From the IMG/VR virus record IMGVR_UViG_3300044712_000991, positions 1-64,000 of that record: DNA of 64,000 nt; one strand, written 5' to 3'. Shown here in pieces: positions 1-64,000 of this stretch (positions are counted from its first letter, which is position 1; every line of letters begins with the position of its first letter). The notes under the pieces were generated by a model. The model had not been told where the DNA came from. It did no database searches and worked only from the letters and a program-made list of their open reading frames with translations. A program made the position numbers and the translations under genes. The stretch comes from a virus.

Positions 1-632
1 GGTATGTTGTCCGCCAGTCCCCCGGGAAGGATATCCGCACCGAGCGTGCTGTCGGCAAGTACAGCCCTCCAACCCCCACCCTGCGCGGTATACTTCTCCG
101 TGCTGTGCGTGTTCGAAGGCGTGCCCCCCATGTCTTCCAAAGGGGTGCTCGCACCCGTATCTGGCGGTAAGTCGGTGCTCTGGTTGATGACCTTCTTCTT
201 CAGCACCTGATCACGAGGACCGACAATAACATCGGGCATCGAGGTATCGGGAAAGGTGTATCGGGTCACGAAGTCCTTCACGATGTCCAACTTCTTATCG
301 ATCTCCTGCGTACTCTCCCCGAGCGTACGTGGGGTGTAATCCACTTCGTACATGTCCACCACGACCGCCGTATTCGCAGTCTTCTGCATCGGGGGCAACA
401 TCCAGTGCGCTACGCTTTGCTCCAGTACACCCTGTTTGCGCAGAATGTTCACATCCGCTACAGCGGACTGCGCAGACCTTCCGAACCGCCGTTGGAACAT
501 CATTTCCACTTCTTCCGTGGTGAATGTCTCATTCATTCCTGCAAGAGCCACACGACCATCCTTGAGCATCGTGAACACGAGCTTGTCTGGTCGCTGTTCC
601 AACATCGTAGTAAGTGCTGCACATTTGTCCAT
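1..632 (-). CDS. Hypothetical virion/head-associated protein, 3'-truncated by the window edge (absent from the ORF track)
   Basis: Manual translation from the ATG at 632 gives MDKCAALTTMLEQRPDKL...QKTANT...DILPGGLADNIP, open to position 1. It lies downstream of a CTACCTAT motif and a purine-rich RBS. Confidence 0.75.
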   Translation of the reverse strand, partial: MDKCAALTTMLEQRPDKLVFTMLKDGRVALAGMNETFTTEEVEMMFQRRFGRSAQSAVADVNILRKQGVLEQSVAHWMLPPMQKTANTAVVVDMYEVDYTPRTLGESTQEIDKKLDIVKDFVTRYTFPDTSMPDVIVGPRDQVLKKKVINQSTDLPPDTGASTPLEDMGGTPSNTHSTEKYTAQGGGWRAVLADSTLGADILPGGLADNI

Positions 633-661
633 TGAAAGCCTCGTTCTCTCTTTCACAAAAT

Positions 662-669
662 ATAGGTAG
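662..669 (-). promoter_or_regulatory. Candidate late-promoter motif CTACCTAT (copy 1 of 3)
   Basis: Plus strand reads ATAGGTAG in the gap between the protease gene and the next ORF. The same motif occurs at 11838 and 23622. Confidence 0.5.
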
Positions 670-708
670 GATGCGCCTCTTTTTACTCCCACCCCCGCAA
701 AATAAGGG

Positions 709-1779
709 CTACCTCAACGCACACGCGGTAGAAATCAGCCCCCGCTCCTGTGCCTCGGCTGTAAAGCGCATAATCTCCTGGTCAGAGAGCTTGTCCCACT
801 CGATCTGCGCCACGGGCTTCCACGGAGACTGCTGAACGGGACTCCACACCCCTGCCCTCGCCGTTGCCTGTTGCCGAGCGAAGCGCTGGAGCTGGATGGC
901 CCGGGTGAACGCGGGATTCGCCACAACAGAGAGCTCGAAGAACGAAAGGACGTGGTTGATTTCGAAGTTCCTCACGGCGACCGCCCTGCGGGAGAAGCCC
1001 TTCAAGACCTCATCCTGCTCAGCCTTAGCCACAAGCACATGCTTCAGCCACTCCGGACGCAGGGTGCCCTTATCGAGCAGATCGCGCACATCGTTCGCGC
1101 TCACAACGGTGATGGAGCCCTTCCTGTCCTTCAAATGAGAGCAGTACTGGTGGGCAAAGTGCGCGGTGTTCCCACATGTGGAGCACACACTGTACTCGAT
1201 GTTCGTACCCATGGAGCACGCTAGGGGCTGCCCCGTGTCAATCATGCGCACGATACGCTCGGCGGTCTTCCTCGCCTTGGGATTCATGTGCGACCCATCG
1301 TTGGCCAGTTTGGCATCGATGCGCATCAAGACCTCAATGGCACCATCCTTCTGGTTGGGCATGGTGAGAATGCTCTGCCGCACCTTGTCATTCGACTGCC
1401 CTAGGAGGGAAGCCCACTTGGGGTTCTTCCCCATCTCTGCGGGGTAGTCGAAGCGGTTGAGGAACGCATCTGGCAGATCACCTATGGAGCCCGCGATGCC
1501 CTCGGCAGAGTTGTGCTCCGCGTGCGCACGCTTGCCGATGAACGACTTGTACCCGAAGTTCGGGCGTTCATCCTCAAAATGCTCGTAAGGGAACGCGTCC
1601 CAGTTCCCGTTCGGTCCGGCAGAGGGGTCTTCGAGGTTCCCAATTGCACGGAAACGCAGGTACCGAAAGTTGTTGTTGTCGAGTGGCACCACACGCCGAA
1701 CACCAGCAGTCGTGAACAGATTCTGCCGATGTCCGTACGGAATGGGCTTCAGAAGTTGGAATGCGAACTTTTGGATCAT
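709..1779 (-). CDS. Prohead (capsid maturation) protease, HK97/herpes-assemblin fold, with inserted Zn-finger
   Basis: Motifs AEHN (His), ACSMG (Ser) and FFELSVVANPAF. CSTC...YCSH Zn-finger lies just after the Ser. Encoded downstream of the portal gene. Confidence 0.8.
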   Translation of the reverse strand: MIQKFAFQLLKPIPYGHRQNLFTTAGVRRVVPLDNNNFRYLRFRAIGNLEDPSAGPNGNWDAFPYEHFEDERPNFGYKSFIGKRAHAEHNSAEGIAGSIGDLPDAFLNRFDYPAEMGKNPKWASLLGQSNDKVRQSILTMPNQKDGAIEVLMRIDAKLANDGSHMNPKARKTAERIVRMIDTGQPLACSMGTNIEYSVCSTCGNTAHFAHQYCSHLKDRKGSITVVSANDVRDLLDKGTLRPEWLKHVLVAKAEQDEVLKGFSRRAVAVRNFEINHVLSFFELSVVANPAFTRAIQLQRFARQQATARAGVWSPVQQSPWKPVAQIEWDKLSDQEIMRFTAEAQERGLISTACALR

Positions 1780-1795
1780 AGTAGTACCTCGCGTG

Positions 1796-3214
1796 TTAGG
1801 TGATTCCGAGATTGGCCGCGAACTGCGCTATCAGCCCATCTTCCTTGTCCCACAGGAATGCCTCGGCTGCCCGTACATTGTGTGCGTAGCCCTGCATGTC
1901 ATGCCACACATCAGTCGCACTCAGGGAACGCAAGTATCGCACGGTCATCCCCGCATGCTCCTCCGTGCCCACGAGCTCCACTTCCTTCTTGTGGTGAATG
2001 TCCCCCAAGTGCCACTCGCGGTAGACCGTGCGTGCCCACATCTGCGGTTCATCCGTGGCCATCATCTGCATCAACCTCGCTGGCTTGATACCCCGCCCAT
2101 GAGAGAACCCAATGAGACACTTCCCGTACTCGTAATACTTCCTGGACCGCGATGAGTTGTTGACCGTCACATCATCAAACGTCTGAAGTGCGAACTGAAG
2201 CGTTATCCCCAACTGCACCACCCGCTGCTCATCGTGATTCCCCGGCATGATGACGATGTCCACGGGTGCCACCTGCCGTAGGCGATTGATGGCCTTGAGG
2301 ATGAGTTCTGTACCCAACTGCAAGGTCTTCGTCCACCGTGTATCCTCCTGCTGAGGAGTACCCGAGGTGGTGGTACCGAACTTGTTGTCCGTGTTGAAAA
2401 AATCATTGCCCACGGGGAACACGATGCGATCGACCTGCCCATGCCACTTCGCGCTCTGCTGGATGATCTTCTCGATGGCGGACATGAACATCTCCTCCGC
2501 TATCTTGATGTCGAAGTTCGTCCCCGACTCTTCATCCCAAGTGAGCTTCCCGTAGTGCAGGTCGAACAGATCGACCTCCAACAGCAACGGTCGCTCGGTG
2601 AGCAGTTTGCGCTTGATGGGCGTATACTTCAGAGGGTTGTTCTTCAACATCTCCAACAACCCCTCCACGGCCGCTTTGGCTTCCAAATACGCCTTCCGGC
2701 GGACAAGTTTGGCCTTTATCTGCCAGAGCGGGACAGTCTTGTGTTGATCCTCTAGGCGAGCATACCCAGCCTTGGTCACGAACTTGGTGTCATACCGCCG
2801 GAGTTTGGTGTGCGACTCATAGTGGTTGACCTCAAAGCGCTCGACCTCCCACACCTCTGTATCGACCTTCCACTGCGCGAGGAACTCCTCCAACGATGGG
2901 GGTTCCCCCTCATACCCACGGATGACGAAATCCTGGGCATCCTTGGTCTGAGAAATCGTCTCCGCAGGTGCCCCTGGAGCAGGTGGTGCATCTGCGGTAT
3001 CTACCTCGGGCATCGCTCCGTTACGACCATGCTGCACGGAGGATGTCAAATTGTCTGCCTTGCGTATCTTGCTCACCCATCTACGAAGTGAATCGGGGTT
3101 GGTATCCGAGAACCTATCGGGATACAGTTTGAGTACACGACGGGCTATCGCCCCGTTACTCTCATCTTTGTATGACTGCAACACCTTTACCACGAGTTCG
3201 CGGTTGGTTGACAT
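1796..3214 (-). CDS. N-terminal HTH-like region plus calcineurin-like metallophosphoesterase
   Basis: Metal-binding motifs DLHYGK, GNDFF, PGNHD, FSHG and GDIHH. N-terminal helical IARRV...SLRRWVSKIRK segment. Confidence 0.75.
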   Translation of the reverse strand: MSTNRELVVKVLQSYKDESNGAIARRVLKLYPDRFSDTNPDSLRRWVSKIRKADNLTSSVQHGRNGAMPEVDTADAPPAPGAPAETISQTKDAQDFVIRGYEGEPPSLEEFLAQWKVDTEVWEVERFEVNHYESHTKLRRYDTKFVTKAGYARLEDQHKTVPLWQIKAKLVRRKAYLEAKAAVEGLLEMLKNNPLKYTPIKRKLLTERPLLLEVDLFDLHYGKLTWDEESGTNFDIKIAEEMFMSAIEKIIQQSAKWHGQVDRIVFPVGNDFFNTDNKFGTTTSGTPQQEDTRWTKTLQLGTELILKAINRLRQVAPVDIVIMPGNHDEQRVVQLGITLQFALQTFDDVTVNNSSRSRKYYEYGKCLIGFSHGRGIKPARLMQMMATDEPQMWARTVYREWHLGDIHHKKEVELVGTEEHAGMTVRYLRSLSATDVWHDMQGYAHNVRAAEAFLWDKEDGLIAQFAANLGIT

Positions 3215-3241
3215 ACACTCCTCTTGCCTGTGATGGATGAA

Positions 3242-5305
3242 CTAGATGCCCACTGCTTTGTCTATGGTTTGCTGTTCTACTGTCGGATGTTCTGTCATGA
3301 GAATTCTGTTCTGATCGAAGAGCCCTGTGTCCTCCACGCTCGCCGTGCTCAGCATCTCACTCGCGAGTGCCTCTAGGGATGGACTCTGCTTCGCGGAAAG
3401 CGTAGGGGGCGCTCCTGGGGGAGCCCCTGCCGCGGCACCACCCGCAGGTGGACCACCTGCCCCAATCGGAGCTCCTGGAGCCCCAAGACCCGCACCTGCG
3501 AGGTCTCCACCGCCACCACCCATATCACCCCCACCTGGCGGGAGAGCATCCATCGGACCGATGTCCATACCTGCCCCACCATCGAACTCACCCGTGGGAG
3601 ACCCACCTGGCTTCTTGGGCTCTGCCCATGGAGCGAGACCCTGCCTGATAATCTCGGACTCCCGCTCTTTCCGGCGCTCGATGTCCCTGAAGTACGCCTT
3701 CTCCTGTGCCGTGGGATCGAGGCGTGCGATACGGGCGAGTGTCGCCTCATCAATCAACCACGGTACTTCCTTCCTGAGCCACTTGATCCAGTTCTTGTAG
3801 TTCTCATCGTTCGTGGCACTCATGGCACCCCAGTCGAGTTTGGGGTAGATGTACTCCCTGCGCTGAGCGAGTTCGTTGTTCCGCAGTTCCTCTGACTTCT
3901 TGGTGAAGAACTCCCTGAACTCCTCGTTGTCCTTGTAGTCACGGATGCCCGCGTAGGCCTTCATAAGGTCGCGCCCAGCATCCTTCGCAGAGCCGTAAGC
4001 CTTGCCCCTGTAGTACGAACCAACCACCGGCCGTGCCACACGGTAGAACCCGCACATCTCCGCCACCGTCTTGAACCACCCCACATGCACCATCTGTTCG
4101 ACCTTGAGTTGGAGGTTCAGGTAGCGCTGACGTTGGATTTCGAGGTTCGCATACGCCTGGGCGTACGACCCACCACCGCCCGTCATGAGTTGCTCGTGGA
4201 TACCCATACCAATGAACTTCAGTTTGTACACCCGATCGAACTCGGGACCCACGGGCAGAATCTTGCCCGAAGAGCCGTAGAACTCGACATTGATGCCATA
4301 GTGATAGAAGATGCTGAAGTTCGGGTCCATCTCCCACGCAGCGAACATGTCGCGCAGGGAGTCCAACTCGGATGCCTCGGGAATCCACCCCGTGTTGGGG
4401 TCACCGACCTTCACGATGGTGAGAGGCACGATATGGCGGGTGGCGATAGCAAACTGCGCCTGTTGGAGGCGGTCCTCGTACATGAGAATCTTCAGCAAGC
4501 GCTTGATGAGCGACTTGCCCTTCACTTCGTACGGTGCCTTGTCGTGCGAGAGGATGAACACGTTGTTCGGATGCAACGGAATCTCGTTGTTGTACAGCAC
4601 GTACCGTATGATCTCGGGCGAGAGTTGCTTGTACAGATAGTCGGGGCTCCTCGTTTGCACGATCTTCTTCAGCCCCTCATCGGGGATGAGCTTGACCAAC
4701 GGCTTCTGGTTCAACCAAGTGCTCTCGACCTTCACATAGTCAGGATTGAGAAGCGTGAACTGGTCGAACATGTAGTCCTTCTCATTCCACGCACCGAAGA
4801 AGTAGTCGTTACCGATTGTCCAGTACTCCTTCACCCCATCGGTCAGCGTACGAATGAGGTTGATACGCTCAGCCATCTCCTCGAAATGCTGCTGTACTCC
4901 CGCATCCTCGCACTCACTGAGTTGGAGATTCGCCATCGGGAGTTCCGTATGGATACGCAAGGCCGCACCCACGATGGGGTCGGTGTCTGCGAAGAACCTG
5001 TAGAGACCATGGAGTGTGCGGTCATCCGTAGGGATAGCCAATGTGGAGGATGTGTAGCGGGGGTCGTTGAAAAGTGGTGCGTTCCTGGTCACGTCCAGTG
5101 CAGAATTACCGCGTTTGATAATCCTGTCCGCAACCTTCGTGAACGACACGCTCGATACGGGATGCACGGGATCGACATGCATCGGGGACTGCTGTCCCTG
5201 CATCACCCCCGTGAACTCCGACTCCAGGTTGCTCGTGATGAGCCCCTGTTGCGGGTGCCGACTCCCAACAACCGTGTTACCTACCGTCCGAAGCAGATGT
5301 CCCAT
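3242..5305 (-). CDS. Portal protein
   Basis: 687 aa with portal-like segments (DPIVGAALRIHTELP; IVPLTIVKVGD; YANLEIQRQRY...WFK) and a Gly/Pro-rich tail. Lies between head genes and the protease. Confidence 0.7.
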   Translation of the reverse strand: MGHLLRTVGNTVVGSRHPQQGLITSNLESEFTGVMQGQQSPMHVDPVHPVSSVSFTKVADRIIKRGNSALDVTRNAPLFNDPRYTSSTLAIPTDDRTLHGLYRFFADTDPIVGAALRIHTELPMANLQLSECEDAGVQQHFEEMAERINLIRTLTDGVKEYWTIGNDYFFGAWNEKDYMFDQFTLLNPDYVKVESTWLNQKPLVKLIPDEGLKKIVQTRSPDYLYKQLSPEIIRYVLYNNEIPLHPNNVFILSHDKAPYEVKGKSLIKRLLKILMYEDRLQQAQFAIATRHIVPLTIVKVGDPNTGWIPEASELDSLRDMFAAWEMDPNFSIFYHYGINVEFYGSSGKILPVGPEFDRVYKLKFIGMGIHEQLMTGGGGSYAQAYANLEIQRQRYLNLQLKVEQMVHVGWFKTVAEMCGFYRVARPVVGSYYRGKAYGSAKDAGRDLMKAYAGIRDYKDNEEFREFFTKKSEELRNNELAQRREYIYPKLDWGAMSATNDENYKNWIKWLRKEVPWLIDEATLARIARLDPTAQEKAYFRDIERRKERESEIIRQGLAPWAEPKKPGGSPTGEFDGGAGMDIGPMDALPPGGGDMGGGGGDLAGAGLGAPGAPIGAGGPPAGGAAAGAPPGAPPTLSAKQSPSLEALASEMLSTASVEDTGLFDQNRILMTEHPTVEQQTIDKAVGI
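3400..3620 (-). repeat. Gly/Pro/Ala low-complexity tail of the portal
   Basis: PPGGGDMGGGGGDLAGAGLGAPGAPIGAGGPPAGGAAAGAPPGAPP in the translation. Confidence 0.8.
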
Positions 5306-5317
5306 AGTGTCCTCTTA

Positions 5318-6679
5318 CTAGTGTGATGGCGCACGATAACGATAATCCTCACGCGCCTCATGGTTGACGATGGCATCGGGCTTCGTACTCTCTGCGAACG
5401 TAAGTGCCTGGAGCACCCCTTGATGCACAAGAATCATGTTCGGTTTGTGTAGTTCGGGATTCACTGGCTCCTCGGCACCAACCAAGGATGCGAAGGGCGT
5501 GAGAGGCCGGTTGGTCTCAGGGCGATCGGGCGAACTATGCAGGTCTGTCTCAAAGTACTGTCTTTCCAAGTCCTTGCGTGTCGATGATGGTTCCTCAAGT
5601 TCATCCTGTCCCTTCGGGTCTTTCGGACTCACATCCATTGTGCCCATGTACCCCGGGTACTGCTCAGCGTGCGGGAGATCGGCAGCCTGTGCAATCAGTG
5701 GAAGCGCAGCAAGTATCCTGTCGGGTGCAACCTGATAATACACGGCGATCTCCTGTCCTACCTTCTGTACATCAGATGTCCCAAGCCTACTTGCAACCTC
5801 CTGGGCCATCGCGTACAACTGCTGGTCCTCAAACCCCATGGAGGACACTGCGAGCCCACCCTTGTTTGGGTTCTGCTCCCGCAGTTTGTCACTCACCCCT
5901 GGCGTGACCTTCGACTCATCGAGGAAGTTCTCCTTCTGCGGCTCGAAAGGCTCACCCCACAAATGATCCCGACCGTTCTCAATCTCGTGGTGGTCGTTGA
6001 TGTTCCACATATCCGCCAAGTTCTTCGAACTCCCACCAATACCCCCATCTATGTCCGACTTGTCCGTGTACGTCTCGGGGGTGGCAAACTTCAACGCGCT
6101 CGTCGTGGGTTGTGGTGCGTTTTTGAAGTACTGCACGGTCGATGGTAGTGGGTGCTCTTCCTTAGCGTTCTGAAACAGATTCTCCCACCCCACGAACTTC
6201 TTCCTCGACAGGACATCCACCAAGCCCCTGTCGTTCACGCTTTGTAGAATCTCCGCATCATCATCAATGAACAGCGTGTGTCCCTCTGGGCGGGCGTACT
6301 CTCCCTTGTCAATCCCAGGTTTGATGACTACAATGTACGTAAAAAATCTGAGAAGGTCAAATTTACCTAGGAGCATCTTCGCTGGTTGGGCCTCGTCCAC
6401 CACTCCAGGCTTCGCACTACGACTGACCACCCCGAGGTTCATCCCATACTCATCGAGGCAGTCGAGAACATCGCGCACATTCGGCTGAAGTTTGCAGACA
6501 TTCCCTCGTAGATCACTCACCACATTCTCGTCCACGAGTTCGAATGGGGGCACCATCTCCAACGCAGGGATGCCTGTCCCCCGTGCATCGAAACAATCCC
6601 ATATCGTCCTGTCGAGGTCGAAGAGAATGGTCTCGTACGCATCGAACAGAGAGTTCTTGATGTCATATCTTATCTTCAT
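5318..6679 (-). CDS. HAD-superfamily (MDP-1-like, subfamily IIIC) phosphatase fused to an acidic C-terminal region
   Basis: Motifs FDLDRTIWD (I), VVSRS (II) and LFIDDD (IV). Start moved to 6679 (ATGA overlap with the upstream stop). SALKFA lies at the domain junction. Confidence 0.75.
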   Translation of the reverse strand: MKIRYDIKNSLFDAYETILFDLDRTIWDCFDARGTGIPALEMVPPFELVDENVVSDLRGNVCKLQPNVRDVLDCLDEYGMNLGVVSRSAKPGVVDEAQPAKMLLGKFDLLRFFTYIVVIKPGIDKGEYARPEGHTLFIDDDAEILQSVNDRGLVDVLSRKKFVGWENLFQNAKEEHPLPSTVQYFKNAPQPTTSALKFATPETYTDKSDIDGGIGGSSKNLADMWNINDHHEIENGRDHLWGEPFEPQKENFLDESKVTPGVSDKLREQNPNKGGLAVSSMGFEDQQLYAMAQEVASRLGTSDVQKVGQEIAVYYQVAPDRILAALPLIAQAADLPHAEQYPGYMGTMDVSPKDPKGQDELEEPSSTRKDLERQYFETDLHSSPDRPETNRPLTPFASLVGAEEPVNPELHKPNMILVHQGVLQALTFAESTKPDAIVNHEAREDYRYRAPSH

Positions 6680-9600
6680 ACGATGCCCATACGTTGTGCC
6701 CACTCCCACTCGGCTTGAAGTTTGGCCGTTATCTCGCTGTCGGACATGTTCTTGAACTCAGAAGCACTCCGAATACCTTTAAGTGCCGAGGTCTTAAACC
6801 TTGTAAAATCAAAGGTTGCGATGCTTGTTTGAAGGTTGACATGATTCGATGGCTCGAAACTCACCATCTGCTTGTCCTTCTTGTGAGGGTCGGGGAGGTT
6901 CAGATCGGTGTAGAATCCGCCCTTCATGTCCGAGTTTGAGGTATCTGTCGGTGATCCCCCACCCCCTGGACCCCCTCCCACGGGGGCCGCTTCTCCATGT
7001 GCTGGCTCGTACTGAAACCAATCGTTACGCTGTCCTAGCCCAGGCGGGGTGCCCTGGGTGAACTCTTGGTCTACGGCCGCAAAACGGAGAGTCTTGGGGA
7101 GATCAACGACCGTCACATACATCTGGTCACTCTCCGCGATGACTCTCCTACGCTGCTTCCAGTTCTCGATATTCCCGAGGCGTTTGTGCGCGAGTCCCCA
7201 AATGTAATCCACATCGGGGATACCGTACGGTACATCGAGCAACCTCGATCCCACCCGACCACGGAAGGGCTTCTCGATGAACACACTCACGCCCTCCACC
7301 CCCTTCTTACCCGCGTACTTCGACAGGTCTTCAAAGACTTGCACGCCAGGAATGCTCGCGATGACCGAAGGCATGTCCCGCCGACCAAGCAGGTACGCCC
7401 CCACAGTCCTCCCATCCGCCGTGGTGACCTTCCGGCACAAATCCCAGTCCACTATGCGGTCGTAGTACTCCGCAGGGGGTGCTTGTGAGGATACGGCGGA
7501 GAACACATCCGCCCGCAAGGACAGCACATGCTGCCTGTCCTCCACCTGTACGGGCTCAATCAAAAGCGACCCGTTCGCGAGCGCCACAAGGGTCTCGAAG
7601 CGCAACGTAGCGAGCGTCGATATCTCGTGCAGTCTGCGACGAATACGCTCCTTCTCCTCGGGAGTCTGTGCGTTCTTCATCTTATCCAACAGGCGGTCTA
7701 TCTCCTCCTGTACGAGTCCCCGCTGCTCATGTTCGCCTGGTGGGGCAAACTGAATTGTGGGCTCCGCAGGTTTCTCGGTCTCCGCGAGGTCTCCCTGTGG
7801 GGGTTCCTCAGGAAGTTCTCCACCATCTGGGCCTATACCCATGCCTTCCCCTGTATCGGGAGGATTGACAATCTGCTGATACCTGTCCTCGTCCGCAGAG
7901 GGTGGTACGTACCCCGTGAGCGTAACATCACCGTACCCCCTATCGATGAGCATCCTACGGACAGAGGCAAGGAACTGGTCTTTCATCGGGGAGCCCTTGA
8001 TGGCTGGTGGCAGGGTGTTGATTACCCAATCTTGATACCAATCGCGCCCGAGTTCTTCCTTGCCCACCGATCCACCCTGAATCTGGGTGTTGCCGTGGAT
8101 GTAGTACTTGATGTCATCCTCAGCCTTCTTGATCCAATGGAGCCAGTCGAACTGCGGGGAGGCTATGGTGTACCCGTACTCCTCCCCGAGGAAGGTCTTG
8201 AGTTCCTGCTCATGCTCAGGCGTACGATCTACATGGTACTCCGCGAAGAATGAGTCGTACGCAAACTGCGCCAGTTGTTCATCCGTGACATACGCCTCGT
8301 AGGGCGCAAAGCGTTCATCCGCACGATTGTGCTCAATGACCCACTCCACATGATGCTTCATATTCTTGAACCCATCGGGGGTGATGGTCGCGAACTTCAG
8401 GAACGGCATGAGAGCCCCAAGCAACCCACCTGTCTTCCCTTCGTTACCTGCCTGCTTCTTCACAGGTATGACATAGAACTCCGAGGCCTTGCGGTCGTAG
8501 TTCGACTTCGGGTCGAGTGTGATGGACACCCCGACGTTCTTGCGCTGACCCCCGAAGACCTTCGCTGGACGGTCGTAGGCCATGCTCCAGTTCGCCTGCT
8601 TACCTGGTTGCTCAATAGAACTGAACCCCCTCGTCTTTATCTCCACCTCTTCATGTGGTGGCATCCACACCTCATCCACCCCTGCCCGCGCTGCCTGCTC
8701 AAGGATGGTGTTCAGCAGATTCTCCGGCCAATGACGATAATACTGCCGGAAGATTGCGGTCTGCTCCGCACTCAAGTGATCGTTACCCTTTTGGTACGCA
8801 TCACTCTGCATCTCACTGATGTACCACACATACTTCGAGACCACGGTACCTGTCGCGGGGTCGTTGGTCTCGTAAGACAGCGGGGTGATACGGGAGAATG
8901 CAATAGAGTCGGCCAAGTGGGTTCCCCCAGTGTCGATGGCTGTCTTCGTTGGTCCGACCACCTTTGCTGGCATCTTACCGTAATCAGGCGTAATAGCAAT
9001 ACCGAACTGCACGCCAGCACCCGCCACATGGTTCTTGGTGTTCACAAGATTACTCATATACGACGACACTGGCACGGAAGAATACGGCCGGATGGGTGCC
9101 ACGGCGGAATTCAGATGGAAGTTGTTCAATGCCCCAACCAACTGATGATACACATTGAATAACTCCTTATCCGACACCTGCTCTCCCAACAAACCCATGA
9201 GTTCCGCATACCCTCCCTCAGGATCAAGGCCGAGAGATTTCAGACTCTCTACTGTGGGGGGAGCATCCCCGTAGGTTGTCTGATACTTCGCCACCAACGA
9301 CTCCACAGTAGGCTTCGCAGGGGGAGGGGTCTTCTGCTGACGTGCATCCCCCTCTCCGTGCTGAACAGTCTTACCCGTCAGCCCCCGGAATCTTCCGAAC
9401 AACGTCTGGATATCAGCGGTACTCAGTTTGCCCGTGAACGCCTTCGCCTTGTTCATCTTGGCGAACCACTGCATAGGATCGGGAATGGCAGGACCCGCTG
9501 AAGCAAGAAACTGTGGCACCTCGGCTTCGTTGGCTACCCACGCTTGCAACTGCTGTACCTGCTCATCCGTGACACCCTGGGGCGTTTGGGATGGGGATGC

Positions 9601-11331
9601 TCCGAACTTCAGGCTCGCAAGAACATTCTTTCGCTGAAGATACTCTCGGATGATCCTCCCAGCCGCACGCGCACTCAGTTCATCCTCTGGGGAGCGCACA
9701 ACATTCGAGTGCCCAAACATCGCGGGCGTCATGGCCACGATGTCCTTGATGCGAGTAGGCTCCTGCCTGACTTTACGCATCACAAAGTTCTTGGGTATAC
9801 CAGAGTTCGACTTGAGAGAAAACTTCGACCCCTCGTCGGAGATACCCACAACATCCGTGAAGTCTGCGCCCGCGAGTACGTTCTTCTCAAATGTGGTGCC
9901 CACGAGACTCACGCCCGTCATATTCGCGTTCGCAAAGTTACAGTTCCTCACCGTCTGTCCAGTGAACTTTGCACCCGCAAGATTGGCTCCCGAGAAGTTG
10001 ACCCCCACAATGCTCACCCGAGCACTGAACCCGAGGTTCAACCCCTGAAGATTCTTGTTACTGTAGTCCGCCCCCTCCGCAAACAACATCTCCACCACCG
10101 CCTTCAGCAGATGATTGTCCTCAGTATTAACAAACGTGTTGAACGGTTCGACATTGCCGGCCTTCAGCGTACCATCCAAAGCGGGTGCGATGGTCTCCTT
10201 GGGCGTGTGGGGCAAAAACACGAGCGAACTTGGTGGTATGGCGCTCATCATCACCTGCTCAACGCCGAGTGCTATAGAGTCCGAGTCCCCCACCGTAGCG
10301 GGATACGCAGCACCCACGACATCCGCCACGATATCATCGATCTCACCCTTGGACAACACATGCCCTGGGCGAATGTTGAGCGCTGAGAACGCCCTCTGAA
10401 GTCTCTGTGGCGTGGCTTTACTCTGAAACGTTGTCAGGTATGTGCGCCCCGTGCGAATGTCCTTGATAGAAGGCAACTGTCGTGTGAGAGGTGCCGCGTG
10501 CATAACCATGAACCCAATCTCGTGAGCAAACGCTGCTTCGAGAGAGGTTTGGGGCGGGATGACATCCGATTTCCAGTACGCCTTCATCTTGTCAGGATTG
10601 AAGAACTGCGGGGATGTGATAGGTCCACCCTTGAAGTACTTCCGCGTGTCATTGAAGAACGACCGAAGTTTCGCTGGATCGCTCTCCATACGCTCGTAGA
10701 ACACCTTGTACTCTGGGTGCCGCTGTTTGAAGAACTGGTACATCTCGTTCAGATACTGAAACTGCTCCTCCGACATATCTTCTTTGGTCAGCACGCTCGT
10801 CCGTTCGTTCTTTGCGAACTCCGCCCGTTCTGCCATGTTCTGCGCCGCAGACTTTGCATATGTGGACAGCGCATACTTCTTCCCGTTGGCAGACTGCACA
10901 ATCGCTCCCTGCTCTACAAGTTTCGCAAAGGCCTGCTTGGCTGGTCCGGTGGTGAGCATCTTCTCCACATTCGTCGCCAACACCTGCCCACCCGCCTCCA
11001 CGAACGCCCCGAGAATCCTCTGGTATAGCGGTTGCGTGGGTAACGACAGGTTGTAGTCTGGTGCACCCGTTTGCTCCACATGTTGTGCAATACCAAGACC
11101 GTAGCGCGTCAGGTTGTAATGATCTGGCTGTTCCTGGTAAATCACACCCTCCTGGAACAACTGCACGAGCGCTGCCTTGACATCCCTGGGCGTGAGCCCC
11201 GTGCTCTCCACCAAGTCCTGCACATTCTGAGACATGGGAGCCGTATGAATGGTCATCAAGACCTTGTGTAGGGGATCAGAGGCATTGAATTGCAATGCAC
11301 TGGTCTTCACGGATGAAAATGATATGTTCAT
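6676..11331 (-). CDS. 1551-aa multidomain (polyvalent) probable virion-internal protein: wHTH-like x2, pentapeptide repeats, ExQSD domain, acidic helical region, GNAT-like domain
   Basis: wHTH-like segments (TGLTPRDVKAALVQLFQEGVI...YNLT; AKLVEQGAI...KYALS), pentapeptide repeats, WYISEMQSDAYQ and VFIEKPFRGRVGSRLL. Lies in the head-gene operon. Confidence 0.7.
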   Translation of the reverse strand: MNISFSSVKTSALQFNASDPLHKVLMTIHTAPMSQNVQDLVESTGLTPRDVKAALVQLFQEGVIYQEQPDHYNLTRYGLGIAQHVEQTGAPDYNLSLPTQPLYQRILGAFVEAGGQVLATNVEKMLTTGPAKQAFAKLVEQGAIVQSANGKKYALSTYAKSAAQNMAERAEFAKNERTSVLTKEDMSEEQFQYLNEMYQFFKQRHPEYKVFYERMESDPAKLRSFFNDTRKYFKGGPITSPQFFNPDKMKAYWKSDVIPPQTSLEAAFAHEIGFMVMHAAPLTRQLPSIKDIRTGRTYLTTFQSKATPQRLQRAFSALNIRPGHVLSKGEIDDIVADVVGAAYPATVGDSDSIALGVEQVMMSAIPPSSLVFLPHTPKETIAPALDGTLKAGNVEPFNTFVNTEDNHLLKAVVEMLFAEGADYSNKNLQGLNLGFSARVSIVGVNFSGANLAGAKFTGQTVRNCNFANANMTGVSLVGTTFEKNVLAGADFTDVVGISDEGSKFSLKSNSGIPKNFVMRKVRQEPTRIKDIVAMTPAMFGHSNVVRSPEDELSARAAGRIIREYLQRKNVLASLKFGASPSQTPQGVTDEQVQQLQAWVANEAEVPQFLASAGPAIPDPMQWFAKMNKAKAFTGKLSTADIQTLFGRFRGLTGKTVQHGEGDARQQKTPPPAKPTVESLVAKYQTTYGDAPPTVESLKSLGLDPEGGYAELMGLLGEQVSDKELFNVYHQLVGALNNFHLNSAVAPIRPYSSVPVSSYMSNLVNTKNHVAGAGVQFGIAITPDYGKMPAKVVGPTKTAIDTGGTHLADSIAFSRITPLSYETNDPATGTVVSKYVWYISEMQSDAYQKGNDHLSAEQTAIFRQYYRHWPENLLNTILEQAARAGVDEVWMPPHEEVEIKTRGFSSIEQPGKQANWSMAYDRPAKVFGGQRKNVGVSITLDPKSNYDRKASEFYVIPVKKQAGNEGKTGGLLGALMPFLKFATITPDGFKNMKHHVEWVIEHNRADERFAPYEAYVTDEQLAQFAYDSFFAEYHVDRTPEHEQELKTFLGEEYGYTIASPQFDWLHWIKKAEDDIKYYIHGNTQIQGGSVGKEELGRDWYQDWVINTLPPAIKGSPMKDQFLASVRRMLIDRGYGDVTLTGYVPPSADEDRYQQIVNPPDTGEGMGIGPDGGELPEEPPQGDLAETEKPAEPTIQFAPPGEHEQRGLVQEEIDRLLDKMKNAQTPEEKERIRRRLHEISTLATLRFETLVALANGSLLIEPVQVEDRQHVLSLRADVFSAVSSQAPPAEYYDRIVDWDLCRKVTTADGRTVGAYLLGRRDMPSVIASIPGVQVFEDLSKYAGKKGVEGVSVFIEKPFRGRVGSRLLDVPYGIPDVDYIWGLAHKRLGNIENWKQRRRVIAESDQMYVTVVDLPKTLRFAAVDQEFTQGTPPGLGQRNDWFQYEPAHGEAAPVGGGPGGGGSPTDTSNSDMKGGFYTDLNLPDPHKKDKQMVSFEPSNHVNLQTSIATFDFTRFKTSALKGIRSASEFKNMSDSEITAKLQAEWEWAQRMGIV
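9845..10075 (-). repeat. Pentapeptide repeat array (A-[DN]-[LF]-x-x type)
   Basis: ADYSNKNLQGLNL...VNFSGANLAGAKFTGQTVRNCNFANANMTGVSLVGTTFEKNVLAGADFTD. Confidence 0.85.
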
Positions 11332-11338
11332 AGAGCTC

Positions 11339-11788
11339 CTACGTAAAGATTCGCTTGAGGATGAATACTTGCGAGGCTACCGCAGACAACGGCTGTCCAT
11401 GTGGTGCTCGCGCCGCGACCACAGAGTACTGCGAGGCGGTCAAGAGTTCTTGAACATACTCGTACACATCTCTCTTGACATTTGGGGAGGAAGCAGCTAT
11501 CATCTGGCGCACTTCTTGGAGACCGTGCGCCGTTGGTTGCTCACATAGTTGGGCAATCTTGTAGCAGAGTATACTAAGGGGAATGGACGAATAACGGTTG
11601 GACACATCCGAGTCATGACCCTTCTCATTGTTGACTTCCGTCCTATCCGTAAGCGGATCACCGCGTTTGGGATTCGTCCGGCGAACTTCCTTGTCCGTGA
11701 ACGGCTGTTGAAAGTTCATGTCCTCGGGAGCCCTCTCTTGGGGGAGAGGGTCGAAGTATGTGGTGTTTGCCTGTATTCGGATGCCCAT
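11339..11788 (-). CDS. Hypothetical protein (probable virion-associated)
   Basis: Start refined to MGIRIQANT at 11788 (RBS CACGAGG). First gene after a CTACCTAT motif. Confidence 0.65.
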   Translation of the reverse strand: MGIRIQANTTYFDPLPQERAPEDMNFQQPFTDKEVRRTNPKRGDPLTDRTEVNNEKGHDSDVSNRYSSIPLSILCYKIAQLCEQPTAHGLQEVRQMIAASSPNVKRDVYEYVQELLTASQYSVVAARAPHGQPLSAVASQVFILKRIFT

Positions 11789-11837
11789 AGTTTCCTCGTG
11801 ACCTACACAAAAGATAGTGCAAATACTGCGGTTTTGT

Positions 11838-11845
11838 ATAGGTAG
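11838..11845 (-). promoter_or_regulatory. Candidate late-promoter motif CTACCTAT (copy 2)
   Basis: Plus strand ATAGGTAG in the intergenic gap upstream of the operon that runs to the portal and protease. Confidence 0.5.
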
Positions 11846-11855
11846 AGGACAAAAA

Positions 11856-12155
11856 CTACGGTGCGATGGGCTCAGCAGGGGGATTTTCCCCCGCAATTAC
11901 ATCGGAAAGGCGTTCCGCAAAGGTGGTGAACGCCGAGCGTTTGATAAAAAATGTCTGTGTGATCTGTAGCCCCACCTTCGCATCCTTCTCCTCCAAATAA
12001 GGAGGTCTAACTTTCGCGGCCTGAATGACAAGGACTTCATCACCATCCGCGAAGGCCGACAAGGTCTCCACACAGCGAGCCTCCTGTTCGGTAAGTACAA
12101 TAAGTGGGGCATCAGAAGAAGAGGTCACAAGTTGCTGCGTCTGCTGAAATTGCAT
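11856..12155 (-). CDS. Hypothetical protein
   Basis: 99-aa ORF with RBS GAGGA, co-oriented with its neighbours. Confidence 0.6.
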   Translation of the reverse strand: MQFQQTQQLVTSSSDAPLIVLTEQEARCVETLSAFADGDEVLVIQAAKVRPPYLEEKDAKVGLQITQTFFIKRSAFTTFAERLSDVIAGENPPAEPIAP

Positions 12156-12162
12156 GCTATCC

Positions 12163-12960
12163 TCAAAAAAGTGAGTAGTACACCCCTACTTGAATTCGAT
12201 CATACCACGGTTGGGACTCGATGAGCATCCTGTTGAACATCTGGTAATTGAAAATCACGAGCCAGTCCTTGAAGCGCAACGCAATCCCAGGAGCCACATA
12301 GTTGCGACTCACATGTCCGCCCGCATAAAACCAACCCACCGGGGTCACCGTTGGGGCTTCCATACGATACAGCACGGGGTACGCGAGACTGTCCAAGGTG
12401 GTGTATCCGATGAGGGTCACCCCGGGTGTATGGGACTCTGTGCGAATCTGGAACAACTGTAGTTCCTTGTTGAACAACAGTTCGGATCGAATATCGAGGG
12501 TGTCCACTACAATCGTCAACCCCCATCTGGCGGTCGAGAGGGGCGTGATATACGCCCGAGTGAACCCCTTGTAGTGTACAGCATCCTGCTGTCCTTGGAA
12601 CTTGACCTCCCGATAAGTACCTATCGTGTCCTGTCCATCCACAAGTACTGTAGTCCCGCCCGTATCCACGGTCACAATCAACACCTCGTACTTGCTGAAG
12701 AGTACCCGATACTCCGATTTCAATTGCGTGAGCGATTGGTTGAGGTTCGCCACACGCAGGGCCATCACCTGTACGGAGTCCAAGGTCTTCGAAAGACTAT
12801 CGCGAAGCGCGGCTTCATTTTGCTGAGTCCGCGCAGAAGACAATTCCATCTCCTCGCGCAATCGCTGATTCGTTTGCCACTGGAAGTATCCCCACGCTCC
12901 CACGGCGATTACCGCGAGGATCAACCAGAAATACACGCTCTGAAGCAGTTTGCTGAACAT
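12163..12960 (-). CDS. Spanin-like envelope protein: N-terminal TM, coiled coil, beta-rich C-terminus ending in Phe
   Basis: TM segment VYFWLILAVIAVGAWGYFQW, then a heptad-rich segment. Ends IQVGVYYSLF. Start 12960 with RBS AAGAGG. Directly downstream of the SLT gene. Confidence 0.55.
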   Translation of the reverse strand: MFSKLLQSVYFWLILAVIAVGAWGYFQWQTNQRLREEMELSSARTQQNEAALRDSLSKTLDSVQVMALRVANLNQSLTQLKSEYRVLFSKYEVLIVTVDTGGTTVLVDGQDTIGTYREVKFQGQQDAVHYKGFTRAYITPLSTARWGLTIVVDTLDIRSELLFNKELQLFQIRTESHTPGVTLIGYTTLDSLAYPVLYRMEAPTVTPVGWFYAGGHVSRNYVAPGIALRFKDWLVIFNYQMFNRMLIESQPWYDRIQVGVYYSLF

Positions 12961-13717
12961 ATGGCACCTCTTGTGTTGTCGAACTGCCAATCACGGGGTT
13001 CGCCGTATGCGCAACAGCCACGAGCATCTCCTGCGCCACGCGCTTCATCCACTGATGTCCCGCCGTTTCCTTGATTTTTACGAGCATCCGCACCCTGTAC
13101 GCTTCATCGTATGCTCCGTAATACCTACGTACGAACTCGCGAAACACAGCCGTATCCGACAGAACCTTGTTCTTCACTGCGTACTCCCGAGCCACATCAC
13201 GCATCATCCCCTTGATGATGAATGCCGAGGCCATGATATTCACGGAAGGAATAGCGAGTTCCATCCTCGATGTTGCTATACCCTCAGCAATAAGGCGATC
13301 TCCATGATACTCCCAAACTATACCCGTGAGCCCGATAGCGCGTGTCGTACGTCCCTTGACAGTGATCTGAGGATGAACCGCCGTAGGATCATACGAGGAC
13401 TCGTTGGAGCACACTGCATGCAACAGCAGGTGGGGCACCCCATACCTAGCAGCCCCCGAATCGATGTCCTGGACATACTCTTCTTGTTGCCTCGCACTGA
13501 GTCCAATGCGTTCTCCAATAGCAACGATGTCCATGCGTATGATTTCACGGTCGAGCTCTCTGCGACGATTGGCGAGTTGCTGCGCGACTGTGATGGAATC
13601 AGCCTGGGTGCCCGTGCCATTTGTCTGTCGTTCCCAATACATTCCAATGGGAATACCCACCCAGAAGCACGTCACACACACCGCTATGAACGCAACCCAT
13701 TGTCTGCTGTTAACCAT
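12815..13717 (-). CDS. Lytic transglycosylase (SLT-like) with N-terminal signal-anchor; probable endolysin
   Basis: AARYGVPHLLLHAVCSNESSYDPTAV (catalytic E-S), AIGLTGI, NIMASA and RRYYG. N-terminal hydrophobic segment. Confidence 0.7.
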   Translation of the reverse strand: MVNSRQWVAFIAVCVTCFWVGIPIGMYWERQTNGTGTQADSITVAQQLANRRRELDREIIRMDIVAIGERIGLSARQQEEYVQDIDSGAARYGVPHLLLHAVCSNESSYDPTAVHPQITVKGRTTRAIGLTGIVWEYHGDRLIAEGIATSRMELAIPSVNIMASAFIIKGMMRDVAREYAVKNKVLSDTAVFREFVRRYYGAYDEAYRVRMLVKIKETAGHQWMKRVAQEMLVAVAHTANPVIGSSTTQEVPYVQQTASERVFLVDPRGNRRGSVGILPVANESAIARGDGIVFCADSAK

Positions 13718-13732
13718 CCGTCCTCCTGATAA

Positions 13733-14182
13733 TTACTCGACGTACTGCGGTGGATTAGGTTGAGGCTGCGCCCACCCGACAGGTATGATGTCGATGGTAT
13801 ACACATCACCTGTCTCTTTGAACAAGCGATGTCCCAGTGCATCCCTTGGTACAAGAACGACAATCTTCTGCCACACACTCTCATCGAACTTGAACAACGA
13901 ATCGTAGTTGTCCCACAAAAGCACCTTGCGGGGATGAAAGTCCTGCACATCGGGCGTGATGTCCTGCTTCTGCACATCGAACTCTTTGGGGACCACCGAA
14001 AATAGTTTCCCGTGGTACAAATCCGCCTGTACCTGTCGCTTGGACATCACAAGGTCGCTCATGTCCATGGTCGTCGGCAGTTCTACAGGGCTCTCCACAT
14101 GCTCCACAGACTGAACTGGGACTTGTTTCTCCAGATCACTGTGGCCTTCGTGCGAGGCGAACGTCAGAGGTTGCTCACTCAT
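13733..14182 (-). CDS. Hypothetical protein
   Basis: 149-aa ORF coupled by an ATGA overlap. Confidence 0.6.
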   Translation of the reverse strand: MSEQPLTFASHEGHSDLEKQVPVQSVEHVESPVELPTTMDMSDLVMSKRQVQADLYHGKLFSVVPKEFDVQKQDITPDVQDFHPRKVLLWDNYDSLFKFDESVWQKIVVLVPRDALGHRLFKETGDVYTIDIIPVGWAQPQPNPPQYVE

Positions 14183-14961
14183 GGTTGATCCTTTCCATTA
14201 TCGACTTTCGTACGATAAGTCTCAGGGTTTTCATACACCGAGACCACCTCTTCGAGATGGAATGTACCTGTACCCGGTTGTTCACCGAGAGCATCGATTA
14301 CCACCTCGGGTCCAGACTCAACGAGAAGTAGATTCTCCCTGTCGTGACCCCGCGTAATGCCCTGCTCCTCAATAACGAGAGTCATCGCGCCCACTTTGAA
14401 CACCTCACCAAACAACGCGGCGAATGCCGCAGACTTCACTTGAACAAGATACTTATCTTTGATGAGGGGATACTGCTCTTTCGCCACGTCCGGCTTATGC
14501 ACAACCTTGAGTTCCAACGCCCGCCGTACCTCGCTCAGTTCGTGGAGTTGTTCGGGGTTCAGAGAAAACCGTTGCCCCACCTTAACTGGTGCCGCATCTT
14601 CGGTGAGAATACCCTTCTGCGATGGAGAGTTCACGGTCTGCGGTTTCATCCCCATCACGGAAGAAGAGAACGTCGAGCGACCCTCCGCTTTCGTGGGGGG
14701 TTCCACGACCACTCGCGGAGCACTACCCACAACCGCAGGACCACGCGCTACTGATGCGGATTCGGTGGTAATGGGCGGCAAGTTCCCAGGAGCCTCGGTC
14801 AAGATGCTCTCCAAGAGTTGCTCCTCCGTCAGACCATCATGATACTCGTTGGTCGCCGTACTGATACGCACGGTGAACTTATCTGCACCCACCGAGGTGA
14901 TGATGTCAGTTGCATTCTCAATTACGAGTTGCTGTTCATCGATGATGATAACACCCTTCAT
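14179..14961 (-). CDS. Hypothetical protein
   Basis: 260-aa ORF with RBS CGAGG. Confidence 0.65.
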   Translation of the reverse strand: MKGVIIIDEQQLVIENATDIITSVGADKFTVRISTATNEYHDGLTEEQLLESILTEAPGNLPPITTESASVARGPAVVGSAPRVVVEPPTKAEGRSTFSSSVMGMKPQTVNSPSQKGILTEDAAPVKVGQRFSLNPEQLHELSEVRRALELKVVHKPDVAKEQYPLIKDKYLVQVKSAAFAALFGEVFKVGAMTLVIEEQGITRGHDRENLLLVESGPEVVIDALGEQPGTGTFHLEEVVSVYENPETYRTKVDNGKDQP

Positions 14962-14979
14962 AACGACCTCGGTATAGTG

Positions 14980-15336
14980 TTAGATAGTCTGTCCAGGATC
15001 GGCTTGCGCCTGCTGCATGCCTGCTGCGACGTTCATCATCGGTTCGGGCATGATCTCCCCGTTGATTTTCAACGGAAATCCCCCAGCCGACATGTAATCG
15101 AACGGCATTTGAAGCACTTGCAGGCTGAGCACCTGGTTCATGTAAAACCTACGAATGTGGTCGTTCAGGGAGGTATCCCACAACCACATAAACCCCGTAT
15201 CGGAGTTGATTTCGACCACCCCACCCGCATGGGTGACCATGGCCTTATCGCCCGAGACCTTCTGGTATGTAATGGACACCTGCAACCGCGCTGTCGCGGC
15301 TTCCATAAGCGCTTGAACATCGGTACTAGATAGCAT
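14980..15336 (-). CDS. Stand-alone WYL-like domain protein
   Basis: ATARLQVSITYQKVSG...VVEI...WLWDTSLNDHIRRFYMNQVLSLQVL follows the WYL pattern (A..r..v.i.Y...g...W...d...R.F...RI..l). Confidence 0.6.
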   Translation of the reverse strand: MLSSTDVQALMEAATARLQVSITYQKVSGDKAMVTHAGGVVEINSDTGFMWLWDTSLNDHIRRFYMNQVLSLQVLQMPFDYMSAGGFPLKINGEIMPEPMMNVAAGMQQAQADPGQTI

Positions 15337-15347
15337 AGCGCACCTCC

Positions 15348-15376
15348 AATATACGTAATTGATTGTTCAAAGTCAA
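15348..15376 (-). promoter_or_regulatory. Sigma70-type promoter TTGACT-17-TATATT
   Basis: Minus strand TTGACT ttgaacaatcaattacg TATATT. The -35 overlaps the TerL stop codon. Confidence 0.75.
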
Positions 15377-17304
15377 GTCCTATGCCCTCGAATCCTATCC
15401 ATGGGCACCCCCGACCGAGTACCTCCCGTACCACCAAATGTGGCCATCCTCGTGCCCCTGTACGCAATGTTACCCCCCTTTACGGGTGTCACCTGTTTGG
15501 GGCGGGTGGTCGGGGCAAGATTCTTCTTCACGCGATCCTCCAAACTCTTGCGAGTCGGAGACATCAAGAGAGACAGGCGGTACACGAGATTCGCCACCAC
15601 ATCCGCAAAGTCGTCATGCTGACACGGGCCACTCGTGGGGTGCGCATAGAAGGTCTTTCCCCCCGAGGTATACCGCTGAAGATACTTCAGTTCTGTGCGC
15701 CAGCGCTCGATGTACCCCGTGGTATCCTCACCGTACATGTGCACCCGCCCAGTCTGGGCGAGTTCGAGGAAGTTGCCGTACATCTCCCCCTTGTACTCAT
15801 TTGTGAAGAACGTCTCTAGCGCGGAGAACCCATGCTTCTGCAAGGTCGAAATGCTCTCAGCGGAGTTCCACTGATCATACACTATCTCAAGGACATAGTT
15901 GCGACCGAGATCGTTCACAAGACTCGTGATGAAATCGATGACCTTCGTAGAATCCACAGGCACCCGATTGTACTTGCCATTGCCTATGGGAACCACTTGG
16001 GCATCCCACCCGTGCATACCATCGACCCAGAAATCGTTCTTACCTATCTCGTAGTGTCCCCACGCTACGGCGTACGTATCGGCCACCTTCTTCTTGGCCT
16101 GTCCACCTGGATCGACCGAGATGACGTACCTAAAGTCCATCTTGTCCGAGTACCGAAGCATCTGTACGGCAGGTATCGGGATGGCGTTGATAACCGCCTC
16201 GGATATGAAGTTCCCCGCCACATTCGCAAAGTGAGCCCCGTACTCCATGTTACTTCCGTAGGGGTCTTTTCGGAACTCCGAATCCAAGTCCTCTCTAGTG
16301 ATAACAGGACTACACTGCCATGTAGACAACTGCATGACCACCAAGTGCGATGGTCGTGCGGCCTCCTCCGGCTTATCCTGCTCTATACCACCCCCCTCGG
16401 AATACAACTGATAGAACTGTCCGCCCTTCTCCCGTGGAGAAGATTCATACAGCACATGCCCATCCTGTTTGAAGTCCTTCACCGAGGGAGACAGCGCCTT
16501 CCACATGGCGTAGTCCGTCTGTTGTGTCTCCTCCCCCAAGAGATTATCCTTCAACGAACTATCAAACTTCGGACGATCGAAGTGCGCAAACTCCGAGAAG
16601 ATAAGAAGCTTGATGGCCTTCCCGCGTTTAGTACTCGCCTTGGTCGTTATGGACTGAATGATAATGGAGCCCTCTAAGGGGAGTTCATGCTCTACTCCCC
16701 GAGGCACCTTCTTGTTTCTCTCCGCAATAATAGCGTTCTGCTCGACATCGTACGGAGTGAAAATACGCATTTCACTCTCGTTGTACTTTGTCCAGTCGAA
16801 GTAGGGCTTGAAGAACTCACACTTCCTGAGTCTGTCCTTCGTAAACTGAAACATGTCTCCTGCCTGCTCACCGCTAACGGCGACGTGTAGAAGACTGATA
16901 GGATGGCGGTCGAGCATACCGTAGTACGCTTGGGGGTCGTACTTACAGATAAGCGAGTACGCCTCATACGCAGCCAGGAAGGACATCAGCGAAGACTTTC
17001 CCGACCGCCTACCATCCACAAGAACCATCTCCCGCACAACCTGCGGGGTGGTGTAGTTGATATCCAACTTCCACTCATCCCGTAGAGTTCTCAGGATATC
17101 CTCCTCCTCGGGAGTGGGAGGGTAATACTGCCAGAGATTGTAGAACGTCTTTATCTGAACACTCTGCCACGGACGAGGGTCAATGCTAAGAAACTGTGGG
17201 CTCGTGATGAACTCAAGAGCGTCCACTTCCGGCATCTGCTTGCTCGCGGGAGGAGCGTTCGGAAATGCTTCCTGCATGTACACATCATATGGGGTGAGGG
17301 ACAT
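15373..17304 (-). CDS. terL: Terminase large subunit
   Basis: Walker A GRRSGKS, Walker B-like LLIFSE and coupling motif ESSP. RNase-H-like nuclease acidic residues in ISVDPG, VYDQWN and HDDFAD. Confidence 0.85.
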   Translation of the reverse strand: MSLTPYDVYMQEAFPNAPPASKQMPEVDALEFITSPQFLSIDPRPWQSVQIKTFYNLWQYYPPTPEEEDILRTLRDEWKLDINYTTPQVVREMVLVDGRRSGKSSLMSFLAAYEAYSLICKYDPQAYYGMLDRHPISLLHVAVSGEQAGDMFQFTKDRLRKCEFFKPYFDWTKYNESEMRIFTPYDVEQNAIIAERNKKVPRGVEHELPLEGSIIIQSITTKASTKRGKAIKLLIFSEFAHFDRPKFDSSLKDNLLGEETQQTDYAMWKALSPSVKDFKQDGHVLYESSPREKGGQFYQLYSEGGGIEQDKPEEAARPSHLVVMQLSTWQCSPVITREDLDSEFRKDPYGSNMEYGAHFANVAGNFISEAVINAIPIPAVQMLRYSDKMDFRYVISVDPGGQAKKKVADTYAVAWGHYEIGKNDFWVDGMHGWDAQVVPIGNGKYNRVPVDSTKVIDFITSLVNDLGRNYVLEIVYDQWNSAESISTLQKHGFSALETFFTNEYKGEMYGNFLELAQTGRVHMYGEDTTGYIERWRTELKYLQRYTSGGKTFYAHPTSGPCQHDDFADVVANLVYRLSLLMSPTRKSLEDRVKKNLAPTTRPKQVTPVKGGNIAYRGTRMATFGGTGGTRSGVPMDRIRGHRT

Positions 17305-17305
17305 G

Positions 17306-18154
17306 CTACTTCTCTAGTAAAAGGGTTTCCTTCGTACGGGCAATCACGGGATGTACGGTGCCCTTGATGGAGTCCACAATGGTCTGCATTATGACCTGCA
17401 CCAACTGTGGTTGGTCAGGGAGCCGTTCTTCAAGGGAGGTCTGTGTACGTCTAAGCATCTGCACCAGCTGTGCTTCCACATCCATCAGGGAGGTATTGGC
17501 TATCTGAATGATGGTCGTATTCGCCCCAGGCTTCGTAGCCTTGTTCGCGTTTGCTACTGTCTTCTGAATATCCGACTGTATGGCATCTATCTGATTGATA
17601 ATGCTCCGGATGTTCACACTCACATCCCTCGATAGCAGACCGAAGTCTACGGGAACTGATCCCGATACCGTGCTACCGTAGGTAGCAAGCATGCGTTTAG
17701 GAAGCCTCCCCTCATCGAGGTCAGTTCGTTCACTCATCGAGAGTTCCAACTGCTTCTGAAGTTCGAACAAGTTGTTCAACCGTTGCCGATACAGTTCCTC
17801 CGCCATCTCGGTCTTACTCATGCTCTTATCGAACCGCATGTTGTACGCCCTCTGAAGCATCGAAGTAAAATCCTCACGTATACCGAGCGTTCGGAGGTCT
17901 CCTTCGGACAGATTTACGGGGGTGCAATGCTTTCGGTGGAGGCGGATATTGTGATCGTAGATGGGCAACTGGTGCATCATCCGTGGGCGATAGTACTCGC
18001 CTATCTCCGCCTGTGTGCGGCGCTGATAGAGGTCATCGAGCGTGAACTCACACAAATCGCGCATCGAGAGTTCACGGCACATCTTGCACTCTCGGGGTTT
18101 ATGTGTGAACGCTTTCGATACGATAGCTATGAATGCTTCGTCAGAAAGTTCCAT
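17306..18154 (-). CDS. Possible terminase small subunit / Zn-binding helical protein
   Basis: Immediately upstream of terL. CKMC and H..LHRKHC motifs followed by coiled-coil helices. The call rests on position only. Confidence 0.35.
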   Translation of the reverse strand: MELSDEAFIAIVSKAFTHKPRECKMCRELSMRDLCEFTLDDLYQRRTQAEIGEYYRPRMMHQLPIYDHNIRLHRKHCTPVNLSEGDLRTLGIREDFTSMLQRAYNMRFDKSMSKTEMAEELYRQRLNNLFELQKQLELSMSERTDLDEGRLPKRMLATYGSTVSGSVPVDFGLLSRDVSVNIRSIINQIDAIQSDIQKTVANANKATKPGANTTIIQIANTSLMDVEAQLVQMLRRTQTSLEERLPDQPQLVQVIMQTIVDSIKGTVHPVIARTKETLLLEK

Positions 18155-18159
18155 ACGAC

Positions 18160-18582
18160 CTAGAAGTAGAGTTTGAAGTCGGGCTTGTTTACTATGGCAT
18201 CGATATCCATAGACCCATCATCGAACGACAGGGGGCCTATATCATCGAGACCATGCGCTAGTGCAGGAGAGATTAACTTGATGGATGCAAAGCGGGGTAT
18301 GGCGGTATTGATGCGCTTTACAACGACCGATGCAGGTACAGCGTCATCATCTGGCCATAGAAGCATAGAGTACTTATCGAAATCGAATCCGAACTCTGCG
18401 AAGTTGTCCTTGACCCACGCGGTGGTATTCATGCCGCGCAGTCGGATAGGATCGAGTACAATATACTCCCACGGGTGATGTATGTCCCCCATGGGAACAG
18501 CAAGTGCTGCGGCTATGCAGTTGTCATCCTGATGAAAGGCTAGCTTGCTGAAAAGAAGAGAACTACGCCAGTTGTTGAGCAT
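18160..18582 (-). CDS. Hypothetical protein
   Basis: 140-aa co-oriented ORF. Confidence 0.55.
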   Translation of the reverse strand: MLNNWRSSLLFSKLAFHQDDNCIAAALAVPMGDIHHPWEYIVLDPIRLRGMNTTAWVKDNFAEFGFDFDKYSMLLWPDDDAVPASVVVKRINTAIPRFASIKLISPALAHGLDDIGPLSFDDGSMDIDAIVNKPDFKLYF

Positions 18583-18748
18583 GCATCTGCGCCTTTGATT
18601 TCTCCCGTCTAGAAACTAGGAGTTCTTTGTATGCATTAGACAATACCACCGTCTTTTTGCACTCGGGACACGGATGCATCTCTTCCGTATCCCGAAATTT
18701 TATTGTGTGTCCACAACTGCAATCGAAAAAGAAATTGTTCAGATGCAT
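18563..18748 (-). CDS. Small Zn-ribbon protein
   Basis: CSCG...CPEC in 61 aa. RBS GAGAGG. Confidence 0.55.
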   Translation of the reverse strand: MHLNNFFFDCSCGHTIKFRDTEEMHPCPECKKTVVLSNAYKELLVSRREKSKAQMHAQQLA

Positions 18749-18760
18749 ACAGCCTCTCGC

Positions 18761-20614
18761 TTATTGTTGAAGTGCCTTACGTGCTTCAGATATCTCGGAA
18801 GCAACGAACAGGAAGTCCTTGAGGATATCACCGAGAACATCGAGATTGAGTTCCGCAACAGCCTTCATACTTGCCTCTGGCTGCATACGCTTCTCGTGCT
18901 CCTTAGACGGTGGGAACTCATACAGCGTGCGTTCCTCAATCCTCGATTTGCTCCGATCCTGCAAGACCTTGACCAACTTATCGATACGCTCTGCGAGATG
19001 CTGATCGATGAGTTTGGCTTCGGCTATGAGTTGCGATACCGTCACGGCGGGGATTACGTCCTTCGTACGCGACACCACCGCCCAGAGTTCCTCGTGATAG
19101 TGCACAAGACCATCCTCGGTCGCAGCGATAGCCTCGTAGACCATTTCAAGCACGGTCTTCAGAAGCTTGTCTTGCTCTTGGATACCTGGAAGAGCCTTGG
19201 CCTGCTCCTGCATCACCGCCTGCTGGTGAGGTTCGGTAGCCTTGGCAAGTTGATCCTTGAGTTCCTGCAACTTCTGGTAGTGCTGTTCAAACTGATCTAG
19301 GAGAACCTTGATGTTCTTCGCGGCTGGTTGGATAACCCCTGGCTCCTCATATCCCTCGACCCCAGGTGCCTTCTTCAAGGTTTTGTGTACCACGGGCGCG
19401 GGTTTGGGTGCTGGGGCGTTCACATCCTCTGGTGATGGGGGTGCAAGATCGATAGCCACCGCCTGTAGCCCTACAGCACGCGCAATAGCATCGGCCTCAA
19501 TACCCTCATACTGGTCGTTCTTCTCCACCTTCCCAGGTTCACGTTCTGGCTGTAGGCCTTTACCACTCTCGATGGCCTTAACCACTGGTCCACCACCACC
19601 AAGAAGTTCCCGAAGTTGCCTGATGGTCATCGACCGTATATACTGGCGATGTTCGTTGTCGAACTTCTCACGATTCGCCACCTGATTCTCATCCATGGTC
19701 TTCATCGGGACGTTGTAGCCCTTGCCCGTGTCAAGTCCTACCGAGTCATCCCGTTTTTCTCCCTTGGGAAACTCCGTAAGACCTATCTGCATGGATTTCT
19801 CCTTCGATGGACTGGCAATCGGTATGCCTTGCTCAGACCTCCCCGTAGCATCCGCATCCCGTTTGTCGGGAGAGAACCCAAGGCCAGCAGCGAGGTGCGC
19901 GAGCCCCGCGTTTCGCAGGTGCGTCAACTGTCTCTCTTTGAAATCCACATCCCCACGCGTCGTGATACCTGCCCGGATGTCCATCCACCGTTTTGGGGTC
20001 GATTGTACAGGAATGGGGGCGGAAGTACTCGCAAGAACATGGGGATTCTTGTGATCCTCATGTCCCTCCTCATCCGAGCCATCGAGGGGGACGTCCGTGG
20101 TATGCACATCTCCACCCGGAAGTTCCACGCCATCAATCACGGTCGCAGTGTCATCCCCCATGGCAGGAGCAACCTCGTTGAACATCTGCGCATCATCCAC
20201 AATCTCCTGGATATCCCCATCAATGCCCTGGGATTCTCGTTCGATGTCCCGGATAGCGTGGTCGATATCCGTGCGCAACATGTCCTGCACCTCGGGTAGA
20301 ACATCCTCAGGAGAAGTCTCGTGAACCCCCTCGTGTGTATCATCGAGGTCTTCACCATTCACAAGATGATCGATGTCTTTTTCCATGCTTGCTCCTAACG
20401 TCTGGGTCTTCATAATCGGTTTGAGCGACTGCACCCCGTTATTCATCTGCACTTCCTGCATAGATGGATTCGGAAGCAATTGCTCCTCCTGGGTCTGGGT
20501 ATTGACCATGACTGTACCCTTACCCGAAGGGTCTTGCTGCTTGGTCGTGTATGTATTACCATCAGCAGGATTGTAGTACTGCGTGTTCGGCTGGGGTGTC
20601 TGGACAGTATTCAT
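18761..20614 (-). CDS. Large acidic hypothetical protein (head-internal/scaffold-like)
   Basis: 617 aa, Asp/Glu-rich, with a C-terminal coiled coil. Lies in the virion operon. RBS AGGGAG. Confidence 0.65.
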   Translation of the reverse strand: MNTVQTPQPNTQYYNPADGNTYTTKQQDPSGKGTVMVNTQTQEEQLLPNPSMQEVQMNNGVQSLKPIMKTQTLGASMEKDIDHLVNGEDLDDTHEGVHETSPEDVLPEVQDMLRTDIDHAIRDIERESQGIDGDIQEIVDDAQMFNEVAPAMGDDTATVIDGVELPGGDVHTTDVPLDGSDEEGHEDHKNPHVLASTSAPIPVQSTPKRWMDIRAGITTRGDVDFKERQLTHLRNAGLAHLAAGLGFSPDKRDADATGRSEQGIPIASPSKEKSMQIGLTEFPKGEKRDDSVGLDTGKGYNVPMKTMDENQVANREKFDNEHRQYIRSMTIRQLRELLGGGGPVVKAIESGKGLQPEREPGKVEKNDQYEGIEADAIARAVGLQAVAIDLAPPSPEDVNAPAPKPAPVVHKTLKKAPGVEGYEEPGVIQPAAKNIKVLLDQFEQHYQKLQELKDQLAKATEPHQQAVMQEQAKALPGIQEQDKLLKTVLEMVYEAIAATEDGLVHYHEELWAVVSRTKDVIPAVTVSQLIAEAKLIDQHLAERIDKLVKVLQDRSKSRIEERTLYEFPPSKEHEKRMQPEASMKAVAELNLDVLGDILKDFLFVASEISEARKALQQ

Positions 20615-20625
20615 AGGTCTCCCTG

Positions 20626-21417
20626 TTACTTCGGCACCGCTTGGAACCTTGTCGGGTCTGGTTTGCGGAAGTTCGGAAGATCGCTACGGCGACGAACTTC
20701 CTTGGTGGGCTTCGTGAACTCTATACCACGCAGAAGTTCACCCACGGCCTCCCGTGTGAATGGATGTTCCGTACCATCGGCTGTCGAGAACACTTTGGGC
20801 ATGACCAACTTGTGCGCCGCATCCACCTTGACCGTCGCAGTGACAGTCTTGCGCATCCGTGGTCCGACAAGCCACGAAATATCCGCCGTGATCTCGGTGT
20901 ATCCCTGGAAATGCTTTCCGGCGGTCGCGGCGTTGCTTCCCTTGACGTACTTCGCTCGTGCACCGAACATGCCACAGGAATTGGCAAAGTCGGTCAGCGC
21001 TTGCAGCGCCTTGTACTGTACATGGCGATTCAGCGTGGAGTCCACCATATACGATGGATGCATCTGCCGTTCACTAGCTGCCACCTGGCGGACATCGGCC
21101 ACCGACTGCACATTGGCGTTCGCTGTCATCTGCTTGGCCTGAATGACCTTATGGGGTTGCAGTTCTTCTCCGAACTTGTCCTTCGGAGCAAGACCTTTCG
21201 CGGTCTGGGCACTGACGAACGGGTCTTCTGCGGAGATGACATGCCCCCGCGAATCACGATAACTTACAACCACGCGGTTCGCTGATGCAGTAGTCTTGAG
21301 ACCGACTGCGGATGAAATCTTTGCGCGGGTGTCCTTTGCGACATTGATAACCGCACCGAGATTGAGCCACGAGGGAATCCCGCGACCACTGTTGTTTTTC
21401 AGCAAAGATGTTGACAT
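20626..21417 (-). CDS. Hypothetical virion-associated protein
   Basis: Start refined to MSTSLLK (RBS TAAGGAG). Contains LKTTAS and QMTANA motifs. Confidence 0.65.
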   Translation of the reverse strand: MSTSLLKNNSGRGIPSWLNLGAVINVAKDTRAKISSAVGLKTTASANRVVVSYRDSRGHVISAEDPFVSAQTAKGLAPKDKFGEELQPHKVIQAKQMTANANVQSVADVRQVAASERQMHPSYMVDSTLNRHVQYKALQALTDFANSCGMFGARAKYVKGSNAATAGKHFQGYTEITADISWLVGPRMRKTVTATVKVDAAHKLVMPKVFSTADGTEHPFTREAVGELLRGIEFTKPTKEVRRRSDLPNFRKPDPTRFQAVPK

Positions 21418-21461
21418 GTGTGTCTCCTTAGAACGATGATGGTTGTAGACTCTCGAAGCCA

Positions 21462-23420
21462 TTAAAACTGCGTGGGATTCTCCGTCTGTGCGAAGTCTGC
21501 CTTTGGCTGCCCATTGACGGGCGGCGGTTGTGCGGGTGTAGGAGCCCCCGCCTCGGGTGGTGCACCCGCCCCACCAACAGGCGGCTGTGCGCCTTGAATA
21601 GCCTGATCGATGGCATCGAGTGCGGGTGGCTTGTCGAACTTCACCGTGACGCTATTGGTGTTCGGGTCCACGCTCATCTGAAACTTCTGCTTGTCCCCCG
21701 CTTCGGGTGCCGATTGACTGTCATATAGCGGTGCTGCATTGGTCGTATCCGCTGTCGGGGGAGCCCCCTGTTGAAGAGCTGGATTCGGAGGAAGTGGCTG
21801 TGCGCCACCCTCCCCCGCCTCATTCTGCGACTGCGAATTCGTCCAACCCATCGGAGGGACTTGATCGGAAACATCTACTGCGACCGCCATGAGGTTCGCG
21901 AGAATATCCTCATCATCGGCGTGTGCTTCAACAACATGCACCCCACCAACACGAATGAGTTCCCCAGTGTCAGGGCGACGAATGGTCATCCCTACCTTGG
22001 GCGCACTCTGCAACGGCACGGCGATCTTCTGCCCATCCTCGTTCACGTACGAATACACGGGCTCAAACCCCGCGTACTCCTCCGTCACAAGGTTCACAAT
22101 CTTCGAACCGAAGTGGGTGAGGTTGCGGATCGTGGATGCCATGGGGGTGTTCGCAGCACCATTGCTCACGAGCGCCACCTTGGAATTCCACATCACATGA
22201 GGCTGTACAGACCCACCCGAGGATGGTGGTTGCACGCCCAACGTGGTAGGCCACATCACAGCGTTCTTGAACTCAACGGCCTCCATGTTCTCCACCGCTT
22301 CATCCGAGAAGTCCTTGAGGTTCATCGTGGGCATCGCACGGAAGTAGTGAATTCGCCCCACCTCGGGACTCTTGATATACAGGTACATCGGTGGTTGCTG
22401 CGGTGTGGTCACCTGCCACAACTGACCAGGTTGAAGACCCCGAAGGAACTCACCCAGCGACTGAGGTGTCTGTGAAGCGGCACCCAGTCCTTCCGCCTGA
22501 ACACGCTTCGATGACATGGCCATCGGAGGGGCTTGCGGTGCTGGTGCCTGAGGTGCTGGGATGTTGCCACCCTGTCCAGCCGCAGGAGCTTCCGGCGGTG
22601 CTGCGCCTTCCTCTGGCGGTGCATCCTCACCTTCTTTGGCAGGAACTTCCGCAGGTTCCGACTCGGTACCTCCAACTCCACCTGCCATCTCCTCGACCTG
22701 CTTGAAGAACTCCTCGCCCTTCTGTGGGTCGTTGAACTCGACGGTAACCTTCGCAGTCCCGCCCTGTCCACCCTGATCGAGTGTGAGATTCTTGGTCACC
22801 ACCCCAGGAGCGATGGGCACATCCTTCTTTGGTCCCTCGGCCACCGAGCGGAGAACAGCACTGACACTCGCCTTCTTGGATGCCATGATTTCGATTTTGC
22901 TCGGGTCATCCACGAACGATGCTTGACCAGTCTCGTCGTACACCACAATCATCCGCTTATCGATACCCCTGCGATACTCCCTTTGTACAGTTCCGTGGCG
23001 ACCTGTCGCACGGTCAAACACGCGGGTTCCCTGTGGCACCAGATCGCCACCTTGGTCGGATGCGATAGATGCTACGGTATCCCTGATGATATCCTCATCG
23101 TCGGTCGTGTACACCACGAGCCACTCGACCTGCTTACCTGTCACAGGATCGGGGAGAACTTCCTTCTGCCACACCGTGGGTACCATCGGGTCTTCCGAGG
23201 CCACGGTGAACAACCCGAACCCGACATCCGAGAATCCGTACTGTTCGCGCTCTGCGAACGCCACCCGCCCTGTACTCAACGGGCTCTCCACGGAGGCTGT
23301 CGTACGCAGCGCATCCGCAGCAGTCTGATTAGCAGCGAGACTTTCCAACGCTTTGGTGGCAATTGCTTGAGCGGTGGGGGACATCACATGATGTCGGCGG
23401 TTCTGCGAAGCGAAGGACAT
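21462..23420 (-). CDS. Modular Pro/Ala/Gln-rich hypothetical virion protein with an SH3/KOW-like module
   Basis: Start refined to MSFASQN (RBS AAGGAG). GTRVFDRATGRHGTV...MIVVYDETG module. Linkers RTTAS, SKKAS and KRVQA. Confidence 0.65.
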   Translation of the reverse strand: MSFASQNRRHHVMSPTAQAIATKALESLAANQTAADALRTTASVESPLSTGRVAFAEREQYGFSDVGFGLFTVASEDPMVPTVWQKEVLPDPVTGKQVEWLVVYTTDDEDIIRDTVASIASDQGGDLVPQGTRVFDRATGRHGTVQREYRRGIDKRMIVVYDETGQASFVDDPSKIEIMASKKASVSAVLRSVAEGPKKDVPIAPGVVTKNLTLDQGGQGGTAKVTVEFNDPQKGEEFFKQVEEMAGGVGGTESEPAEVPAKEGEDAPPEEGAAPPEAPAAGQGGNIPAPQAPAPQAPPMAMSSKRVQAEGLGAASQTPQSLGEFLRGLQPGQLWQVTTPQQPPMYLYIKSPEVGRIHYFRAMPTMNLKDFSDEAVENMEAVEFKNAVMWPTTLGVQPPSSGGSVQPHVMWNSKVALVSNGAANTPMASTIRNLTHFGSKIVNLVTEEYAGFEPVYSYVNEDGQKIAVPLQSAPKVGMTIRRPDTGELIRVGGVHVVEAHADDEDILANLMAVAVDVSDQVPPMGWTNSQSQNEAGEGGAQPLPPNPALQQGAPPTADTTNAAPLYDSQSAPEAGDKQKFQMSVDPNTNSVTVKFDKPPALDAIDQAIQGAQPPVGGAGAPPEAGAPTPAQPPPVNGQPKADFAQTENPTQF

Positions 23421-23431
23421 AGGGGTACTCC

Positions 23432-23596
23432 TTAATGTGTTTCTGTGGAACATGCGAGGCAGACCTCTACGGGTGCCTGCAATGAGGACATCTTGAGAAC
23501 AAGTTCGTGTTTGGGAACAAACCGATGACAACGCGGACACTTCACTTGTGTCTCCTTCGCTGGATCGATCATAGCGGTTACCTGCTTCGTCAGCAT
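23432..23596 (-). CDS. 54-aa CxxC-x22-CxxC Zn-finger protein (below the ORF-track cutoff)
   Basis: MLTKQVTAMIDPAKETQVKCPRCHRFVPKHELVLKMSSLQAPVEVCLACSTETH*. Its stop abuts the RBS of the next gene. Confidence 0.65.
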   Translation of the reverse strand: MLTKQVTAMIDPAKETQVKCPRCHRFVPKHELVLKMSSLQAPVEVCLACSTETH

Positions 23597-23621
23597 ACTG
23601 TTAGTCCTGTACTGTCATCCA

Positions 23622-23629
23622 ATAGATAG
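23622..23629 (-). promoter_or_regulatory. Candidate late-promoter motif CTATCTAT (copy 3)
   Basis: Plus strand ATAGATAG between the terminator and the first gene of the virion operon. Confidence 0.5.
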
Positions 23630-23664
23630 AAAATTAGTATGACTTTTTATAGACGTATACCCCC

Positions 23665-23699
23665 AAAAAACAAAAAAGGGGTGCCCAATGGACACCCCT
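23665..23699 (-). terminator. Intrinsic (Rho-independent) terminator
   Basis: Minus strand AGGGGTGTCC-ATT-GGGCACCCCT (10 bp with one G-U pair) followed by TTTTTGTTTTTT. Confidence 0.85.
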
Positions 23700-23722
23700 C
23701 AGAACCACCCTCATCCCCGCCC

Positions 23723-24226
23723 CTAGTACGTCCAGAGAACCTCTCCCACCACCTGGACAAGGGTTTTTGTCAATTTGTCGCTAAAATACAGAGGAACTCC
23801 CGAAACTACCCCGATGGAGGAACTCTGCGCCAACACCTTCTGCAACGCGAGCATTCCCACGGTCGGCTCGTACGCATCCACAGCCTGTTTCAAGGCCGCA
23901 AAACTGATAAGCACCGCGAGCGGGAATCTGTCCTTGGTCTGAAGATACCGTATTTGCTTCATGATCAGCGCTAGCAGTCCCCGGTCAGCCAAGATGGCCT
24001 GTCGCACCAGAGTCTGGGCATCCTCCAAAGAGGAGTCTTTGTACACCGCGGGCACACCATCCGTGTAGAATGTACACTTCTTACACAGTTGGCATACGGA
24101 AGCTTGAACTACCTGGACAGACCACCCCGCGTCCCCACCATCCTCCGTGGATGTGAAGGGACAAAAGTCGGGCGCGTAGATAGTGCCTCTCCGGGGATCA
24201 AAGACCTTCAGTTCCACATCGGGCAT
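23723..24226 (-). CDS. Hypothetical protein
   Basis: 167-aa ORF directly after groEL, with a CQLCKKC motif. Confidence 0.6.
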   Translation of the reverse strand: MPDVELKVFDPRRGTIYAPDFCPFTSTEDGGDAGWSVQVVQASVCQLCKKCTFYTDGVPAVYKDSSLEDAQTLVRQAILADRGLLALIMKQIRYLQTKDRFPLAVLISFAALKQAVDAYEPTVGMLALQKVLAQSSSIGVVSGVPLYFSDKLTKTLVQVVGEVLWTY

Positions 24227-24227
24227 A

Positions 24228-25880
<1,653 letters not shown>

Positions 25881-25898
25881 CTAGTGATACGAGGTATA

Positions 25899-26540
25899 TT
25901 AGTTGCTATCTACACGGGACACATGACTCACACCCTGCTCGTCCTGCTCGACATGATAATGGAGAGCACCGATGGCGCAAATAGCCTCATCGTGGGTCAC
26001 TATGAGAATCTGCCGATTGAATCGCGTGGCGAACGAGAGTATGAGTTCGCCAAAGGCTGGTTGATGCTTCCTATCCACGAACCTCCCAGGTTCATCGAGT
26101 ACCACCGGCCCTTCGAGCCCGAAGAGTTCAAGCAGTACGAAGCGCAGAACGAGACTGATGACATCCAACACCCCACCACCCTTCATGTCCTCGATGTCCC
26201 CCTGTACGGTATTCCCGAGAGCATCGGTAATGCTGAAACTGACAACCACCTGGTTCCGTTCAAACCCAAACTCGATGCCGAACCGTAGGTCGTACCCGAA
26301 AACCGCTCGGAGCGCCTCGGTCACGAGGGGCTCGATGTAGTCCCGCACCTCCTGCTCGGACAACTTTGACAGGAGTTCGAGAACCGTGCGAGCCTTGGTG
26401 TTCAACGCAAGTTCGTGCTCCGCTATCCGTATCCCCGCTTCCACTTGGGTCAGTTCGCGGTCAAGAAGTTGCATCTGTCCGAGGCGTTGGTTGTACTCCG
26501 CACTCGCCTTGCTCAGGCGTGTCTCGATATCAGACCGCAT
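25899..26540 (-). CDS. Rad50/SbcC C-terminal half (ABC signature, Walker B, H-loop)
   Basis: Coiled coil followed by MKGGGVLDVISL (signature-like), VVLDEP (Walker B) and IVTHD. Confidence 0.8.
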   Translation of the reverse strand: MRSDIETRLSKASAEYNQRLGQMQLLDRELTQVEAGIRIAEHELALNTKARTVLELLSKLSEQEVRDYIEPLVTEALRAVFGYDLRFGIEFGFERNQVVVSFSITDALGNTVQGDIEDMKGGGVLDVISLVLRFVLLELFGLEGPVVLDEPGRFVDRKHQPAFGELILSFATRFNRQILIVTHDEAICAIGALHYHVEQDEQGVSHVSRVDSN

Positions 26541-26790
26541 TCAGGATGGCCTCCGCCTGGGTAAGGAGCGCTTCGAGAGCCGTAAGATCGGTATCGACTT
26601 GAGCCTCCTGCTCCTGGATGTACTTCGGGAGCTCGTTGATGTCCTCAATACCAAGTTCCTTGATCTTCTGCACGGTCTGATTGTACTTGTCGGTCTGCAT
26701 CTGCAACAGCGCGAGTTTCTGTGAACGTAGTTGCTCGCACTTGGTGACCCTCTGCTTGGCGGCGTTCAGCCGTTCTGTGGCGGTGGCCAT
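26530..26790 (-). CDS. Small coiled-coil protein (probable third piece of the split Rad50)
   Basis: 86 aa, entirely heptad-like, overlapping the start of the C-terminal half. Confidence 0.55.
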   Translation of the reverse strand: MATATERLNAAKQRVTKCEQLRSQKLALLQMQTDKYNQTVQKIKELGIEDINELPKYIQEQEAQVDTDLTALEALLTQAEAILNAV

Positions 26791-26811
26791 AGTGTCCTCA
26801 GTAATGGATAG

Positions 26812-27849
26812 TTATTCTTTTGAACCTTCGATACTCGCTACAACCCGCTCGGAAATCTCCTGCCGCTCCTCAGGGGTCTCACCCCCGAATGTCTTCGCGA
26901 CAATCTCCGGGATGTGTTGCCGGAAGTCCATCTTCTTCAACTGCATCCCTGATATCATCTTCATCAGACCCGAGAAGTCCGTCATGGGCGATCCTTCAAT
27001 CTTGTCCTTGTCCGCATCGCTCGCAAACGGATGTACCGCCGCATCCTCGAACTTGATGTACCGATACTCAAGTACCCCAAGGAAAGGGTCTACGGAGAAG
27101 AAGAATCCACGGATGTCCCGCACTGGACCATTTTCTGTCCTCGCGAGCGACCCAGGGTTGATGTACATTGTCCTGCCCGTGAACGACTTGTCATTCGCCA
27201 CCACAATCGGAGAAGGCCACCCACTGTGGATATGCCCCGAGAGCACCACATCCGCGCTGATATACGGATGGATGTCATCAATGGTCTGATGTGGCCACGG
27301 AACCTTCTTATTAAACAGGTCGCCATGGATCATCTGAATGACCACATTGTGCTTGTCGTGCTCTGCGGTGAAAAAGTTCGCTGGATCGTGTGCGAGGTTG
27401 GCGGAGTGGGAAGTGCCTGTGACCCGTACGGGGCAGTACACACCATCCCCGCGTGTGTATGGCACATCGATAAAGTCGGGAAAACCATCTGTACCGTTGC
27501 CCACGATGGACATCACATCGTTCACAACGAGATTGCCCAACCCCGTGCGCCGGAGAGTCTTCATCTGAAAACCATTGTAGTCGTGAGAGCCTACCACCCC
27601 GATCTTTCCGCAGGGGATGCGCCGCCACACAGCACTCACATCGTTGATGACTGCCGTAGGAACATCGAAACGGTCAAACAGATCGCCCCCCATGAGCACC
27701 GTGTGCACATTGTTCGCCTCGACTATCCTGATAATCTCATCTTGCTTGGCGAGCAGGGCGTGGGCGAAGTTATCCGTGCGCCCCTTGGGATTATCCCGTT
27801 CGGAGCGATTGTGCAGGTCGGTGACGAAGAAGAAGTTCAGAATGCTCAC
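26812..27849 (-). CDS. Mre11/SbcD-like metallophosphoesterase nuclease
   Basis: VTDLH, GGDLFD, GSHD, IHGD, SGHIH and NPGS. Flanked by the Rad50 halves. Confidence 0.85.
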   Translation of the reverse strand: MSILNFFFVTDLHNRSERDNPKGRTDNFAHALLAKQDEIIRIVEANNVHTVLMGGDLFDRFDVPTAVINDVSAVWRRIPCGKIGVVGSHDYNGFQMKTLRRTGLGNLVVNDVMSIVGNGTDGFPDFIDVPYTRGDGVYCPVRVTGTSHSANLAHDPANFFTAEHDKHNVVIQMIHGDLFNKKVPWPHQTIDDIHPYISADVVLSGHIHSGWPSPIVVANDKSFTGRTMYINPGSLARTENGPVRDIRGFFFSVDPFLGVLEYRYIKFEDAAVHPFASDADKDKIEGSPMTDFSGLMKMISGMQLKKMDFRQHIPEIVAKTFGGETPEERQEISERVVASIEGSKE

Positions 27850-28325
27850 TTGTTCCCCGCAGTCAAGAGTTTCTGGAAGCCCGTGCGCTCTGCGACCTCG
27901 AACAGGGTCTCCTTACTCCGTGGGTCGTACAGGTAACCCATGAAAATCTTGAACGGGTGCACCTGGTGTACGCGGATCATCGTCAATTGAATCTCCATCC
28001 AGTCCTTGAGCACTCTCCAAGCTGTGCGATTGGCCTGTTCAACGATACGGGCACGGGTGCCCTTGTGTGCCCGTTTGATGTCCGCAAGCATGGCATCCGC
28101 GAACTTTGCGGTATCGGAGGGAAGTTTGAACATCATGGACACATCGTTGACCTTGATGGTGAACGTGAAGCCCACAACGATACGGTCACCTTCGGAGTTC
28201 TCCTCATACTCCTTGAGAATCATATCCGCACCTGCTAGCGCCAGCAGTTCTTCCATCTCGGATATGCTCTTGCTCACACTCACATTAGAAGTGTGATTCT
28301 TGATCCCGAAAGTTTTCTTACGCAT
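27846..28325 (-). CDS. Conserved-looking phage hypothetical protein
   Basis: Start refined to MRKKTF. SKSISEMEELL...GA and QANRTAWRVLKDW segments. Confidence 0.6.
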   Translation of the reverse strand: MRKKTFGIKNHTSNVSVSKSISEMEELLALAGADMILKEYEENSEGDRIVVGFTFTIKVNDVSMMFKLPSDTAKFADAMLADIKRAHKGTRARIVEQANRTAWRVLKDWMEIQLTMIRVHQVHPFKIFMGYLYDPRSKETLFEVAERTGFQKLLTAGNK

Positions 28326-29547
28326 GCTCTTGCCCCGTGTAGTCATTGAAAGGACGTTCACAAATCGGGCACACCCCGAGTTCCACTTTGACGCCCTCTA
28401 GTTCGATCTGCGCCGCATCCAACTCTTGCCCCCCTGCTTCCACCTGTGCCGTGCTGTCCTCCATCTGCTTAGTGGTCGTAAGCAAATCCCGCTGTAGTGC
28501 GGTGAGCCTCGTGTGAGCCTCCACGGACACCGTTGCGGGGGAGACATCGAAGACCATCGTGTCCGACTTCAGTACTTTCAAGGGCTTGATAATCGCCCAC
28601 GCGGTCTTCAACTCCTGTAACAGACCCCGAAGACCACTCACTGTGCCCACCTGGGTCTCAATGCCCTCAACGGAGAGGGCAGGGAGTAGGGATACGGGCT
28701 TCAGCCGTTTGATCTGTGCATAAGTCGTTTGCAGTTCATTGTAAAGCACCCGTGCGGCGGTCACACTCGAAAGAGATGTTTCCGCCGCATGGGTCGCAAG
28801 TGGGGGCACCTGCTCTATGACCTTCGTCTGCCGTATGGCATCCGAGAGGGTCTGAAGTTCAGTGCCCAATACACGCAAGGTATCTATTTTCGAACTCAAA
28901 TGCAAAACGGTGCCGTATGTATCCTCGACCTCCACCAGCATCACCCCCGCATCTCTAGCGGGGAGGAGGACATCGAGTTTGGCTTGAAGTTCTTTTTGAC
29001 GCAAAACAAGGCGGTCAAGCTCTTGCTTGTTCGCCCGGATATCTGCATTCTTCTGCACGATGGCGCGATTCACCACATCGCTACCCGTTGCCCGAGCGAA
29101 GATTCGCCCTCGGAGAGCCTCCACACCAGACTTGCCAACGAGGAACTCTCCCTCGTGCTGAGTATGGATGTTGAAGTCGATCTTGTCCTTATCGAAGGTC
29201 TGTATGTCCGCTACTTGCAGGGCTACCCGTACATCCTCGGGCACCGTTGTACCGAAGTTGTTGTACGAATCCTCCCCCACGGTATATGTGTTAACCCCAC
29301 TCTTCTTCACCCCCACGGTCCGCTCTACCACAATGCCATCGACCGTGAGAGCCACCTTACAGACCTTCTGCCCCCACCGCACAAAGAAGTCTCCCGTGGG
29401 GGTGTTGCGCAAGACCTTCCGAACGGCTCGCAGAACGGCGGTCTTGCCCTGATCGGACTCCCCCGTGAAGACCGTGACAGTCGGAGAGATGTCAATCTCC
29501 GTGAGCGCGTGCGACTGATAGTTCTCTATGCGTAGATGGGTGATCAT
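28318..29547 (-). CDS. Rad50/SbcC N-terminal half (Walker A, arm, Zn hook)
   Basis: LRIENYQSH and GESDQGKTAVLRA. The ORF ends just after the CPIC hook. Confidence 0.85.
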   Translation of the reverse strand: MITHLRIENYQSHALTEIDISPTVTVFTGESDQGKTAVLRAVRKVLRNTPTGDFFVRWGQKVCKVALTVDGIVVERTVGVKKSGVNTYTVGEDSYNNFGTTVPEDVRVALQVADIQTFDKDKIDFNIHTQHEGEFLVGKSGVEALRGRIFARATGSDVVNRAIVQKNADIRANKQELDRLVLRQKELQAKLDVLLPARDAGVMLVEVEDTYGTVLHLSSKIDTLRVLGTELQTLSDAIRQTKVIEQVPPLATHAAETSLSSVTAARVLYNELQTTYAQIKRLKPVSLLPALSVEGIETQVGTVSGLRGLLQELKTAWAIIKPLKVLKSDTMVFDVSPATVSVEAHTRLTALQRDLLTTTKQMEDSTAQVEAGGQELDAAQIELEGVKVELGVCPICERPFNDYTGQEHA

Positions 29548-29951
29548 TTTTTGATTCCTGGAAGACCCATGAGTATTTTGGATGCTCGTGCGGCACGTTG
29601 CTCCTCATCATACACCGTTAACGCTACATGGTTCTCAACGGATGCGAATGAGGTGAAAGTCAGTTTTCTGATAATGATGGGCATCCCCGCGAAAGTCAGT
29701 TCTACGAGGGAATCCCCCTCAATGACAGAAAAGAACACCGCCTCCGTCGCCGTATCAAGATTCGGCAGCGGTGAGATAGGCAGTGCGAACAATCTCCGAG
29801 GAGGCTTGTCCGTATCGATAATCAAATCGATCCCGAACAGCATTATGGGGTCCTGGGGGAAACTGTCGTTCTGCCATTGGGCAACCCTACGACGTTCATC
29901 CTCCTGTGCCCTCGCTATACTGTCAGAATCCGCCAATCTAGGAGACAACAT
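29544..29951 (-). CDS. Hypothetical protein
   Basis: 135-aa coupled ORF. Confidence 0.55.
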   Translation of the reverse strand: MLSPRLADSDSIARAQEDERRRVAQWQNDSFPQDPIMLFGIDLIIDTDKPPRRLFALPISPLPNLDTATEAVFFSVIEGDSLVELTFAGMPIIIRKLTFTSFASVENHVALTVYDEEQRAARASKILMGLPGIKK

Positions 29952-30456
29952 CGAGTACCTCCTTTTCTTCCTCTTCAGACAATGTGGTCGGCACGCGTTC
30001 GATATGCACCAGTCTGTAACTTGGAGTGCGAAATACCTCTAGGTATGCCACGACCTGCCCCTTACGGGCAATCACGGGGAACTTCGGATTCAGGTTCGTA
30101 AGAACGAGTTCGATGGTTTTATGGGGGACTTCGTTGTACACATAGGGTAGCACATCCACCCCCGCCATCTTGATCTCCTTCGTGGAGTACACTCTGCACC
30201 CGACTTGACCAAACAGCGATACGCGCCTACCACAACAGACGAACGTGCCGAACGGAGCAACCATGACACCCGTAGGCACCACCCTCCAGTTGTAAGATGG
30301 AACGGCCACCTTCTGTGAGGCACGCAGTTCGTACAACCCCACCTGCCCTTTCACGGGCTTCAGGGGGAAGCCCTCATCCACATAGACCACCACGGGGGCG
30401 TACTCCCGAAGGAGAATGTACAGCGCTAGGATCAATGCTGCGATTGAGAGAATCAT
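29938..30456 (-). CDS. Degenerate trimeric-dUTPase-fold protein with N-terminal TM anchor
   Basis: Start MILSIAALILALYILL (ATGA overlap). GLYELRAS...VVPTGVMV...IELVLTN...KGQVVAYL matches the dUTPase scaffold, but catalytic motifs II, III and V are lost. Confidence 0.55.
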   Translation of the reverse strand: MILSIAALILALYILLREYAPVVVYVDEGFPLKPVKGQVGLYELRASQKVAVPSYNWRVVPTGVMVAPFGTFVCCGRRVSLFGQVGCRVYSTKEIKMAGVDVLPYVYNEVPHKTIELVLTNLNPKFPVIARKGQVVAYLEVFRTPSYRLVHIERVPTTLSEEEEKEVLDVVS

Positions 30457-30938
30457 TGTGGTTGTGCTTCCGTTTCGGTTCGCATCAGCGCCTCGATCTG
30501 CTCCCAACTGTCTCGCATTTCGAGCATCTTCGCACACACCTGTTCGATGTTCAGACACTTCGACACATCGAACTTCCCGTACTCATTCCGACCGTACACA
30601 AGCCGGAGGAAGTCCTCAAAGGTCACGGTCACCAAGATGCGGGAGCGATTCTTGGAGTGCACAAGTATGGGGAATGTCCTATCATCTGCGTACTTCTCAA
30701 AGTTCTTAAAGAACGCTTGGTAGACATTCAACTTCTCCACCTGCTTGCACTCCACAGCGAACGGAAAGAGGTCGAACGCCTTAGGAGAGAGCACCGTATC
30801 CACACCCGAACCACCCATCTGCCTCGGATACACATCTCCCACACGGAAATCGCTCCATCGCTTACCCATGTGGAGAAACACTCCCGCTACGAAATTCTGG
30901 AGTCTCCTTGCCTTCGCCTTTGCACTACTCGTTCGCAT
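30453..30938 (-). CDS. Holliday junction resolvase, PD-(D/E)xK (Hjc-like)
   Basis: KAKARRLQNFVA...GGSGVDTV...AVECKQVE. Confidence 0.7.
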   Translation of the reverse strand: MRTSSAKAKARRLQNFVAGVFLHMGKRWSDFRVGDVYPRQMGGSGVDTVLSPKAFDLFPFAVECKQVEKLNVYQAFFKNFEKYADDRTFPILVHSKNRSRILVTVTFEDFLRLVYGRNEYGKFDVSKCLNIEQVCAKMLEMRDSWEQIEALMRTETEAQPQ

Positions 30939-31006
30939 CACTCCTCCTGTACCTAGAATGACAAGGAGGTGCCCTCTTCTACCTGAGGGCACCCCATGTC
31001 AGTGAA

Positions 31007-31720
31007 CTACGCCTGTGACGGGAATTCCGCAGTTCCATCACTCTGGAACAACGGATCACCATCCACCGGGTCTTGTGCTTCTTCCACCACTTCCTCGGCG
31101 GGGGATGCCTGGGGAGGCGGGGGCGGTGCTGCGGCCGGTCGCGGTGCCCTCGGTGCTACTGGGGCTGCGGCCGGTCGTGGAGCGGGTGCTGCGGCGGTTG
31201 CTGGGCGTGCCATGGGTGCCACCGCAGGGCGGGCTTGTGGAGCACGCGGGATGGTGGTCGGCTGCGCGGCGGCTTGCTGGGACACCATCGGTCGTGGTGC
31301 CTGTCGTGGCGCAAGCGTCTGCGGCTGTGCTGCCATGAACGCATCGTACTCCGGAAGAGTGATCTCCCCGAGTTCGTTGGCCTGATTCTGGTTCTTCAGC
31401 GTCTTGATCGCAACCTTCGCGACGAAACGATGTCCAACCAGATCATCCAGGTTGATGGCCTGTCCGACCTCAATGGCACCGAACCCGACCTTGGTGAAGA
31501 ACTTCCGCAGGGCGTTCTTCTCGGTCAGATGCGTGGGCGTGAGCACCGAGAACGTGTCCTTGGTGAACTCCTCCGGCAACGGATCGAGAATGCGCAGTGT
31601 CCAGATGTAGTACTTGTCACCATCCTTCTGCGTGGATTCCTTCTCCTCGTACTTCACGATCGAAAGGTTGTACACGCCCTCGGGGAATGGGATGTATCGG
31701 GTCATCGTTACTACTGCCAT
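31007..31720 (-). CDS. Single-stranded DNA-binding protein (DUF669-like OB fold) with Pro/Ala linker and acidic tail
   Basis: PFPEGVYNLSI...YYIWTLRI...NLDDLVG, then a P/A-rich linker and the acidic end EEVVEEAQDPVDGDPLF. Confidence 0.65.
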   Translation of the reverse strand: MAVVTMTRYIPFPEGVYNLSIVKYEEKESTQKDGDKYYIWTLRILDPLPEEFTKDTFSVLTPTHLTEKNALRKFFTKVGFGAIEVGQAINLDDLVGHRFVAKVAIKTLKNQNQANELGEITLPEYDAFMAAQPQTLAPRQAPRPMVSQQAAAQPTTIPRAPQARPAVAPMARPATAAAPAPRPAAAPVAPRAPRPAAAPPPPPQASPAEEVVEEAQDPVDGDPLFQSDGTAEFPSQA

Positions 31721-31732
31721 GTGGTACCTCGC

Positions 31733-31777
31733 TAGATATGAGAATGAGAGTAAGTTATGAGTATGATGATGATGTTA
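31733..31777 (-). promoter_or_regulatory. 45-nt G-free unstructured leader upstream of the SSB gene
   Basis: mRNA-sense TAACATCATCATCATACTCATAACTTACTCTCATTCTCATATCTA directly before the RBS GCGAGG. Confidence 0.55.
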
Positions 31778-31792
31778 CTTGTACAACTACCT

Positions 31793-32347
31793 CTACAGCA
31801 ACCCCTTATACGACAGGAGTTCCGCGACCGTTATCTGTCGATTGATGTTCAGGTTCGCGGAGTCCAGAAGTTCCAACTTCTTGTCGAACGCCTGGATTAT
31901 CGTTTTGAGTACCGCAAGCATCTGCGTGCAGTACTCATGCATATCATAGATGTCGGGACGGAGGTCGTGCATGCGAGCCTCCTGCATGTCCTTGTTCTTC
32001 ATCGCCTTCACCGTGGGATCGGACACGAGTTTGGCGCGTGCGTGCCTCAGATGCGTGCTAGCGGTACCCAACAAGGACTCCCACTTGGACTTCTCGAACA
32101 ACGCGCCCATGATGATGGTCACCACCTCGTTCTTCCTACGCTGTACCTCCTCCAACTGCGCCCAGAAGACTGGGAGGTTCGTACTCGGGTCGGCCATGAG
32201 ATTCATCTGATCCATACCCGATATCTGATCCTCCCAAACATTCCAGACAATCTGTGCATTCTCACCCGCCTCGGACACCTTGTCGCAGAACGACTCGAAT
32301 GCCACCTCATCGAAGTCAGCAATAGCGAATGGGGCTCTGTCCATCAC
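31793..32347 (-). CDS. Helical protein, possible UvsY-like recombination mediator
   Basis: All-alpha/coiled coil, located between recA and the SSB gene. The call is mainly contextual. Confidence 0.4.
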
Positions 32348-33432
32348 GCGGTCTCCCGTGATTTGGCGAGGATGCCATCCCGCAGAACGCCGATGAGCTC
32401 GGGTTTGGTCGCGAAATACACCTTGACAGCATCCATACCCTGACCGATTCGCTCCTCTTTGTAGGAGTACCAGGACCCCGACTTGTCAATCAGACCGAAC
32501 TGTACGGCGGTGTTCACGATGTCCCCCACAGCATCGATGCCCTTGCCGTACATGATGTCCACGATGCACTCTTTGAAGGGCGGGGCGACCTTGTTCTTCA
32601 CGACCTTAATGCGTGAACGGTTGCCGATCATGTCCGAGCCGTTCTTGAGGGTCTCGATGCGCCGGATGTCCAACCTCACCGAGGCGTAGAACTTGAGGGC
32701 GTTCCCGCCCGTGGTGGTCTCGGGATTCCCGAACATCACCCCGATCTTCTGCCGTAGTTGATTGGTGAACATCAGCGTGGTACCCGTGCTTGCCACGGGA
32801 GCCGTGAGTTTGCGCAAGGCCTGGGACATCAGCCGTGCCTGGAGACCCATCTGAGGATCACCCATTTCCCCCTCGATCTCTGCACGGGGTGTCAAGGCCG
32901 CCACGGAGTCCACGAGCACGAGATCGATGGCCGCCGAACGAACCCACGCCTCCGCGATTTCAAGCGCCTGTTCTCCGCACTCGGGCTGTGAGAGGTAGAG
33001 TTCATCGGGGCGCACACCCAACGCCTGAGCGTACTTCATGTCCAACGCATGCTCGGCATCGATGAACGCCACGGTACCGCCCGCGGCTTGCACCTGTGCC
33101 GCAAGGTGCAGACAGATGGTGGTCTTGCCCGATGCCTCGGGTCCGAAGATTTCAACGACACGCCCACGAGGAACACCCCCGACACCGAGCGCAAGGTCGA
33201 GAGAGATGCTCGTCGTGGGGATGACCGCGATGTCCACCAACGGCTTGTCACTCATGCGCATCACCGACCCCTTACCGTGCGCCTTTTCAATCTGCTCGAA
33301 GGCGGTCTTGATCGCCGCCCTGCGTGCTTCCCTGTCATTCGCTGTCTTGGGGGGAGGGAGCGCCACGGATGGCGTAGATTTGGGTACGAGCGGTTGTTTG
33401 GGTGGTTCTGCTTCCATGACGAGTTTGGCCAT
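32344..33432 (-). CDS. recA: RecA recombinase
   Basis: [37 protein letters not shown] and [12 protein letters not shown]. Confidence 0.97.
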
Positions 33433-34229
33433 TAGGATACCTTCATGTTCAATGCTTGATAGATTAGGTCGGGTCGCCCCAGGCGCACAGCCTCATCGGG
33501 GTCTTTCACTTCCTTCAATATACTTATTTGAAAATTGAGATGCAAATCACGCAGCATCTGGAGCACCTTGGTCGTCGCATTCCTGCCAGCAATGTCATTA
33601 TCAAGCATCAGCACGAAGTTCGGTGAGTACCGCGCTAGCCGTAGCAGGTGTGCTTCCGTAATGGCCGTACCAGCAACCGCAACAGCACTCCCCACCCCCA
33701 CCTGAAACATTGAGAGCACATCAGCATTGCCCTCAACCAACACCCAGTTCTCAATCTTCTCGTTACACATGAGAGCCTCCCTCAGTCCGTAGATCATGAG
33801 GCTCTTGTTGAACACCGCACAGTTGGCGGTATTGACGTACTTATGTGCATCGGTATCTTTGGTGAGAATCCTACCACTGTAGCCATACACGGTATCATCG
33901 ATATCCGAGAATGGAAACATCAGCCTGTGTTCGAACTTCAAGATTAGGCACCGACCATCCTCGGATATCCTCCAGAACCCCGTGGCCTCCACCTGCTCCT
34001 CTGTCCACCCCTGGGCAACAGCGAACTCGTATGGAAGCGCTCCCTCAGGACAGTACCCGATACGGAACAACTCCAACATCTCGGGTGAAAATCCTCTGTC
34101 CGCGATGTACCTGTGGACATCCCCCGCAGGATCACCGACCATCAATTGCTCTTGGAAGTACGCCGTGAACTGCTGGTTGATGTCATACAGCGGTGCCACG
34201 GTCGCCAATATTTGAGCGACATCATACAC
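33432..34229 (-). CDS. dnaG: DnaG-type primase catalytic core (no Zn-binding domain)
   Basis: FRIGYCP, HRLMFPF, KYVNT, LVEGNAD, MLDND and KDPDE. Probable GTG start at 34229. No CHC2 motif. Confidence 0.85.
33517..33545 (-). promoter_or_regulatory. Sigma70-type promoter TTGCAT-17-TATATT inside the primase 3' end, driving recA
   Basis: TTGCAT ctcaattttcaaataag TATATT, about 85 nt upstream of the recA ATG. Confidence 0.65.
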
Positions 34230-34860
34230 CGCATGGTCTCCCGTGCATAAACGCATGCAAAGCGAGTAATATCGCATCGTACTGCTGTTTCAAGCGCTCT
34301 GCCTCATCCTCCACGGAGTACTTGCCTGTGCCTTGGAAGGACACCCACGTCTTGCTCGGGTTGTGGTGAGAGTTGTACAGGTGCCCGAAACAGAAGGCCG
34401 TTCCACCGTGCTTCACTTGGTTGTCGAGATTGTGTGGGGCATCATCGATGAGGATAGTCTCCTCAAACTGGTACTTCCCGACCAATCCCTTCTCCTTTGA
34501 GAACACGAGGGGGACATCCGCCGCTGGCAAAAATGCCTCCACCCACTCCATCGTAGGGAACATCGTACGCTCGTACTGTGTGGTGACCAACCAGACGTTC
34601 GGATACTCCTGAATGACACGCCTCAAGAAATCCACCGCGCCCACGTAGGGCTCTGCGTAGCGATAGACCATGTACGGCTGCTCTTCGAGATAGAACTTCC
34701 GATTGTCTGCCCCCGGGGGGAAAGAGGCGGCGATATTGAAGTCCGCGAACGGGTAGACCACCTTCTCTCCTGGATGCGCGGCTTCCCAATGTCGAATAAG
34801 TGAGGCGTTCCAGTTCCGCAGAACACCATCAATATCGACCTTGATGAGCGTAGTCGCCAT
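34222..34860 (-). CDS. 5'(3')-deoxyribonucleotidase-like HAD phosphatase
   Basis: KVDIDGVL and LIDDAPHNL. An alternative start at 34902 is possible. Confidence 0.75.
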   Translation of the reverse strand: MATTLIKVDIDGVLRNWNASLIRHWEAAHPGEKVVYPFADFNIAASFPPGADNRKFYLEEQPYMVYRYAEPYVGAVDFLRRVIQEYPNVWLVTTQYERTMFPTMEWVEAFLPAADVPLVFSKEKGLVGKYQFEETILIDDAPHNLDNQVKHGGTAFCFGHLYNSHHNPSKTWVSFQGTGKYSVEDEAERLKQQYDAILLALHAFMHGRPCGV

Positions 34861-34898
34861 CTTCCCCGAACAACTACAACTTGTAAAATGCTTGTTCC

Positions 34899-36065
34899 TC
34901 ATGCGTCTCGATCTTTCTTCTTGAGCAGAAACAGTGGATTGATGTACTTGAACTTCAACCGGCCGAACCGACCGAGAGGCTTGTCTGACAGCCCCACGAA
35001 GACCGCGCCCTCCGCAGGTGAGTGGTTCGGATACTCCAAGTGGTTCACCGAATCCATGTCGAACAGCCGTAAGGTCATCTTCCGCTGGATCACGGGCACC
35101 GTTGGCACCTCGTGACGCTCCATGAGCGACAAGAACTGATCGTACGGGAGATACCGACCGACCGCGCCCGTCATGACGTACACATCAAAGGCGAAAAATT
35201 GACGCCCCCGCATACCCATCGGGTTGGACTGGATGCCCTCCCCCGCAATCTCACCCTGTATGGCAACCCTCTCCACGCCCAACTCTTCACTCAATTTGTA
35301 CGCAAGCCATATGAGCCCATTTTCCTTGGCCGTACGCCAGTAGATGTTGGTCGCAAAACCGAACTGCTTCTCTTCTTCCCGCGAGTTACCGTTCACCACC
35401 GTATCCGGTGGCTTCAGTTCCTGATTGCGAGAGCACACTCCGACCTCATCACCCTTCCGAGTGGAATCGTAGAAGACCGTCAGGGATGTCCCATCGATCT
35501 TCATGCTCATCACGAACTCCTCATCAAGAAGAGGTTCGAGCAAGGTCTTCACGTTCTGATAGCGCTCGGCATCCGTTTTGGGACACCAATCGGGGTACAG
35601 CCCCTTGGCATCCGCCGAGAACACGGCCTCCTGCGGGGGTTCGTACTTCGTGACCCCGAGGTACTCCGCAAAATCGAGCCCAGGGACGAACAACTTCGAG
35701 GGCGGGTCGATGACCAACCCCTGTGAGATGACCCCGCGCAGACGAATCGTCCGAATACGGGCGATGGGGCGCTGCGCGAGGACAGTAAACTCACCCTTGG
35801 CTTCATCCTCGGGAGTGGCAAAGAACGGGGGCACACGGACTGTCCGCATCTTCGCCTGTTTGGTCAGGAACTCGAACTCCTTGCGGGAACAGTCCACCAT
35901 GGCATCCACTGGGATGTACACCACATGCTGCCCCACCATGCGCTTTCCCCGCACATCCTGGCAAACCCACCCGACCTCCTCGAAGGTGAGAATGTCGAGA
36001 TTATCGGAATTGGGGTTCGGTTCAACAGTCTTGATGGTGACTACAGGGCACTCGAACAGACTCAT
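34899..36065 (-). CDS. ATP-dependent RNA ligase (Rnl2-like, DRB0094-type with N-terminal OB domain)
   Basis: N-terminal VVYIPVD...IRTIRLRGVISQG, motif I MKIDGTS, QGEIAG, FFAFDV, EGAVF and FKYIN. Confidence 0.85.
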   Translation of the reverse strand: MSLFECPVVTIKTVEPNPNSDNLDILTFEEVGWVCQDVRGKRMVGQHVVYIPVDAMVDCSRKEFEFLTKQAKMRTVRVPPFFATPEDEAKGEFTVLAQRPIARIRTIRLRGVISQGLVIDPPSKLFVPGLDFAEYLGVTKYEPPQEAVFSADAKGLYPDWCPKTDAERYQNVKTLLEPLLDEEFVMSMKIDGTSLTVFYDSTRKGDEVGVCSRNQELKPPDTVVNGNSREEEKQFGFATNIYWRTAKENGLIWLAYKLSEELGVERVAIQGEIAGEGIQSNPMGMRGRQFFAFDVYVMTGAVGRYLPYDQFLSLMERHEVPTVPVIQRKMTLRLFDMDSVNHLEYPNHSPAEGAVFVGLSDKPLGRFGRLKFKYINPLFLLKKKDRDA

Positions 36066-36069
36066 GGTG

Positions 36070-36294
36070 TTATCCTTTCTTTGGGGTATGTTTGGAACAC
36101 AGCCCGAATTTTGTAACACTTGCGTAGATGGCGACTGAATCACCCTGTTGATAGGTGGTCAAGCAGAAAAGACCTTCCATGTCCTGACCTAGATCGGCAC
36201 ATGTGCCACAGCACGGTGCCCCATCGTGATACCCACGCTCATCCCGCTTCTTATCCGCGAGGTCTTGCAAGTGTTGTAATCGAGCCTTGTCCAT
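36070..36294 (-). CDS. Small Cys-rich hypothetical protein
   Basis: 74 aa with CCGTC and C..H. Starts 8 nt after a -10 box, so it is near-leaderless. Confidence 0.55.
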   Translation of the reverse strand: MDKARLQHLQDLADKKRDERGYHDGAPCCGTCADLGQDMEGLFCLTTYQQGDSVAIYASVTKFGLCSKHTPKKG

Positions 36295-36302
36295 ACTGCC
36301 CC

Positions 36303-36331
36303 AATATACAAACTCTTTCGGGAAAAGTCAA
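36303..36331 (-). promoter_or_regulatory. Sigma70-type promoter TTGACT-17-TATATT
   Basis: TTGACT tttcccgaaagagtttg TATATT immediately after the polA stop. Confidence 0.75.
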
Positions 36332-36332
36332 A

Positions 36333-38594
36333 TCAGTTCATGCTCATGTTCAAAATAGCCACATCCGCTACAAGAGGATGGTGATCCTCGGTAAAATGCA
36401 CCTCTTCGAGCTTACCCCACACCCGACCGACCTTGACCTCACAGTCCAGACGAACATTGATCCACTCGGTCTTACGGAGCATCTCCGTGTGTATGAGTTC
36501 TAGCATCTCCTCCAACTCATTGGGCTTCACAGAGTAAATGAGGGAGTCATACACGGTGAGGACCATGCGCGACTTCAACCTCCTCCTCACAATCTCCTTG
36601 TCAATCCGTACGGCGGCCAAGAAATTCGTGTCGGATGCCCCTCCCTGGATAGGGGAGTTCACAGCCTGTCGTTCAGCCTTGGCCTTGATGCCCCGGATGA
36701 CCCGCACCGCCTCCTCGTGGTTCTCCTTCATCTGCGTAAGGTCTACCACCTCTACATCTTCAGCATCATCATCCTCCCACTGGCTGTCGTTGTACTCTCC
36801 CAACTCCCTGTCGAGCGTGGCTTTCATCCGCAGGATGTCCTTATCCGCCGAGACCAAGATGGGCAGGCGGCGCTTACGCCCGTAGAGGTTCGTGACCACT
36901 CCTGTCTGTTTGGCGAGATTGGTAGTCTTCGCCAACCACTTCTGTGCGGTCGGGTACCTCCCGAAGAAGAGGTTCACAATCTGACGCGCCTCGTTCAGAG
37001 TGATACCCAGGCTGTCCGCAATGGACTTCGCGCCACGACCGTACATCATACCGAACACCACGGTCTTCGCGATATTGCGCTCTTCCTTCGTTACATCCTT
37101 CGTCCACTCCTTGAACTGCTCGTACGTGATCTCCCCCATGGGGATGATGAGCCCCTTACCCATCGCGGCAGTGATTTTGTGGATATCCAACCCCGCGTTG
37201 ATGTCCTTCACCATCTGCTCATCGTTGGAATACGAGGCCCAGATACGGAACTCAATCTGCGACAAATCAGCCTCCACCAACCAGTCGCCTTGGTCGGCAA
37301 TGAACTGATACTTGATCTCAGCCTTCCGGCGGGGGATGTTGTTCAAGTTCGGTTGGAACGAAGAGGGTCTCCCCGTGACAGTCCTGAACAACGGGTAGTT
37401 CGACCGAATCTTACCATCCTCGTGGATGAAGTACGACAGACCATCCACAAATGTACCGTTGAGATACACGAGATTGCGGTAGTCCATAATCTGCTGCGCC
37501 ACTGGCAGGGTCTTCGCGTACTCCGCAAGGACAGTCTTGTCCATCGAGGCCGCTGCAACCTTGGTCTTCTTATTGGGCTTCCCCCACTTGAGTTCGGGCA
37601 TATGAAACTGCCCGAGCATGAGTTCCGAGAGATACTGCGCACTCAGACGAAACTCCCACTTATCTCGATGCTTGGTCACGAAGTCCTCTTGGGTCAAGGA
37701 CTTCCTGTTCTTCTTCTTCCCCGCCCACTCCGCCCTCAGGAGGTTCTTCCGAGCCTCCTCCACAGCCTGAATCTCGGGTACCGCGTGCAAGGCGTTCCAC
37801 GCTTCTGCGATCTTCTGCTTGTACTCCTCCCGCAGTTGAGCGTTGTACGCGATGTCCACCATGACCCCGCTGTACTCGACCTTCGCGAGCACCTTCTGCG
37901 TGGGCATTTGAATGTTATGCAAGACCCACAGCAGATGCTCCTTCTCCAGGAGGGGGTACATCACCTTGTGCGCCCTTAGAGTGGCATCCGCATCCATACA
38001 GGCATACTCGTAGAGCATCTGGCGAGGTATCTTCGCGTACGACCCAACTTCGATAATGATGAGTTCTTTCCGCTCAGCATCCCGTACCTTCATCCACCCC
38101 TCTTTGCCCTGTACCCGGCACATCCTCGGGTTCGCCTCCGGATTGCCCTCCACATACGCATCCAGTTCGTCGTGGTATCCACCCATATCCGTGTAGCGCT
38201 TGGCGATGAACTCCAAACCGTGTCGCTGGTTCTCATCCAACAGATGGTCTTCGAGAATGGTATCCGAGTACCAGTTGGCGAGTCGTACCTTGTTCGCCCA
38301 CAAGAACTTGATATCGAACACACCGTTCTGCGTGATCTTCCTCGATCCATTCAAAAAGACCGGCCGCAACGCATTCCACGCCTCCCGCCGCTCCTCGGGA
38401 GAAAGTTCATCGAACACAAGGCACGCACCCATCCCGTGAGCCCACGAGAAACTCGCGCAAATGATCTGGTCCTTGAGGAACCTCGTACCCGTGGTCTCCA
38501 AGTCATACGACCATTCGGGAAAGTGGTTCAACTGCTTGACCAGCCACTGAATCTGCTGCGGTGTACGGCAAATGAAGAACCGTGTGTGTGCCAT
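36333..38594 (-). CDS. polA: Family A DNA polymerase (3'-5' exonuclease plus polymerase; no 5'-3' exonuclease)
   Basis: Exo I YDLETTG, Exo II NGVFD and Exo III YACMD. Motif A EADLSQIEFR, motif B AKTVVFGMMYG (Phe at the 762-equivalent) and motif C VYDS. Confidence 0.93.
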   Translation of the reverse strand: MAHTRFFICRTPQQIQWLVKQLNHFPEWSYDLETTGTRFLKDQIICASFSWAHGMGACLVFDELSPEERREAWNALRPVFLNGSRKITQNGVFDIKFLWANKVRLANWYSDTILEDHLLDENQRHGLEFIAKRYTDMGGYHDELDAYVEGNPEANPRMCRVQGKEGWMKVRDAERKELIIIEVGSYAKIPRQMLYEYACMDADATLRAHKVMYPLLEKEHLLWVLHNIQMPTQKVLAKVEYSGVMVDIAYNAQLREEYKQKIAEAWNALHAVPEIQAVEEARKNLLRAEWAGKKKNRKSLTQEDFVTKHRDKWEFRLSAQYLSELMLGQFHMPELKWGKPNKKTKVAAASMDKTVLAEYAKTLPVAQQIMDYRNLVYLNGTFVDGLSYFIHEDGKIRSNYPLFRTVTGRPSSFQPNLNNIPRRKAEIKYQFIADQGDWLVEADLSQIEFRIWASYSNDEQMVKDINAGLDIHKITAAMGKGLIIPMGEITYEQFKEWTKDVTKEERNIAKTVVFGMMYGRGAKSIADSLGITLNEARQIVNLFFGRYPTAQKWLAKTTNLAKQTGVVTNLYGRKRRLPILVSADKDILRMKATLDRELGEYNDSQWEDDDAEDVEVVDLTQMKENHEEAVRVIRGIKAKAERQAVNSPIQGGASDTNFLAAVRIDKEIVRRRLKSRMVLTVYDSLIYSVKPNELEEMLELIHTEMLRKTEWINVRLDCEVKVGRVWGKLEEVHFTEDHHPLVADVAILNMSMN

Positions 38595-38602
38595 GGTTGT
38601 GC

Positions 38603-39451
38603 TTACTTCCCTTCGATAACGGTGGAGGGCACGCTGACAATAAGAGCGAACGCCCGAGGATCACCAACCCCCAGAGTGCTCGACCCGTTTTCATGCACGG
38701 TGCCAATGGGGATGGGAGTAAATGCGTGACGTTCACACAACGCGTTCACCCAGAACACCCCATCCGTGAGTTTGTTGCACCGCGAAGTCTCGGGCGTGTA
38801 ATGACGATGCCCGTAGATGACCATTCTGACAGACTTCGCTGCCAGAATCTTCTCCGTGAGTTCGTTGGGGCTCCCATCGTGGTTGAACGGAGGAATGTGC
38901 GACACGAGCACATCGGGAGACAGCGCGAGCGCCGTGTCCAGCCTCCGCGAGTACTTCTCCCACGACCGTGGGGTGACCTCGCCCTCCTTGTGACCTGGTG
39001 GAAGCAGATTAGCGGGGAACTCCCCCTCCATCGTCTGCGGAATGAACCTCTCCGTTCCCCGCGTGGCCGCCACGGTCAACCCCCGGTATCCGATAGTGAA
39101 GAGTTCCTGGTGGTCGGCAAAGTAAGTATTGTCCAACCCATTATCAAGCGCCCAGTTGGACATGAATGCCGCGCCCTTCTTACCCCAGTAATAGTCGTGA
39201 TTGCCGATGGTGTGCACAATCTTCACCCCGAGCGAATCCAACCACTTGAAGTCCGCAAGCGCCTCATCCCGACCAATCGCCCACGACGTGTCTCCCGCGT
39301 TGATGACCACCGAGTTGGGAGGTAGACTCCGAAAACCCTGCTCAATACGCTCCATCCACTGAGCGTACTGCTCCCCGAAGACCACCATGTCCTTAAACGG
39401 TGGCCGACCAGAGAGATGCAGATCGGAGATAGCAAACACGTTGGTTGTCAT
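38603..39451 (-). CDS. Calcineurin-like metallophosphoesterase (DR1119-like)
   Basis: ISDLHLS, AGDTSWA, GNHDYYW, SHIPP and YGHRH. Confidence 0.8.
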   Translation of the reverse strand: MTTNVFAISDLHLSGRPPFKDMVVFGEQYAQWMERIEQGFRSLPPNSVVINAGDTSWAIGRDEALADFKWLDSLGVKIVHTIGNHDYYWGKKGAAFMSNWALDNGLDNTYFADHQELFTIGYRGLTVAATRGTERFIPQTMEGEFPANLLPPGHKEGEVTPRSWEKYSRRLDTALALSPDVLVSHIPPFNHDGSPNELTEKILAAKSVRMVIYGHRHYTPETSRCNKLTDGVFWVNALCERHAFTPIPIGTVHENGSSTLGVGDPRAFALIVSVPSTVIEGK

Positions 39452-39990
39452 TTACGCGCCCTTTCGATTTTCGTTTTGATCTTCTTCAATTTGTTCATGT
39501 ACAGGCTTATGGTGGGGTTGGTGTACCCCGTTACCACGAGGTACCACGGAGAACTGTTGTCGTTCGCCTCTTCCTTCCACACCCCAAGGAAGAACACTAG
39601 ACCGTACGTGATCGTGGTACCCGTACGGGGGTCTGCGAGTTCGACATTCTGCTCATCCATGCCCGTGACGACCATATAGTGCCCACCACCATCTTCGAGC
39701 ACCACATGCACCATGGGGATGAGCCCCTTGCGAAGGAAGTCCTTCAGTTTCTGCTTCGTGCCCTTGGAACTCTCCTCATACTTGAACCCCAGGAGTTTCA
39801 GAGCGCGTATCAGATGATGCTCGTTCGTCCCATCCTGGGTCACACCCGTGAGCAGATTCAGTTCCCGCTGTGTCAGTTCCAGCCCATACTGATACAACAA
39901 GATAGTCCCCAACGCAGTGGGACCACAGTTGTACGAGAACTGTTGTTCGATAGCATGGACTTTGTAGCCCACGTATTCATCCGATGACAT
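39448..39990 (-). CDS. Stand-alone C39-like cysteine peptidase
   Basis: QQFSYNCGPTAL (Q, C), GHYMVV (H) and LADP (D). Start refined to MSSDEY (RBS AAGGAG). Confidence 0.8.
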   Translation of the reverse strand: MSSDEYVGYKVHAIEQQFSYNCGPTALGTILLYQYGLELTQRELNLLTGVTQDGTNEHHLIRALKLLGFKYEESSKGTKQKLKDFLRKGLIPMVHVVLEDGGGHYMVVTGMDEQNVELADPRTGTTITYGLVFFLGVWKEEANDNSSPWYLVVTGYTNPTISLYMNKLKKIKTKIERARK

Positions 39991-40522
39991 TGTGCTCTCC
40001 TTCCTCGATAATAGAGGCGGTAAACTGCTTGTACAGATTTTCATACACGTTCGTCGGGTGTGTCTCCTTGTCCCCGAGGACAAATATCAGCACCCGAATC
40101 CAACGGTTCACAAACTCCTGCGATAAGTTAACGTACGTCTTCAGGTCTCGCAAGATAAGACCTATGATGACATTCTTGGCCTTCTCATCCCCCACTATCG
40201 GGGCATCCTCATCCCGCCCCTTCGTAACCTCAGCGTACACCCGGAGAAACTCATGTTCCCGCGAACCCTCAAACAGCACGAAGTCGTTTGCAAGTAGTGC
40301 CTTGGCGATAGCGTAGGGCACCTTGTCCATACGCATCACGAACTGCTCTAGACCCCCACCTCCACAACCAGCGCGACAAACCCACACGCCTCGGTCGAGG
40401 TTCATGTCGAAGGATGGGTTGTGATCCTCATGGAAGGGACATAGACACCGCGCTTCCGACCCCATCTCCTCGGCTATCTTGAGCCCGTAGTGCTGCAAGA
40501 CACCCCTCGGTGATACTGGCAT
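39977..40522 (-). CDS. CHC2 zinc-finger protein (primase Zn-binding domain as a separate gene)
   Basis: LCPFHEDHNPSF...WVCRAGCGGGG. Starts immediately after the dnaB stop. Confidence 0.8.
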   Translation of the reverse strand: MPVSPRGVLQHYGLKIAEEMGSEARCLCPFHEDHNPSFDMNLDRGVWVCRAGCGGGGLEQFVMRMDKVPYAIAKALLANDFVLFEGSREHEFLRVYAEVTKGRDEDAPIVGDEKAKNVIIGLILRDLKTYVNLSQEFVNRWIRVLIFVLGDKETHPTNVYENLYKQFTASIIEEGEHNVIG

Positions 40523-42055
40523 CTAGTCCTCCTCCACAGGCTGACCATACACGCTATCATCGAACGGCTCGCCTATCTGCGCGTCCGCCACCGGATCGGC
40601 TGCATCGCTCTCCGCCGCATTCACGGGGTGTGTATCCGTCACCGAAATTGTGCCCTGGGGCAGTGGTGCGCTCTGTACAACCATAGGCATGGGTGCCGTT
40701 GGCGGAGCATCCTTCGCGAGCATCCCCGTGACATGCTTGTGGGACACGAGCCTCGCCATGTCCCCGATGTACCCCACCTGCCAGGAGGCGTACAACGATA
40801 TCTTCCTGTTCCTCGCCCCGTACCTGTTCTTCTGCACAAAAATATCGAATCCTGAGTCGCTATCCTCAGGGCGATGGATGTAGCAGATCACATGGCAATG
40901 GGGTGCCACATAATGTGACTGCCCAATGCTGTCGAGACCGAAATCCGACTCCTTCTTCTTCAACTTGCCCGACCGACTCTCCTGAAGAGATGTGATGAAA
41001 CTGCACCGATACTGCGCAAAAATCTGACGATACTCGGAGAACAGGTAGTTGTACCTCTCGGAGGTCGTTGTATACGGACGCACGGGGTACGCTTCATTTG
41101 AGTAGTCAAAGAACACCACATCCGGTACATGCCCGAACTTCGCGGCGTACATGTCGATCTCCCTGCGTAAGTCCGCAGATGTCGCTAGACCTGTCCAGTA
41201 CACGATGTACGGTAGCTTGTTCTCCGTGTGTATCTGCGTGCATACATCACGCAGTTTCGACTCCTCCATGGATGTCAGCGTGGAGCGCTGCAACTGTCCG
41301 AAGTCCACCATAGCCGCACGGCTCAAAAACAAGCTCACAATGGTGCGCAGAGAGTCCTCAATCGAGATGTAGAGCACTCGCTTGCCCATCATGGCCATGT
41401 TGTACGCGAGATTCACCTTCAACCGCGTTTTGCCCGAGCTCGTATCCCCGTAGATGAGGGTGATGTGTCCTGGGCGTGTACCACCGCCTGTCAACTGATC
41501 GAGTTCGTAGATACCGTACCGCACCCCCTCTTGGTACTTCTCTGGGTGGTCACGCCTATCCTGGTAGACCTCCCATACCTTGGTCGCCTCATCCCCTGCG
41601 AACGCTCGCTCAATCTCACTGTTCATCAGAGGGTGCTTCAGAGCGGAGAGTTTGTCCTGCATCTCCCGCACGATATCCATCTCACCCTTCTGCGCACCCA
41701 CACTCTCCACCATCTCCTTCGCGTGGTCCACAATCCGCCTACGGGCGTACAACGCCCACAGTTTGTCCACCGCAGGGCGATATCCACTTGCAGAGAGCTC
41801 GATGGTCGAGAGCCCCGAGAGGAACATGCGTACCTCTAGGTCGGCCTCAGGGAAATCCTCCAGATCGGCCAACCGTGGTGCCTGCCCCCACTGCTTGTAG
41901 AAGTTGTTCAGTACCTGCTGGGCCTTGCTGTGCAGGGCGTACTCAAAAATGTCGGGGCTCAGCGGATGGAAGTACTCGCCCCCATCCGTGATGTGGTACG
42001 CAAGAACCTTACGCTCTACTCCCTCATCATCGTAGATAATCGGGTCGGCGCTCAT
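40523..42055 (-). CDS. dnaB: DnaB-like replicative helicase
   Basis: GDTSSGKT, YISIED, VFFDY, TSLQE and KNRYG. Confidence 0.88.
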   Translation of the reverse strand: MSADPIIYDDEGVERKVLAYHITDGGEYFHPLSPDIFEYALHSKAQQVLNNFYKQWGQAPRLADLEDFPEADLEVRMFLSGLSTIELSASGYRPAVDKLWALYARRRIVDHAKEMVESVGAQKGEMDIVREMQDKLSALKHPLMNSEIERAFAGDEATKVWEVYQDRRDHPEKYQEGVRYGIYELDQLTGGGTRPGHITLIYGDTSSGKTRLKVNLAYNMAMMGKRVLYISIEDSLRTIVSLFLSRAAMVDFGQLQRSTLTSMEESKLRDVCTQIHTENKLPYIVYWTGLATSADLRREIDMYAAKFGHVPDVVFFDYSNEAYPVRPYTTTSERYNYLFSEYRQIFAQYRCSFITSLQESRSGKLKKKESDFGLDSIGQSHYVAPHCHVICYIHRPEDSDSGFDIFVQKNRYGARNRKISLYASWQVGYIGDMARLVSHKHVTGMLAKDAPPTAPMPMVVQSAPLPQGTISVTDTHPVNAAESDAADPVADAQIGEPFDDSVYGQPVEED

Positions 42056-42456
42056 GCATCCTCAGAAAATAGGGTTGCGGAGGAACTGATGCGACCCCGA
42101 AGGGCCTGTTCCTCGCTGTCTGTCATTGGAGTAACCACATGTGGGCTGTTCTTCTTCAACAGCCTCATGTAGAGTTGATGCACATCAGGATTAACAACAC
42201 ACAGAAAATTCACATGGGTCTTGCCACACAGAAAATCGGGTGAAAACACCCAGTCAACGAAGTCCTTGTACTCCGCGTTGCTCAGATGGAGCTTGTTCAT
42301 AAACCGCTTGATGTGGGTACTATAGATGGCCCAGTCACGCGATACGTACACCATATGTACACCCGATATCTCCTCCAATTTCCGCATATAGTGCGCTGCG
42401 AAGTCCTTGGAGTTCCACTTTTCAACTGGTTCGCGGGTCATGATTACGACCGCCAT
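42052..42456 (-). CDS. Hypothetical protein (possible helicase partner/loader)
   Basis: Coupled to dnaB. Start refined to MAVVIM. Confidence 0.5.
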   Translation of the reverse strand: MAVVIMTREPVEKWNSKDFAAHYMRKLEEISGVHMVYVSRDWAIYSTHIKRFMNKLHLSNAEYKDFVDWVFSPDFLCGKTHVNFLCVVNPDVHQLYMRLLKKNSPHVVTPMTDSEEQALRGRISSSATLFSEDA

Positions 42457-42463
42457 ACAATCC

Positions 42464-43972
42464 TCACTTGAATGATTTCCGCACATCCTCCAACGTCCAC
42501 TTACCCACGTTTATTTCATGAATATCAAATCGAGGCTCACTCCGGTACTGCTTCTCCCGGAACTTGCTGTGAGACATAAGATACATCTCTTTGTGACCAA
42601 AGTCAATTAGCCCCCCGTAGGTCTTCTTCGGATCATCGGGGTTGGGCGTGATAGACCGAAGCCTCTGGAAGGTGTCCACGGGGCTCATGCCACCCGCCGC
42701 GTTGATAACAAAGTGAAGCCCCGCGATATCCACCCCCTCGTCCCACAGGGTAGAAATAACACACTTCACCCTCCCGGCATTCAGCGCGGCCTTCACCTGA
42801 TTTCTTTCCTCCAGAGAGGCCTCACCGTACAGCCGTATAGCGTGTGTGCGCTTGATGTACTTCGCAATCTCATTCCCGTGGGTCTTCTTATCGACCACGA
42901 TGAGCACGGTCATCCCCTGGAGATTCAGTTTCTCCGCGATACGGGCTATCAGGGTGTTCCTGAACTCGTTCTGGGATATAGCCTCCCGATAGATGGTCTG
43001 ATAGGAGGCCGCTGAGTACTTCACACGGGGGAGTTTGTAGATGTAAATCTTGGGAGGCAGAAGCCATCCCTGCTCAATCAGAAAACTGTAGGACACCCCG
43101 TAGATGATCTCCCCGAGTTCGGCCTCAATCTGCATATCCTCAGGACGACCATAGTTGGGGGTCGCGCTCAGACCGAACATGACCTGGGCGTGTCTGAATT
43201 TTCGAAAAACCGTGGATGCTATGGACGACTGTGCGTGGTGACACTCATCGTAGATGACTGTCTGCACAGTATCGACATACCTCTGAAGTTCCGCACGTTG
43301 GGCGTTCGTGACCTCATTGTCGCTACCGATCTTCTTGTACGCGTTGCCCTGCGACTCCCGCTTGGCCTTCCGGCGGTTCTTGTACTCAATCTCGTACGCA
43401 GAGACCGCAGACTGCACGGTCATGATGGTCACATCCCCGAGATCGAACTCTCCATCACCCACGAGCCCAATGTGCGCCCCTGGGATGAACTTCTCGAAGA
43501 CCTTGCGTGTCTGACTCGCGATGTCGATACTGTTGCACATGAACACCGCAGGAAACAAACGCGACTGATCGAGGAAAGCACACGCAATCATCGTCTTGCC
43601 ACTTCGCGGAGGAGACTGCACAATACCCCGTAGACGTTGGAACATCGTGCTCACACCTTCTTCTTGGTGTGGGCGAAGTTCGTACGCACCACGCTGCTCC
43701 CTGCGCTCAATCTCGGGAAACCCCAGAAACCGCAGTTCCTGTCCGTGACTCTCAAGAAATCGGATGACCTTTGAGGTCAGTCCCGACTTGAAACTGCGGG
43801 TCTTCATGGAATAGAAGTGCTGTTTACCATCCCATTCATTGGAGGCCACCCTAGGACTAAAAAACGCACCCGATGCCTCGTACGAAAGGTGTTCTTCAAG
43901 TGCGATTTCCAGCTCGCTAGGTATGTCACCCAACAAGTGTGTCCGGAGAGGGGAATATCGGATAGTGATCAT
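42464..43972 (-). CDS. SF2 DNA helicase (UvsW/Rad25-like)
   Basis: LRPHQ, SPPRSGKT, YDECHH, SAT, EGVDI and QRLR. Confidence 0.85.
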   Translation of the reverse strand: MITIRYSPLRTHLLGDIPSELEIALEEHLSYEASGAFFSPRVASNEWDGKQHFYSMKTRSFKSGLTSKVIRFLESHGQELRFLGFPEIERREQRGAYELRPHQEEGVSTMFQRLRGIVQSPPRSGKTMIACAFLDQSRLFPAVFMCNSIDIASQTRKVFEKFIPGAHIGLVGDGEFDLGDVTIMTVQSAVSAYEIEYKNRRKAKRESQGNAYKKIGSDNEVTNAQRAELQRYVDTVQTVIYDECHHAQSSIASTVFRKFRHAQVMFGLSATPNYGRPEDMQIEAELGEIIYGVSYSFLIEQGWLLPPKIYIYKLPRVKYSAASYQTIYREAISQNEFRNTLIARIAEKLNLQGMTVLIVVDKKTHGNEIAKYIKRTHAIRLYGEASLEERNQVKAALNAGRVKCVISTLWDEGVDIAGLHFVINAAGGMSPVDTFQRLRSITPNPDDPKKTYGGLIDFGHKEMYLMSHSKFREKQYRSEPRFDIHEINVGKWTLEDVRKSFK

Positions 43973-44274
43973 GGGGGAGGAAGTATGAACCACCCTTTCG
44001 ACCGCAGCGCCTGGATGATGGCATCCGCGTGAAAATCTTGTGTGTCAAGGTCCTGCACCAAGGTCGTGTCCAACGAGGGGGTCATCAACCCGAGGATAGT
44101 CTGCGAAAACACCTCGTAGTCCGTGGCAGTCAAAGGACTCACAGGTACGACGACCATCCCTGCGGTCTCTATGTGCTGTAGAACAACCTCGATGGATGCA
44201 CGAAGAGAGGCATCAACCGTCGCCTCTCCCGTAGTCCCGAAGGTGCTCAGTATGGCTGTCGCCACATCGCTCAT
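43969..44274 (-). CDS. Hypothetical protein
   Basis: Coupled by ATGA overlaps on both sides. Confidence 0.55.
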   Translation of the reverse strand: MSDVATAILSTFGTTGEATVDASLRASIEVVLQHIETAGMVVVPVSPLTATDYEVFSQTILGLMTPSLDTTLVQDLDTQDFHADAIIQALRSKGWFILPPP

Positions 44275-44960
44275 CGCCGTTTCCACCCTATAGTGTGTCG
44301 CATGTCGGTTTTCAACACGACCCCCGTGTATTTGAGTTCCAAATCAACGGATGTAATATAGGCATCTCCCGTGAAAAAATCAAGTAGGGTCGAGAGGATA
44401 GTGTACGCGCTCTTCGCCCCCTCAAAGTGCTTCAGCAGTTCCATGCGTTCTTCATCGGTAAACGCAGGTTTCACAGGCTGAACGACTTTCTCGATATTGA
44501 ACAGAATGTCCTCAAAATACAGTTTTTCTTCCGTACCGAGCACGACCGTGAGATTCCCCAACACAAGAAGAACCTCCTGGACTACCACAGGCATGGACAG
44601 CCACATCATGCTCTTGACCCGCTTGCGACTGTATGTGCTCTGGAGCCCCGCCGTGAAGGTCGTAACAGCGTCCGTGAAGTCCACGATGGACAACCTCTCC
44701 TGCGGAAGATCAAACTCACACCCAACCTCTACCACGCCCACCTTGAACTCCTGCGCTATCTGCTGTGCAACCGATGCAAGCACGGAGGAAGATATGGTGG
44801 TGTTCGCTAACGTAAGAATAGGTCGCATGAGCATCTCGGGAGCAATATATCCCGAAGTACCTACGGAGAACTTGCCTGTGACCGCCCGATGACCCTTGCC
44901 CTTCCGTGCGAGAAGCACGGGAACGAGCAGGTTATCGAACCGTGATGCGTAATTTGCCAT
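44271..44960 (-). CDS. Hypothetical protein
   Basis: 229-aa co-oriented ORF. Confidence 0.6.
   Translation of the reverse strand: MANYASRFDNLLVPVLLARKGKGHRAVTGKFSVGTSGYIAPEMLMRPILTLANTTISSSVLASVAQQIAQEFKVGVVEVGCEFDLPQERLSIVDFTDAVTTFTAGLQSTYSRKRVKSMMWLSMPVVVQEVLLVLGNLTVVLGTEEKLYFEDILFNIEKVVQPVKPAFTDEERMELLKHFEGAKSAYTILSTLLDFFTGDAYITSVDLELKYTGVVLKTDMRHTIGWKRR
44355..44383 (-). promoter_or_regulatory. Sigma70-type promoter TTGATT-17-TATATT inside a CDS 3' end
   Basis: TTGATT ttttcacgggagatgcc TATATT, upstream of the helicase/polA operon. Confidence 0.6.
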
Positions 44961-45001
44961 ACAGCGCTCTTTGGGTTACTCCACGAGGAAACGAAAGACC
45001 A

Positions 45002-47548
45002 TCAATCACACTTGGTATTCTCCTGCCCACAGGTTTCACACAGGTAGACCTCACACCCCGCACGGGTGATAACATCCACCTTGGGGCTCCCGCAGTTTGG
45101 GCACTTCCTGCTGATCCTGCTCTTGGTCTGCGCCTTGACGTACTTCTTGAGCACCCGCGCAATGGCCTTGCTGAAGTCCACGATGCTGTCGCCCGACTTC
45201 TGAAGTTGATCCACGATGAACGCGATGTCCGCGCCATGCCGGAGATTGGTGGATATCATACGGGTCATCGCCGCCTGCTCATCGTTCTCAAACACCTCTT
45301 GGATGTTCATGCGGGTACCGTTGGTCTCAAGCATGTACTTGTTGCTCGCGACCTTCACGATGCTCCCACTCGTGTACGAGTCGTCCAGTTCCACCTTGGT
45401 CTGCTTCCCGGCGAACACCTCGTACGGCTGATCGTGAAGCATCCCCACCATGACCACCCACACCTTGCCCTTGACCGTCGTGTGGTGGATGTCGCACCGG
45501 AGGACATCGGGTCGTTTCGGGGCATCGTGACGAACAATCTTCTGTGGCCGGATAGATGAGGCGGGGTTGGAGGTGCCATCGAGGGTCTCCAGAATCTGCT
45601 GTTTCGATCCATCGACGTAGACCGTAGTGCTCTTGATGTGCCCGAGTTCGTACGCATATTCGTACGCCCTCTTGACATCCGCCACCGTGGCCGAGCGGGG
45701 GAGATTGATGGTCTTGCTCACGCTACTATCGATGTACTCTGCGAACACATCCTGCATCAGGAGGTGATCCTTCCAAGAGATGTCGTGCGACCACTCGAAG
45801 TAGTCGGGGGTGTTCTTCTCCCCATGCTTCTCCACATACTCGATATAGTCAAAACAACCGTCTCGGTACGATCCAACACGGGAGTTGCGGGTGAACATAC
45901 CCGCGAAATGTGGCTCACAACTCGCGGATGTGCCCCAAATGGTGCCCGTGGTGCCGAAGGGCGGGATGGTGTTGACCGTCACATTGCGAACGCCGTAGAC
46001 CTTGATGTCCTGCTGAATATCCTCCGGCAACGACTTGAAGAACTCGCTCTTGGAGTACCCCTCAAAGTCAAACGCCGGAAACGCCCCATCGGTCTTAGCG
46101 AGTTCGATGGATGCCCTATAGGACTCGTCCCGCAGAAACTTCACCCACTGCCTCACCCACGCCCTGCCCTCAGGACTTGAGTACTTGAGTTTGTTGCGGA
46201 TGAGCGCATCGTGCCACCCCGTGACACCCAACCCGATACGGCGCTCGTTCAACACGCTCGCATCGATCTCGGGGATGCCCGTGCGGGTCACATCCGTTAC
46301 GAGGTTCAGCATGTACACCCCGTACTGTATGGCCTCCCTGAACAGGTCTTCGTTGACCGTACCATCTTCGTTCAAGCAGTAGTAGATGTTCACACCCCCC
46401 AGACAGCACACTCCGTTCTTCGGTAGAGGTTGCTCCCCACAGGGGTTGGTGCTCACAATGGGATTGAAGTACTCCCCATTGTGGTACTTCCGGATACGAT
46501 CGATGAAGATGATACCTGGGCACCCATCATCGTGCGCATTCTTGGCAATACGGTGCCACAACTGCGCGACCGTGAGATTGTAGTTAGCCTTCACGAGTTT
46601 GAAATCGGGGGGCTTGTTGTTGAACGGGAGTTGCGACAGGACTTTACCCTCGGCCATCGCCTCATCCACAGCAGTGACCTCCCAGTCCCTACCGTACGCC
46701 TTGTACTTCCAGACCTTCCAGGGGGTGCCCTGCCAGTTGAACTCCCACTCCGTGTCCGGAGCATCCTTGAGAAGCCCCATGAACTTATCGGAGAGCCCTA
46801 CGGAGACGTTGAAGTACTGCCACTCATAGGCGTTACCCCACTCAAACAGCTTGTACCCCTCCTGGTCGTAGATATTCGCGAACTGCTTGAACTGTTGAAT
46901 CCAGTTGTGATCTGTTTTCCAGTTGATGAAGTCGAGGAGATCGGGATGCCAGTCATCGAGTTTGCCCATGTTGGCTCCCGACCGATTGCCCCCCTGCTGT
47001 ACGAGGGATGCTTGCTGGGATATGAGACTGATCCACCCGATGGCACCACACGAACGGCTCTGATTACCGGCCACCCATGACCACCGTGGTCTCCACACCG
47101 AGGCATCAATGCCCGTGCCTCCTCCACCACTCTGGATAAGGAGGTGTTGATGCATGAGAGCCGAAATCTCCTCCCGGGTGTCACCACTACCGAGAACAAA
47201 GCAGTTGTTGAGATTCTGTACCCGTGTACCTGCCTGTGCGAGAATTCGCCCCCCACCCATCAACCGCCTGTCAAGCATGTTGCGTAACAAATCCATTGCC
47301 CTACGCATGGGTGCAGTAACCCCATTCGGCGTAGCTATCGGATGCGCAATGACCCATCCAATCTCCTCGGAGCGCTCTATCGTAAACCGATATCCCGTCA
47401 GGTATGCCACAACCCGCACGAATACTTCGGAAATGTCGGTCTCCACGGGTTCTCCCGTGGGACCTTTGAGATAGTAGCGATCTTGTGCGATTTCCGCATG
47501 AACTGGGTGGCGGAAAAACCAATGCTTATACGGGGTGACCTCGGACAT
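45002..47548 (-). CDS. nrdJ: Class II (adenosylcobalamin-dependent) ribonucleotide reductase
   Basis: LNNCFV, STNPCGEQPL, CCLG and TIPPFGT. C-terminal TSCPD-like region and CxxC Zn ribbon. No beta-subunit gene adjacent. Confidence 0.88.
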   Translation of the reverse strand: MSEVTPYKHWFFRHPVHAEIAQDRYYLKGPTGEPVETDISEVFVRVVAYLTGYRFTIERSEEIGWVIAHPIATPNGVTAPMRRAMDLLRNMLDRRLMGGGRILAQAGTRVQNLNNCFVLGSGDTREEISALMHQHLLIQSGGGGTGIDASVWRPRWSWVAGNQSRSCGAIGWISLISQQASLVQQGGNRSGANMGKLDDWHPDLLDFINWKTDHNWIQQFKQFANIYDQEGYKLFEWGNAYEWQYFNVSVGLSDKFMGLLKDAPDTEWEFNWQGTPWKVWKYKAYGRDWEVTAVDEAMAEGKVLSQLPFNNKPPDFKLVKANYNLTVAQLWHRIAKNAHDDGCPGIIFIDRIRKYHNGEYFNPIVSTNPCGEQPLPKNGVCCLGGVNIYYCLNEDGTVNEDLFREAIQYGVYMLNLVTDVTRTGIPEIDASVLNERRIGLGVTGWHDALIRNKLKYSSPEGRAWVRQWVKFLRDESYRASIELAKTDGAFPAFDFEGYSKSEFFKSLPEDIQQDIKVYGVRNVTVNTIPPFGTTGTIWGTSASCEPHFAGMFTRNSRVGSYRDGCFDYIEYVEKHGEKNTPDYFEWSHDISWKDHLLMQDVFAEYIDSSVSKTINLPRSATVADVKRAYEYAYELGHIKSTTVYVDGSKQQILETLDGTSNPASSIRPQKIVRHDAPKRPDVLRCDIHHTTVKGKVWVVMVGMLHDQPYEVFAGKQTKVELDDSYTSGSIVKVASNKYMLETNGTRMNIQEVFENDEQAAMTRMISTNLRHGADIAFIVDQLQKSGDSIVDFSKAIARVLKKYVKAQTKSRISRKCPNCGSPKVDVITRAGCEVYLCETCGQENTKCD

Positions 47549-47585
47549 ACGTAGAATTCCTTAGGAATGGACGCTGAATAGGACT

Positions 47586-47614
47586 AATATACACATATCG
47601 CAGGATAAAAGCAA
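47586..47614 (-). promoter_or_regulatory. Sigma70-type promoter TTGCTT-17-TATATT
   Basis: TTGCTT ttatcctgcgatatgtg TATATT, upstream of nrdJ. Confidence 0.7.
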
Positions 47615-47621
47615 CTCACCA

Positions 47622-48323
47622 TCAGAAGTATCTACCGAGTTTCCCTTCCTTAGCGAGTTCCCGAAGATGTAGGAGAGCCTTGTCACGAATCTGCCGCACA
47701 CGCACGAACTTGATGTGTAGTTGCTGCCCTATGGACTCCAGAGTCTGGTTCTCTGAGTTGTTTTCACTGAGAGTGTAGTACAGGCGTAGGATGGCCGCCT
47801 CACGAGGTTCGAGATGGGACAGCAAAAACTCCTGGATATCGGCTGCCGCCACAGTATCTACCTCATGCGTGTCAGTACACATGTACGCCTTCGCATCCTC
47901 AACATCGATCTTTCGCCTACTGGAGGTGTCCACAGTCTCATCCGTGGACAACGCGGCCATCTTCTTGTCGTACAGGTTATTGACCGCCAATGAGTGCCTG
48001 ATGTAGAACCGTATCCAATGAACGACGTAGGAAAACAACTTTATCTCGGGGAATCGTACGGTGTCAAACTTCTGTACGCCCACCATGAGCCCCGTGTTGC
48101 CCTCCTGAATGATGTCCATGATGTCCATTGTCGGGGGGATGCTGTACTCCTTGAGGATGAACACCACGAAGCGCATGTTAGACATCACTAGCCTATCTAA
48201 CGCTCGTAGATCGCGAGTTTCCCTGTAGCGCATAAGTAGCGCTTTCTCTTCTTCGCGATTGGTGATGGGATTGTACTGCGGTTTGCCTAGTTCTTGCTTG
48301 TACGTCTCAAATTGCGAGAGCAT
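47622..48323 (-). CDS. RNA polymerase sigma70-family factor
   Basis: Region 1.2 EEKALL. Region 2 SNMRFVV...DIIQEGNTGL...KFD...SYVVHWIR. Region 4 TLESIGQQL...VRVRQIRDKAL. Confidence 0.9.
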   Translation of the reverse strand: MLSQFETYKQELGKPQYNPITNREEEKALLMRYRETRDLRALDRLVMSNMRFVVFILKEYSIPPTMDIMDIIQEGNTGLMVGVQKFDTVRFPEIKLFSYVVHWIRFYIRHSLAVNNLYDKKMAALSTDETVDTSSRRKIDVEDAKAYMCTDTHEVDTVAAADIQEFLLSHLEPREAAILRLYYTLSENNSENQTLESIGQQLHIKFVRVRQIRDKALLHLRELAKEGKLGRYF

Positions 48324-48328
48324 AAGTG

Positions 48329-49177
48329 CTACCTCCGAATGTCAACGCTACAGCGCCCCATAGAGAGGAACCTGTTGACTTTCCACTTCACATCGCACGC
48401 ATTGCACTCCCCGAACACAGCGCATGGGCGATACTCACTCGTGAGTTGAAGGTCGGGGTCTACAATGGATGCCACGGGGTTCTCCGCACAGTACAGATCG
48501 CGGTGACAACGGTAGATGAGCCCCTCGGGTCCTATGAGAAGTTCGGTGGTCTTGCATGTTACAGACTCCAGTTTCCCACTCAGAGCCTCGGGATACTTGT
48601 AGAACCCAAACAACTGACCCTCATGGGTGCCCAAGAAGTCCTTAATGAAGAAGTACACCTGGGCTTTGCGTGCGAGTTCACTCATCTCGATATTGGCGGA
48701 CATGTTCAGCGGGTGACTGATACCGAAGACACCGATGCTGAACCCCGCATCCTGCAAAATCTGGACTTTCCTGATGGTCGCCTGTGCATCCATCTCCGTA
48801 GGATGATAACTCACACGAATGGCCTTGTATGCTGGGTGCACCATCGAACTGAACCTCGCGGGGGACACCCTGCGAATGAAGGTCTCCGTATCGAACTGGC
48901 AGTTGGTCAGCAAATCGACTCCTATCGAGGGATCAAGGAGATCGAGGAGGTCGTAGAAGTCCTTGCGTACTGTGGGCTCACCCCCACCGATGGTCAACGG
49001 GACGGTACCGAAATCTATACGGTTCAGTCCCTCCGCCAAACGTGCTGCGGGCATCTCCCGCCTCCCCCTGCGGAGAGCCCCGAAGTCATTCATGCAGTAC
49101 TCACATGTGAGATTGCACCGGAGCGATGCGTAGAGCTCCGCGTAGTTAACATCGGGTGGTAGGGTTAGTTTACCCAT
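48329..49177 (-). CDS. Radical SAM enzyme with twitch/SPASM-like C-terminus
   Basis: CNLTCEYC, GGGEP and C-terminal C...RCH...C...C..CD. Start refined to MGKLTL. Confidence 0.85.
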   Translation of the reverse strand: MGKLTLPPDVNYAELYASLRCNLTCEYCMNDFGALRRGRREMPAARLAEGLNRIDFGTVPLTIGGGEPTVRKDFYDLLDLLDPSIGVDLLTNCQFDTETFIRRVSPARFSSMVHPAYKAIRVSYHPTEMDAQATIRKVQILQDAGFSIGVFGISHPLNMSANIEMSELARKAQVYFFIKDFLGTHEGQLFGFYKYPEALSGKLESVTCKTTELLIGPEGLIYRCHRDLYCAENPVASIVDPDLQLTSEYRPCAVFGECNACDVKWKVNRFLSMGRCSVDIRR

Positions 49178-50909
49178 GAAGGTACTCCCGTATTTCTTGA
49201 ATCTGCTGTTCGGAGAACTCGGGAGATGCGTACTCCAAGGACTTGCCGAACACGAGTTTGGGGACAATCTTTTGCCCCTTGCCTATACCCACGGAGGTCA
49301 CGCACGCCCCCGACTCTCCAAGTGCACGGTCCACACCACCACGGATATCCGACCGCGACACAATACAATGTACGGCGATGCCGTACGCCTTAGCGACTAG
49401 CAGTTCGTCTCCGAACGGACCATCCACCGCCACGTGATGCCCCGCAAGCCACGTATCCTGTGTTTGCCGAATCATCCCGTAGCCAGCATTGTTCAGAACG
49501 AAGACCTTGATGTTGGTCTTCGCTAGAAGTGCTAGTTCTTGAATATTCATCTGAAAACTACCATCCCCGATAATGCAGATTACCTGCTTATCGGGATTGG
49601 CGTAGTAGGCACCGATGCTCGCCGGAAGAGCGTACCCCATGGGGCTGTTATTGAACGCGGTGAACAACCGCTGTCCCACTGTGACTCGCCAGCCCTGCAT
49701 CGTCCACACGACTGTACACCCCGCATCCGTCACTATCACCGCATCTCTCTTAGCAGCATCCGAAAGGAACTGCATGAACACATACGGATTGACATCCGTC
49801 TCGTGATGATAGTCCTTTGGGCAAATGGGAAGAAGGGAACGCAGTTGTCTCGCCTTGGTTGCCCACGCCGAGAAGTCGCAAACGGTGTCCTTCATGTACA
49901 CCACAAACATGTGGATGGGCGCACGAACAGTGATATCCACATGGTCGGCAATACGCTCCAACTCCGCTTCATCGATATCCACAACGACCTTCTTGGCCTT
50001 CGTAGCAAACGTCGAGAGTTTTGCCCCCACCTCGTGTGTATCTAGGCGTGTGCCAAGACAGATAAGGAGGTCTGCCTCTTGGATAACAAAGTTGGTGGCT
50101 CTCTGTGCGGTGACTCCGAAGTCTCGGAGGTTCAACGGATCAGCATCATCCATGATGTCCAGGGCACCCCATGTGAGTGCCACGGGCATATTCCACTTGC
50201 GTGCAAGCTCGATTACCTCCTGCTCACTGTTGGACAACCTTGCCCCCGCACCCACCACGAGCACCGGCCGCTTCGCCTCACTCAATAGTTCCTGGACTTT
50301 GGCGATTTTTTCGCCCACCGCATCCTCCGACAACTCGGACATCAAGATGCTCATATGATCTGGCTGGAATATTACATCCTCCATCTCCTGCCTCTGAACA
50401 TCATCACAGATGTCGATAAGGACTGGACCTCTGCGACCACTCCAAAGTTCCGTAAGAGCCGCTTCGAACGTTGGTACAACCTCCTCCACTCGCGATATAC
50501 GCCACGCACGCTTCACAACGGGTGTGAAGATACTCACCACATCCGTCTCCTGGAACCCAACCTGCCGCACGCTGTTGTATCGCAGTTGCTCCGCAGGCAC
50601 CTGCCCGGAGATGATGAGTACTGGAATGGAATCAAACCACGAACAGGCAGTACCCGTAAGGAGATTGGTCGCCCCAGGACCCGAGGTCACTACGACCACC
50701 CCGCACTTGTGCTCCGCTATGTTCAACCGAGCATACGCATCGGCCATCATGGCCGCGCCCTGCTCATGATTGGGTGTTACGAGAGCAAGCCCCTCGGTCT
50801 TAGCGATAGAGTCGAAGATGTTCGTGATGGCACCCCCGGTGATACCAAACACGGTGTCCGTCCATTTCTGGAGGTTACGGGCAATACAGTCGCTGACCTT
50901 TACTTTCAT
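49170..50909 (-). CDS. ThDP-dependent acetolactate-synthase-like enzyme (possible YerE-type carboligase)
   Basis: NHEQGAAMMADAYAR, TSGPGATN, ISGQV, MGYALPASIG and the ThDP motif GDGSFQMN...NN. Confidence 0.9.
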   Translation of the reverse strand: MKVKVSDCIARNLQKWTDTVFGITGGAITNIFDSIAKTEGLALVTPNHEQGAAMMADAYARLNIAEHKCGVVVVTSGPGATNLLTGTACSWFDSIPVLIISGQVPAEQLRYNSVRQVGFQETDVVSIFTPVVKRAWRISRVEEVVPTFEAALTELWSGRRGPVLIDICDDVQRQEMEDVIFQPDHMSILMSELSEDAVGEKIAKVQELLSEAKRPVLVVGAGARLSNSEQEVIELARKWNMPVALTWGALDIMDDADPLNLRDFGVTAQRATNFVIQEADLLICLGTRLDTHEVGAKLSTFATKAKKVVVDIDEAELERIADHVDITVRAPIHMFVVYMKDTVCDFSAWATKARQLRSLLPICPKDYHHETDVNPYVFMQFLSDAAKRDAVIVTDAGCTVVWTMQGWRVTVGQRLFTAFNNSPMGYALPASIGAYYANPDKQVICIIGDGSFQMNIQELALLAKTNIKVFVLNNAGYGMIRQTQDTWLAGHHVAVDGPFGDELLVAKAYGIAVHCIVSRSDIRGGVDRALGESGACVTSVGIGKGQKIVPKLVFGKSLEYASPEFSEQQIQEIREYLHG

Positions 50910-50919
50910 ACTTCCCCTG

Positions 50920-51537
50920 TCAAAGTGCGTTGATGATAGCCACTGTAGCCGGAGTGACCTCAAAGAACACTACCGCCGATCCACCGACATGCAGGATGTC
51001 CATTTGCTTACTCAGCCCGTCGATAAATACATCCACTCCTGGATTGGAGTTAAGGTAGTCATGGTAGGCTATGATCTTCGCACCCAACTTCACCGCGAGT
51101 TTTGTGTCGATCTTGACGTTCTCAGCGTCATGATTACCATCAATGAACACCATGTCGTACACCTCGTTACCGCGAGGCACATACTCAGAGGTATCTGCCT
51201 TCTCTAGCACGATGGGCGTGATGCCCACAAAGTACTTCCCATACCTATCGAGATTGGAATGATATCCGGCCCCTCCACCAACAAAGTCCTGGCAGATGTC
51301 TATGGACTTCTGTCTGTGCAGGTCGGAGTTCAACCAGAAACACAGTGATCCGTAACCCTCCCACGTACCTATCTCACACAGGGAGTGCACATTGTGGTTG
51401 TGGATAATCCACAGGATGGCCGCATAGTCGTTCACGATGTTCGGAAAATGCGGACCGTAGGTGTTCACAAAGCGGGTCAAAAAGTGCACGACCTGCATGC
51501 GTTCAGATTCATAACAGGGAGCTACTGGGCGTATCAT
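50920..51537 (-). CDS. Class I SAM-dependent methyltransferase (Methyltransf_24-like)
   Basis: EIGTWEG, SID, VFIDGNHD and AYHDY. Confidence 0.8.
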   Translation of the reverse strand: MIRPVAPCYESERMQVVHFLTRFVNTYGPHFPNIVNDYAAILWIIHNHNVHSLCEIGTWEGYGSLCFWLNSDLHRQKSIDICQDFVGGGAGYHSNLDRYGKYFVGITPIVLEKADTSEYVPRGNEVYDMVFIDGNHDAENVKIDTKLAVKLGAKIIAYHDYLNSNPGVDVFIDGLSKQMDILHVGGSAVVFFEVTPATVAIINAL

Positions 51538-52640
51538 ATGAAGTTCACTCCCTTCGGCTTGTTCTTGTATGTGTAGGCGAACTCGTTACATTTGTCCTGC
51601 CGACAACAGCCGTGACACATGGTGTGCACATCGAACTCCTTGTCCATGAAGCGCACGATGTCCCAGTAGCGGTCGCTCGACCACATCTCTTCCAGGCTCT
51701 GCTCGTGGAGGTTACCAAAACGGAAGTCCTTCCACTGGGGCTTGCCGCCGAACATGTACCCACAAGGGTACCAGTCACCATTGCCACTCACTTCGGAGAT
51801 GAACGGTATGGAGGAGCAGTTCTCGTACGGCTTCTCCCCCTTCTGCTGAATAAGCGTCCACTTGGGGATGATCTGTGTCTGCTTGGTGCTCAGCGCCTCC
51901 ACCCGTTTGAGCAAATCCACTATCTCCGGCCGGTCGTAGTCGCTCATCTCGAAGTGCACCATCCCACTCTCCCCACCATCGGGCAGAGAACACTGTTTGA
52001 TGACATGGTAGTCCACTCCGACCTCGACCGCGAACTTCGCGAGCGCTTCCAGCTCGTTCGGCATGTCACCCGATGGTACGAACACCGTCTGCAACCCGAT
52101 GTCACAGGTCAGACCGTGCTTGTGCTTGTACTCGACCATCCTACGGATGTTGTCCAAGACCATATTCCGCGCCTTCTCGGACACCCGATGAATGGAGGCG
52201 TATCCCTCGACCGTGAAGGCCGAGATGTTGAAGCGCATCCACTCACAGCTCTCTAGCACGGTCGCAATCCGCTCGTCGGTGTTCAGCAGAATGCCCGAGG
52301 TGGAGATGCTCAGACTCAGCCCTTCCTTCTTACCCACTTGAAGAGCCTCATACAACGCAGGGTTCAGCGTGGGGTCGCCATCTCCGATGAACGCAAGACT
52401 CCTAAGACCTATCCGAGCGCCGGAGCGTACGAGATTCTCCACGAGCGCATCGCGGGACATCACCTCGCCCGTCATGTTCTGGAAAAATCCGTAGCAATAA
52501 ATACAACGCTCGTTGCACTTCTTGGTCAGCCCCGCATCGATATGCACGGGCGGCACGCGTTCCCCCCTGTCCAACCATGCCATGACCCTATCCATGTGCC
52601 ACAGCATCTTGGTATCATCCATCCGCCGTTCTTTATCCAT
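51534..52640 (-). CDS. Radical SAM/SPASM enzyme
   Basis: CNERCIYC, GDGDP and C-terminal C...YPC...GNL...C.GCC. Start coupled to the panB stop (TGATG). Confidence 0.88.
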   Translation of the reverse strand: MDKERRMDDTKMLWHMDRVMAWLDRGERVPPVHIDAGLTKKCNERCIYCYGFFQNMTGEVMSRDALVENLVRSGARIGLRSLAFIGDGDPTLNPALYEALQVGKKEGLSLSISTSGILLNTDERIATVLESCEWMRFNISAFTVEGYASIHRVSEKARNMVLDNIRRMVEYKHKHGLTCDIGLQTVFVPSGDMPNELEALAKFAVEVGVDYHVIKQCSLPDGGESGMVHFEMSDYDRPEIVDLLKRVEALSTKQTQIIPKWTLIQQKGEKPYENCSSIPFISEVSGNGDWYPCGYMFGGKPQWKDFRFGNLHEQSLEEMWSSDRYWDIVRFMDKEFDVHTMCHGCCRQDKCNEFAYTYKNKPKGVNFI

Positions 52641-53596
52641 CAAAGAGGCCTCCATATTGGGCTTGTTTTAAGTTCTTCTAGTTCCTGAAGCGTAAGAGGA
52701 TAACTGTACTCCTCGCCAGGGAACACATTAGACTTCACATCGCGTACATAGGCCTCGATGGCCAGTCGAGCGAGTGTCAACAGACCATCCTGCCGGGTAT
52801 CCCGACCAAACGCCCTCACATCCCCCACTTTGGTGACCACCGTGCGGTAGGCATCGATCACTTGCGGAACATAGCACTTGGCAAACCACGGGCGAAACGA
52901 CTGGTAGAAGCCCATCAGATCATGCATGATGACCAACTGCCCATCCACACCCGCTCCCGCCCCGATACCGTAGATGGGAATCCGCAACTGCTTGGCGATG
53001 TTCTCGGCGGGAAGTGTCGGCATAGCCTCTAGAAGGATAGAGAACGCCCCTGCTCGTTCAAGAGCAACGGCATCGGTGAGCGTGTGCTCGAAGGATGCGG
53101 CGGTCTTACCCTGAATCCTATACCCTCCGAAGGAGGCGGCACTCTGCGGGGTGAGACCGAGGTGCCCCATCACGAGAATACCCGCATCCGCAATGGCCTT
53201 CACTCGGGGGCACATCCGTACCCCACCCTCAAGTTTCACAGCATCACATCCCGCTTCCTTCACGAACCTCAGAGCGTTTCGCACAGCATCCTCATCGCTT
53301 ACCTCGTACGCCCCCTGGGGCATATCCCCGATGATGAACGTGTTGGGCGCACCCTTACGCACGGCCTTGGCGAACTGAATCATCTCATCCATCGTCACGG
53401 GATTCGTAGTCTGGTACCCCAACTGCACCATACCGCCCGAGTCCCCCACCAGGATCATATCCACACCCGCTTGCTCAGCGGTGTACGCGAACGGATAGTC
53501 GTAGGCGGTTATCCACGCCACACGCTGCCCCTTCGCCTTCATCGCCTGTAGACCCAAAAGGGTCACCTTCTTCTTCGCGCTACCATCTTCAGCCAT
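52640..53596 (-). CDS. panB: Ketopantoate hydroxymethyltransferase-like (PanB)
   Basis: TAYD, LVGDS, GDMP, KLEGG, GHLGLTPQS, LEA, GIGAG and DGQ. Confidence 0.93.
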   Translation of the reverse strand: MAEDGSAKKKVTLLGLQAMKAKGQRVAWITAYDYPFAYTAEQAGVDMILVGDSGGMVQLGYQTTNPVTMDEMIQFAKAVRKGAPNTFIIGDMPQGAYEVSDEDAVRNALRFVKEAGCDAVKLEGGVRMCPRVKAIADAGILVMGHLGLTPQSAASFGGYRIQGKTAASFEHTLTDAVALERAGAFSILLEAMPTLPAENIAKQLRIPIYGIGAGAGVDGQLVIMHDLMGFYQSFRPWFAKCYVPQVIDAYRTVVTKVGDVRAFGRDTRQDGLLTLARLAIEAYVRDVKSNVFPGEEYSYPLTLQELEELKTSPIWRPL

Positions 53597-54303
53597 TATG
53601 CACGCTCCTGTTGTTTTGCTGCCTCGATCTTGTCCCACTCGGCGTGCTTGCAGGTGCTCGCCCAGTTCTCAAACGCTGCCTGACCCACGGTGAACTGCTG
53701 CTGAGTAGCCGACCACGAGCTAAACGTCTCATCGGGAGGTGTACCGAAACACGGGTGCCTATGCTCAACCACCACATCAGGTACGTACACAAGGAGTCCC
53801 GCGTGCTCATACTCCCGGAGAACATTATCCACCCAAGTATGAACAAACATTCGGGGGAAATAGTGCCCCACTGTGCGCACGAGTTTGCCCGGGATGACAC
53901 CCGCGTACGGAAGTCCCATGGGGGACAAGATGGCACTCATGCACCACCCGTTATTGCGCGAATTGCATGCCTCGATCATCTTCGCATCCCACTCGGGGGT
54001 CATCACATACTGATCGTCGTTCAAATCGGTGTAGTACGGGACATCGGGGTACGCTTCGCACGCCAAGTAGTTCAAGACTTCCACCATGTTCAGCCGTGGC
54101 CCCACAATGTGCTTCACGCGTGCAAGGACAGGCGCATAGTCCGCTATTCGGGGGTCATCCTCCGCGACGTACACTACTAGTTCGGTGCCCTCACTCTTGT
54201 TGGCCTCCACACTGTCAATCATGTCGTTGAGTTTCTCGGGGCGACCTCTAGAGGAACACATGACAAGTAGGCGAGTGCTATCAGAAAGTACGGGGATACT
54301 CAT
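53596..54303 (-). CDS. GT-A (GT2-like) glycosyltransferase
   Basis: SRGRP, AEDD, LNDD (DxD-like) and WVDN. Confidence 0.7.
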   Translation of the reverse strand: MSIPVLSDSTRLLVMCSSRGRPEKLNDMIDSVEANKSEGTELVVYVAEDDPRIADYAPVLARVKHIVGPRLNMVEVLNYLACEAYPDVPYYTDLNDDQYVMTPEWDAKMIEACNSRNNGWCMSAILSPMGLPYAGVIPGKLVRTVGHYFPRMFVHTWVDNVLREYEHAGLLVYVPDVVVEHRHPCFGTPPDETFSSWSATQQQFTVGQAAFENWASTCKHAEWDKIEAAKQQERA

Positions 54304-54353
54304 TGTAGGTGCTCCTGTGGTATAGCCATGTACAAGCAGTTGGTATGAAAGGG

Positions 54354-55094
54354 CTACCGTGTGACAACCGCAGTGTTGGTAGAAGGAAGAACAAGCCTCT
54401 CTAGGTCGGGGTCTACCCTAGCAATCGCGGCCTCAGGTGATCTCGTGGCTTGCACAAACCTGTCCACGGGTCCTGGACCTCCCCCCTCGCTCTCCATATC
54501 CGCCACACAGTACTGTCGGCGTGCACCGCGCTCCAACAACGCTGCATCCGAACTGATACGGCAAGAGTTCTCGAACAGTACGACCTCCGAAACCACAGGA
54601 ATACCCGAATGCTGTCCTTGCAGATGCACATGGTACTTCCGAGTCTCATCATACCGCAGACCACCCTTGAACAGCCGCATACTCGGACCAATCGGCCACT
54701 TGAAGAAGTGGTACGCATCCTTCACGGTGAACAGGAGCATCATGTCCCAGTAGTTGCTGATAACGAACACCCCGGTCTTCAGCCAGTCCGCGAAGTTGGT
54801 AGTCCACGTCATGTCCGCATCGGGTACAAAGATGTAGTCCCCCGTACACTGGTCGAGACCGTAGTTCATCTGCGCTCTCGTGAAGTCCCATGGGCGTTCG
54901 AACACACGCAACGGCACACGATCCTTATACTCCTCGACCACAGCCAACGTGTTATCCTTGCTCCCACCATCAACCAGCACGACCTCTTTCAAATCGGGGA
55001 AGTTCTGTGCCAGGTGAGCGCAGGATTCAAGATACCACCGGATGGGCTCTTCCTCATCCTGCATGATGGTCATGATGGACACTGATTGTCCCAT
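54354..55094 (-). CDS. GT2-family glycosyltransferase
   Basis: MQDEE, VDGGSKDNT and PDADM. Confidence 0.85.
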   Translation of the reverse strand: MGQSVSIMTIMQDEEEPIRWYLESCAHLAQNFPDLKEVVLVDGGSKDNTLAVVEEYKDRVPLRVFERPWDFTRAQMNYGLDQCTGDYIFVPDADMTWTTNFADWLKTGVFVISNYWDMMLLFTVKDAYHFFKWPIGPSMRLFKGGLRYDETRKYHVHLQGQHSGIPVVSEVVLFENSCRISSDAALLERGARRQYCVADMESEGGGPGPVDRFVQATRSPEAAIARVDPDLERLVLPSTNTAVVTR

Positions 55095-55097
55095 TGG

Positions 55098-55379
55098 TCA
55101 CCCCGCCTGAGGTATGCTACGCGGAGGTGCGCCGTTCTGCTCCATGGCAGCGACAGCCATACCACCTATCTTGCGCATGATGTCCATGACACGCACAGAT
55201 GCCTGGGGCTCGGACTCCCGAGTCGCGATATGCCTCGCCTGTAGCAGATAGTCCTCGATGAACACCAACCACTCGGTCGGAGAGTGCTTCCCTCCGCTCG
55301 TTGTGGTGGTCTCGTTCCAACGAGCATCCTGATACGCTCGTTCACCATCGATGAGTGCGTAAACTTCCTGACGTTCCAT
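55098..55379 (-). CDS. MazG-like all-alpha NTP pyrophosphatase-fold protein
   Basis: ERAYQDARW...H...EWL...Y...RKIGGMAVAAME helical pattern. Strong RBS AGGAGG. Confidence 0.5.
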   Translation of the reverse strand: MERQEVYALIDGERAYQDARWNETTTTSGGKHSPTEWLVFIEDYLLQARHIATRESEPQASVRVMDIMRKIGGMAVAAMEQNGAPPRSIPQAG

Positions 55380-55402
55380 GCAGACCTCCTGGATATGATA
55401 AA

Positions 55403-55465
55403 TTCAACCCCGAAGCGGCGGGTTCACGAGCTTAGGGTCTCGCTCCCCCACCGCTTGAGGTCGAA
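55403..55465 (-). other. Long intergenic RNA hairpin without U-tract
   Basis: UUCGACCUCAAGCGGUGGG pairs with CCCGCCGCUUCGGGGUUGAA (about 19 bp, G-U pairs, one bulge) and encloses an inner stem-loop. Confidence 0.7.
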
Positions 55466-55475
55466 GTTCGATAGA

Positions 55476-56252
55476 CTAGACTTTCTGAAGCGTGGCCCAA
55501 TATCGCTCAGTGCCCACTCCTTCTTCCTCAACCACTACGAATGGTGTGCCTTTGATGGCCTCTCGAATCAGTTCGGGACCCAAACGGCACCCATGCCAAG
55601 TGTTACCCTCTGACGCGCCCCCAATGCCCGTGTAGATATCACGCCCCTGAAGAACGAACACGCCACCAAGTTTCAACACCCGGCAGACATCCCGTACATA
55701 GGACTTGATGACCTCTTCGGAGGATATGTGTTGGAATACGATGTACTCGAAGGCGAAATCCACAGAATCCACAGGGATTGCATCACCCAAGGACATGCCA
55801 TCAATCTCCAAGAACGACCCATACCTGACCTTCCCATCCGTACCGTGCTCCACACGATAGTCAGTCAAGCGTTTCATCGCGATATCGATGAGTTTGCCCG
55901 AAATATCCACACCGTAGTAGCGAACGGCATAGTCTGCGATAAACAGGGACATCCTACCCATACCACAACCGATCTCAAGGATGGTGTCGTGGGGGTAGTC
56001 TTTCAGTCGGGGAACGAACTCGCGCAGCGTATCTCCCAACCCTGAGTCCCGAAGACTTTTCTCGGATGCGTTGTGTTCTGCGCACACGAATAGGCTTGGG
56101 TCTTTGGTCGCACGCAAATCCCAGTCGGACTTGGCGGTCTTCACGAACGTCGTGGGGTCTACCTGGGGCATGTACTCGAAGTTGTTGCAGTGGATAGCCC
56201 GAGCATACTGCACGGGGGACACGGCGCTGCGTTGTTCTTCTGACAGACTCAT
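55476..56252 (-). CDS. Class I SAM-dependent methyltransferase
   Basis: LEIGCGMG, GVDIS and VFQHI...RVLKLGG. Confidence 0.88.
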   Translation of the reverse strand: MSLSEEQRSAVSPVQYARAIHCNNFEYMPQVDPTTFVKTAKSDWDLRATKDPSLFVCAEHNASEKSLRDSGLGDTLREFVPRLKDYPHDTILEIGCGMGRMSLFIADYAVRYYGVDISGKLIDIAMKRLTDYRVEHGTDGKVRYGSFLEIDGMSLGDAIPVDSVDFAFEYIVFQHISSEEVIKSYVRDVCRVLKLGGVFVLQGRDIYTGIGGASEGNTWHGCRLGPELIREAIKGTPFVVVEEEGVGTERYWATLQKV

Positions 56253-57115
56253 AGAGGCTCTCCATGTCGAATAGCGAGGTCGGCCTTCACGCGGGACACA
56301 AACTGCTCGAACCCACCATCTTTGAACGCCGTTATGCGTGCGTGCATCACCGCAGGATGGGTGCCCTCAAACTTCTTGATCGTACCGTTCTTCACATGGT
56401 CTGCAAAGAGATACACATAGTCCACCTCGGGATGACCAAGAACCTGTAGCATCTCCTGCATCTTCGGATCGGGGAAGCCGATATCCACATACAACTGCTG
56501 GAAATCCCACTCCTTCTGCCAACCCTTCACGGGGTCTTTGACCTTCCCGTAGTGAAACACCTCAATCGGCGGTCCATCGAGCACATACACATTGGGCACA
56601 TACTGATCGTTGAATGCGAACTGCACCCCATCCCCGATGATCTTCCAGGGTGACCCCCTGCGTACAATACGCACGAGCGTCTCGTAACAGAAGGGAAACG
56701 TCGTCTCGTAGTTGGCCATGAAGTGCGTGTAGTGCACGCGTGCGGCAGACTTCCGAGCACCGATCGCATGCAGTTCCGCGACCGTAGCAAGAAGTGCAGG
56801 CAGACTATCTTCGTGCACCACCTCATCCGCCTGAAGTTGGAACATGTAGTCGGTCGTGAGATGACTTGACGCAAAATTCGCGACATTCTGGATGTCCGTG
56901 AAGTGCTGAACCCAGTTGCGGTGAACGACCTTGATCTTCTCGGGATACAGCGACCTCAACACCTCCACGATCTTCATGGTCTCATCCGTGGAATTGCATT
57001 CGCATATCACAAACTCGTCCACCACATCGATCACGGACTGCACGGACTCCACGAACGGGTAGTCGTAGGCGACCATGTTGTACACATATGTGAATGCTCC
57101 GAGCGTGGGCTTCAT
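56249..57115 (-). CDS. GT-A (GT2-like) glycosyltransferase
   Basis: DYPFVES, NSTDET, LQADE and HYG. Confidence 0.75.
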   Translation of the reverse strand: MKPTLGAFTYVYNMVAYDYPFVESVQSVIDVVDEFVICECNSTDETMKIVEVLRSLYPEKIKVVHRNWVQHFTDIQNVANFASSHLTTDYMFQLQADEVVHEDSLPALLATVAELHAIGARKSAARVHYTHFMANYETTFPFCYETLVRIVRRGSPWKIIGDGVQFAFNDQYVPNVYVLDGPPIEVFHYGKVKDPVKGWQKEWDFQQLYVDIGFPDPKMQEMLQVLGHPEVDYVYLFADHVKNGTIKKFEGTHPAVMHARITAFKDGGFEQFVSRVKADLAIRHGEPL

Positions 57116-57600
57116 ACTGGTACTTCCTTGGGCGTGGTTTCAAGGTTGGTCATCGCAGCATTCACGAACATCTGGACATCTCTGCGCCACAGACCATACC
57201 GGGACACCACGCGACCGAACTCTTCCAGATCGTGGTCAACGCAGGAGTACTTGTCCTTCTCCGCATCGTAGAAGATGTGGCAAAGTTCGTGGAACACAAG
57301 CGCCTCGCGTTCCCGCTCAGTCATCCTGGACCACACCTCGTAGTTGATGGTCATGATGAACTTGTAGGCGGAGGCGAACTCCACCTTCTCGGAACAGTGG
57401 GCAATGTTGCCCAGGTCTTTCATCTTGTCCACGAACAGATAAAGAATCGGAGTGTTCTTCGGAAACGTGAACGTGCCATCCTCACCGATGAGTTTCGTGG
57501 CGATCTCACGAACCTCTACGGCATCCCAGAATTTGTCCTTCTTGGTTTCCTTGGCTGTCTGCTCCGACTTCTGACCCTTCTTCGACGCGGTGTTCATCAC
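57112..57600 (-). CDS. Putative phage metallopeptidase
   Basis: FIMTIN...W...REALVFHELCH (HExxH)...HDLEEF. Confidence 0.75.
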   Translation of the reverse strand: MMNTASKKGQKSEQTAKETKKDKFWDAVEVREIATKLIGEDGTFTFPKNTPILYLFVDKMKDLGNIAHCSEKVEFASAYKFIMTINYEVWSRMTEREREALVFHELCHIFYDAEKDKYSCVDHDLEEFGRVVSRYGLWRRDVQMFVNAAMTNLETTPKEVPV

Positions 57601-57601
57601 T

Positions 57602-57997
57602 TCATCCTTTCAGTGCTTGACCTGCTTCTTGTTTTTTCTGTATGGCGCGTTCAACATCGGCACGCACATTACGCTCCTCGTGCGAGTATCCAGCGACCTT
57701 TTTCTTGAGTTGCTCATTCTTCTCACGAATCTTCTTCCCCGTGGGGACTCCATTGAGTTCCCCATCAATCTTCACATTGTATGTATCATCCTTTTGAGGC
57801 ACCGGGATGAACTTCCGTGGATCATCGAGAAGTTTCCACGCCACATCCTGGGGATGCCTCTCGATCTGGGAGGTCTCGACGTTCACTATGGGGATAAGAT
57901 ACACATTATTCTGCACTAATGCAAAACCACATCCGGGGCAGAGTTGGAGATGGTCTTCCTCAGTGGAAGTACCACATTTTTTGCAAAATCTGTTCAT
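57602..57997 (-). CDS. Zn-ribbon hypothetical protein
   Basis: CKKC...CPGC at the N-terminus, with a coiled C-terminus. Confidence 0.55.
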   Translation of the reverse strand: MNRFCKKCGTSTEEDHLQLCPGCGFALVQNNVYLIPIVNVETSQIERHPQDVAWKLLDDPRKFIPVPQKDDTYNVKIDGELNGVPTGKKIREKNEQLKKKVAGYSHEERNVRADVERAIQKKQEAGQALKG

Positions 57998-58950
57998 TCT
58001 GCCTCCTGATACTTCTCCAACGCAAGTCGCAGTTGCTCCATCGTACGCGACTTTGAGTAGAACTTGGCTGTCCTGAGAGCGCTCTGCCGCATCCGGCGCA
58101 CATCATCCGCATGCATGTCGTTCACAAAGCCCAACATGACCGCCAAGGTCGTATAGTCGCCATCTGTGGGGGCAACCATGCAGTTGTCGCCATGGAACAT
58201 GAAATCCGAACCCCCGCCACCCGTGAAACCCACCACGATACACCCGCATGCCATGGCCTCCAACGGCGGTAGCCCGAAACCCTCAGGGTACGAATGCGCC
58301 ACGAACACCCTAGAGGCTCGCAGATTGTCCGCGAACTCCTGCTCAGGGCAGTCACGGAAGACTTCTATCTCTGTTCTACCATTGGAGTCTATCCATCGGG
58401 GCGCTTCATCTGCACGCATAATCTTCGCACGCGCTCCCTGACCATCCTTACGCTCTTGGAGCATGATAGCCGTACGTCGAGCCTCCCATGGATCGAGCGC
58501 GTCATATGTGGCTCCCTCGGGCAGATGAAACACCCGAGAATCGATGAAAGGGCTGACCATGAACAGCGTGTGCTCCCGAAACTGCGGGAGAGCGTTACGA
58601 TTGAACTCACTGCTCATCCACACATCCAACCCCCTGTAGGGATTGCTCCGGTTGATGAACACCTCACCCTGGACGTACATCACTTTGTTGAAGAACGCAG
58701 ACCGGAAGAGGGGCTCAGGGTCTTCCCAACCGACAATGAGGTCTCTCTTCTTGTCCGCGATGTTCAACATGTGCTGCCATGTAATCTCGGGCGCAGCGTG
58801 CGCAAACCACGAGATGTGGTGCTCCTGCCCATCGGCGTACACGATGTACGCCTCGTGCCCCAACTCGCGTTCAAGCTCTACGAGTTGATACACGACTTTT
58901 ATGCCACCAGAAGGAATAGGGTTGAATGGTAGACAATGAAAGATTTTCAT
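57994..58950 (-). CDS. GT-B (GT4-like) glycosyltransferase
   Basis: SGGIKV and EGFGLPPLEAMACG. Confidence 0.85.
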   Translation of the reverse strand: MKIFHCLPFNPIPSGGIKVVYQLVELERELGHEAYIVYADGQEHHISWFAHAAPEITWQHMLNIADKKRDLIVGWEDPEPLFRSAFFNKVMYVQGEVFINRSNPYRGLDVWMSSEFNRNALPQFREHTLFMVSPFIDSRVFHLPEGATYDALDPWEARRTAIMLQERKDGQGARAKIMRADEAPRWIDSNGRTEIEVFRDCPEQEFADNLRASRVFVAHSYPEGFGLPPLEAMACGCIVVGFTGGGGSDFMFHGDNCMVAPTDGDYTTLAVMLGFVNDMHADDVRRMRQSALRTAKFYSKSRTMEQLRLALEKYQEAE

Positions 58951-58973
58951 ACTGCGCCTGTGTCGTTGAATTG

Positions 58974-60926
58974 TTAGTCGAACATCACATCCGCTAGAAT
59001 TTTGCCCACGGGGACGATATCCGCTCTACGGGCTCGCTGTAGAGCAATCTGTCCCTTCTGCTTGACAACCTCGGGGTGCTCAAACGCGTAGCGCATGAGG
59101 CTCCGCAGGTGATCGAGTCTCGGCGTGGCCCACACAGACCCGATGTAGTTCCTGAAATACGGAAGCACTTGCAACGGCATCGGTTCAAGATCGAACTCTA
59201 TCGGGAAACCCGAACTTTCGTGAAGAAAGTCCGTCATACCGCTGTAGTTGGTCGCTATCGACGGTATCCCGCACGCACCGGCCTCCACGATGCCGTTCCC
59301 GAAGCCCTCACACCGCGAGGGCATCACAAAACAGTCGTGTGCCGTGTACATCGAGGGCACCACAGTCGGATGGAAGGAGTTGGATGTCACATAGATGGGC
59401 GCATGGGGAAGTTCCTGCCCGCCGAGGATGTTCGTTATCCATGTCTTGAGGTCCATCTGGGCCTGCTGAAGGATGTAGAACAGACTCAACGAGTGCAAGG
59501 AGAGGAACACATCCTCGGAAGGCTTGAATTCGAGGATGAACGCCTTGATAACGGCCTCCAGGTTCTTCCGCTCTCCGTACGCGCTCATCGCGAGGAATCC
59601 GAACTTCCTGCGGTTCTCGATTTCTAGTGGTTTTGCCTGGGGATTGAACAGCGTGGTATCCACGGGATTCGGAACAACCGTGATGTCCGTGCGAACACCA
59701 CGCTCTAGCAAGATGTTCTTGCAGAACGTACTGTTGACGACCACCCTGTCCACATGGTTCAACTGCTCGATCCACCGTTGAGGAGGATTGGTGCCCTCGA
59801 ATGTGGTGTGCGCCACCCGGCGCTTTCCTGGGGGCATCAAGTACTGATGGTCACCCTCCGCAGAACGAAGAATCGCCCTGTTCCAGTAGTCGTGGGGCTT
59901 CAGGATCATCTCCTTGATTTCCCAGTCATCCACGGGCATCGGTTGGTGATACTCCTCGGGAGCAATGGCAACATCCACCCCATTGCGCTTGAGACCCTTG
60001 GCGAGGTTCCTCAGTACGATGGAGAACGACCAGTCCCCGTAGATTTTACCACTGATGAGCGCCTGTCGGTCACTCGTCGGCTTGTATGTGAGAATGTCCG
60101 CATCGTGCTTGGTGTAGAACTTAATCTGATTGAACCTCGACAGACCACTCACCGCCTCGGGGCTCCCGAATGTGGCGTTCGCGGTCTTGTTCTCGTAGTG
60201 CACGGCTCGCGCTGAAGGCTGATAGTACGTCTTGAACCCCCATGTACGCGCCATCGTGCAGTAATCAACCTCCTCGAAGTACGCGGGGTTGAACCGCTCA
60301 TCCATACAAGGCACGACCTTCAAGCACCTGTTCGTGATGTAGAACAGAGCGCCCGTAACATACTCCTGTTCGGTGATTGCGGTCTCGATGCACTCCGTGT
60401 TCGGCACTCCGGCCATCTTGTGCTGCCCCCACCCGAAGACCCCGATGAACGCCCCCGCGTGCTGAATGCGACCATCAGGAAACATCAACCGACCGCCAAT
60501 GACGCCCGCATCGGGTGTCGTCTCGGAAGCCTTAACAAGTTCCTCAATACACTCCGGGAAGAGTTCCATGTCGTTGTTGGTGATGAGAATGTCGGCCTCA
60601 GGGAAGAGGGTTTTCGCAACCGAGATGCCATCGTTGCATCCACCCGCATACCCACGATTGGTTGGGTTCTGCACGACAAACCGAAATTTGATGGCATCGT
60701 ACGCCACATTCAACTTCTTGCCCCCGCAGTCCATATCCTCTTGGTACACCACACCCTTCTTATCAAGCCAAGATGTCTCCAACCACGCGGCTGTATCGTC
60801 CGTGGAGGCATTGTTGACCACCACGACCGCAAAGTCCTTCAAGGACTGCCCTTCCAGGCTCCGGAGGAACATCTTGGTGTAGAAAAGTTGATTCAAAACA
60901 GGTGTGACAACGACGACCTTGACCAT
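58974..60926 (-). CDS. Bifunctional GT2-GT4 glycosyltransferase fusion
   Basis: N-half VNNASTD, NRGYAGGCN, NNDM and FEEVDYC. C-half RKN and EGFGNGIVEAGACG. Confidence 0.9.
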   Translation of the reverse strand: MVKVVVVTPVLNQLFYTKMFLRSLEGQSLKDFAVVVVNNASTDDTAAWLETSWLDKKGVVYQEDMDCGGKKLNVAYDAIKFRFVVQNPTNRGYAGGCNDGISVAKTLFPEADILITNNDMELFPECIEELVKASETTPDAGVIGGRLMFPDGRIQHAGAFIGVFGWGQHKMAGVPNTECIETAITEQEYVTGALFYITNRCLKVVPCMDERFNPAYFEEVDYCTMARTWGFKTYYQPSARAVHYENKTANATFGSPEAVSGLSRFNQIKFYTKHDADILTYKPTSDRQALISGKIYGDWSFSIVLRNLAKGLKRNGVDVAIAPEEYHQPMPVDDWEIKEMILKPHDYWNRAILRSAEGDHQYLMPPGKRRVAHTTFEGTNPPQRWIEQLNHVDRVVVNSTFCKNILLERGVRTDITVVPNPVDTTLFNPQAKPLEIENRRKFGFLAMSAYGERKNLEAVIKAFILEFKPSEDVFLSLHSLSLFYILQQAQMDLKTWITNILGGQELPHAPIYVTSNSFHPTVVPSMYTAHDCFVMPSRCEGFGNGIVEAGACGIPSIATNYSGMTDFLHESSGFPIEFDLEPMPLQVLPYFRNYIGSVWATPRLDHLRSLMRYAFEHPEVVKQKGQIALQRARRADIVPVGKILADVMFD

Positions 60927-60929
60927 CGA

Positions 60930-61403
60930 TCAGCCTTCAGGGGTTGTTTCTGGGGGAAACCATGAGTTGGGGATGATACCGTGCGTGGAATCCAAATCAT
61001 ACATAGGGCGCTCTGCTCCCGAGACCTCCCTCTTCCACTGGAACATGGCGTTATCGAGTTTCACGGGTTTCGCGAGTTTGTACGATCGAAGCGTGTTGTC
61101 CCATACCGTGTCAACATCCGTACCTGCAAACGGCAGCCCAGGTAAAAAATTCGGCGCTGAGTAGTACCATCCGTTAGCAAGCACGAGGCAGGTAAATATA
61201 CGACCACCCACGCACTCCTGCACGACCTCCATGATGTGTGGAGCAACACTACATGTAACGGGTATTCTCTGCGTATGGTGCCGGAAACTGCGAAGATGCG
61301 CCACGTACCCATTGGGGAACTCCACGGCGTACGTGTAGGACATCACCTCCCCCGCTCCGTGCAGATAATCCTCGGCTTCCTTTGTTAGCCCAATGAAGTC
61401 CAT
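60930..61403 (-). CDS. Hypothetical protein
   Basis: Start refined to MDFIGL (TAATG overlap). Confidence 0.55.
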   Translation of the reverse strand: MDFIGLTKEAEDYLHGAGEVMSYTYAVEFPNGYVAHLRSFRHHTQRIPVTCSVAPHIMEVVQECVGGRIFTCLVLANGWYYSAPNFLPGLPFAGTDVDTVWDNTLRSYKLAKPVKLDNAMFQWKREVSGAERPMYDLDSTHGIIPNSWFPPETTPEG

Positions 61404-62620
61404 TAGACCATCACCCGACCGAGGGTCGCGATGTTCGTCCCTGTGGGTCGTAGCGCGGTCTCCACGGTCTCCACGAGCATCTTGTCCGCCCGCTCCAGCG
61501 ACCATTCGGCGCGGATGACCTCTCCGAACTTCAGCGCCCTCTCGGTCGCCACGGGATACCGCTCGTAGCACCGCTTGAGCCTACTCTTCGCGTGCTCGTA
61601 GTTCGGATTCGCCCACGACTGCCCAGGACCGAGGAGTTCGGGAGCCCACATCGACTGCGGTACGGGTCCCATGTCGTAGTCCACGACCGCCGTGAGATGG
61701 GGGTTCACGTAGTCCATGTGCCCCGAGTAGCCCGTGACGATGATGGGGAGATTGCACGCAGCAGCCTCCGCTAGTGGGCGGAAATACCCCTCACCATGCG
61801 TGAGACTCACGAAGGCCTTGATCTGCGGGTGATGGTACAACCCCGAGAGCTCCTCGTTGGACATCGCGCCGTGTACGAAGTGCACTCTGCCCTTGGCGGC
61901 CGGTCCTAGAAGCTCGGACATGCGCTCCAGGAGAGCATAGCGGTCGGGAGAGGACTGGTTGTGCATGTACGTCTTGACCACGATGCCCACCTCGGGGTTG
62001 TCAATGAACGCATCGAGGACGGTCATGATGGTCGCAGGGATGTTCTTCCTGTCCATGCTGACCTCACCCTGCAACCACTGCCCCACGGTCAAAAAGTTGA
62101 ACTTCGTGGGGAACTCCAACTGCGAGATGGATGGTATTGCAGACACGGGGTCCACATCGTTGAAGACCTTGGTGTCCACCCCCTCGGGCACGACATACAC
62201 GGGGACTTTCACCCCGCAAGTAATGAGGCGATCCCGCACGAACTTCGAGGGCACGATGATGGCGGTCATCTGGTTGCAGTACTCAGCCCACTTCTGTGGA
62301 TACTGCTCCACCTCCAGACCGGCCGTGATCCCGATATTCGCCACAGCGGACACCCTGCGAAACTCGTGGGGGACGCCCACCTGTATCCAGGCGAACTCCA
62401 CGCCCTCTGCGATACGGTTGTTGCACATGAACACCAGTGCATCCGCCACATCCTTCTCGGGCGTACAGGTCGAACTGCCTCCCCACCCCACGGGTACCAC
62501 GGAGATGTTGAAGTTTCCGGAGTTGAACAGGGCCATGACGATGTCCCTGGCATGCGCTCCGTATCCGCTCAGGCTGAACACGGGGGCTTGGATGATGAGA
62601 TTCTTCCGATCGGTCATCAT
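61403..62620 (-). CDS. GT-B (GT4-like) glycosyltransferase
   Basis: SGYGAHAR, GVDT..F, RKN and GEGYFRPLAEAAAC. Confidence 0.85.
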   Translation of the reverse strand: MMTDRKNLIIQAPVFSLSGYGAHARDIVMALFNSGNFNISVVPVGWGGSSTCTPEKDVADALVFMCNNRIAEGVEFAWIQVGVPHEFRRVSAVANIGITAGLEVEQYPQKWAEYCNQMTAIIVPSKFVRDRLITCGVKVPVYVVPEGVDTKVFNDVDPVSAIPSISQLEFPTKFNFLTVGQWLQGEVSMDRKNIPATIMTVLDAFIDNPEVGIVVKTYMHNQSSPDRYALLERMSELLGPAAKGRVHFVHGAMSNEELSGLYHHPQIKAFVSLTHGEGYFRPLAEAAACNLPIIVTGYSGHMDYVNPHLTAVVDYDMGPVPQSMWAPELLGPGQSWANPNYEHAKSRLKRCYERYPVATERALKFGEVIRAEWSLERADKMLVETVETALRPTGTNIATLGRVMV

Positions 62621-62940
62621 AACGGGGATACTCCTATAGCTTGGTATGGTTGAATAGAAATGTCACACTCTTCGATGTAATTCAGTACGAGGGGAGTCCG
62701 CGATGACCACGGGTCTCCCGGGCGCACGGTTTTTTCATGCTCGGTGCCACCAAAACGCACCTTGCGGGTGGCGTGGGTCAGATGGATACCAGTCCACGCC
62801 ATACCCTGGTTGCCATCCTCATAGAGGATAGGCTCGACCCCATCCGACAAAATCAGACCGATGAACCCCGATGAACAAGCAGCAATGGCATACTTGCGTG
62901 GTGGTCTCACCACGGTCTCCACATCCTTCTGGATGCTCAT
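62617..62940 (-). CDS. Hypothetical phage protein
   Basis: 107-aa coupled ORF. Confidence 0.55.
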   Translation of the reverse strand: MSIQKDVETVVRPPRKYAIAACSSGFIGLILSDGVEPILYEDGNQGMAWTGIHLTHATRKVRFGGTEHEKTVRPGDPWSSRTPLVLNYIEECDISIQPYQAIGVSPL

Positions 62941-63290
62941 CAGTTTCGTCCCTTCATACGCTGTGCGACCTTCGCGTAACTCTTTCCTTCCCCATCGGGA
63001 TGCACGAGCGTCACGACGTTCGTGGGCTTACCGAGAGCGAAGGCCATGCCGAGATCGAAATGGCTTCCCTTGCTCTCCACATCCCATATGACATGTACCT
63101 CATCCGCCGCCCTCATGGAATCCAAGTGCTCCACGCAGATGTTGTACCCCGTTGGATCGCCCTGATAGACATCGCGTACCGGGTTGTGCACCGAGTGCCC
63201 CTCGGCCTCTAGAGAGGCGACATAGAGGTCAATCATGCGCTGTACATCGGGCGCAACCCCCCGTACTGGACATATCAGATGAATACGCAT
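62940..63290 (-). CDS. Nucleoside 2-deoxyribosyltransferase/N-glycosidase-fold protein
   Basis: IHLICPVRG, VHNP.RD, ADEV and SKGSHFDLGMAFALGK. Asp replaces the usual catalytic Glu. Confidence 0.6.
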   Translation of the reverse strand: MRIHLICPVRGVAPDVQRMIDLYVASLEAEGHSVHNPVRDVYQGDPTGYNICVEHLDSMRAADEVHVIWDVESKGSHFDLGMAFALGKPTNVVTLVHPDGEGKSYAKVAQRMKGRN

Positions 63291-63297
63291 TCGTGCC

Positions 63298-63468
63298 TCA
63301 TGTAGTTTGTTTTGCGAACATCGAGCGCCACAGCCGTTTTACCGCCCGCGCAACACCCCAACCTTCTAAGCACAGCAAGAGCATGAGGACTCCCCCAAAT
63401 ACTAACGCTATCCAGAAGAGAAACCTCCATTCATCTCCCGCCTTGGTGTTGCCCAGGTCTTCCATCAT
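63298..63468 (-). CDS. Small single-pass membrane protein
   Basis: MMEDLG...FLFWIALVFGGVLMLLLCL...basic tail. RBS AGGAG. Confidence 0.55.
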   Translation of the reverse strand: MMEDLGNTKAGDEWRFLFWIALVFGGVLMLLLCLEGWGVARAVKRLWRSMFAKQTT

Positions 63469-63470
63469 AC

Positions 63471-64000
63471 TCACTCCTGTGTGTGAACAACCCACGACTT
63501 GAACGTAGAGGGCTTGGCGAGCACGGAGGTCAGCACCTGCTTCCACGCGGCAATCGTGTTGTCCGTGTGGTAGTTCTTGATGATGTGCTCCCGCCCCTGG
63601 AGACCCAGTCCACGCAGTTTGCCCGCCGCCTTCAGCGTGTACGCCTCCTCCATCGCCGCCTGGATGTCCTCTACGGATGTCCAGTCCTGGTTGATGTACG
63701 GATTGCCCACAACACCGAACAGCGTACGCACGGTGGGCTGAAGAAGAATGCCATTCACCGCACCATCATCGCACACCATCTGCTCCGTCAGACCTCCCGT
63801 GGAGACCGCGATGTTCGGTGTACCGGCCAGTAGGCTTTCCATACACGAGAGACCAAAGCCCTCGTTGTATGCCACGTTCAGCGTCACATCCGCAAGGTTG
63901 TAGAACCTATTCAGATCGCTCACGGAGACCTTGCTGCTGTTGATGATAACGGGGGCCGCGTTGCGCTCCACCTGCTTCATGATCATCCCGAGGTCGAACC
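63471..64000 (-). CDS. GT-B (GT4-like) glycosyltransferase, 5'-truncated by the window edge
   Basis: FYNLADV...NEGFGLSCMESLLAG...GGLTEQ. The frame is open at 64000. Confidence 0.85.
   Translation of the reverse strand, partial: FDLGMIMKQVERNAAPVIINSSKVSVSDLNRFYNLADVTLNVAYNEGFGLSCMESLLAGTPNIAVSTGGLTEQMVCDDGAVNGILLQPTVRTLFGVVGNPYINQDWTSVEDIQAAMEEAYTLKAAGKLRGLGLQGREHIIKNYHTDNTIAAWKQVLTSVLAKPSTFKSWVVHTQE

Follow-up and report, generated by a model that had tools for sequence, protein, structure and literature searches.

A short motif recurs at the module boundaries of two large head-gene proteins of an uncultured phage and may be the cutting signal of its predicted prohead protease

P0001 and P0002, two large head-gene proteins of an uncultured phage with a 194-kb genome, carry several copies of one short motif, which raises the question of what this motif is for. 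The window analysed here is a stretch of 64,000 nucleotides (positions 1 to 64,000 of IMG/VR record IMGVR_UViG_3300044712_000991). A sequence-only reading of this DNA had proposed that both genes share an operon with the portal and prohead protease genes, that the phage packages the two proteins, and that the protease cuts them at the motif into separate enzymes to be ejected into the host. The gene arrangement agreed with the proposed operon, since the P0001 and P0002 genes were found in a tight co-directional cluster with the portal gene, the gene at 709-1779 (encoding P0005) and also the terminase gene (Table 1). The P0005 gene belongs to the head module, adjoining the portal, and comes directly after it in all relatives examined; the slot between portal and protease is occupied by other genes in relatives. 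Moreover, genes with the motif are always found on the flanks of the portal and P0005. The portal of this phage is 30.6% identical to that of Bacillus phage G, and the capsid protein is likewise related to that of phage G.

Table 1. Genes of the head module and motif copies or candidate sites in P0001 and P0002
Feature	Position	Strand	Remark
Large terminase subunit	15373..17304	-	phrog_2, E 9e-17; upstream end of head module
P0001, 1551-aa multi-module protein	6676..11331	-	translated ORF
P0001 site 1, S-A-L-Q-F-N, aa 11-16 (L-Q-F-N aa 13-16)	11284..11301	-	ends 15-residue N-terminal leader
P0001 site 2, L-K-F-G, aa 574-577	9601..9612	-	between pentapeptide and GNAT-fold modules
P0001 site 3, L-K-F-A, aa 978-981	8389..8400	-	21 residues past last conserved GNAT-module strand, F-Y-V-I-P-V
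P0001 site 4, L-R-F-E, aa 1243-1246	7594..7605	-	end of conserved helix
P0001 site 5, L-R-F-A, aa 1415-1418	7078..7089	-	immediately ahead of conserved tail module
P0001, S-A-L-K-G-I, aa 1515-1520 (S-A-L-K-G aa 1515-1519)	6772..6789	-	T-T-V-M-S-G in closest homologue
P0002, HAD/acid-phosphatase protein with long tail	5318..6679	-	Pfam Acid_PPase
P0002, L-K-F-A	6083..6094	-	25 residues past phosphatase domain end
P0002 tail, S-S-M-G-F-E, candidate/degenerate site	5828-5845	-	aligns with S-S-L-K-F-A of L006 orthologue
P0002 tail, A-S-L-V-G-A, candidate/degenerate site	5474-5491	-	aligns with A-G-L-K-F-G of L006 orthologue
P0002 tail, A-L-T-F-A-E, candidate/degenerate site	5390-5407	-	aligns with A-L-T-F-A-E of L006 orthologue
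Portal protein	3242..5305	-	phrog_16240, E 5e-50
Exonuclease-like protein	1796..3214	-	phrog_704, E 3e-67; variable slot between portal and protease
P0005, predicted prohead protease	709..1779	-	T4 gp21/herpes assemblin fold

Both ORFs, at 6676-11331 and 5318-6709, gave the translations described, and all seven motif cores that had been listed were found exactly at their coordinates. The accompanying definition, L-[KRQ]-F-[AG], was too narrow: it misses two of the seven instances, L-Q-F-N and S-A-L-K-G, and the conserved form takes Leu besides Phe and Ser besides Ala or Gly. The motif is better written as [S/T]-[S/A]-L-[K/R/Q]-[F/L] with a small residue at the next position. With the pattern defined post hoc, after inspection of the sequence, L-[KR]-F-[AGE]-[AT] had six copies in the window, where shuffled proteins predicted 0.25, and nine in the entire 194-kb genome, where the expectation was 0.53; the broad pattern gave 17 copies in the same genome, where 6.3 were expected. 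Five of the six window copies fall within P0001 and P0002, and the sixth lies in a doubtful 66-aa ORF on the plus strand. Because the copies differ in their synonymous codons, the signal resides at the protein level.

From its N-terminus, P0001 consists of a 15-aa peptide, a winged-helix-like region with pentapeptide repeats, a helical region with a GNAT fold, a helical/acidic module, another module and a conserved tail. Residues 463-494 match Pentapeptide (PF00805), and the winged-helix matches at residues 15-66 were below threshold. A GNAT-like domain had been placed at residues 1246-1417; instead, a confident GNAT fold (best Z 8.9) was found at residues 751-962, the segment previously called an 'ExQSD domain'. 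The N-terminal leader is absent from the homologues P0006 and P0007. Site 2 aligns with S-S-L-K-F in P0006 and with a degenerate S-S-L-A-L in P0007. At site 3, the motif follows the F-Y-V-I-P-V strand by 8-25 residues in all five aligned homologues, and whole extra modules are inserted there in P0006 and the L007 protein. Site 4 is kept in five of five aligned homologues, and site 5 in all three proteins that have the tail module, the aligned residues being L-T-F-A for L006 and T-S-L-K-F-S for P0007. As for the S-A-L-K-G near the end of P0001, which the sequence-only reading had counted as part of a K-T-S-A-L-K-G site, it is probably not a motif site, as the closest homologue does not conserve it.

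The structure model was informative at two of the five P0001 sites and too poor at the other three. Around site 2 (574), which precedes a confident domain, pLDDT is below 50, and the linker at site 3 (978), also with pLDDT below 50, is flanked by two confident domains. The motif is thus outside folded cores at these two positions, whereas the remaining three could not be judged, the model being only moderately confident at site 4 and uninformative at site 5. Of the outcomes named beforehand as refuting the proposal, the two that could be computed, loss of the motif in homologues and its location inside folded cores, were thus not observed, the second as judged from sites 2 and 3.

The assignment of P0002 as a HAD phosphatase was borne out by a Pfam Acid_PPase match (PF12689) of 33.7 bits against a cut-off of 27 and by the DxDxT motif D-L-D-R-T at residues 32-36, numbered from the GTG at 6709; the HAD region is 50-54% identical to its orthologues. 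The start codon is most likely not this GTG but the ATG at 6679, judging from the sequence context: the ATG overlaps the TGA of the upstream P0001 gene (ATGA), and the corresponding Met begins the L006 orthologue. The L-K-F-A that had been proposed to separate the phosphatase from the tail is present beyond the domain, but it is not conserved at that position in the nearest relative, the L006 orthologue; the L004 orthologue has a variant, T-S-S-L-L, after the phosphatase domain. Further along the tail, three candidate or degenerate sites together span 5390..5845 on the minus strand.

The homologues are only 25-35% identical, with GC contents of 28-41%, and yet the motif stands at the same module boundaries in them, including the sites at 978, 1243 and 1415. 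In the relatives, the motif counts per locus were 10, 5, 7 and 16, compared with 0.5-0.75 expected, and no shuffle exceeded 5. The homologues have the form [ST]-S-L-K-[F/L]-[S/G]-W, and conservation in the AT-rich relatives extends over about 12 residues, ..S-L-K-[F/L]-[S/G]-W-[Q/E]-[I/V]-Q-P-E. Up to about 17 copies are found within one protein. In the relatives, Fic, InPase, 2',5'-RNA-ligase-like, phosphatase and methyltransferase modules are bounded by the motif. The extra modules of P0006 and the L007 protein are placed exactly between motif copies, and this, together with the aligned homologues, agrees with the earlier claim that module boundaries are marked by the motif. Copies also stand at the very start of two L008 proteins (residues 4-8) and at the very end of P0007 and one L008 protein; propeptide-type sites would be expected at such termini, as would what is left of a gene split at a linker. 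In the same genome as P0001, a 2505-aa ORF has the motif between Pfam Fic (1039-1119), Hist_deacetyl (1210-1468) and InPase (2186-2324) domains. In the giant ORFs, a second, different linker recurs ahead of repeated modules of about 100 aa. The motif-bearing clade as a whole spans a GC content of 28-57%.

P0005 had been named as the prohead protease, and its predicted fold agrees. In the AF2 model of P0005 (mean pLDDT 81.8), the best fold match among 48,161 chains was T4 gp21 (5jbl_A, Z 9.2, rmsd 2.9, 132 of 165 residues), followed by the proteases of VZV (1vzv_A, Z 8.4), HCMV (6.0) and KSHV (5.7); Foldseek alone gave no significant match. Furthermore, His89 and Ser189 do not vary among 35 homologues. 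A Cys-rich insertion follows Ser189, and some relatives have an intein after C-S-M-G, two residues past this Ser. P0005 itself had no Pfam match, showed no sequence similarity to gp21 and gave only a weak match to phrog_18299, 'head maturation protease'. Across the genome, Peptidase_S77 and Peptidase_S78 had no match at E up to 1, which suggests that P0005 represents a distinct subfamily. Phage G has a distant P0005 homologue, but no such motif near its portal.

No clear motif copy was found in P0005, the portal or the putative scaffold, and no convincing one in the exonuclease-like protein. More than 100 homologues of the capsid protein keep G-[F/Y]-[S/A/G] downstream of a leader whose length varies. 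What this capsid-protein motif has in common with the polyprotein motif is limited to the proposed P1 and P1'; Leu and Lys/Arg are not shared. In two of three phages, capsid protein and polyproteins match at the residue that follows Phe/Leu; L010 is the exception. The two forms are linked by one site in the P0002 tail, where S-S-L-K-F of L006 corresponds to S-S-M-G-F.

We consider that P0001 and P0002 are probably polyvalent proteins of the head module that are cut into modules by P0005, and that the motif is most likely the signal at which this T4/herpes-type head protease, encoded by the phage itself, recognises and cuts its substrates. Both proteins are strings of unrelated modules joined by the motif, namely pentapeptide repeats of the DNA-mimic type, a GNAT-fold domain, a HAD phosphatase and conserved hydrophilic segments. 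By analogy with known proteases, P0005 would cut after Phe/Leu, with an aliphatic P3, a variable P2, Phe/Leu at P1 and Ser/Gly/Ala at P1'. Known assemblin-type sites combine an aliphatic P3 with a small P1'; the consensus is L/I-x-E for T4 gp21, and the herpesvirus protease cuts V/L-x-A-S between A and S. The proposed cut has the same layout. The precursors would enter the prohead by co-assembly and be separated into modules during maturation, the pieces being kept as internal or ejected cargo, while the hydrophilic spacer segments may be discarded as propeptides instead.

Other explanations of the motif were weighed against this one. A chance or compositional artefact is effectively refuted: the pattern was set after inspection and the broad count in the phage's own genome is only 17 against 6.3, but independent loci of very different GC gave far more copies than the roughly 0.6 expected, and the motif is kept at aligned positions in homologues. 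It is also very improbable that the motif recurs through domain duplication and carries no functional signal, being a conserved first or last strand or helix at the edge of a repeated structural domain. The similar W-[Q/E]-[I/V]-Q-P-E stretch at many copies in the relatives and the second linker of the giant ORFs would fit such an origin; however, the folds flanking the motif in P0001 and the 2505-aa ORF are unrelated (pentapeptide, GNAT, helical, Fic, deacetylase, InPase), no sequence likeness extends outside the stretch of about 12 residues, and the motif lies within low-confidence linkers of the structure model.

The remaining alternatives accept the motif as a signal. We regard it as unlikely that the motif stays uncut and serves as a docking or encapsidation signal, or as a conserved linker element, tethering the modules to the scaffold, the portal, the inner capsid surface or another partner. 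Unrelated enzymes separated by the motif are expected to act apart, a single tag per polypeptide would suffice where up to about 17 are found, and a small residue after Phe/Leu with an aliphatic one two positions before is the known layout of assemblin-type sites. A binding motif would nevertheless suit the length of the conserved stretch in the AT-rich relatives, which exceeds most protease sites; the copies at extreme termini fit a binding tag and a cut site equally, and the capsid protein, scaffold and protease lack a canonical copy. Cutting by a different enzyme, either a host protease or another phage protease, perhaps in the cytoplasm and unconnected with the capsid, seems quite unlikely. 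The precedent is Prp, a host cysteine protease that cuts between F and A in the capsid and scaffolding proteins of 80alpha and in ribosomal protein L27, with the same P1 and P1' as proposed here, and removes only N-terminal leaders of 13-14 residues (PMC5744158). As in the Prp system, putatively capsid-associated proteins here carry a conserved motif with Phe at the proposed P1 and a small P1', but the surrounding motif differs, so that only F followed by a small residue is common to the two. The L010 mismatch between capsid protein and polyproteins also favours a different enzyme. Against it, the phage genome has no Pfam match to Prp (PF04327), S78 or S77, the motif is kept across a GC range in which the hosts are probably very different, and motif-bearing genes always lie to the sides of the portal and P0005.

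Cleavage of P0001 and P0002, their encapsidation and the ejection of the pieces are proposed by analogy with three known systems. In T4, the internal proteins IPI-III and Alt bear a capsid targeting sequence that is removed by the prohead protease gp21 (PMC9026906). As in T4, the prohead would take up non-structural or enzyme proteins, and an assemblin-fold protease would cut them at a short motif whose P3 is aliphatic; moreover, the short N-terminal leader of P0001 ends in the motif, and gp21 is the best structural match of P0005. In contrast to T4, the proposed P1 is Phe/Leu rather than Glu, most sites are internal and divide a single polypeptide into several modules, and P0005 has its Cys-rich insertion and lacks sequence similarity to gp21. 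The head and ejection proteins of phiKZ and SPN3US are cut by gp175/gp245 at A/S/G-X-E (PMC10052503, PMC5694885), the SPN3US sites in such proteins being A-X-E (PMC10052503). These are likewise large phages in which one protease motif is repeated in many head-internal proteins, with Ser preferred at P1' and several cuts per protein. Unlike the motif described here, which separates enzyme domains, the SPN3US cuts mostly remove N-terminal propeptides, and the motif and lineage differ, as seen from the phage G-like portal and capsid protein.

The third system is that of the polyvalent proteins of phages and conjugative elements, which were predicted to be packaged, injected and processed into separate units (Iyer et al. 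2017; PMC5512222). Like these, P0001 and P0002 are multi-domain proteins encoded among the virion genes of a portal-terminase phage, and P0001, with pentapeptide repeats and a GNAT fold in one polypeptide, would be classed among them. InPase, 2',5'-RNA-ligase/2H-type and Fic-like domains in the relatives and giant ORFs also belong to the shared repertoire. PMC5512222 proposes release by an embedded peptidase, either an MPTase or a C-terminal assemblin-like domain, whereas P0001, P0002 and their segments gave no match to a peptidase family; here, a gene of its own encodes the candidate protease, and the boundaries carry an explicit, conserved junction motif. The words 'linker' and 'pentapeptide' are absent from the text of PMC5512222.

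More tentatively, a clade of environmental phages of about 170-195 kb may possess a new cleavage code, [S/T]-S-L-K-[F/L] before a small residue, read by a divergent, Zn-ribbon-bearing assemblin-fold protease that would turn head-module genes into swappable, capsid-delivered enzyme cargos. If so, a few giant head-module genes would yield many freely swappable cargos delivered together with the DNA, among them phosphatase, acetyltransferase, methyltransferase, Fic, deacetylase and pyrophosphatase-like enzymes, and the protease-punctuated polyproteins of these large dsDNA phages would be comparable to the polyproteins of RNA viruses.

Every motif that the sequence-only reading had listed for the 1551-aa multi-module protein (P0001) and the adjacent phosphatase-tail protein (P0002) was recovered in its place when the translated ORFs were scanned. 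The motif is a short peptide, [S/T]-[S/A]-L-[K/R/Q]-[F/L] followed by a small residue, with the proposed cut after the Phe or Leu. The pattern L-[KR]-F-[AGE]-[AT] occurred 6 times in the approximately 20,700 residues of window ORFs, compared to 0.25 expected, and five of these copies lie in P0001 and P0002. The sixth is in a 66-aa ORF, which runs against the direction of the surrounding minus-strand genes and is probably no real gene. In the whole genome, 9 copies were counted against 0.53 expected, and those beyond the window are mostly in giant ORFs that succeed the head module on the far side of the circular junction. The window covers the first 64 kb of a 194,278-bp record whose ends share a 126-nt overlap, which makes the genome either circular or terminally redundant.

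Features of the head module and of related stretches
Feature	Position	Strand	Remark
Large terminase	15373-17304	-	phrog_2; upstream end of the minus-strand gene order
66-aa ORF	12626-12826	+	sixth window copy of the motif
Several small ORFs	between terminase and P0001	-	
P0001, 1551 aa	6676-11331	-	
P0002, phosphatase-tail protein	5318-6709 as ORF	-	
Portal	3242-5305	-	phrog_16240, E 5e-50
Exonuclease-like protein	1796-3214	-	phrog_704
P0005	709-1779	-	prohead protease candidate
DUF5661+SET protein	window 1-692 + genome 193499-194144 (L001:18000-18644)		directly past P0005, on the minus strand; crosses the record ends
Capsid protein	genome 106569-107516 (L009:2570-3517)	-	phrog_2522
Giant ORF, 4385 aa	genome 175814-188971		L001, L002
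Giant ORF, 2505 aa	genome 168268-175785		L001, L002
Giant ORF, 1077 aa	genome 161481-164714		L001, L002
SAM-methyltransferase proteins of relatives	L004:8562-9995; L005:943-2142		internal motif copy
Interrupted portals of relatives	L004:15967-19317; L005:6915-10367		inteins or LAGLIDADG elements

The minus-strand head genes are spaced by 12-27 nt. The stop codon (TGA) of P0001 and an ATG of P0002 overlap as ATGA, and P0002 thus probably starts at 6679. Terminator-like sites did not exceed their frequency in shuffled sequence. The protein after P0005, with its SET domain (lysine methyltransferase-type; Pfam E 1.4e-9), is unusual as a head-module enzyme. Between portal and protease there seems to be a variable insertion point: this position is taken by the exonuclease-like gene here, by an RNase_H_2-like gene in L006, and by no gene in L004, L007, and L010. 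In two relatives, a SAM-methyltransferase protein is encoded directly upstream of the P0001 homologue, at a position where the window has only small unassigned ORFs (11339-12526); the portals of the same two loci are interrupted. The portal (30.6% identity) and capsid protein (39% identity) are distant relatives of those of Bacillus phage G, and the proteins around the phage G portal contain no such motif.

The placement of the motif exactly at domain boundaries, as the earlier reading had it, was compared with structure models. The AF2 model of P0001 aa 540-1551, built from five sequences, was poor overall (mean pLDDT 48), with confident regions at approximately aa 589-956 and 985-1140. The sites at 574 and 978 lie just beyond these regions, in stretches where pLDDT is below 50, in keeping with the claim, and the site at 1243 marks the end of a moderate-confidence helix. 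The GNAT-like segment that had been assigned to aa 1246-1417 gave no Pfam hit and no confident model; a GNAT fold was found instead at aa 751-962, for which GNATs made up 50 of the 50 best structure matches (top Z 8.9). Pfam searches of single modules, with E up to 5, returned nothing for aa 577-980, aa 1246-1417, and the P0002 tail, and the matches of an ESM Atlas search with aa 577-980 were confined to viral clusters without names, all scoring under 0.9.

Independent support for the boundary placement is offered by the sequence of the 2505-aa giant ORF, in which S-S-L-R-F (1173-1177) lies between the Pfam domains Fic (1039-1119) and Hist_deacetyl (1210-1468), and T-S-L-K-F (2162-2166) lies just ahead of InPase (2186-2324). 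The giant ORFs contain another repeated linker, of the approximate form [A/S]-S-L-x-T-x-A-E-[G/A]-L-[D/E]; it occurs approximately 32 times in the largest one, where it separates modules of approximately 100 aa, and a relative (L006) has T-A-D-I-[I/L]-S in its places. In its upstream half, the giant-ORF linker is similar to S-x-L-K-F, and the two may therefore be related signals.

A tblastn search of P0001 against 50,697 phage records gave no match, and an IMG/VR scan with the portal found no relative. Metagenomic homologues of P0001 were P0006 (1992 aa) and P0007 (1362 aa), with 27-35% identity, and further positional homologues of 1499-2906 aa were reached through the protease family (L006, L007, and L008, then L010). 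The GC content of the homologue loci is 28-41%, compared to approximately 55% in this part of the window. Across this distance the motif is kept at the aligned boundaries. In all five aligned proteins it lies 8-25 residues past the final conserved strand of the GNAT-fold module, it is present at the end of the conserved helix preceding P0001 residue 1243 in five of five, and it precedes the tail module in the three proteins having that module (L-T-F as the variant in L006). At the 978 boundary, P0006 and the L007 protein carry entire extra modules between two motif copies. The S-A-L-K-G near the P0001 end, which had also been listed, was not conserved in the alignment. The P0002 site after the phosphatase domain is not kept in the closest orthologue, and three further sites in the P0002 tail align with canonical or variant copies there.

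When [STAG]-L-[KRQN]-[FL]-[SGA] was counted in relatives, 10 copies were found in L004 (shuffle mean 0.75), 5 in L005 (0.47), 7 in L006 (0.56), and 16 in L007 (0.73), the highest shuffle count in these loci being at most 5. The AT-rich phages have [S/T]-S-L-K-[F/L]-[S/G]-W as their consensus, in many cases with [Q/E]-[I/V]-Q-P-E behind it, and neighbouring methyltransferase, phosphatase, and InPase proteins of the relatives also carry the motif. Two L008 proteins also have a copy at residues 4-8, and in P0007 and one L008 protein a copy lies 2-6 residues before the C-terminus. The more distant loci L011-L013 have few or no copies, and their upstream genes are lost at contig ends. A conserved hydrophilic element of approximately 30-50 aa, ending in R-P-L-T-P-[F/Y]-[A/G]-[G/S]-L-[K/N]-F, precedes a motif copy in several otherwise unrelated clade proteins (window 5474-5560, that is P0002 aa 385-412; P0008; P0007; L007:14240-18247). 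These proteins may have it in common as a propeptide or for targeting.

The P0005 gene follows the portal in all loci examined, in agreement with the proposed grouping of protease and portal. Pfam has no family for P0005, its match to phrog_18299 ('head maturation protease') is weak, and its own family comprises 118 clusters at approximately 50% identity. Among 48,161 chains, T4 gp21 was the best match to the AF2 model (mean pLDDT 81.8), with a Z of 9.2 and an rmsd of 2.9 over 132 residues, and VZV, HCMV, and KSHV proteases came next. A Foldseek search of the model against the PDB gave nothing significant, with herpes proteases only in weak rows, and the family profile matched no PDB sequence. 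His89 and Ser189 (in C-S-M-G-T) are invariant in 35 homologues, and three Cys come after the Ser. In relatives, an intein or LAGLIDADG element sits directly after C-S-M-G (P0073, P0083, P0087), a spot typical of an active-site position. Because of the fold matches, the invariant His and Ser, the intein position, and the gene placement, we accept P0005 as a predicted assemblin-fold prohead protease of a distinct subfamily.

Several readings of the motif were weighed. Since the copies are encoded by differing codons, selection acts on the peptide, and a nucleotide-level signal (a recoding or recombination site) was ruled out. Nup98-type H-F↓S autoproteolysis was ruled out as well, as Phe is frequently followed by Ala or Gly, neither of which can serve as a nucleophile. 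A bond between Phe and Ala is cut in 80alpha capsid proteins by host Prp (PMC5744158), which is a precedent for the F↓A bond and not for the enzyme here; the phage genome has no Prp gene.

Reading of the motif by P0005 is what we infer. The known enzymes of this fold recognise a site with an aliphatic residue at P3, any residue at P2, and a decisive P1. T4 gp21 cuts at L/I-x-E and herpesvirus proteases at V/L-x-A↓S. The SPN3US gp245 site is A-X-E with Ser favoured at P1' (PMC10052503). L-[K/R/Q/N]-[F/L] followed by [S/G/A] has a layout equal to these sites. Among the capsid protein and its more than 100 homologues, K-P-G-x-G-[F/Y]-[S/A/G] is nearly universal near the N-terminus, behind a leader whose length varies from 6 to over 60 residues. 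It is likely a propeptide or maturation site, and to our knowledge it has so far been undescribed. It has the proposed P1 and P1' in common with the polyprotein motif; Leu and Lys are absent. The canonical S-S-L-K-F site of L006 corresponds to S-S-M-G-F in P0002, bridging the two forms. At the position after Phe, the capsid protein and the polyproteins have the same residue in this genome (Ala) and in L004 (Ser) and different ones in L010; such covariation was thus given no weight as support. A PSSM scan of the portal, the exonuclease-like protein, and the protease detected no further strong sites, and non-training hits scored no higher than the shuffled-proteome range.

The nearest known parallels are the internal proteins of T4, which have capsid-targeting leaders, phiKZ and SPN3US head and ejection proteins, which are cut several times each, and the 'polyvalent proteins', whose packaging and processing by embedded peptidases were predicted by Iyer et al. 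(PMC5512222); that paper contains no junction motif and no pentapeptide-repeat members. The original observation was confirmed, and it now holds for a clade. The motif is a genuine, conserved junction element in polyvalent proteins of the head module, with a suitable candidate protease encoded beside them. The proposal that packaged polyproteins would be cut by the head protease into enzymes ejected into the host is supported in part, by the conserved junction and the protease alongside; cleavage, entry into the capsid, and ejection would be the further steps.

Should the motif be a cleavage code, it would give a simple sequence rule for the mature products of giant, otherwise hard-to-read phage proteins and would delimit dozens of unknown cargo modules as separate candidates for enzymes with an early, possibly anti-defence, action. 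The code would further establish what an uncharacterised branch of the assemblin/gp21 fold recognises, namely Phe/Leu at P1 in place of Glu or Ala, and would open the proposal that polyvalent proteins are processed into units (Iyer et al. 2017) to direct test. Since modules are gained, lost, and split into separate genes exactly at the motif, module exchange there is suggested as a way in which these phages reshuffle their cargo.

Follow-up and report, generated by a model that had tools for sequence, protein, structure and literature searches.

YerE of Yersinia pseudotuberculosis, known together with YerF from the synthesis of yersiniose A, uses pyruvate and a CDP-4-keto-3,6-dideoxyhexose supplied by classical enzymes. 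In the desosamine pathway, the radical SAM (rSAM) enzyme DesII acts on TDP-4-amino-4,6-dideoxyglucose or TDP-quinovose and yields a 3-keto TDP-sugar. The ThDP enzymes that branch keto sugars fall into decarboxylase (YerE-like), E1-type and transketolase-type classes, the latter two exemplified by the aldgamycin, kibdelomycin (KbDH), avilamycin and miharamycin systems (PMC12247030). The erwiniose pathway of Pectobacterium atrosepticum comprises the aldolase-dehydrogenase ErwI/ErwJ, the ThDP enzyme ErwE, which takes 4-hydroxy-2-oxobutanoate and refuses pyruvate, and the reductase ErwF (Steitz et al. 2022, PMC9306805). Related clusters direct the synthesis of caryophyllose (MMAR_2331/2332) and gastriose (MygI/MygE/MygF), and in all three the donor, a gamma-hydroxy 2-oxoacid, is the product of an enzyme encoded by the side of the YerE-like gene (PMC9306805). 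Furthermore, KPHMT, the PanB activity, yields 4-hydroxy-2-oxoacids from varied 2-oxoacids (PMC11331486).

Here we describe a phage locus in which genes resembling those for vitamin B5 and valine enzymes, together with two radical enzymes, are likely joined in the branching of a glycan sugar. The window that we analyzed, a stretch of 64,000 nucleotides, comes from the 194,278-base record of an uncultured phage. Positions 48329-53596 are filled by five consecutive ORFs, all on the minus strand (Table 1), which are transcribed in the order PanB, rSAM-SPASM, methyltransferase, ThDP enzyme and small rSAM. An earlier note on this DNA had described five consecutive, tightly coupled genes, and the ORFs, domain matches and junctions confirm them; the order that it gave is correct along the plus strand but is the reverse of the order of transcription. 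The ATG start codon of the panB gene at 53596 is preceded by AGGAG and overlaps the upstream gene by 1 base in the form TAATG. Downstream of it, we found a 16-base overlap between the PanB and rSAM-SPASM genes, an overlapping ATGA between the rSAM-SPASM and methyltransferase genes, a gap of 10 bases before the ThDP gene, an 8-base overlap between the ThDP and small rSAM genes, and a gap of 5 bases between the small rSAM gene and a sigma-factor gene. The ThDP reading frame stays open upstream of its ATG, as far as a TTG at 50963. All of the junctions are consistent with a single operon with translational coupling, and the cassette is coupled to ~7 glycosyltransferase and methyltransferase genes. 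Of the two GT2 genes that the note had placed upstream, the farther one is a GT2 by Pfam, but the one directly upstream of PanB had no Pfam match and is recognized by PHROG only (PHROG 14945 “glycosyltransferase,” E 1.3e-19).

Table 1. Genes of the cassette and its upstream neighbors, in order of transcription from the PanB gene and then moving upstream
Feature	Coordinates	Strand	Length	Remark
Long-form PanB	52640..53596	-	318 aa	
rSAM-SPASM	51534..52655	-	373 aa	
Class I SAM-dependent methyltransferase	50920..51537	-	205 aa	
ALS/YerE-like ThDP carboligase	49170..50909	-	579 aa	Length from ATG 50909
Small radical SAM, Cys-rich C-terminus	48329..49177	-	282 aa	
Glycosyltransferase-like protein	53596..54303	-	235 aa	Directly upstream of PanB
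GT2 gene upstream	54354-55094			Pfam GT2, E 5e-16

Profile searches of the 194,278-base record gave no match to KARI_N (ilvC), ILVD_EDD (IlvD), ALS_ss_C (the small subunit), Pantoate_ligase (PanC) or ApbA (PanE). Thus, the absence of ilvC, ilvD, the small subunit, panC and panE that had been noted for the window holds genome-wide. No gene of the Epimerase/SDR family (epimerase/dehydratase) and no DegT aminotransferase or nucleotidyltransferase gene was found in the whole phage, and genes for an acyltransferase, a CoA ligase or a carrier protein are lacking from the cassette in the window.

The rSAM-SPASM protein matches PF04055 (E 9e-15) and PF13186 (E 3e-10) and carries 6-7 conserved Cys in addition to its CX3CX2C motif; the small rSAM matches PF04055 (E 1e-9) and has, besides CX3CX2C, five invariant Cys in its C-terminal part. 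Both proteins share the CX3CX2C motif with the DesII/BtrN/BlsE group. The sequence searches reached no NCBIfam family model and yielded no PDB match below E 0.008. The nearest PDB fold to the rSAM-SPASM structure model (pLDDT 88.5) is that of DesII (Foldseek E 7e-17; VIA Z 25.1 over 349 residues), with BlsE second (Z 22.8) and BtrN at 17.1; the peptide rSAMs SuiB, SkfB and CteB-type gave Z values of 20-22.6, and the lead of DesII over peptide-modifying rSAMs is only ~2 Z units. A 3-keto sugar of the DesII type is the kind of acceptor that the ThDP enzyme would need. However, DesII is only 14-17% identical to the phage protein, with no match at the sequence level, and lacks the SPASM-type Cys-rich C-terminal domain of the latter. 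The model of the small rSAM (pLDDT 89.8) has a generic auxiliary-cluster rSAM fold, comparison of which fails to discriminate among families, so that only rSAM-SPASM has its nearest fold within the DesII/BtrN/BlsE group.

Metagenomes often contain relatives of rSAM-SPASM (50-97% identity), and the loci that hold small rSAM homologues have a recurrent composition. rSAM-SPASM accompanies the small rSAM in 53 of 66 viral and 54 of 78 cellular loci, a ThDP enzyme does so in 55 of the viral and 41 of the cellular loci, and GT9 and GT2 genes are present in 51 and 43 of the cellular loci, respectively. The window holds all three of the small Cys-rich rSAM, rSAM-SPASM and the ThDP enzyme, together with glycosyltransferases. 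The ThDP partner varies across these loci: some have an ALS/YerE-like enzyme, and in homologous cassettes E1 alpha/beta-like genes or a half-size split pair replace the ThDP gene, in line with the E1 alpha/beta (alphaKADH2) and split transketolase classes reported to branch keto sugars. The half-size pair (215 + 174 aa) is far smaller than known transketolases, however, and the described E1 and transketolase systems belong to actinomycete secondary metabolism and act on keto sugars made by SDRs or oxidoreductases; to our knowledge, none has been reported with this rSAM pair or in a phage.

The ThDP enzyme consists of TPP_enzyme N, M and C domains (E 1e-28 to 1e-34), the same three-domain AHAS-like fold as in YerE and PpYerE, and keeps the HEQ catalytic Glu and the GDGS...NN motif. 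Its top models and top PDB matches are AHAS, but it falls below every ALS equivalog cut-off (360.9 bits against 738 and 357 bits against 538.35). Where four canonical AHAS enzymes have RFDDR, the window enzyme has RLDTH, in which His takes the place of the acceptor Arg, a residue (Arg276 of E. coli AHAS II) that is said to bind the carboxylate of the acceptor 2-ketoacid. PDB 5AHK, which we take to be PpYerE, aligns with the window enzyme over its full length at 252 bits (E. coli AHAS I, 256 bits), and the window enzyme and 5AHK have in common an insertion before RQxGFQE and, at the C terminus, a PKLxFG...SP tail not found in canonical AHAS enzymes, shared indels that favor 5AHK. Identity is only ~30%, and 5AHK retains the Arg where the phage enzyme has His, so loss of this residue is not diagnostic of YerE-like enzymes. 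In a tree of ThDP enzymes that excluded YerE, ErwE and MygE sequences, the window enzyme clustered with those from rSAM contexts (SH-aLRT 97-98), separate from canonical AHAS, and none of the 32 PanB-adjacent ThDP enzymes fell in its clade. An AHAS identity was rejected in view of the sub-cut-off scores, the lost acceptor Arg, the lack of a small subunit and the placement in the tree. Like the genes for YerE-like lyases, the phage gene is of the AHAS family and shares a glycan locus with glycosyltransferase genes; unlike yerE, it has no dehydratase or YerF-type neighbors, their places being taken by rSAM genes. Relatives of the window gene have a class I/II aminotransferase gene alongside and no PanB, the window having the reverse, and a swap of donor supply between aminotransferase and PanB is possible.

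PanB was readily identified (PF02548, E 3e-94), scored above the curated equivalog cut-offs of TIGR00222 (276.5 bits against 207.55) and NF001452 (308.7 bits against 272) and shares 43% of its residues with Salmonella PanB; judged only from its sequence, it could thus be an ordinary ketopantoate enzyme. The Asp and Ser of GDS, a second Asp, the Lys-x-Glu, the His and the general-base Glu are intact, as they are in 120 of 120 long-form relatives and in canonical PanB (TIGR00222), and in the E. coli enzyme (1M3U) these residues reportedly serve as metal ligands and in catalysis. All of the residues that bind the 2-oxoacid on the metal are likewise retained. The long form (~315 aa, with an insertion of ~27 aa and a C-terminal extension) is nevertheless distinct from the enzymes of the pantothenate pathway in its pocket, where GDSL has become GDSG and DxPF(M) has become DMPQG in each of the 120 members. 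The resulting clade-specific motifs GDSGGM and DMPQG, both present in the window protein, compare with GDSL(G/A)M and D(L/M)P(F/I) in four PanBs from pan-operon contexts.

The long-form PanB clade sits in NDP-sugar loci, usually by an ALS-like ThDP gene. Homologues 60-68% identical to the window protein had such a ThDP gene alongside in all 12 of 12 viral loci, which also hold SDR/4,6-dehydratase-like and DegT genes, and PanB and ThDP genes were adjacent in 29 of the 55 metagenome loci in which both neighbors were present. The remaining long-form contexts are glycan loci too, and in none of the contexts examined did a long-form PanB lie beside panC, which canonical PanBs adjoin. The cassette combines two widespread glycan modules in a hybrid, the rSAM/ThDP trio and the long-form PanB. 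PanB is absent from all 66 viral and 78 cellular rSAM loci, and the rSAM pair is absent from all 85 PanB loci, so that only operon coupling suggests a functional link between PanB and the other four genes in this window.

The arrangement is most readily compared with that of erwiniose. In both, an AHAS-family ThDP gene lies in a glycan locus and adjoins the gene for a (here putative) maker of a gamma-hydroxy 2-oxoacid, and the ErwE substrate 4-hydroxy-2-oxobutanoate is the kind of product expected from a PanB-type enzyme. In contrast, the proposed donor maker is a folate-dependent PanB in the phage and a pyruvate aldolase in erwiniose, and a CDP-sugar 4,6-dehydratase, a 3-dehydrase set and a YerF-type SDR are all missing from the phage; two rSAM enzymes and a methyltransferase stand in those places, and the genes are phage-borne.

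From the genes observed, their operon structure, their conserved co-occurrence and the sequence signatures, we favor, with moderate confidence, a cassette whose product is a sugar with a carbon branch, probably methylated and destined for the glycan that the upstream-encoded glycosyltransferases build. PanB would use methylene-tetrahydrofolate to hydroxymethylate a small 2-oxoacid, giving a ketopantoate- or 4-hydroxy-2-oxobutanoate-type gamma-hydroxy 2-oxoacid. One or both of the rSAM enzymes, substituting for the absent SDR dehydratase, would generate the keto sugar, as the earlier note had proposed, starting either from a nucleotide sugar of the host or from a sugar that is already attached; the lack of an SDR dehydratase and the closeness of the rSAM-SPASM fold to DesII make this route plausible. 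The YerE-like enzyme would then decarboxylate the 2-oxoacid and add the acyl unit to the sugar ketone, leaving a tertiary-alcohol branch, and the methyltransferase may add the final decoration. The scheme would follow the published erwiniose logic with the aldolase replaced by PanB. Branching of a keto sugar in the manner of YerE, also put forward in the note, is the most likely role of the ThDP enzyme judged by its context, its lost AHAS Arg and its exchange with other ThDP classes. As for PanB, supply of the side-chain donor appears more likely than hydroxymethylation of the sugar, because the 2-oxoacid residues are kept and because, in other loci, PanB lies by the ThDP gene, where the erwiniose cluster has its donor-making aldolase (PMC9306805).

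The note had instead proposed that a pyruvate-derived C2 unit is added to the rSAM-made keto sugar, with PanB subsequently adding a hydroxymethyl group directly to the sugar or its acetyl branch. This version draws on the same context evidence as the one we favor; an alpha-hydroxy ketone branch could conceivably chelate the PanB metal as a 2-oxoacid does, and the smaller or more polar pocket residues by the metal ligands in 120/120 long-form PanBs would allow a bulkier substrate. We nevertheless consider it unlikely, given the conserved carboxylate- and keto-holding residues and the equivalog scores; we know of no PanB that accepts a sugar. The published ThDP-adjacent enzymes, moreover, work on the donor, before the ThDP step (PMC9306805). 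Less likely again is that the 2-oxoacid enzymes build an unusual N- or O-linked acyl substituent on a glycan sugar with no C-C branch. The long-form PanB is flanked in some metagenome loci by genes for an HpcH/CitE-like lyase, a MaoC hydratase and a PglD-like hexapeptide acyltransferase, neighbors reminiscent of N-acyl amino sugar formation by an acyl-CoA route, and PanB-ThDP pairs adjoin DegT aminotransferases, the makers of amino sugars in need of acyl groups. The cassette, however, is without the acyl-transfer genes and the phage without DegT, and the ThDP partner interchanges with classes known for C-branching in glycan pathways.

The rSAM enzymes might also be mere neighbors of the sugar genes, with a peptide or protein as their substrate, in which they would introduce a cross-link (in a virion protein, for instance) or some other post-translational change. 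SPASM proteins act mostly on peptides, and the SuiB, SkfB and CteB-type folds both come close to the best scores for rSAM-SPASM and are among the top matches of the small rSAM. The best matches of rSAM-SPASM are nevertheless the sugar-acting DesII and BlsE, and the rSAM pair accompanies ThDP enzymes and glycosyltransferases across 144 loci, which makes this reading distinctly improbable. Most improbable of all, in our estimate, are ordinary auxiliary metabolic genes, in which a feedback-insensitive acetolactate synthase and a ketopantoate hydroxymethyltransferase would raise host valine, pantothenate and CoA. Acetolactate synthase and PanB each catalyze the first committed step of a pathway, the two pathways being connected, and both the equivalog scores of PanB and the AHAS-like best matches of the ThDP enzyme agree with such a role. 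PanB genes of algal viruses have indeed been interpreted in this way (PMC6851583). In the phage, however, ilvC, ilvD, the small subunit, panC and panE are missing, the ThDP enzyme has lost the acceptor Arg and scores under the ALS cut-offs, and the genes are translationally coupled amid glycan and rSAM genes; the pocket of the long-form PanB is altered, and all of the contexts seen for this clade are glycan loci, in contrast to the canonical PanBs by panC. Taken together, these results support the glycan role that the note had assigned to the cassette over valine or pantothenate synthesis.

The remaining gene of the cassette encodes a methyltransferase that matches PF13578 (Methyltransf_24, E 1.3e-7) and for which no PDB relative was found by sequence; homologues occur in the same cassette elsewhere (L003, L028; ~10 viral loci). 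The glycosyltransferase-like gene directly upstream of PanB probably belongs to the same module, since its homologues adjoin the rSAM pair in 23 of the 66 viral loci. One of these, L005, encodes a homologue 31% identical to the phage glycosyltransferase-like protein and an rSAM 51% identical to the small rSAM of the window.

The open reading frames of the cassette fill its whole interval on the minus strand, which holds nearly all long open frames in the window, the first 64 kb of a 194,278-base record rated complete by CheckV. With likely start codons, the junctions within the cassette and with its flanking genes are overlaps of 1, 16, 4, and 8 bases and gaps of 10 and 5 bases, and we therefore regard the whole stretch, from the upstream glycosyltransferase-like gene through the cassette to the downstream sigma factor gene, as packed into a single unit. 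This bears out the earlier note, which had described five consecutive, tightly coupled genes; the five genes themselves also stand, but the order it gave runs against the direction of transcription, in which the PanB gene comes first and the small radical SAM (rSAM) gene last. The two GT2 genes that it had placed upstream are upheld in part: one is GT2 by Pfam, but for the other the sole match is to a PHROG glycosyltransferase family. Further upstream, up to ~64.7 kb, lie additional GT2/GT4-type genes and one methyltransferase gene. A consensus scan revealed no credible internal promoter or terminator, with four promoter-like sites against 5.7 expected and only weak, intragenic hairpins. The cassette had no blastn match in cultured phages, and its methyltransferase had no PDB relative by sequence. 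The sigma-70 gene begins only 5 bases past the final stop codon of the cassette, such that the glycan operon may be co-transcribed with a phage sigma factor.

Coordinates of the cassette, of other genes in the window, and of features in related or reference loci
Feature	Sequence	Coordinates	Strand	Remark
PanB homologue; rSAM with SPASM domain; Methyltransf_24 methyltransferase; three-domain ALS-family ThDP enzyme; small rSAM	Window	48329-53596	-	Five ORFs
Sigma-70 family factor	Window	47622-48323	-	Regions 2 and 4
Ribonucleotide reductase	Window	45002-47548	-	C-terminal TSCPD domain; next after sigma-70 factor
GroEL/Cpn60-type chaperonin	Window	24228-25862
GroEL/Cpn60-type chaperonin	L004	4073-5497		Directly upstream of glycan island
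GroEL/Cpn60-type chaperonin	L005	919-2337		Directly upstream of glycan island
GroEL/Cpn60-type chaperonin	L028	2568-3992		Directly upstream of glycan island
Half-size ThDP pair	L022	11912-13086
HpcH/CitE-like lyase, MaoC hydratase, PglD-like hexapeptide acyltransferase	L117	2240-4818		Flank long-form PanB
HpcH/CitE-like lyase, MaoC hydratase, PglD-like hexapeptide acyltransferase	L124	5627-8903		Flank long-form PanB
HpcH/CitE-like lyase, MaoC hydratase, PglD-like hexapeptide acyltransferase	L148	6093-8628		Flank long-form PanB
panB region with panB, panC, sufBCD	L187 (Microcystis phage MaAM05, MW495066.1)	257372-270208		Resembles bacterial chromosome

Metagenomic relatives (40 to 97% identity) number in the hundreds for both the rSAM-SPASM protein and the small rSAM, and the equal longest-contig size of many pairs of such relatives suggested that the two travel together. 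Using a small rSAM alignment to scan cellular genomes, we found 80 loci in Thermodesulfobacteriota, Bacteriovoracaceae, Planctomycetota, Omnitrophota, DPANN archaea, and further lineages. Neighbors lying within 9 kb of this gene were counted in 78 of the loci; an rSAM-SPASM relative was present in 54, a GT9-like gene in 51, a B12-binding rSAM in 48, GT2 in 43, and a ThDP enzyme in 41; the last was an E1 alpha/beta pair, a half-size two-gene enzyme made of an E1_dh/DXP-synthase-like part and a Transket_pyr part, or an acetolactate synthase (ALS)-like protein. A fixed operon (rSAM-SPASM, E1 alpha, E1 beta, GT2, B12-binding rSAM, GT9-like, small rSAM) occurs in L065 and ~30 further cellular loci of Thermodesulfobacteriota and relatives, an arrangement that corresponds in cells to the phage module.

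Scans of viral contigs with single proteins (the ThDP enzyme or the small rSAM) gave no matches, but the scan with the small rSAM alignment yielded 66 usable loci. The rSAM-SPASM gene was present in 53 of these, a relative of the window's 235-aa glycosyltransferase-like protein in 23, PanB in none, and a ThDP enzyme in 55 (half-size pair in 37, ALS-like in 10, E1-like in ~5). The half-size pair, seen for example in L022, L197, L218, and L224, is thus the commonest ThDP partner of the two rSAM proteins in phages. Its subunits, an E1_dh/DXP-synthase-like protein of ~215 aa and a Transket_pyr protein of ~174 aa, are to our knowledge far smaller than any characterized E1 or transketolase; the pair may nonetheless correspond to the sugar-branching transketolase class.

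The closest relatives of the window's ThDP enzyme (41 to 45% identity) come from such rSAM contexts, share its RLDTH motif, and form a supported clade with it (SH-aLRT, 97 to 98) in a quick, midpoint-rooted tree from which characterized YerE-family sequences were left out. The PDB entry 5AHK is presumably PpYerE. In these relatives (L005, L025, L026, L028, L195, L198, L199, and L205), a class I/II aminotransferase gene usually adjoins the ThDP gene, often accompanied by a GDP-mannose 4,6-dehydratase gene. The window phage has PanB and no class I/II aminotransferase, and loci L116 and L122 carry both. This fits a supply of the 2-oxoacid donor by the aminotransferase in the relatives and by PanB here, but amination of the branch ketone would be an equally good role for the aminotransferase.

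The window's PanB falls in a large clade of ~315-aa proteins, the long-form PanBs, which carry an insertion and a C-terminal tail. All 120 of those compared keep the metal ligands and catalytic residues and have GDSGGM and DMPQG, versus GDSL(G/A)M and D(L/M)P(F/I) in four pan-operon PanBs. The long-form gene directly follows an ALS-like ThDP gene in all 12 viral loci found, which also carry SDR/4,6-dehydratase-like and DegT aminotransferase genes and are surrounded by glycosyltransferase genes, and it adjoins a ThDP gene in 29 of the 55 metagenome loci in which PanB has neighbors on both sides. The other annotated contexts are glycan loci too, with an HpcH/CitE-like lyase, MaoC hydratase, PglD-like acyltransferase, GT2, or MurJ-type flippase. 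None of 85 PanB loci contained the rSAM pair, and the window therefore joins two modules otherwise found apart. Close metagenomic relatives of the cassette proteins include P0001 (rSAM-SPASM, 97% identity) and P0242 (PanB, 88%); their equal longest contigs (10,798 bases) suggest that the two share one contig, as may the relatives P0115 and P0248 (96,881 bases).

No SDR epimerase/dehydratase, DegT, or nucleotidyltransferase gene was found in the whole phage genome, and a keto acceptor must therefore have some other origin. The model of the rSAM-SPASM protein (pLDDT, 88.5) was nearest to DesII (Z, 25.1 over 349 residues), followed by BlsE; both of these take sugar nucleotides or nucleoside sugars as substrates. 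Peptide-modifying rSAMs came next, at ~2 Z units less. The small rSAM model had only generic radical SAM fold matches (TM, ~0.5) and was uninformative.

In erwiniose, caryophyllose, and gastriose synthesis, the product of a gene adjoining that for a YerE-like enzyme makes a gamma-hydroxy 2-oxoacid, which the ThDP enzyme couples to a keto sugar before a reductase acts, and ErwE accepts 4-hydroxy-2-oxobutanoate and refuses pyruvate (Steitz et al., PMC9306805). PanB-type enzymes convert varied 2-oxoacids to 4-hydroxy-2-oxoacids (PMC11331486), exactly such donors. A 2025 review (PMC12247030) recognizes three classes of keto-sugar-branching ThDP enzymes (YerE-like decarboxylases, E1-type enzymes, and transketolases), which fit the exchange of ThDP partners beside the rSAM pair, and names viruses as an unexplored source of ThDP enzymes forming tertiary alcohols. 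We found no literature that places YerE-like enzymes and PanB in one pathway or that connects radical SAM enzymes to ThDP sugar branching.

On the basis of this precedent, the exchange of ThDP partners, the missing SDR, DegT, and nucleotidyltransferase genes, and the DesII-like fold, we propose a five-step sequence in which PanB would make the donor, the rSAM enzymes would make or process a keto sugar, the ThDP enzyme would form the branch, the methyltransferase would decorate the product, and the upstream glycosyltransferases would use it. We suggest tentatively, and at well under an even chance, that phages and many uncultured anaerobes have a dehydratase-independent route to C-branched sugars (the rSAM pair making and processing the keto sugar and the ThDP enzyme branching it), here combined with a folate-dependent PanB as the source of a hydroxylated C4-C5 donor, and that the product is a branched methylated sugar of a type undescribed in any glycan.

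The earlier note had PanB modify the sugar itself or its branch, a version that we consider unlikely. That the enzymes build an acyl substituent and not a carbon branch is distinctly unlikely, and modification of a protein by the rSAM enzymes is very unlikely. That the genes are plain metabolic helpers for valine or vitamin B5 is the least likely of these readings; the single observation that speaks for it is that PanB passes its equivalog cut-offs. The ThDP enzyme falls well short of all ALS equivalog cut-offs and has His in place of the RFDDR arginine, which in acetohydroxyacid synthase (AHAS) binds the carboxylate of the acceptor keto acid, and no gene for a regulatory subunit, KARI, dihydroxyacid dehydratase, pantoate ligase, or ketopantoate reductase was found anywhere in the genome. 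Two further candidates were rejected. For a phosphonate pathway (PEP mutase plus phosphonopyruvate decarboxylase), PEP_mutase matched at an E value of 1e-4 versus 3e-94 for PanB, and the middle domain of the ThDP enzyme is AHAS type; for a mycofactocin-like system, there were only weak generic matches (mftC, 33.8 bits against a cut-off of 265; mftF, 32 bits against 182).

What is new in the window is the union of the rSAM/ThDP and PanB modules in one operon, the ThDP slot of the rSAM module being filled by an ALS-like enzyme, in a complete phage genome without classical nucleotide-sugar enzymes. In published acyl-branched sugars, the donor arises by an aldol reaction and the acceptor through an SDR dehydratase, whereas the route proposed for the phage, if correct, would add hydroxymethyl transfer from folate as a new donor route and may add radical SAM chemistry as a new acceptor route. 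Viral and metagenomic "acetolactate synthase" and "ketopantoate hydroxymethyltransferase" genes are as a rule classed among the auxiliary metabolic genes for amino acids and vitamins, and such metabolic inferences need correction if the genes encode glycan-tailoring enzymes. ThDP enzymes that form tertiary alcohols are wanted as biocatalysts. A glycan island that spans 16 kb and includes a rare sugar suggests that virions, DNA, or the host surface is glycosylated, with consequences for host range and evasion of recognition.

Most tblastn matches to the ThDP enzyme and PanB in the phage collection came from host-DNA records that carry canonical ilv and pan operons, and these served solely as canonical references. 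Several records (AFYI01, OR84xxxx) are plainly host contigs, and the panB region of L187 is listed in the table; phage ALS and PanB counts drawn from such records would mislead. The lyase, hydratase, and acyltransferase setting of long-form PanB in L117, L124, and L148 is a second, distinct use of the clade, probably in building the N-acyl group of an amino sugar. A conserved 420-aa protein without a Pfam match directly follows long-form PanB as a recurrent pair in metagenome loci L128, L130-L137, and L143. A chaperonin gene is also present in the window, and in three smaller relatives (L004, L005, and L028) one lies directly upstream of the glycan island.
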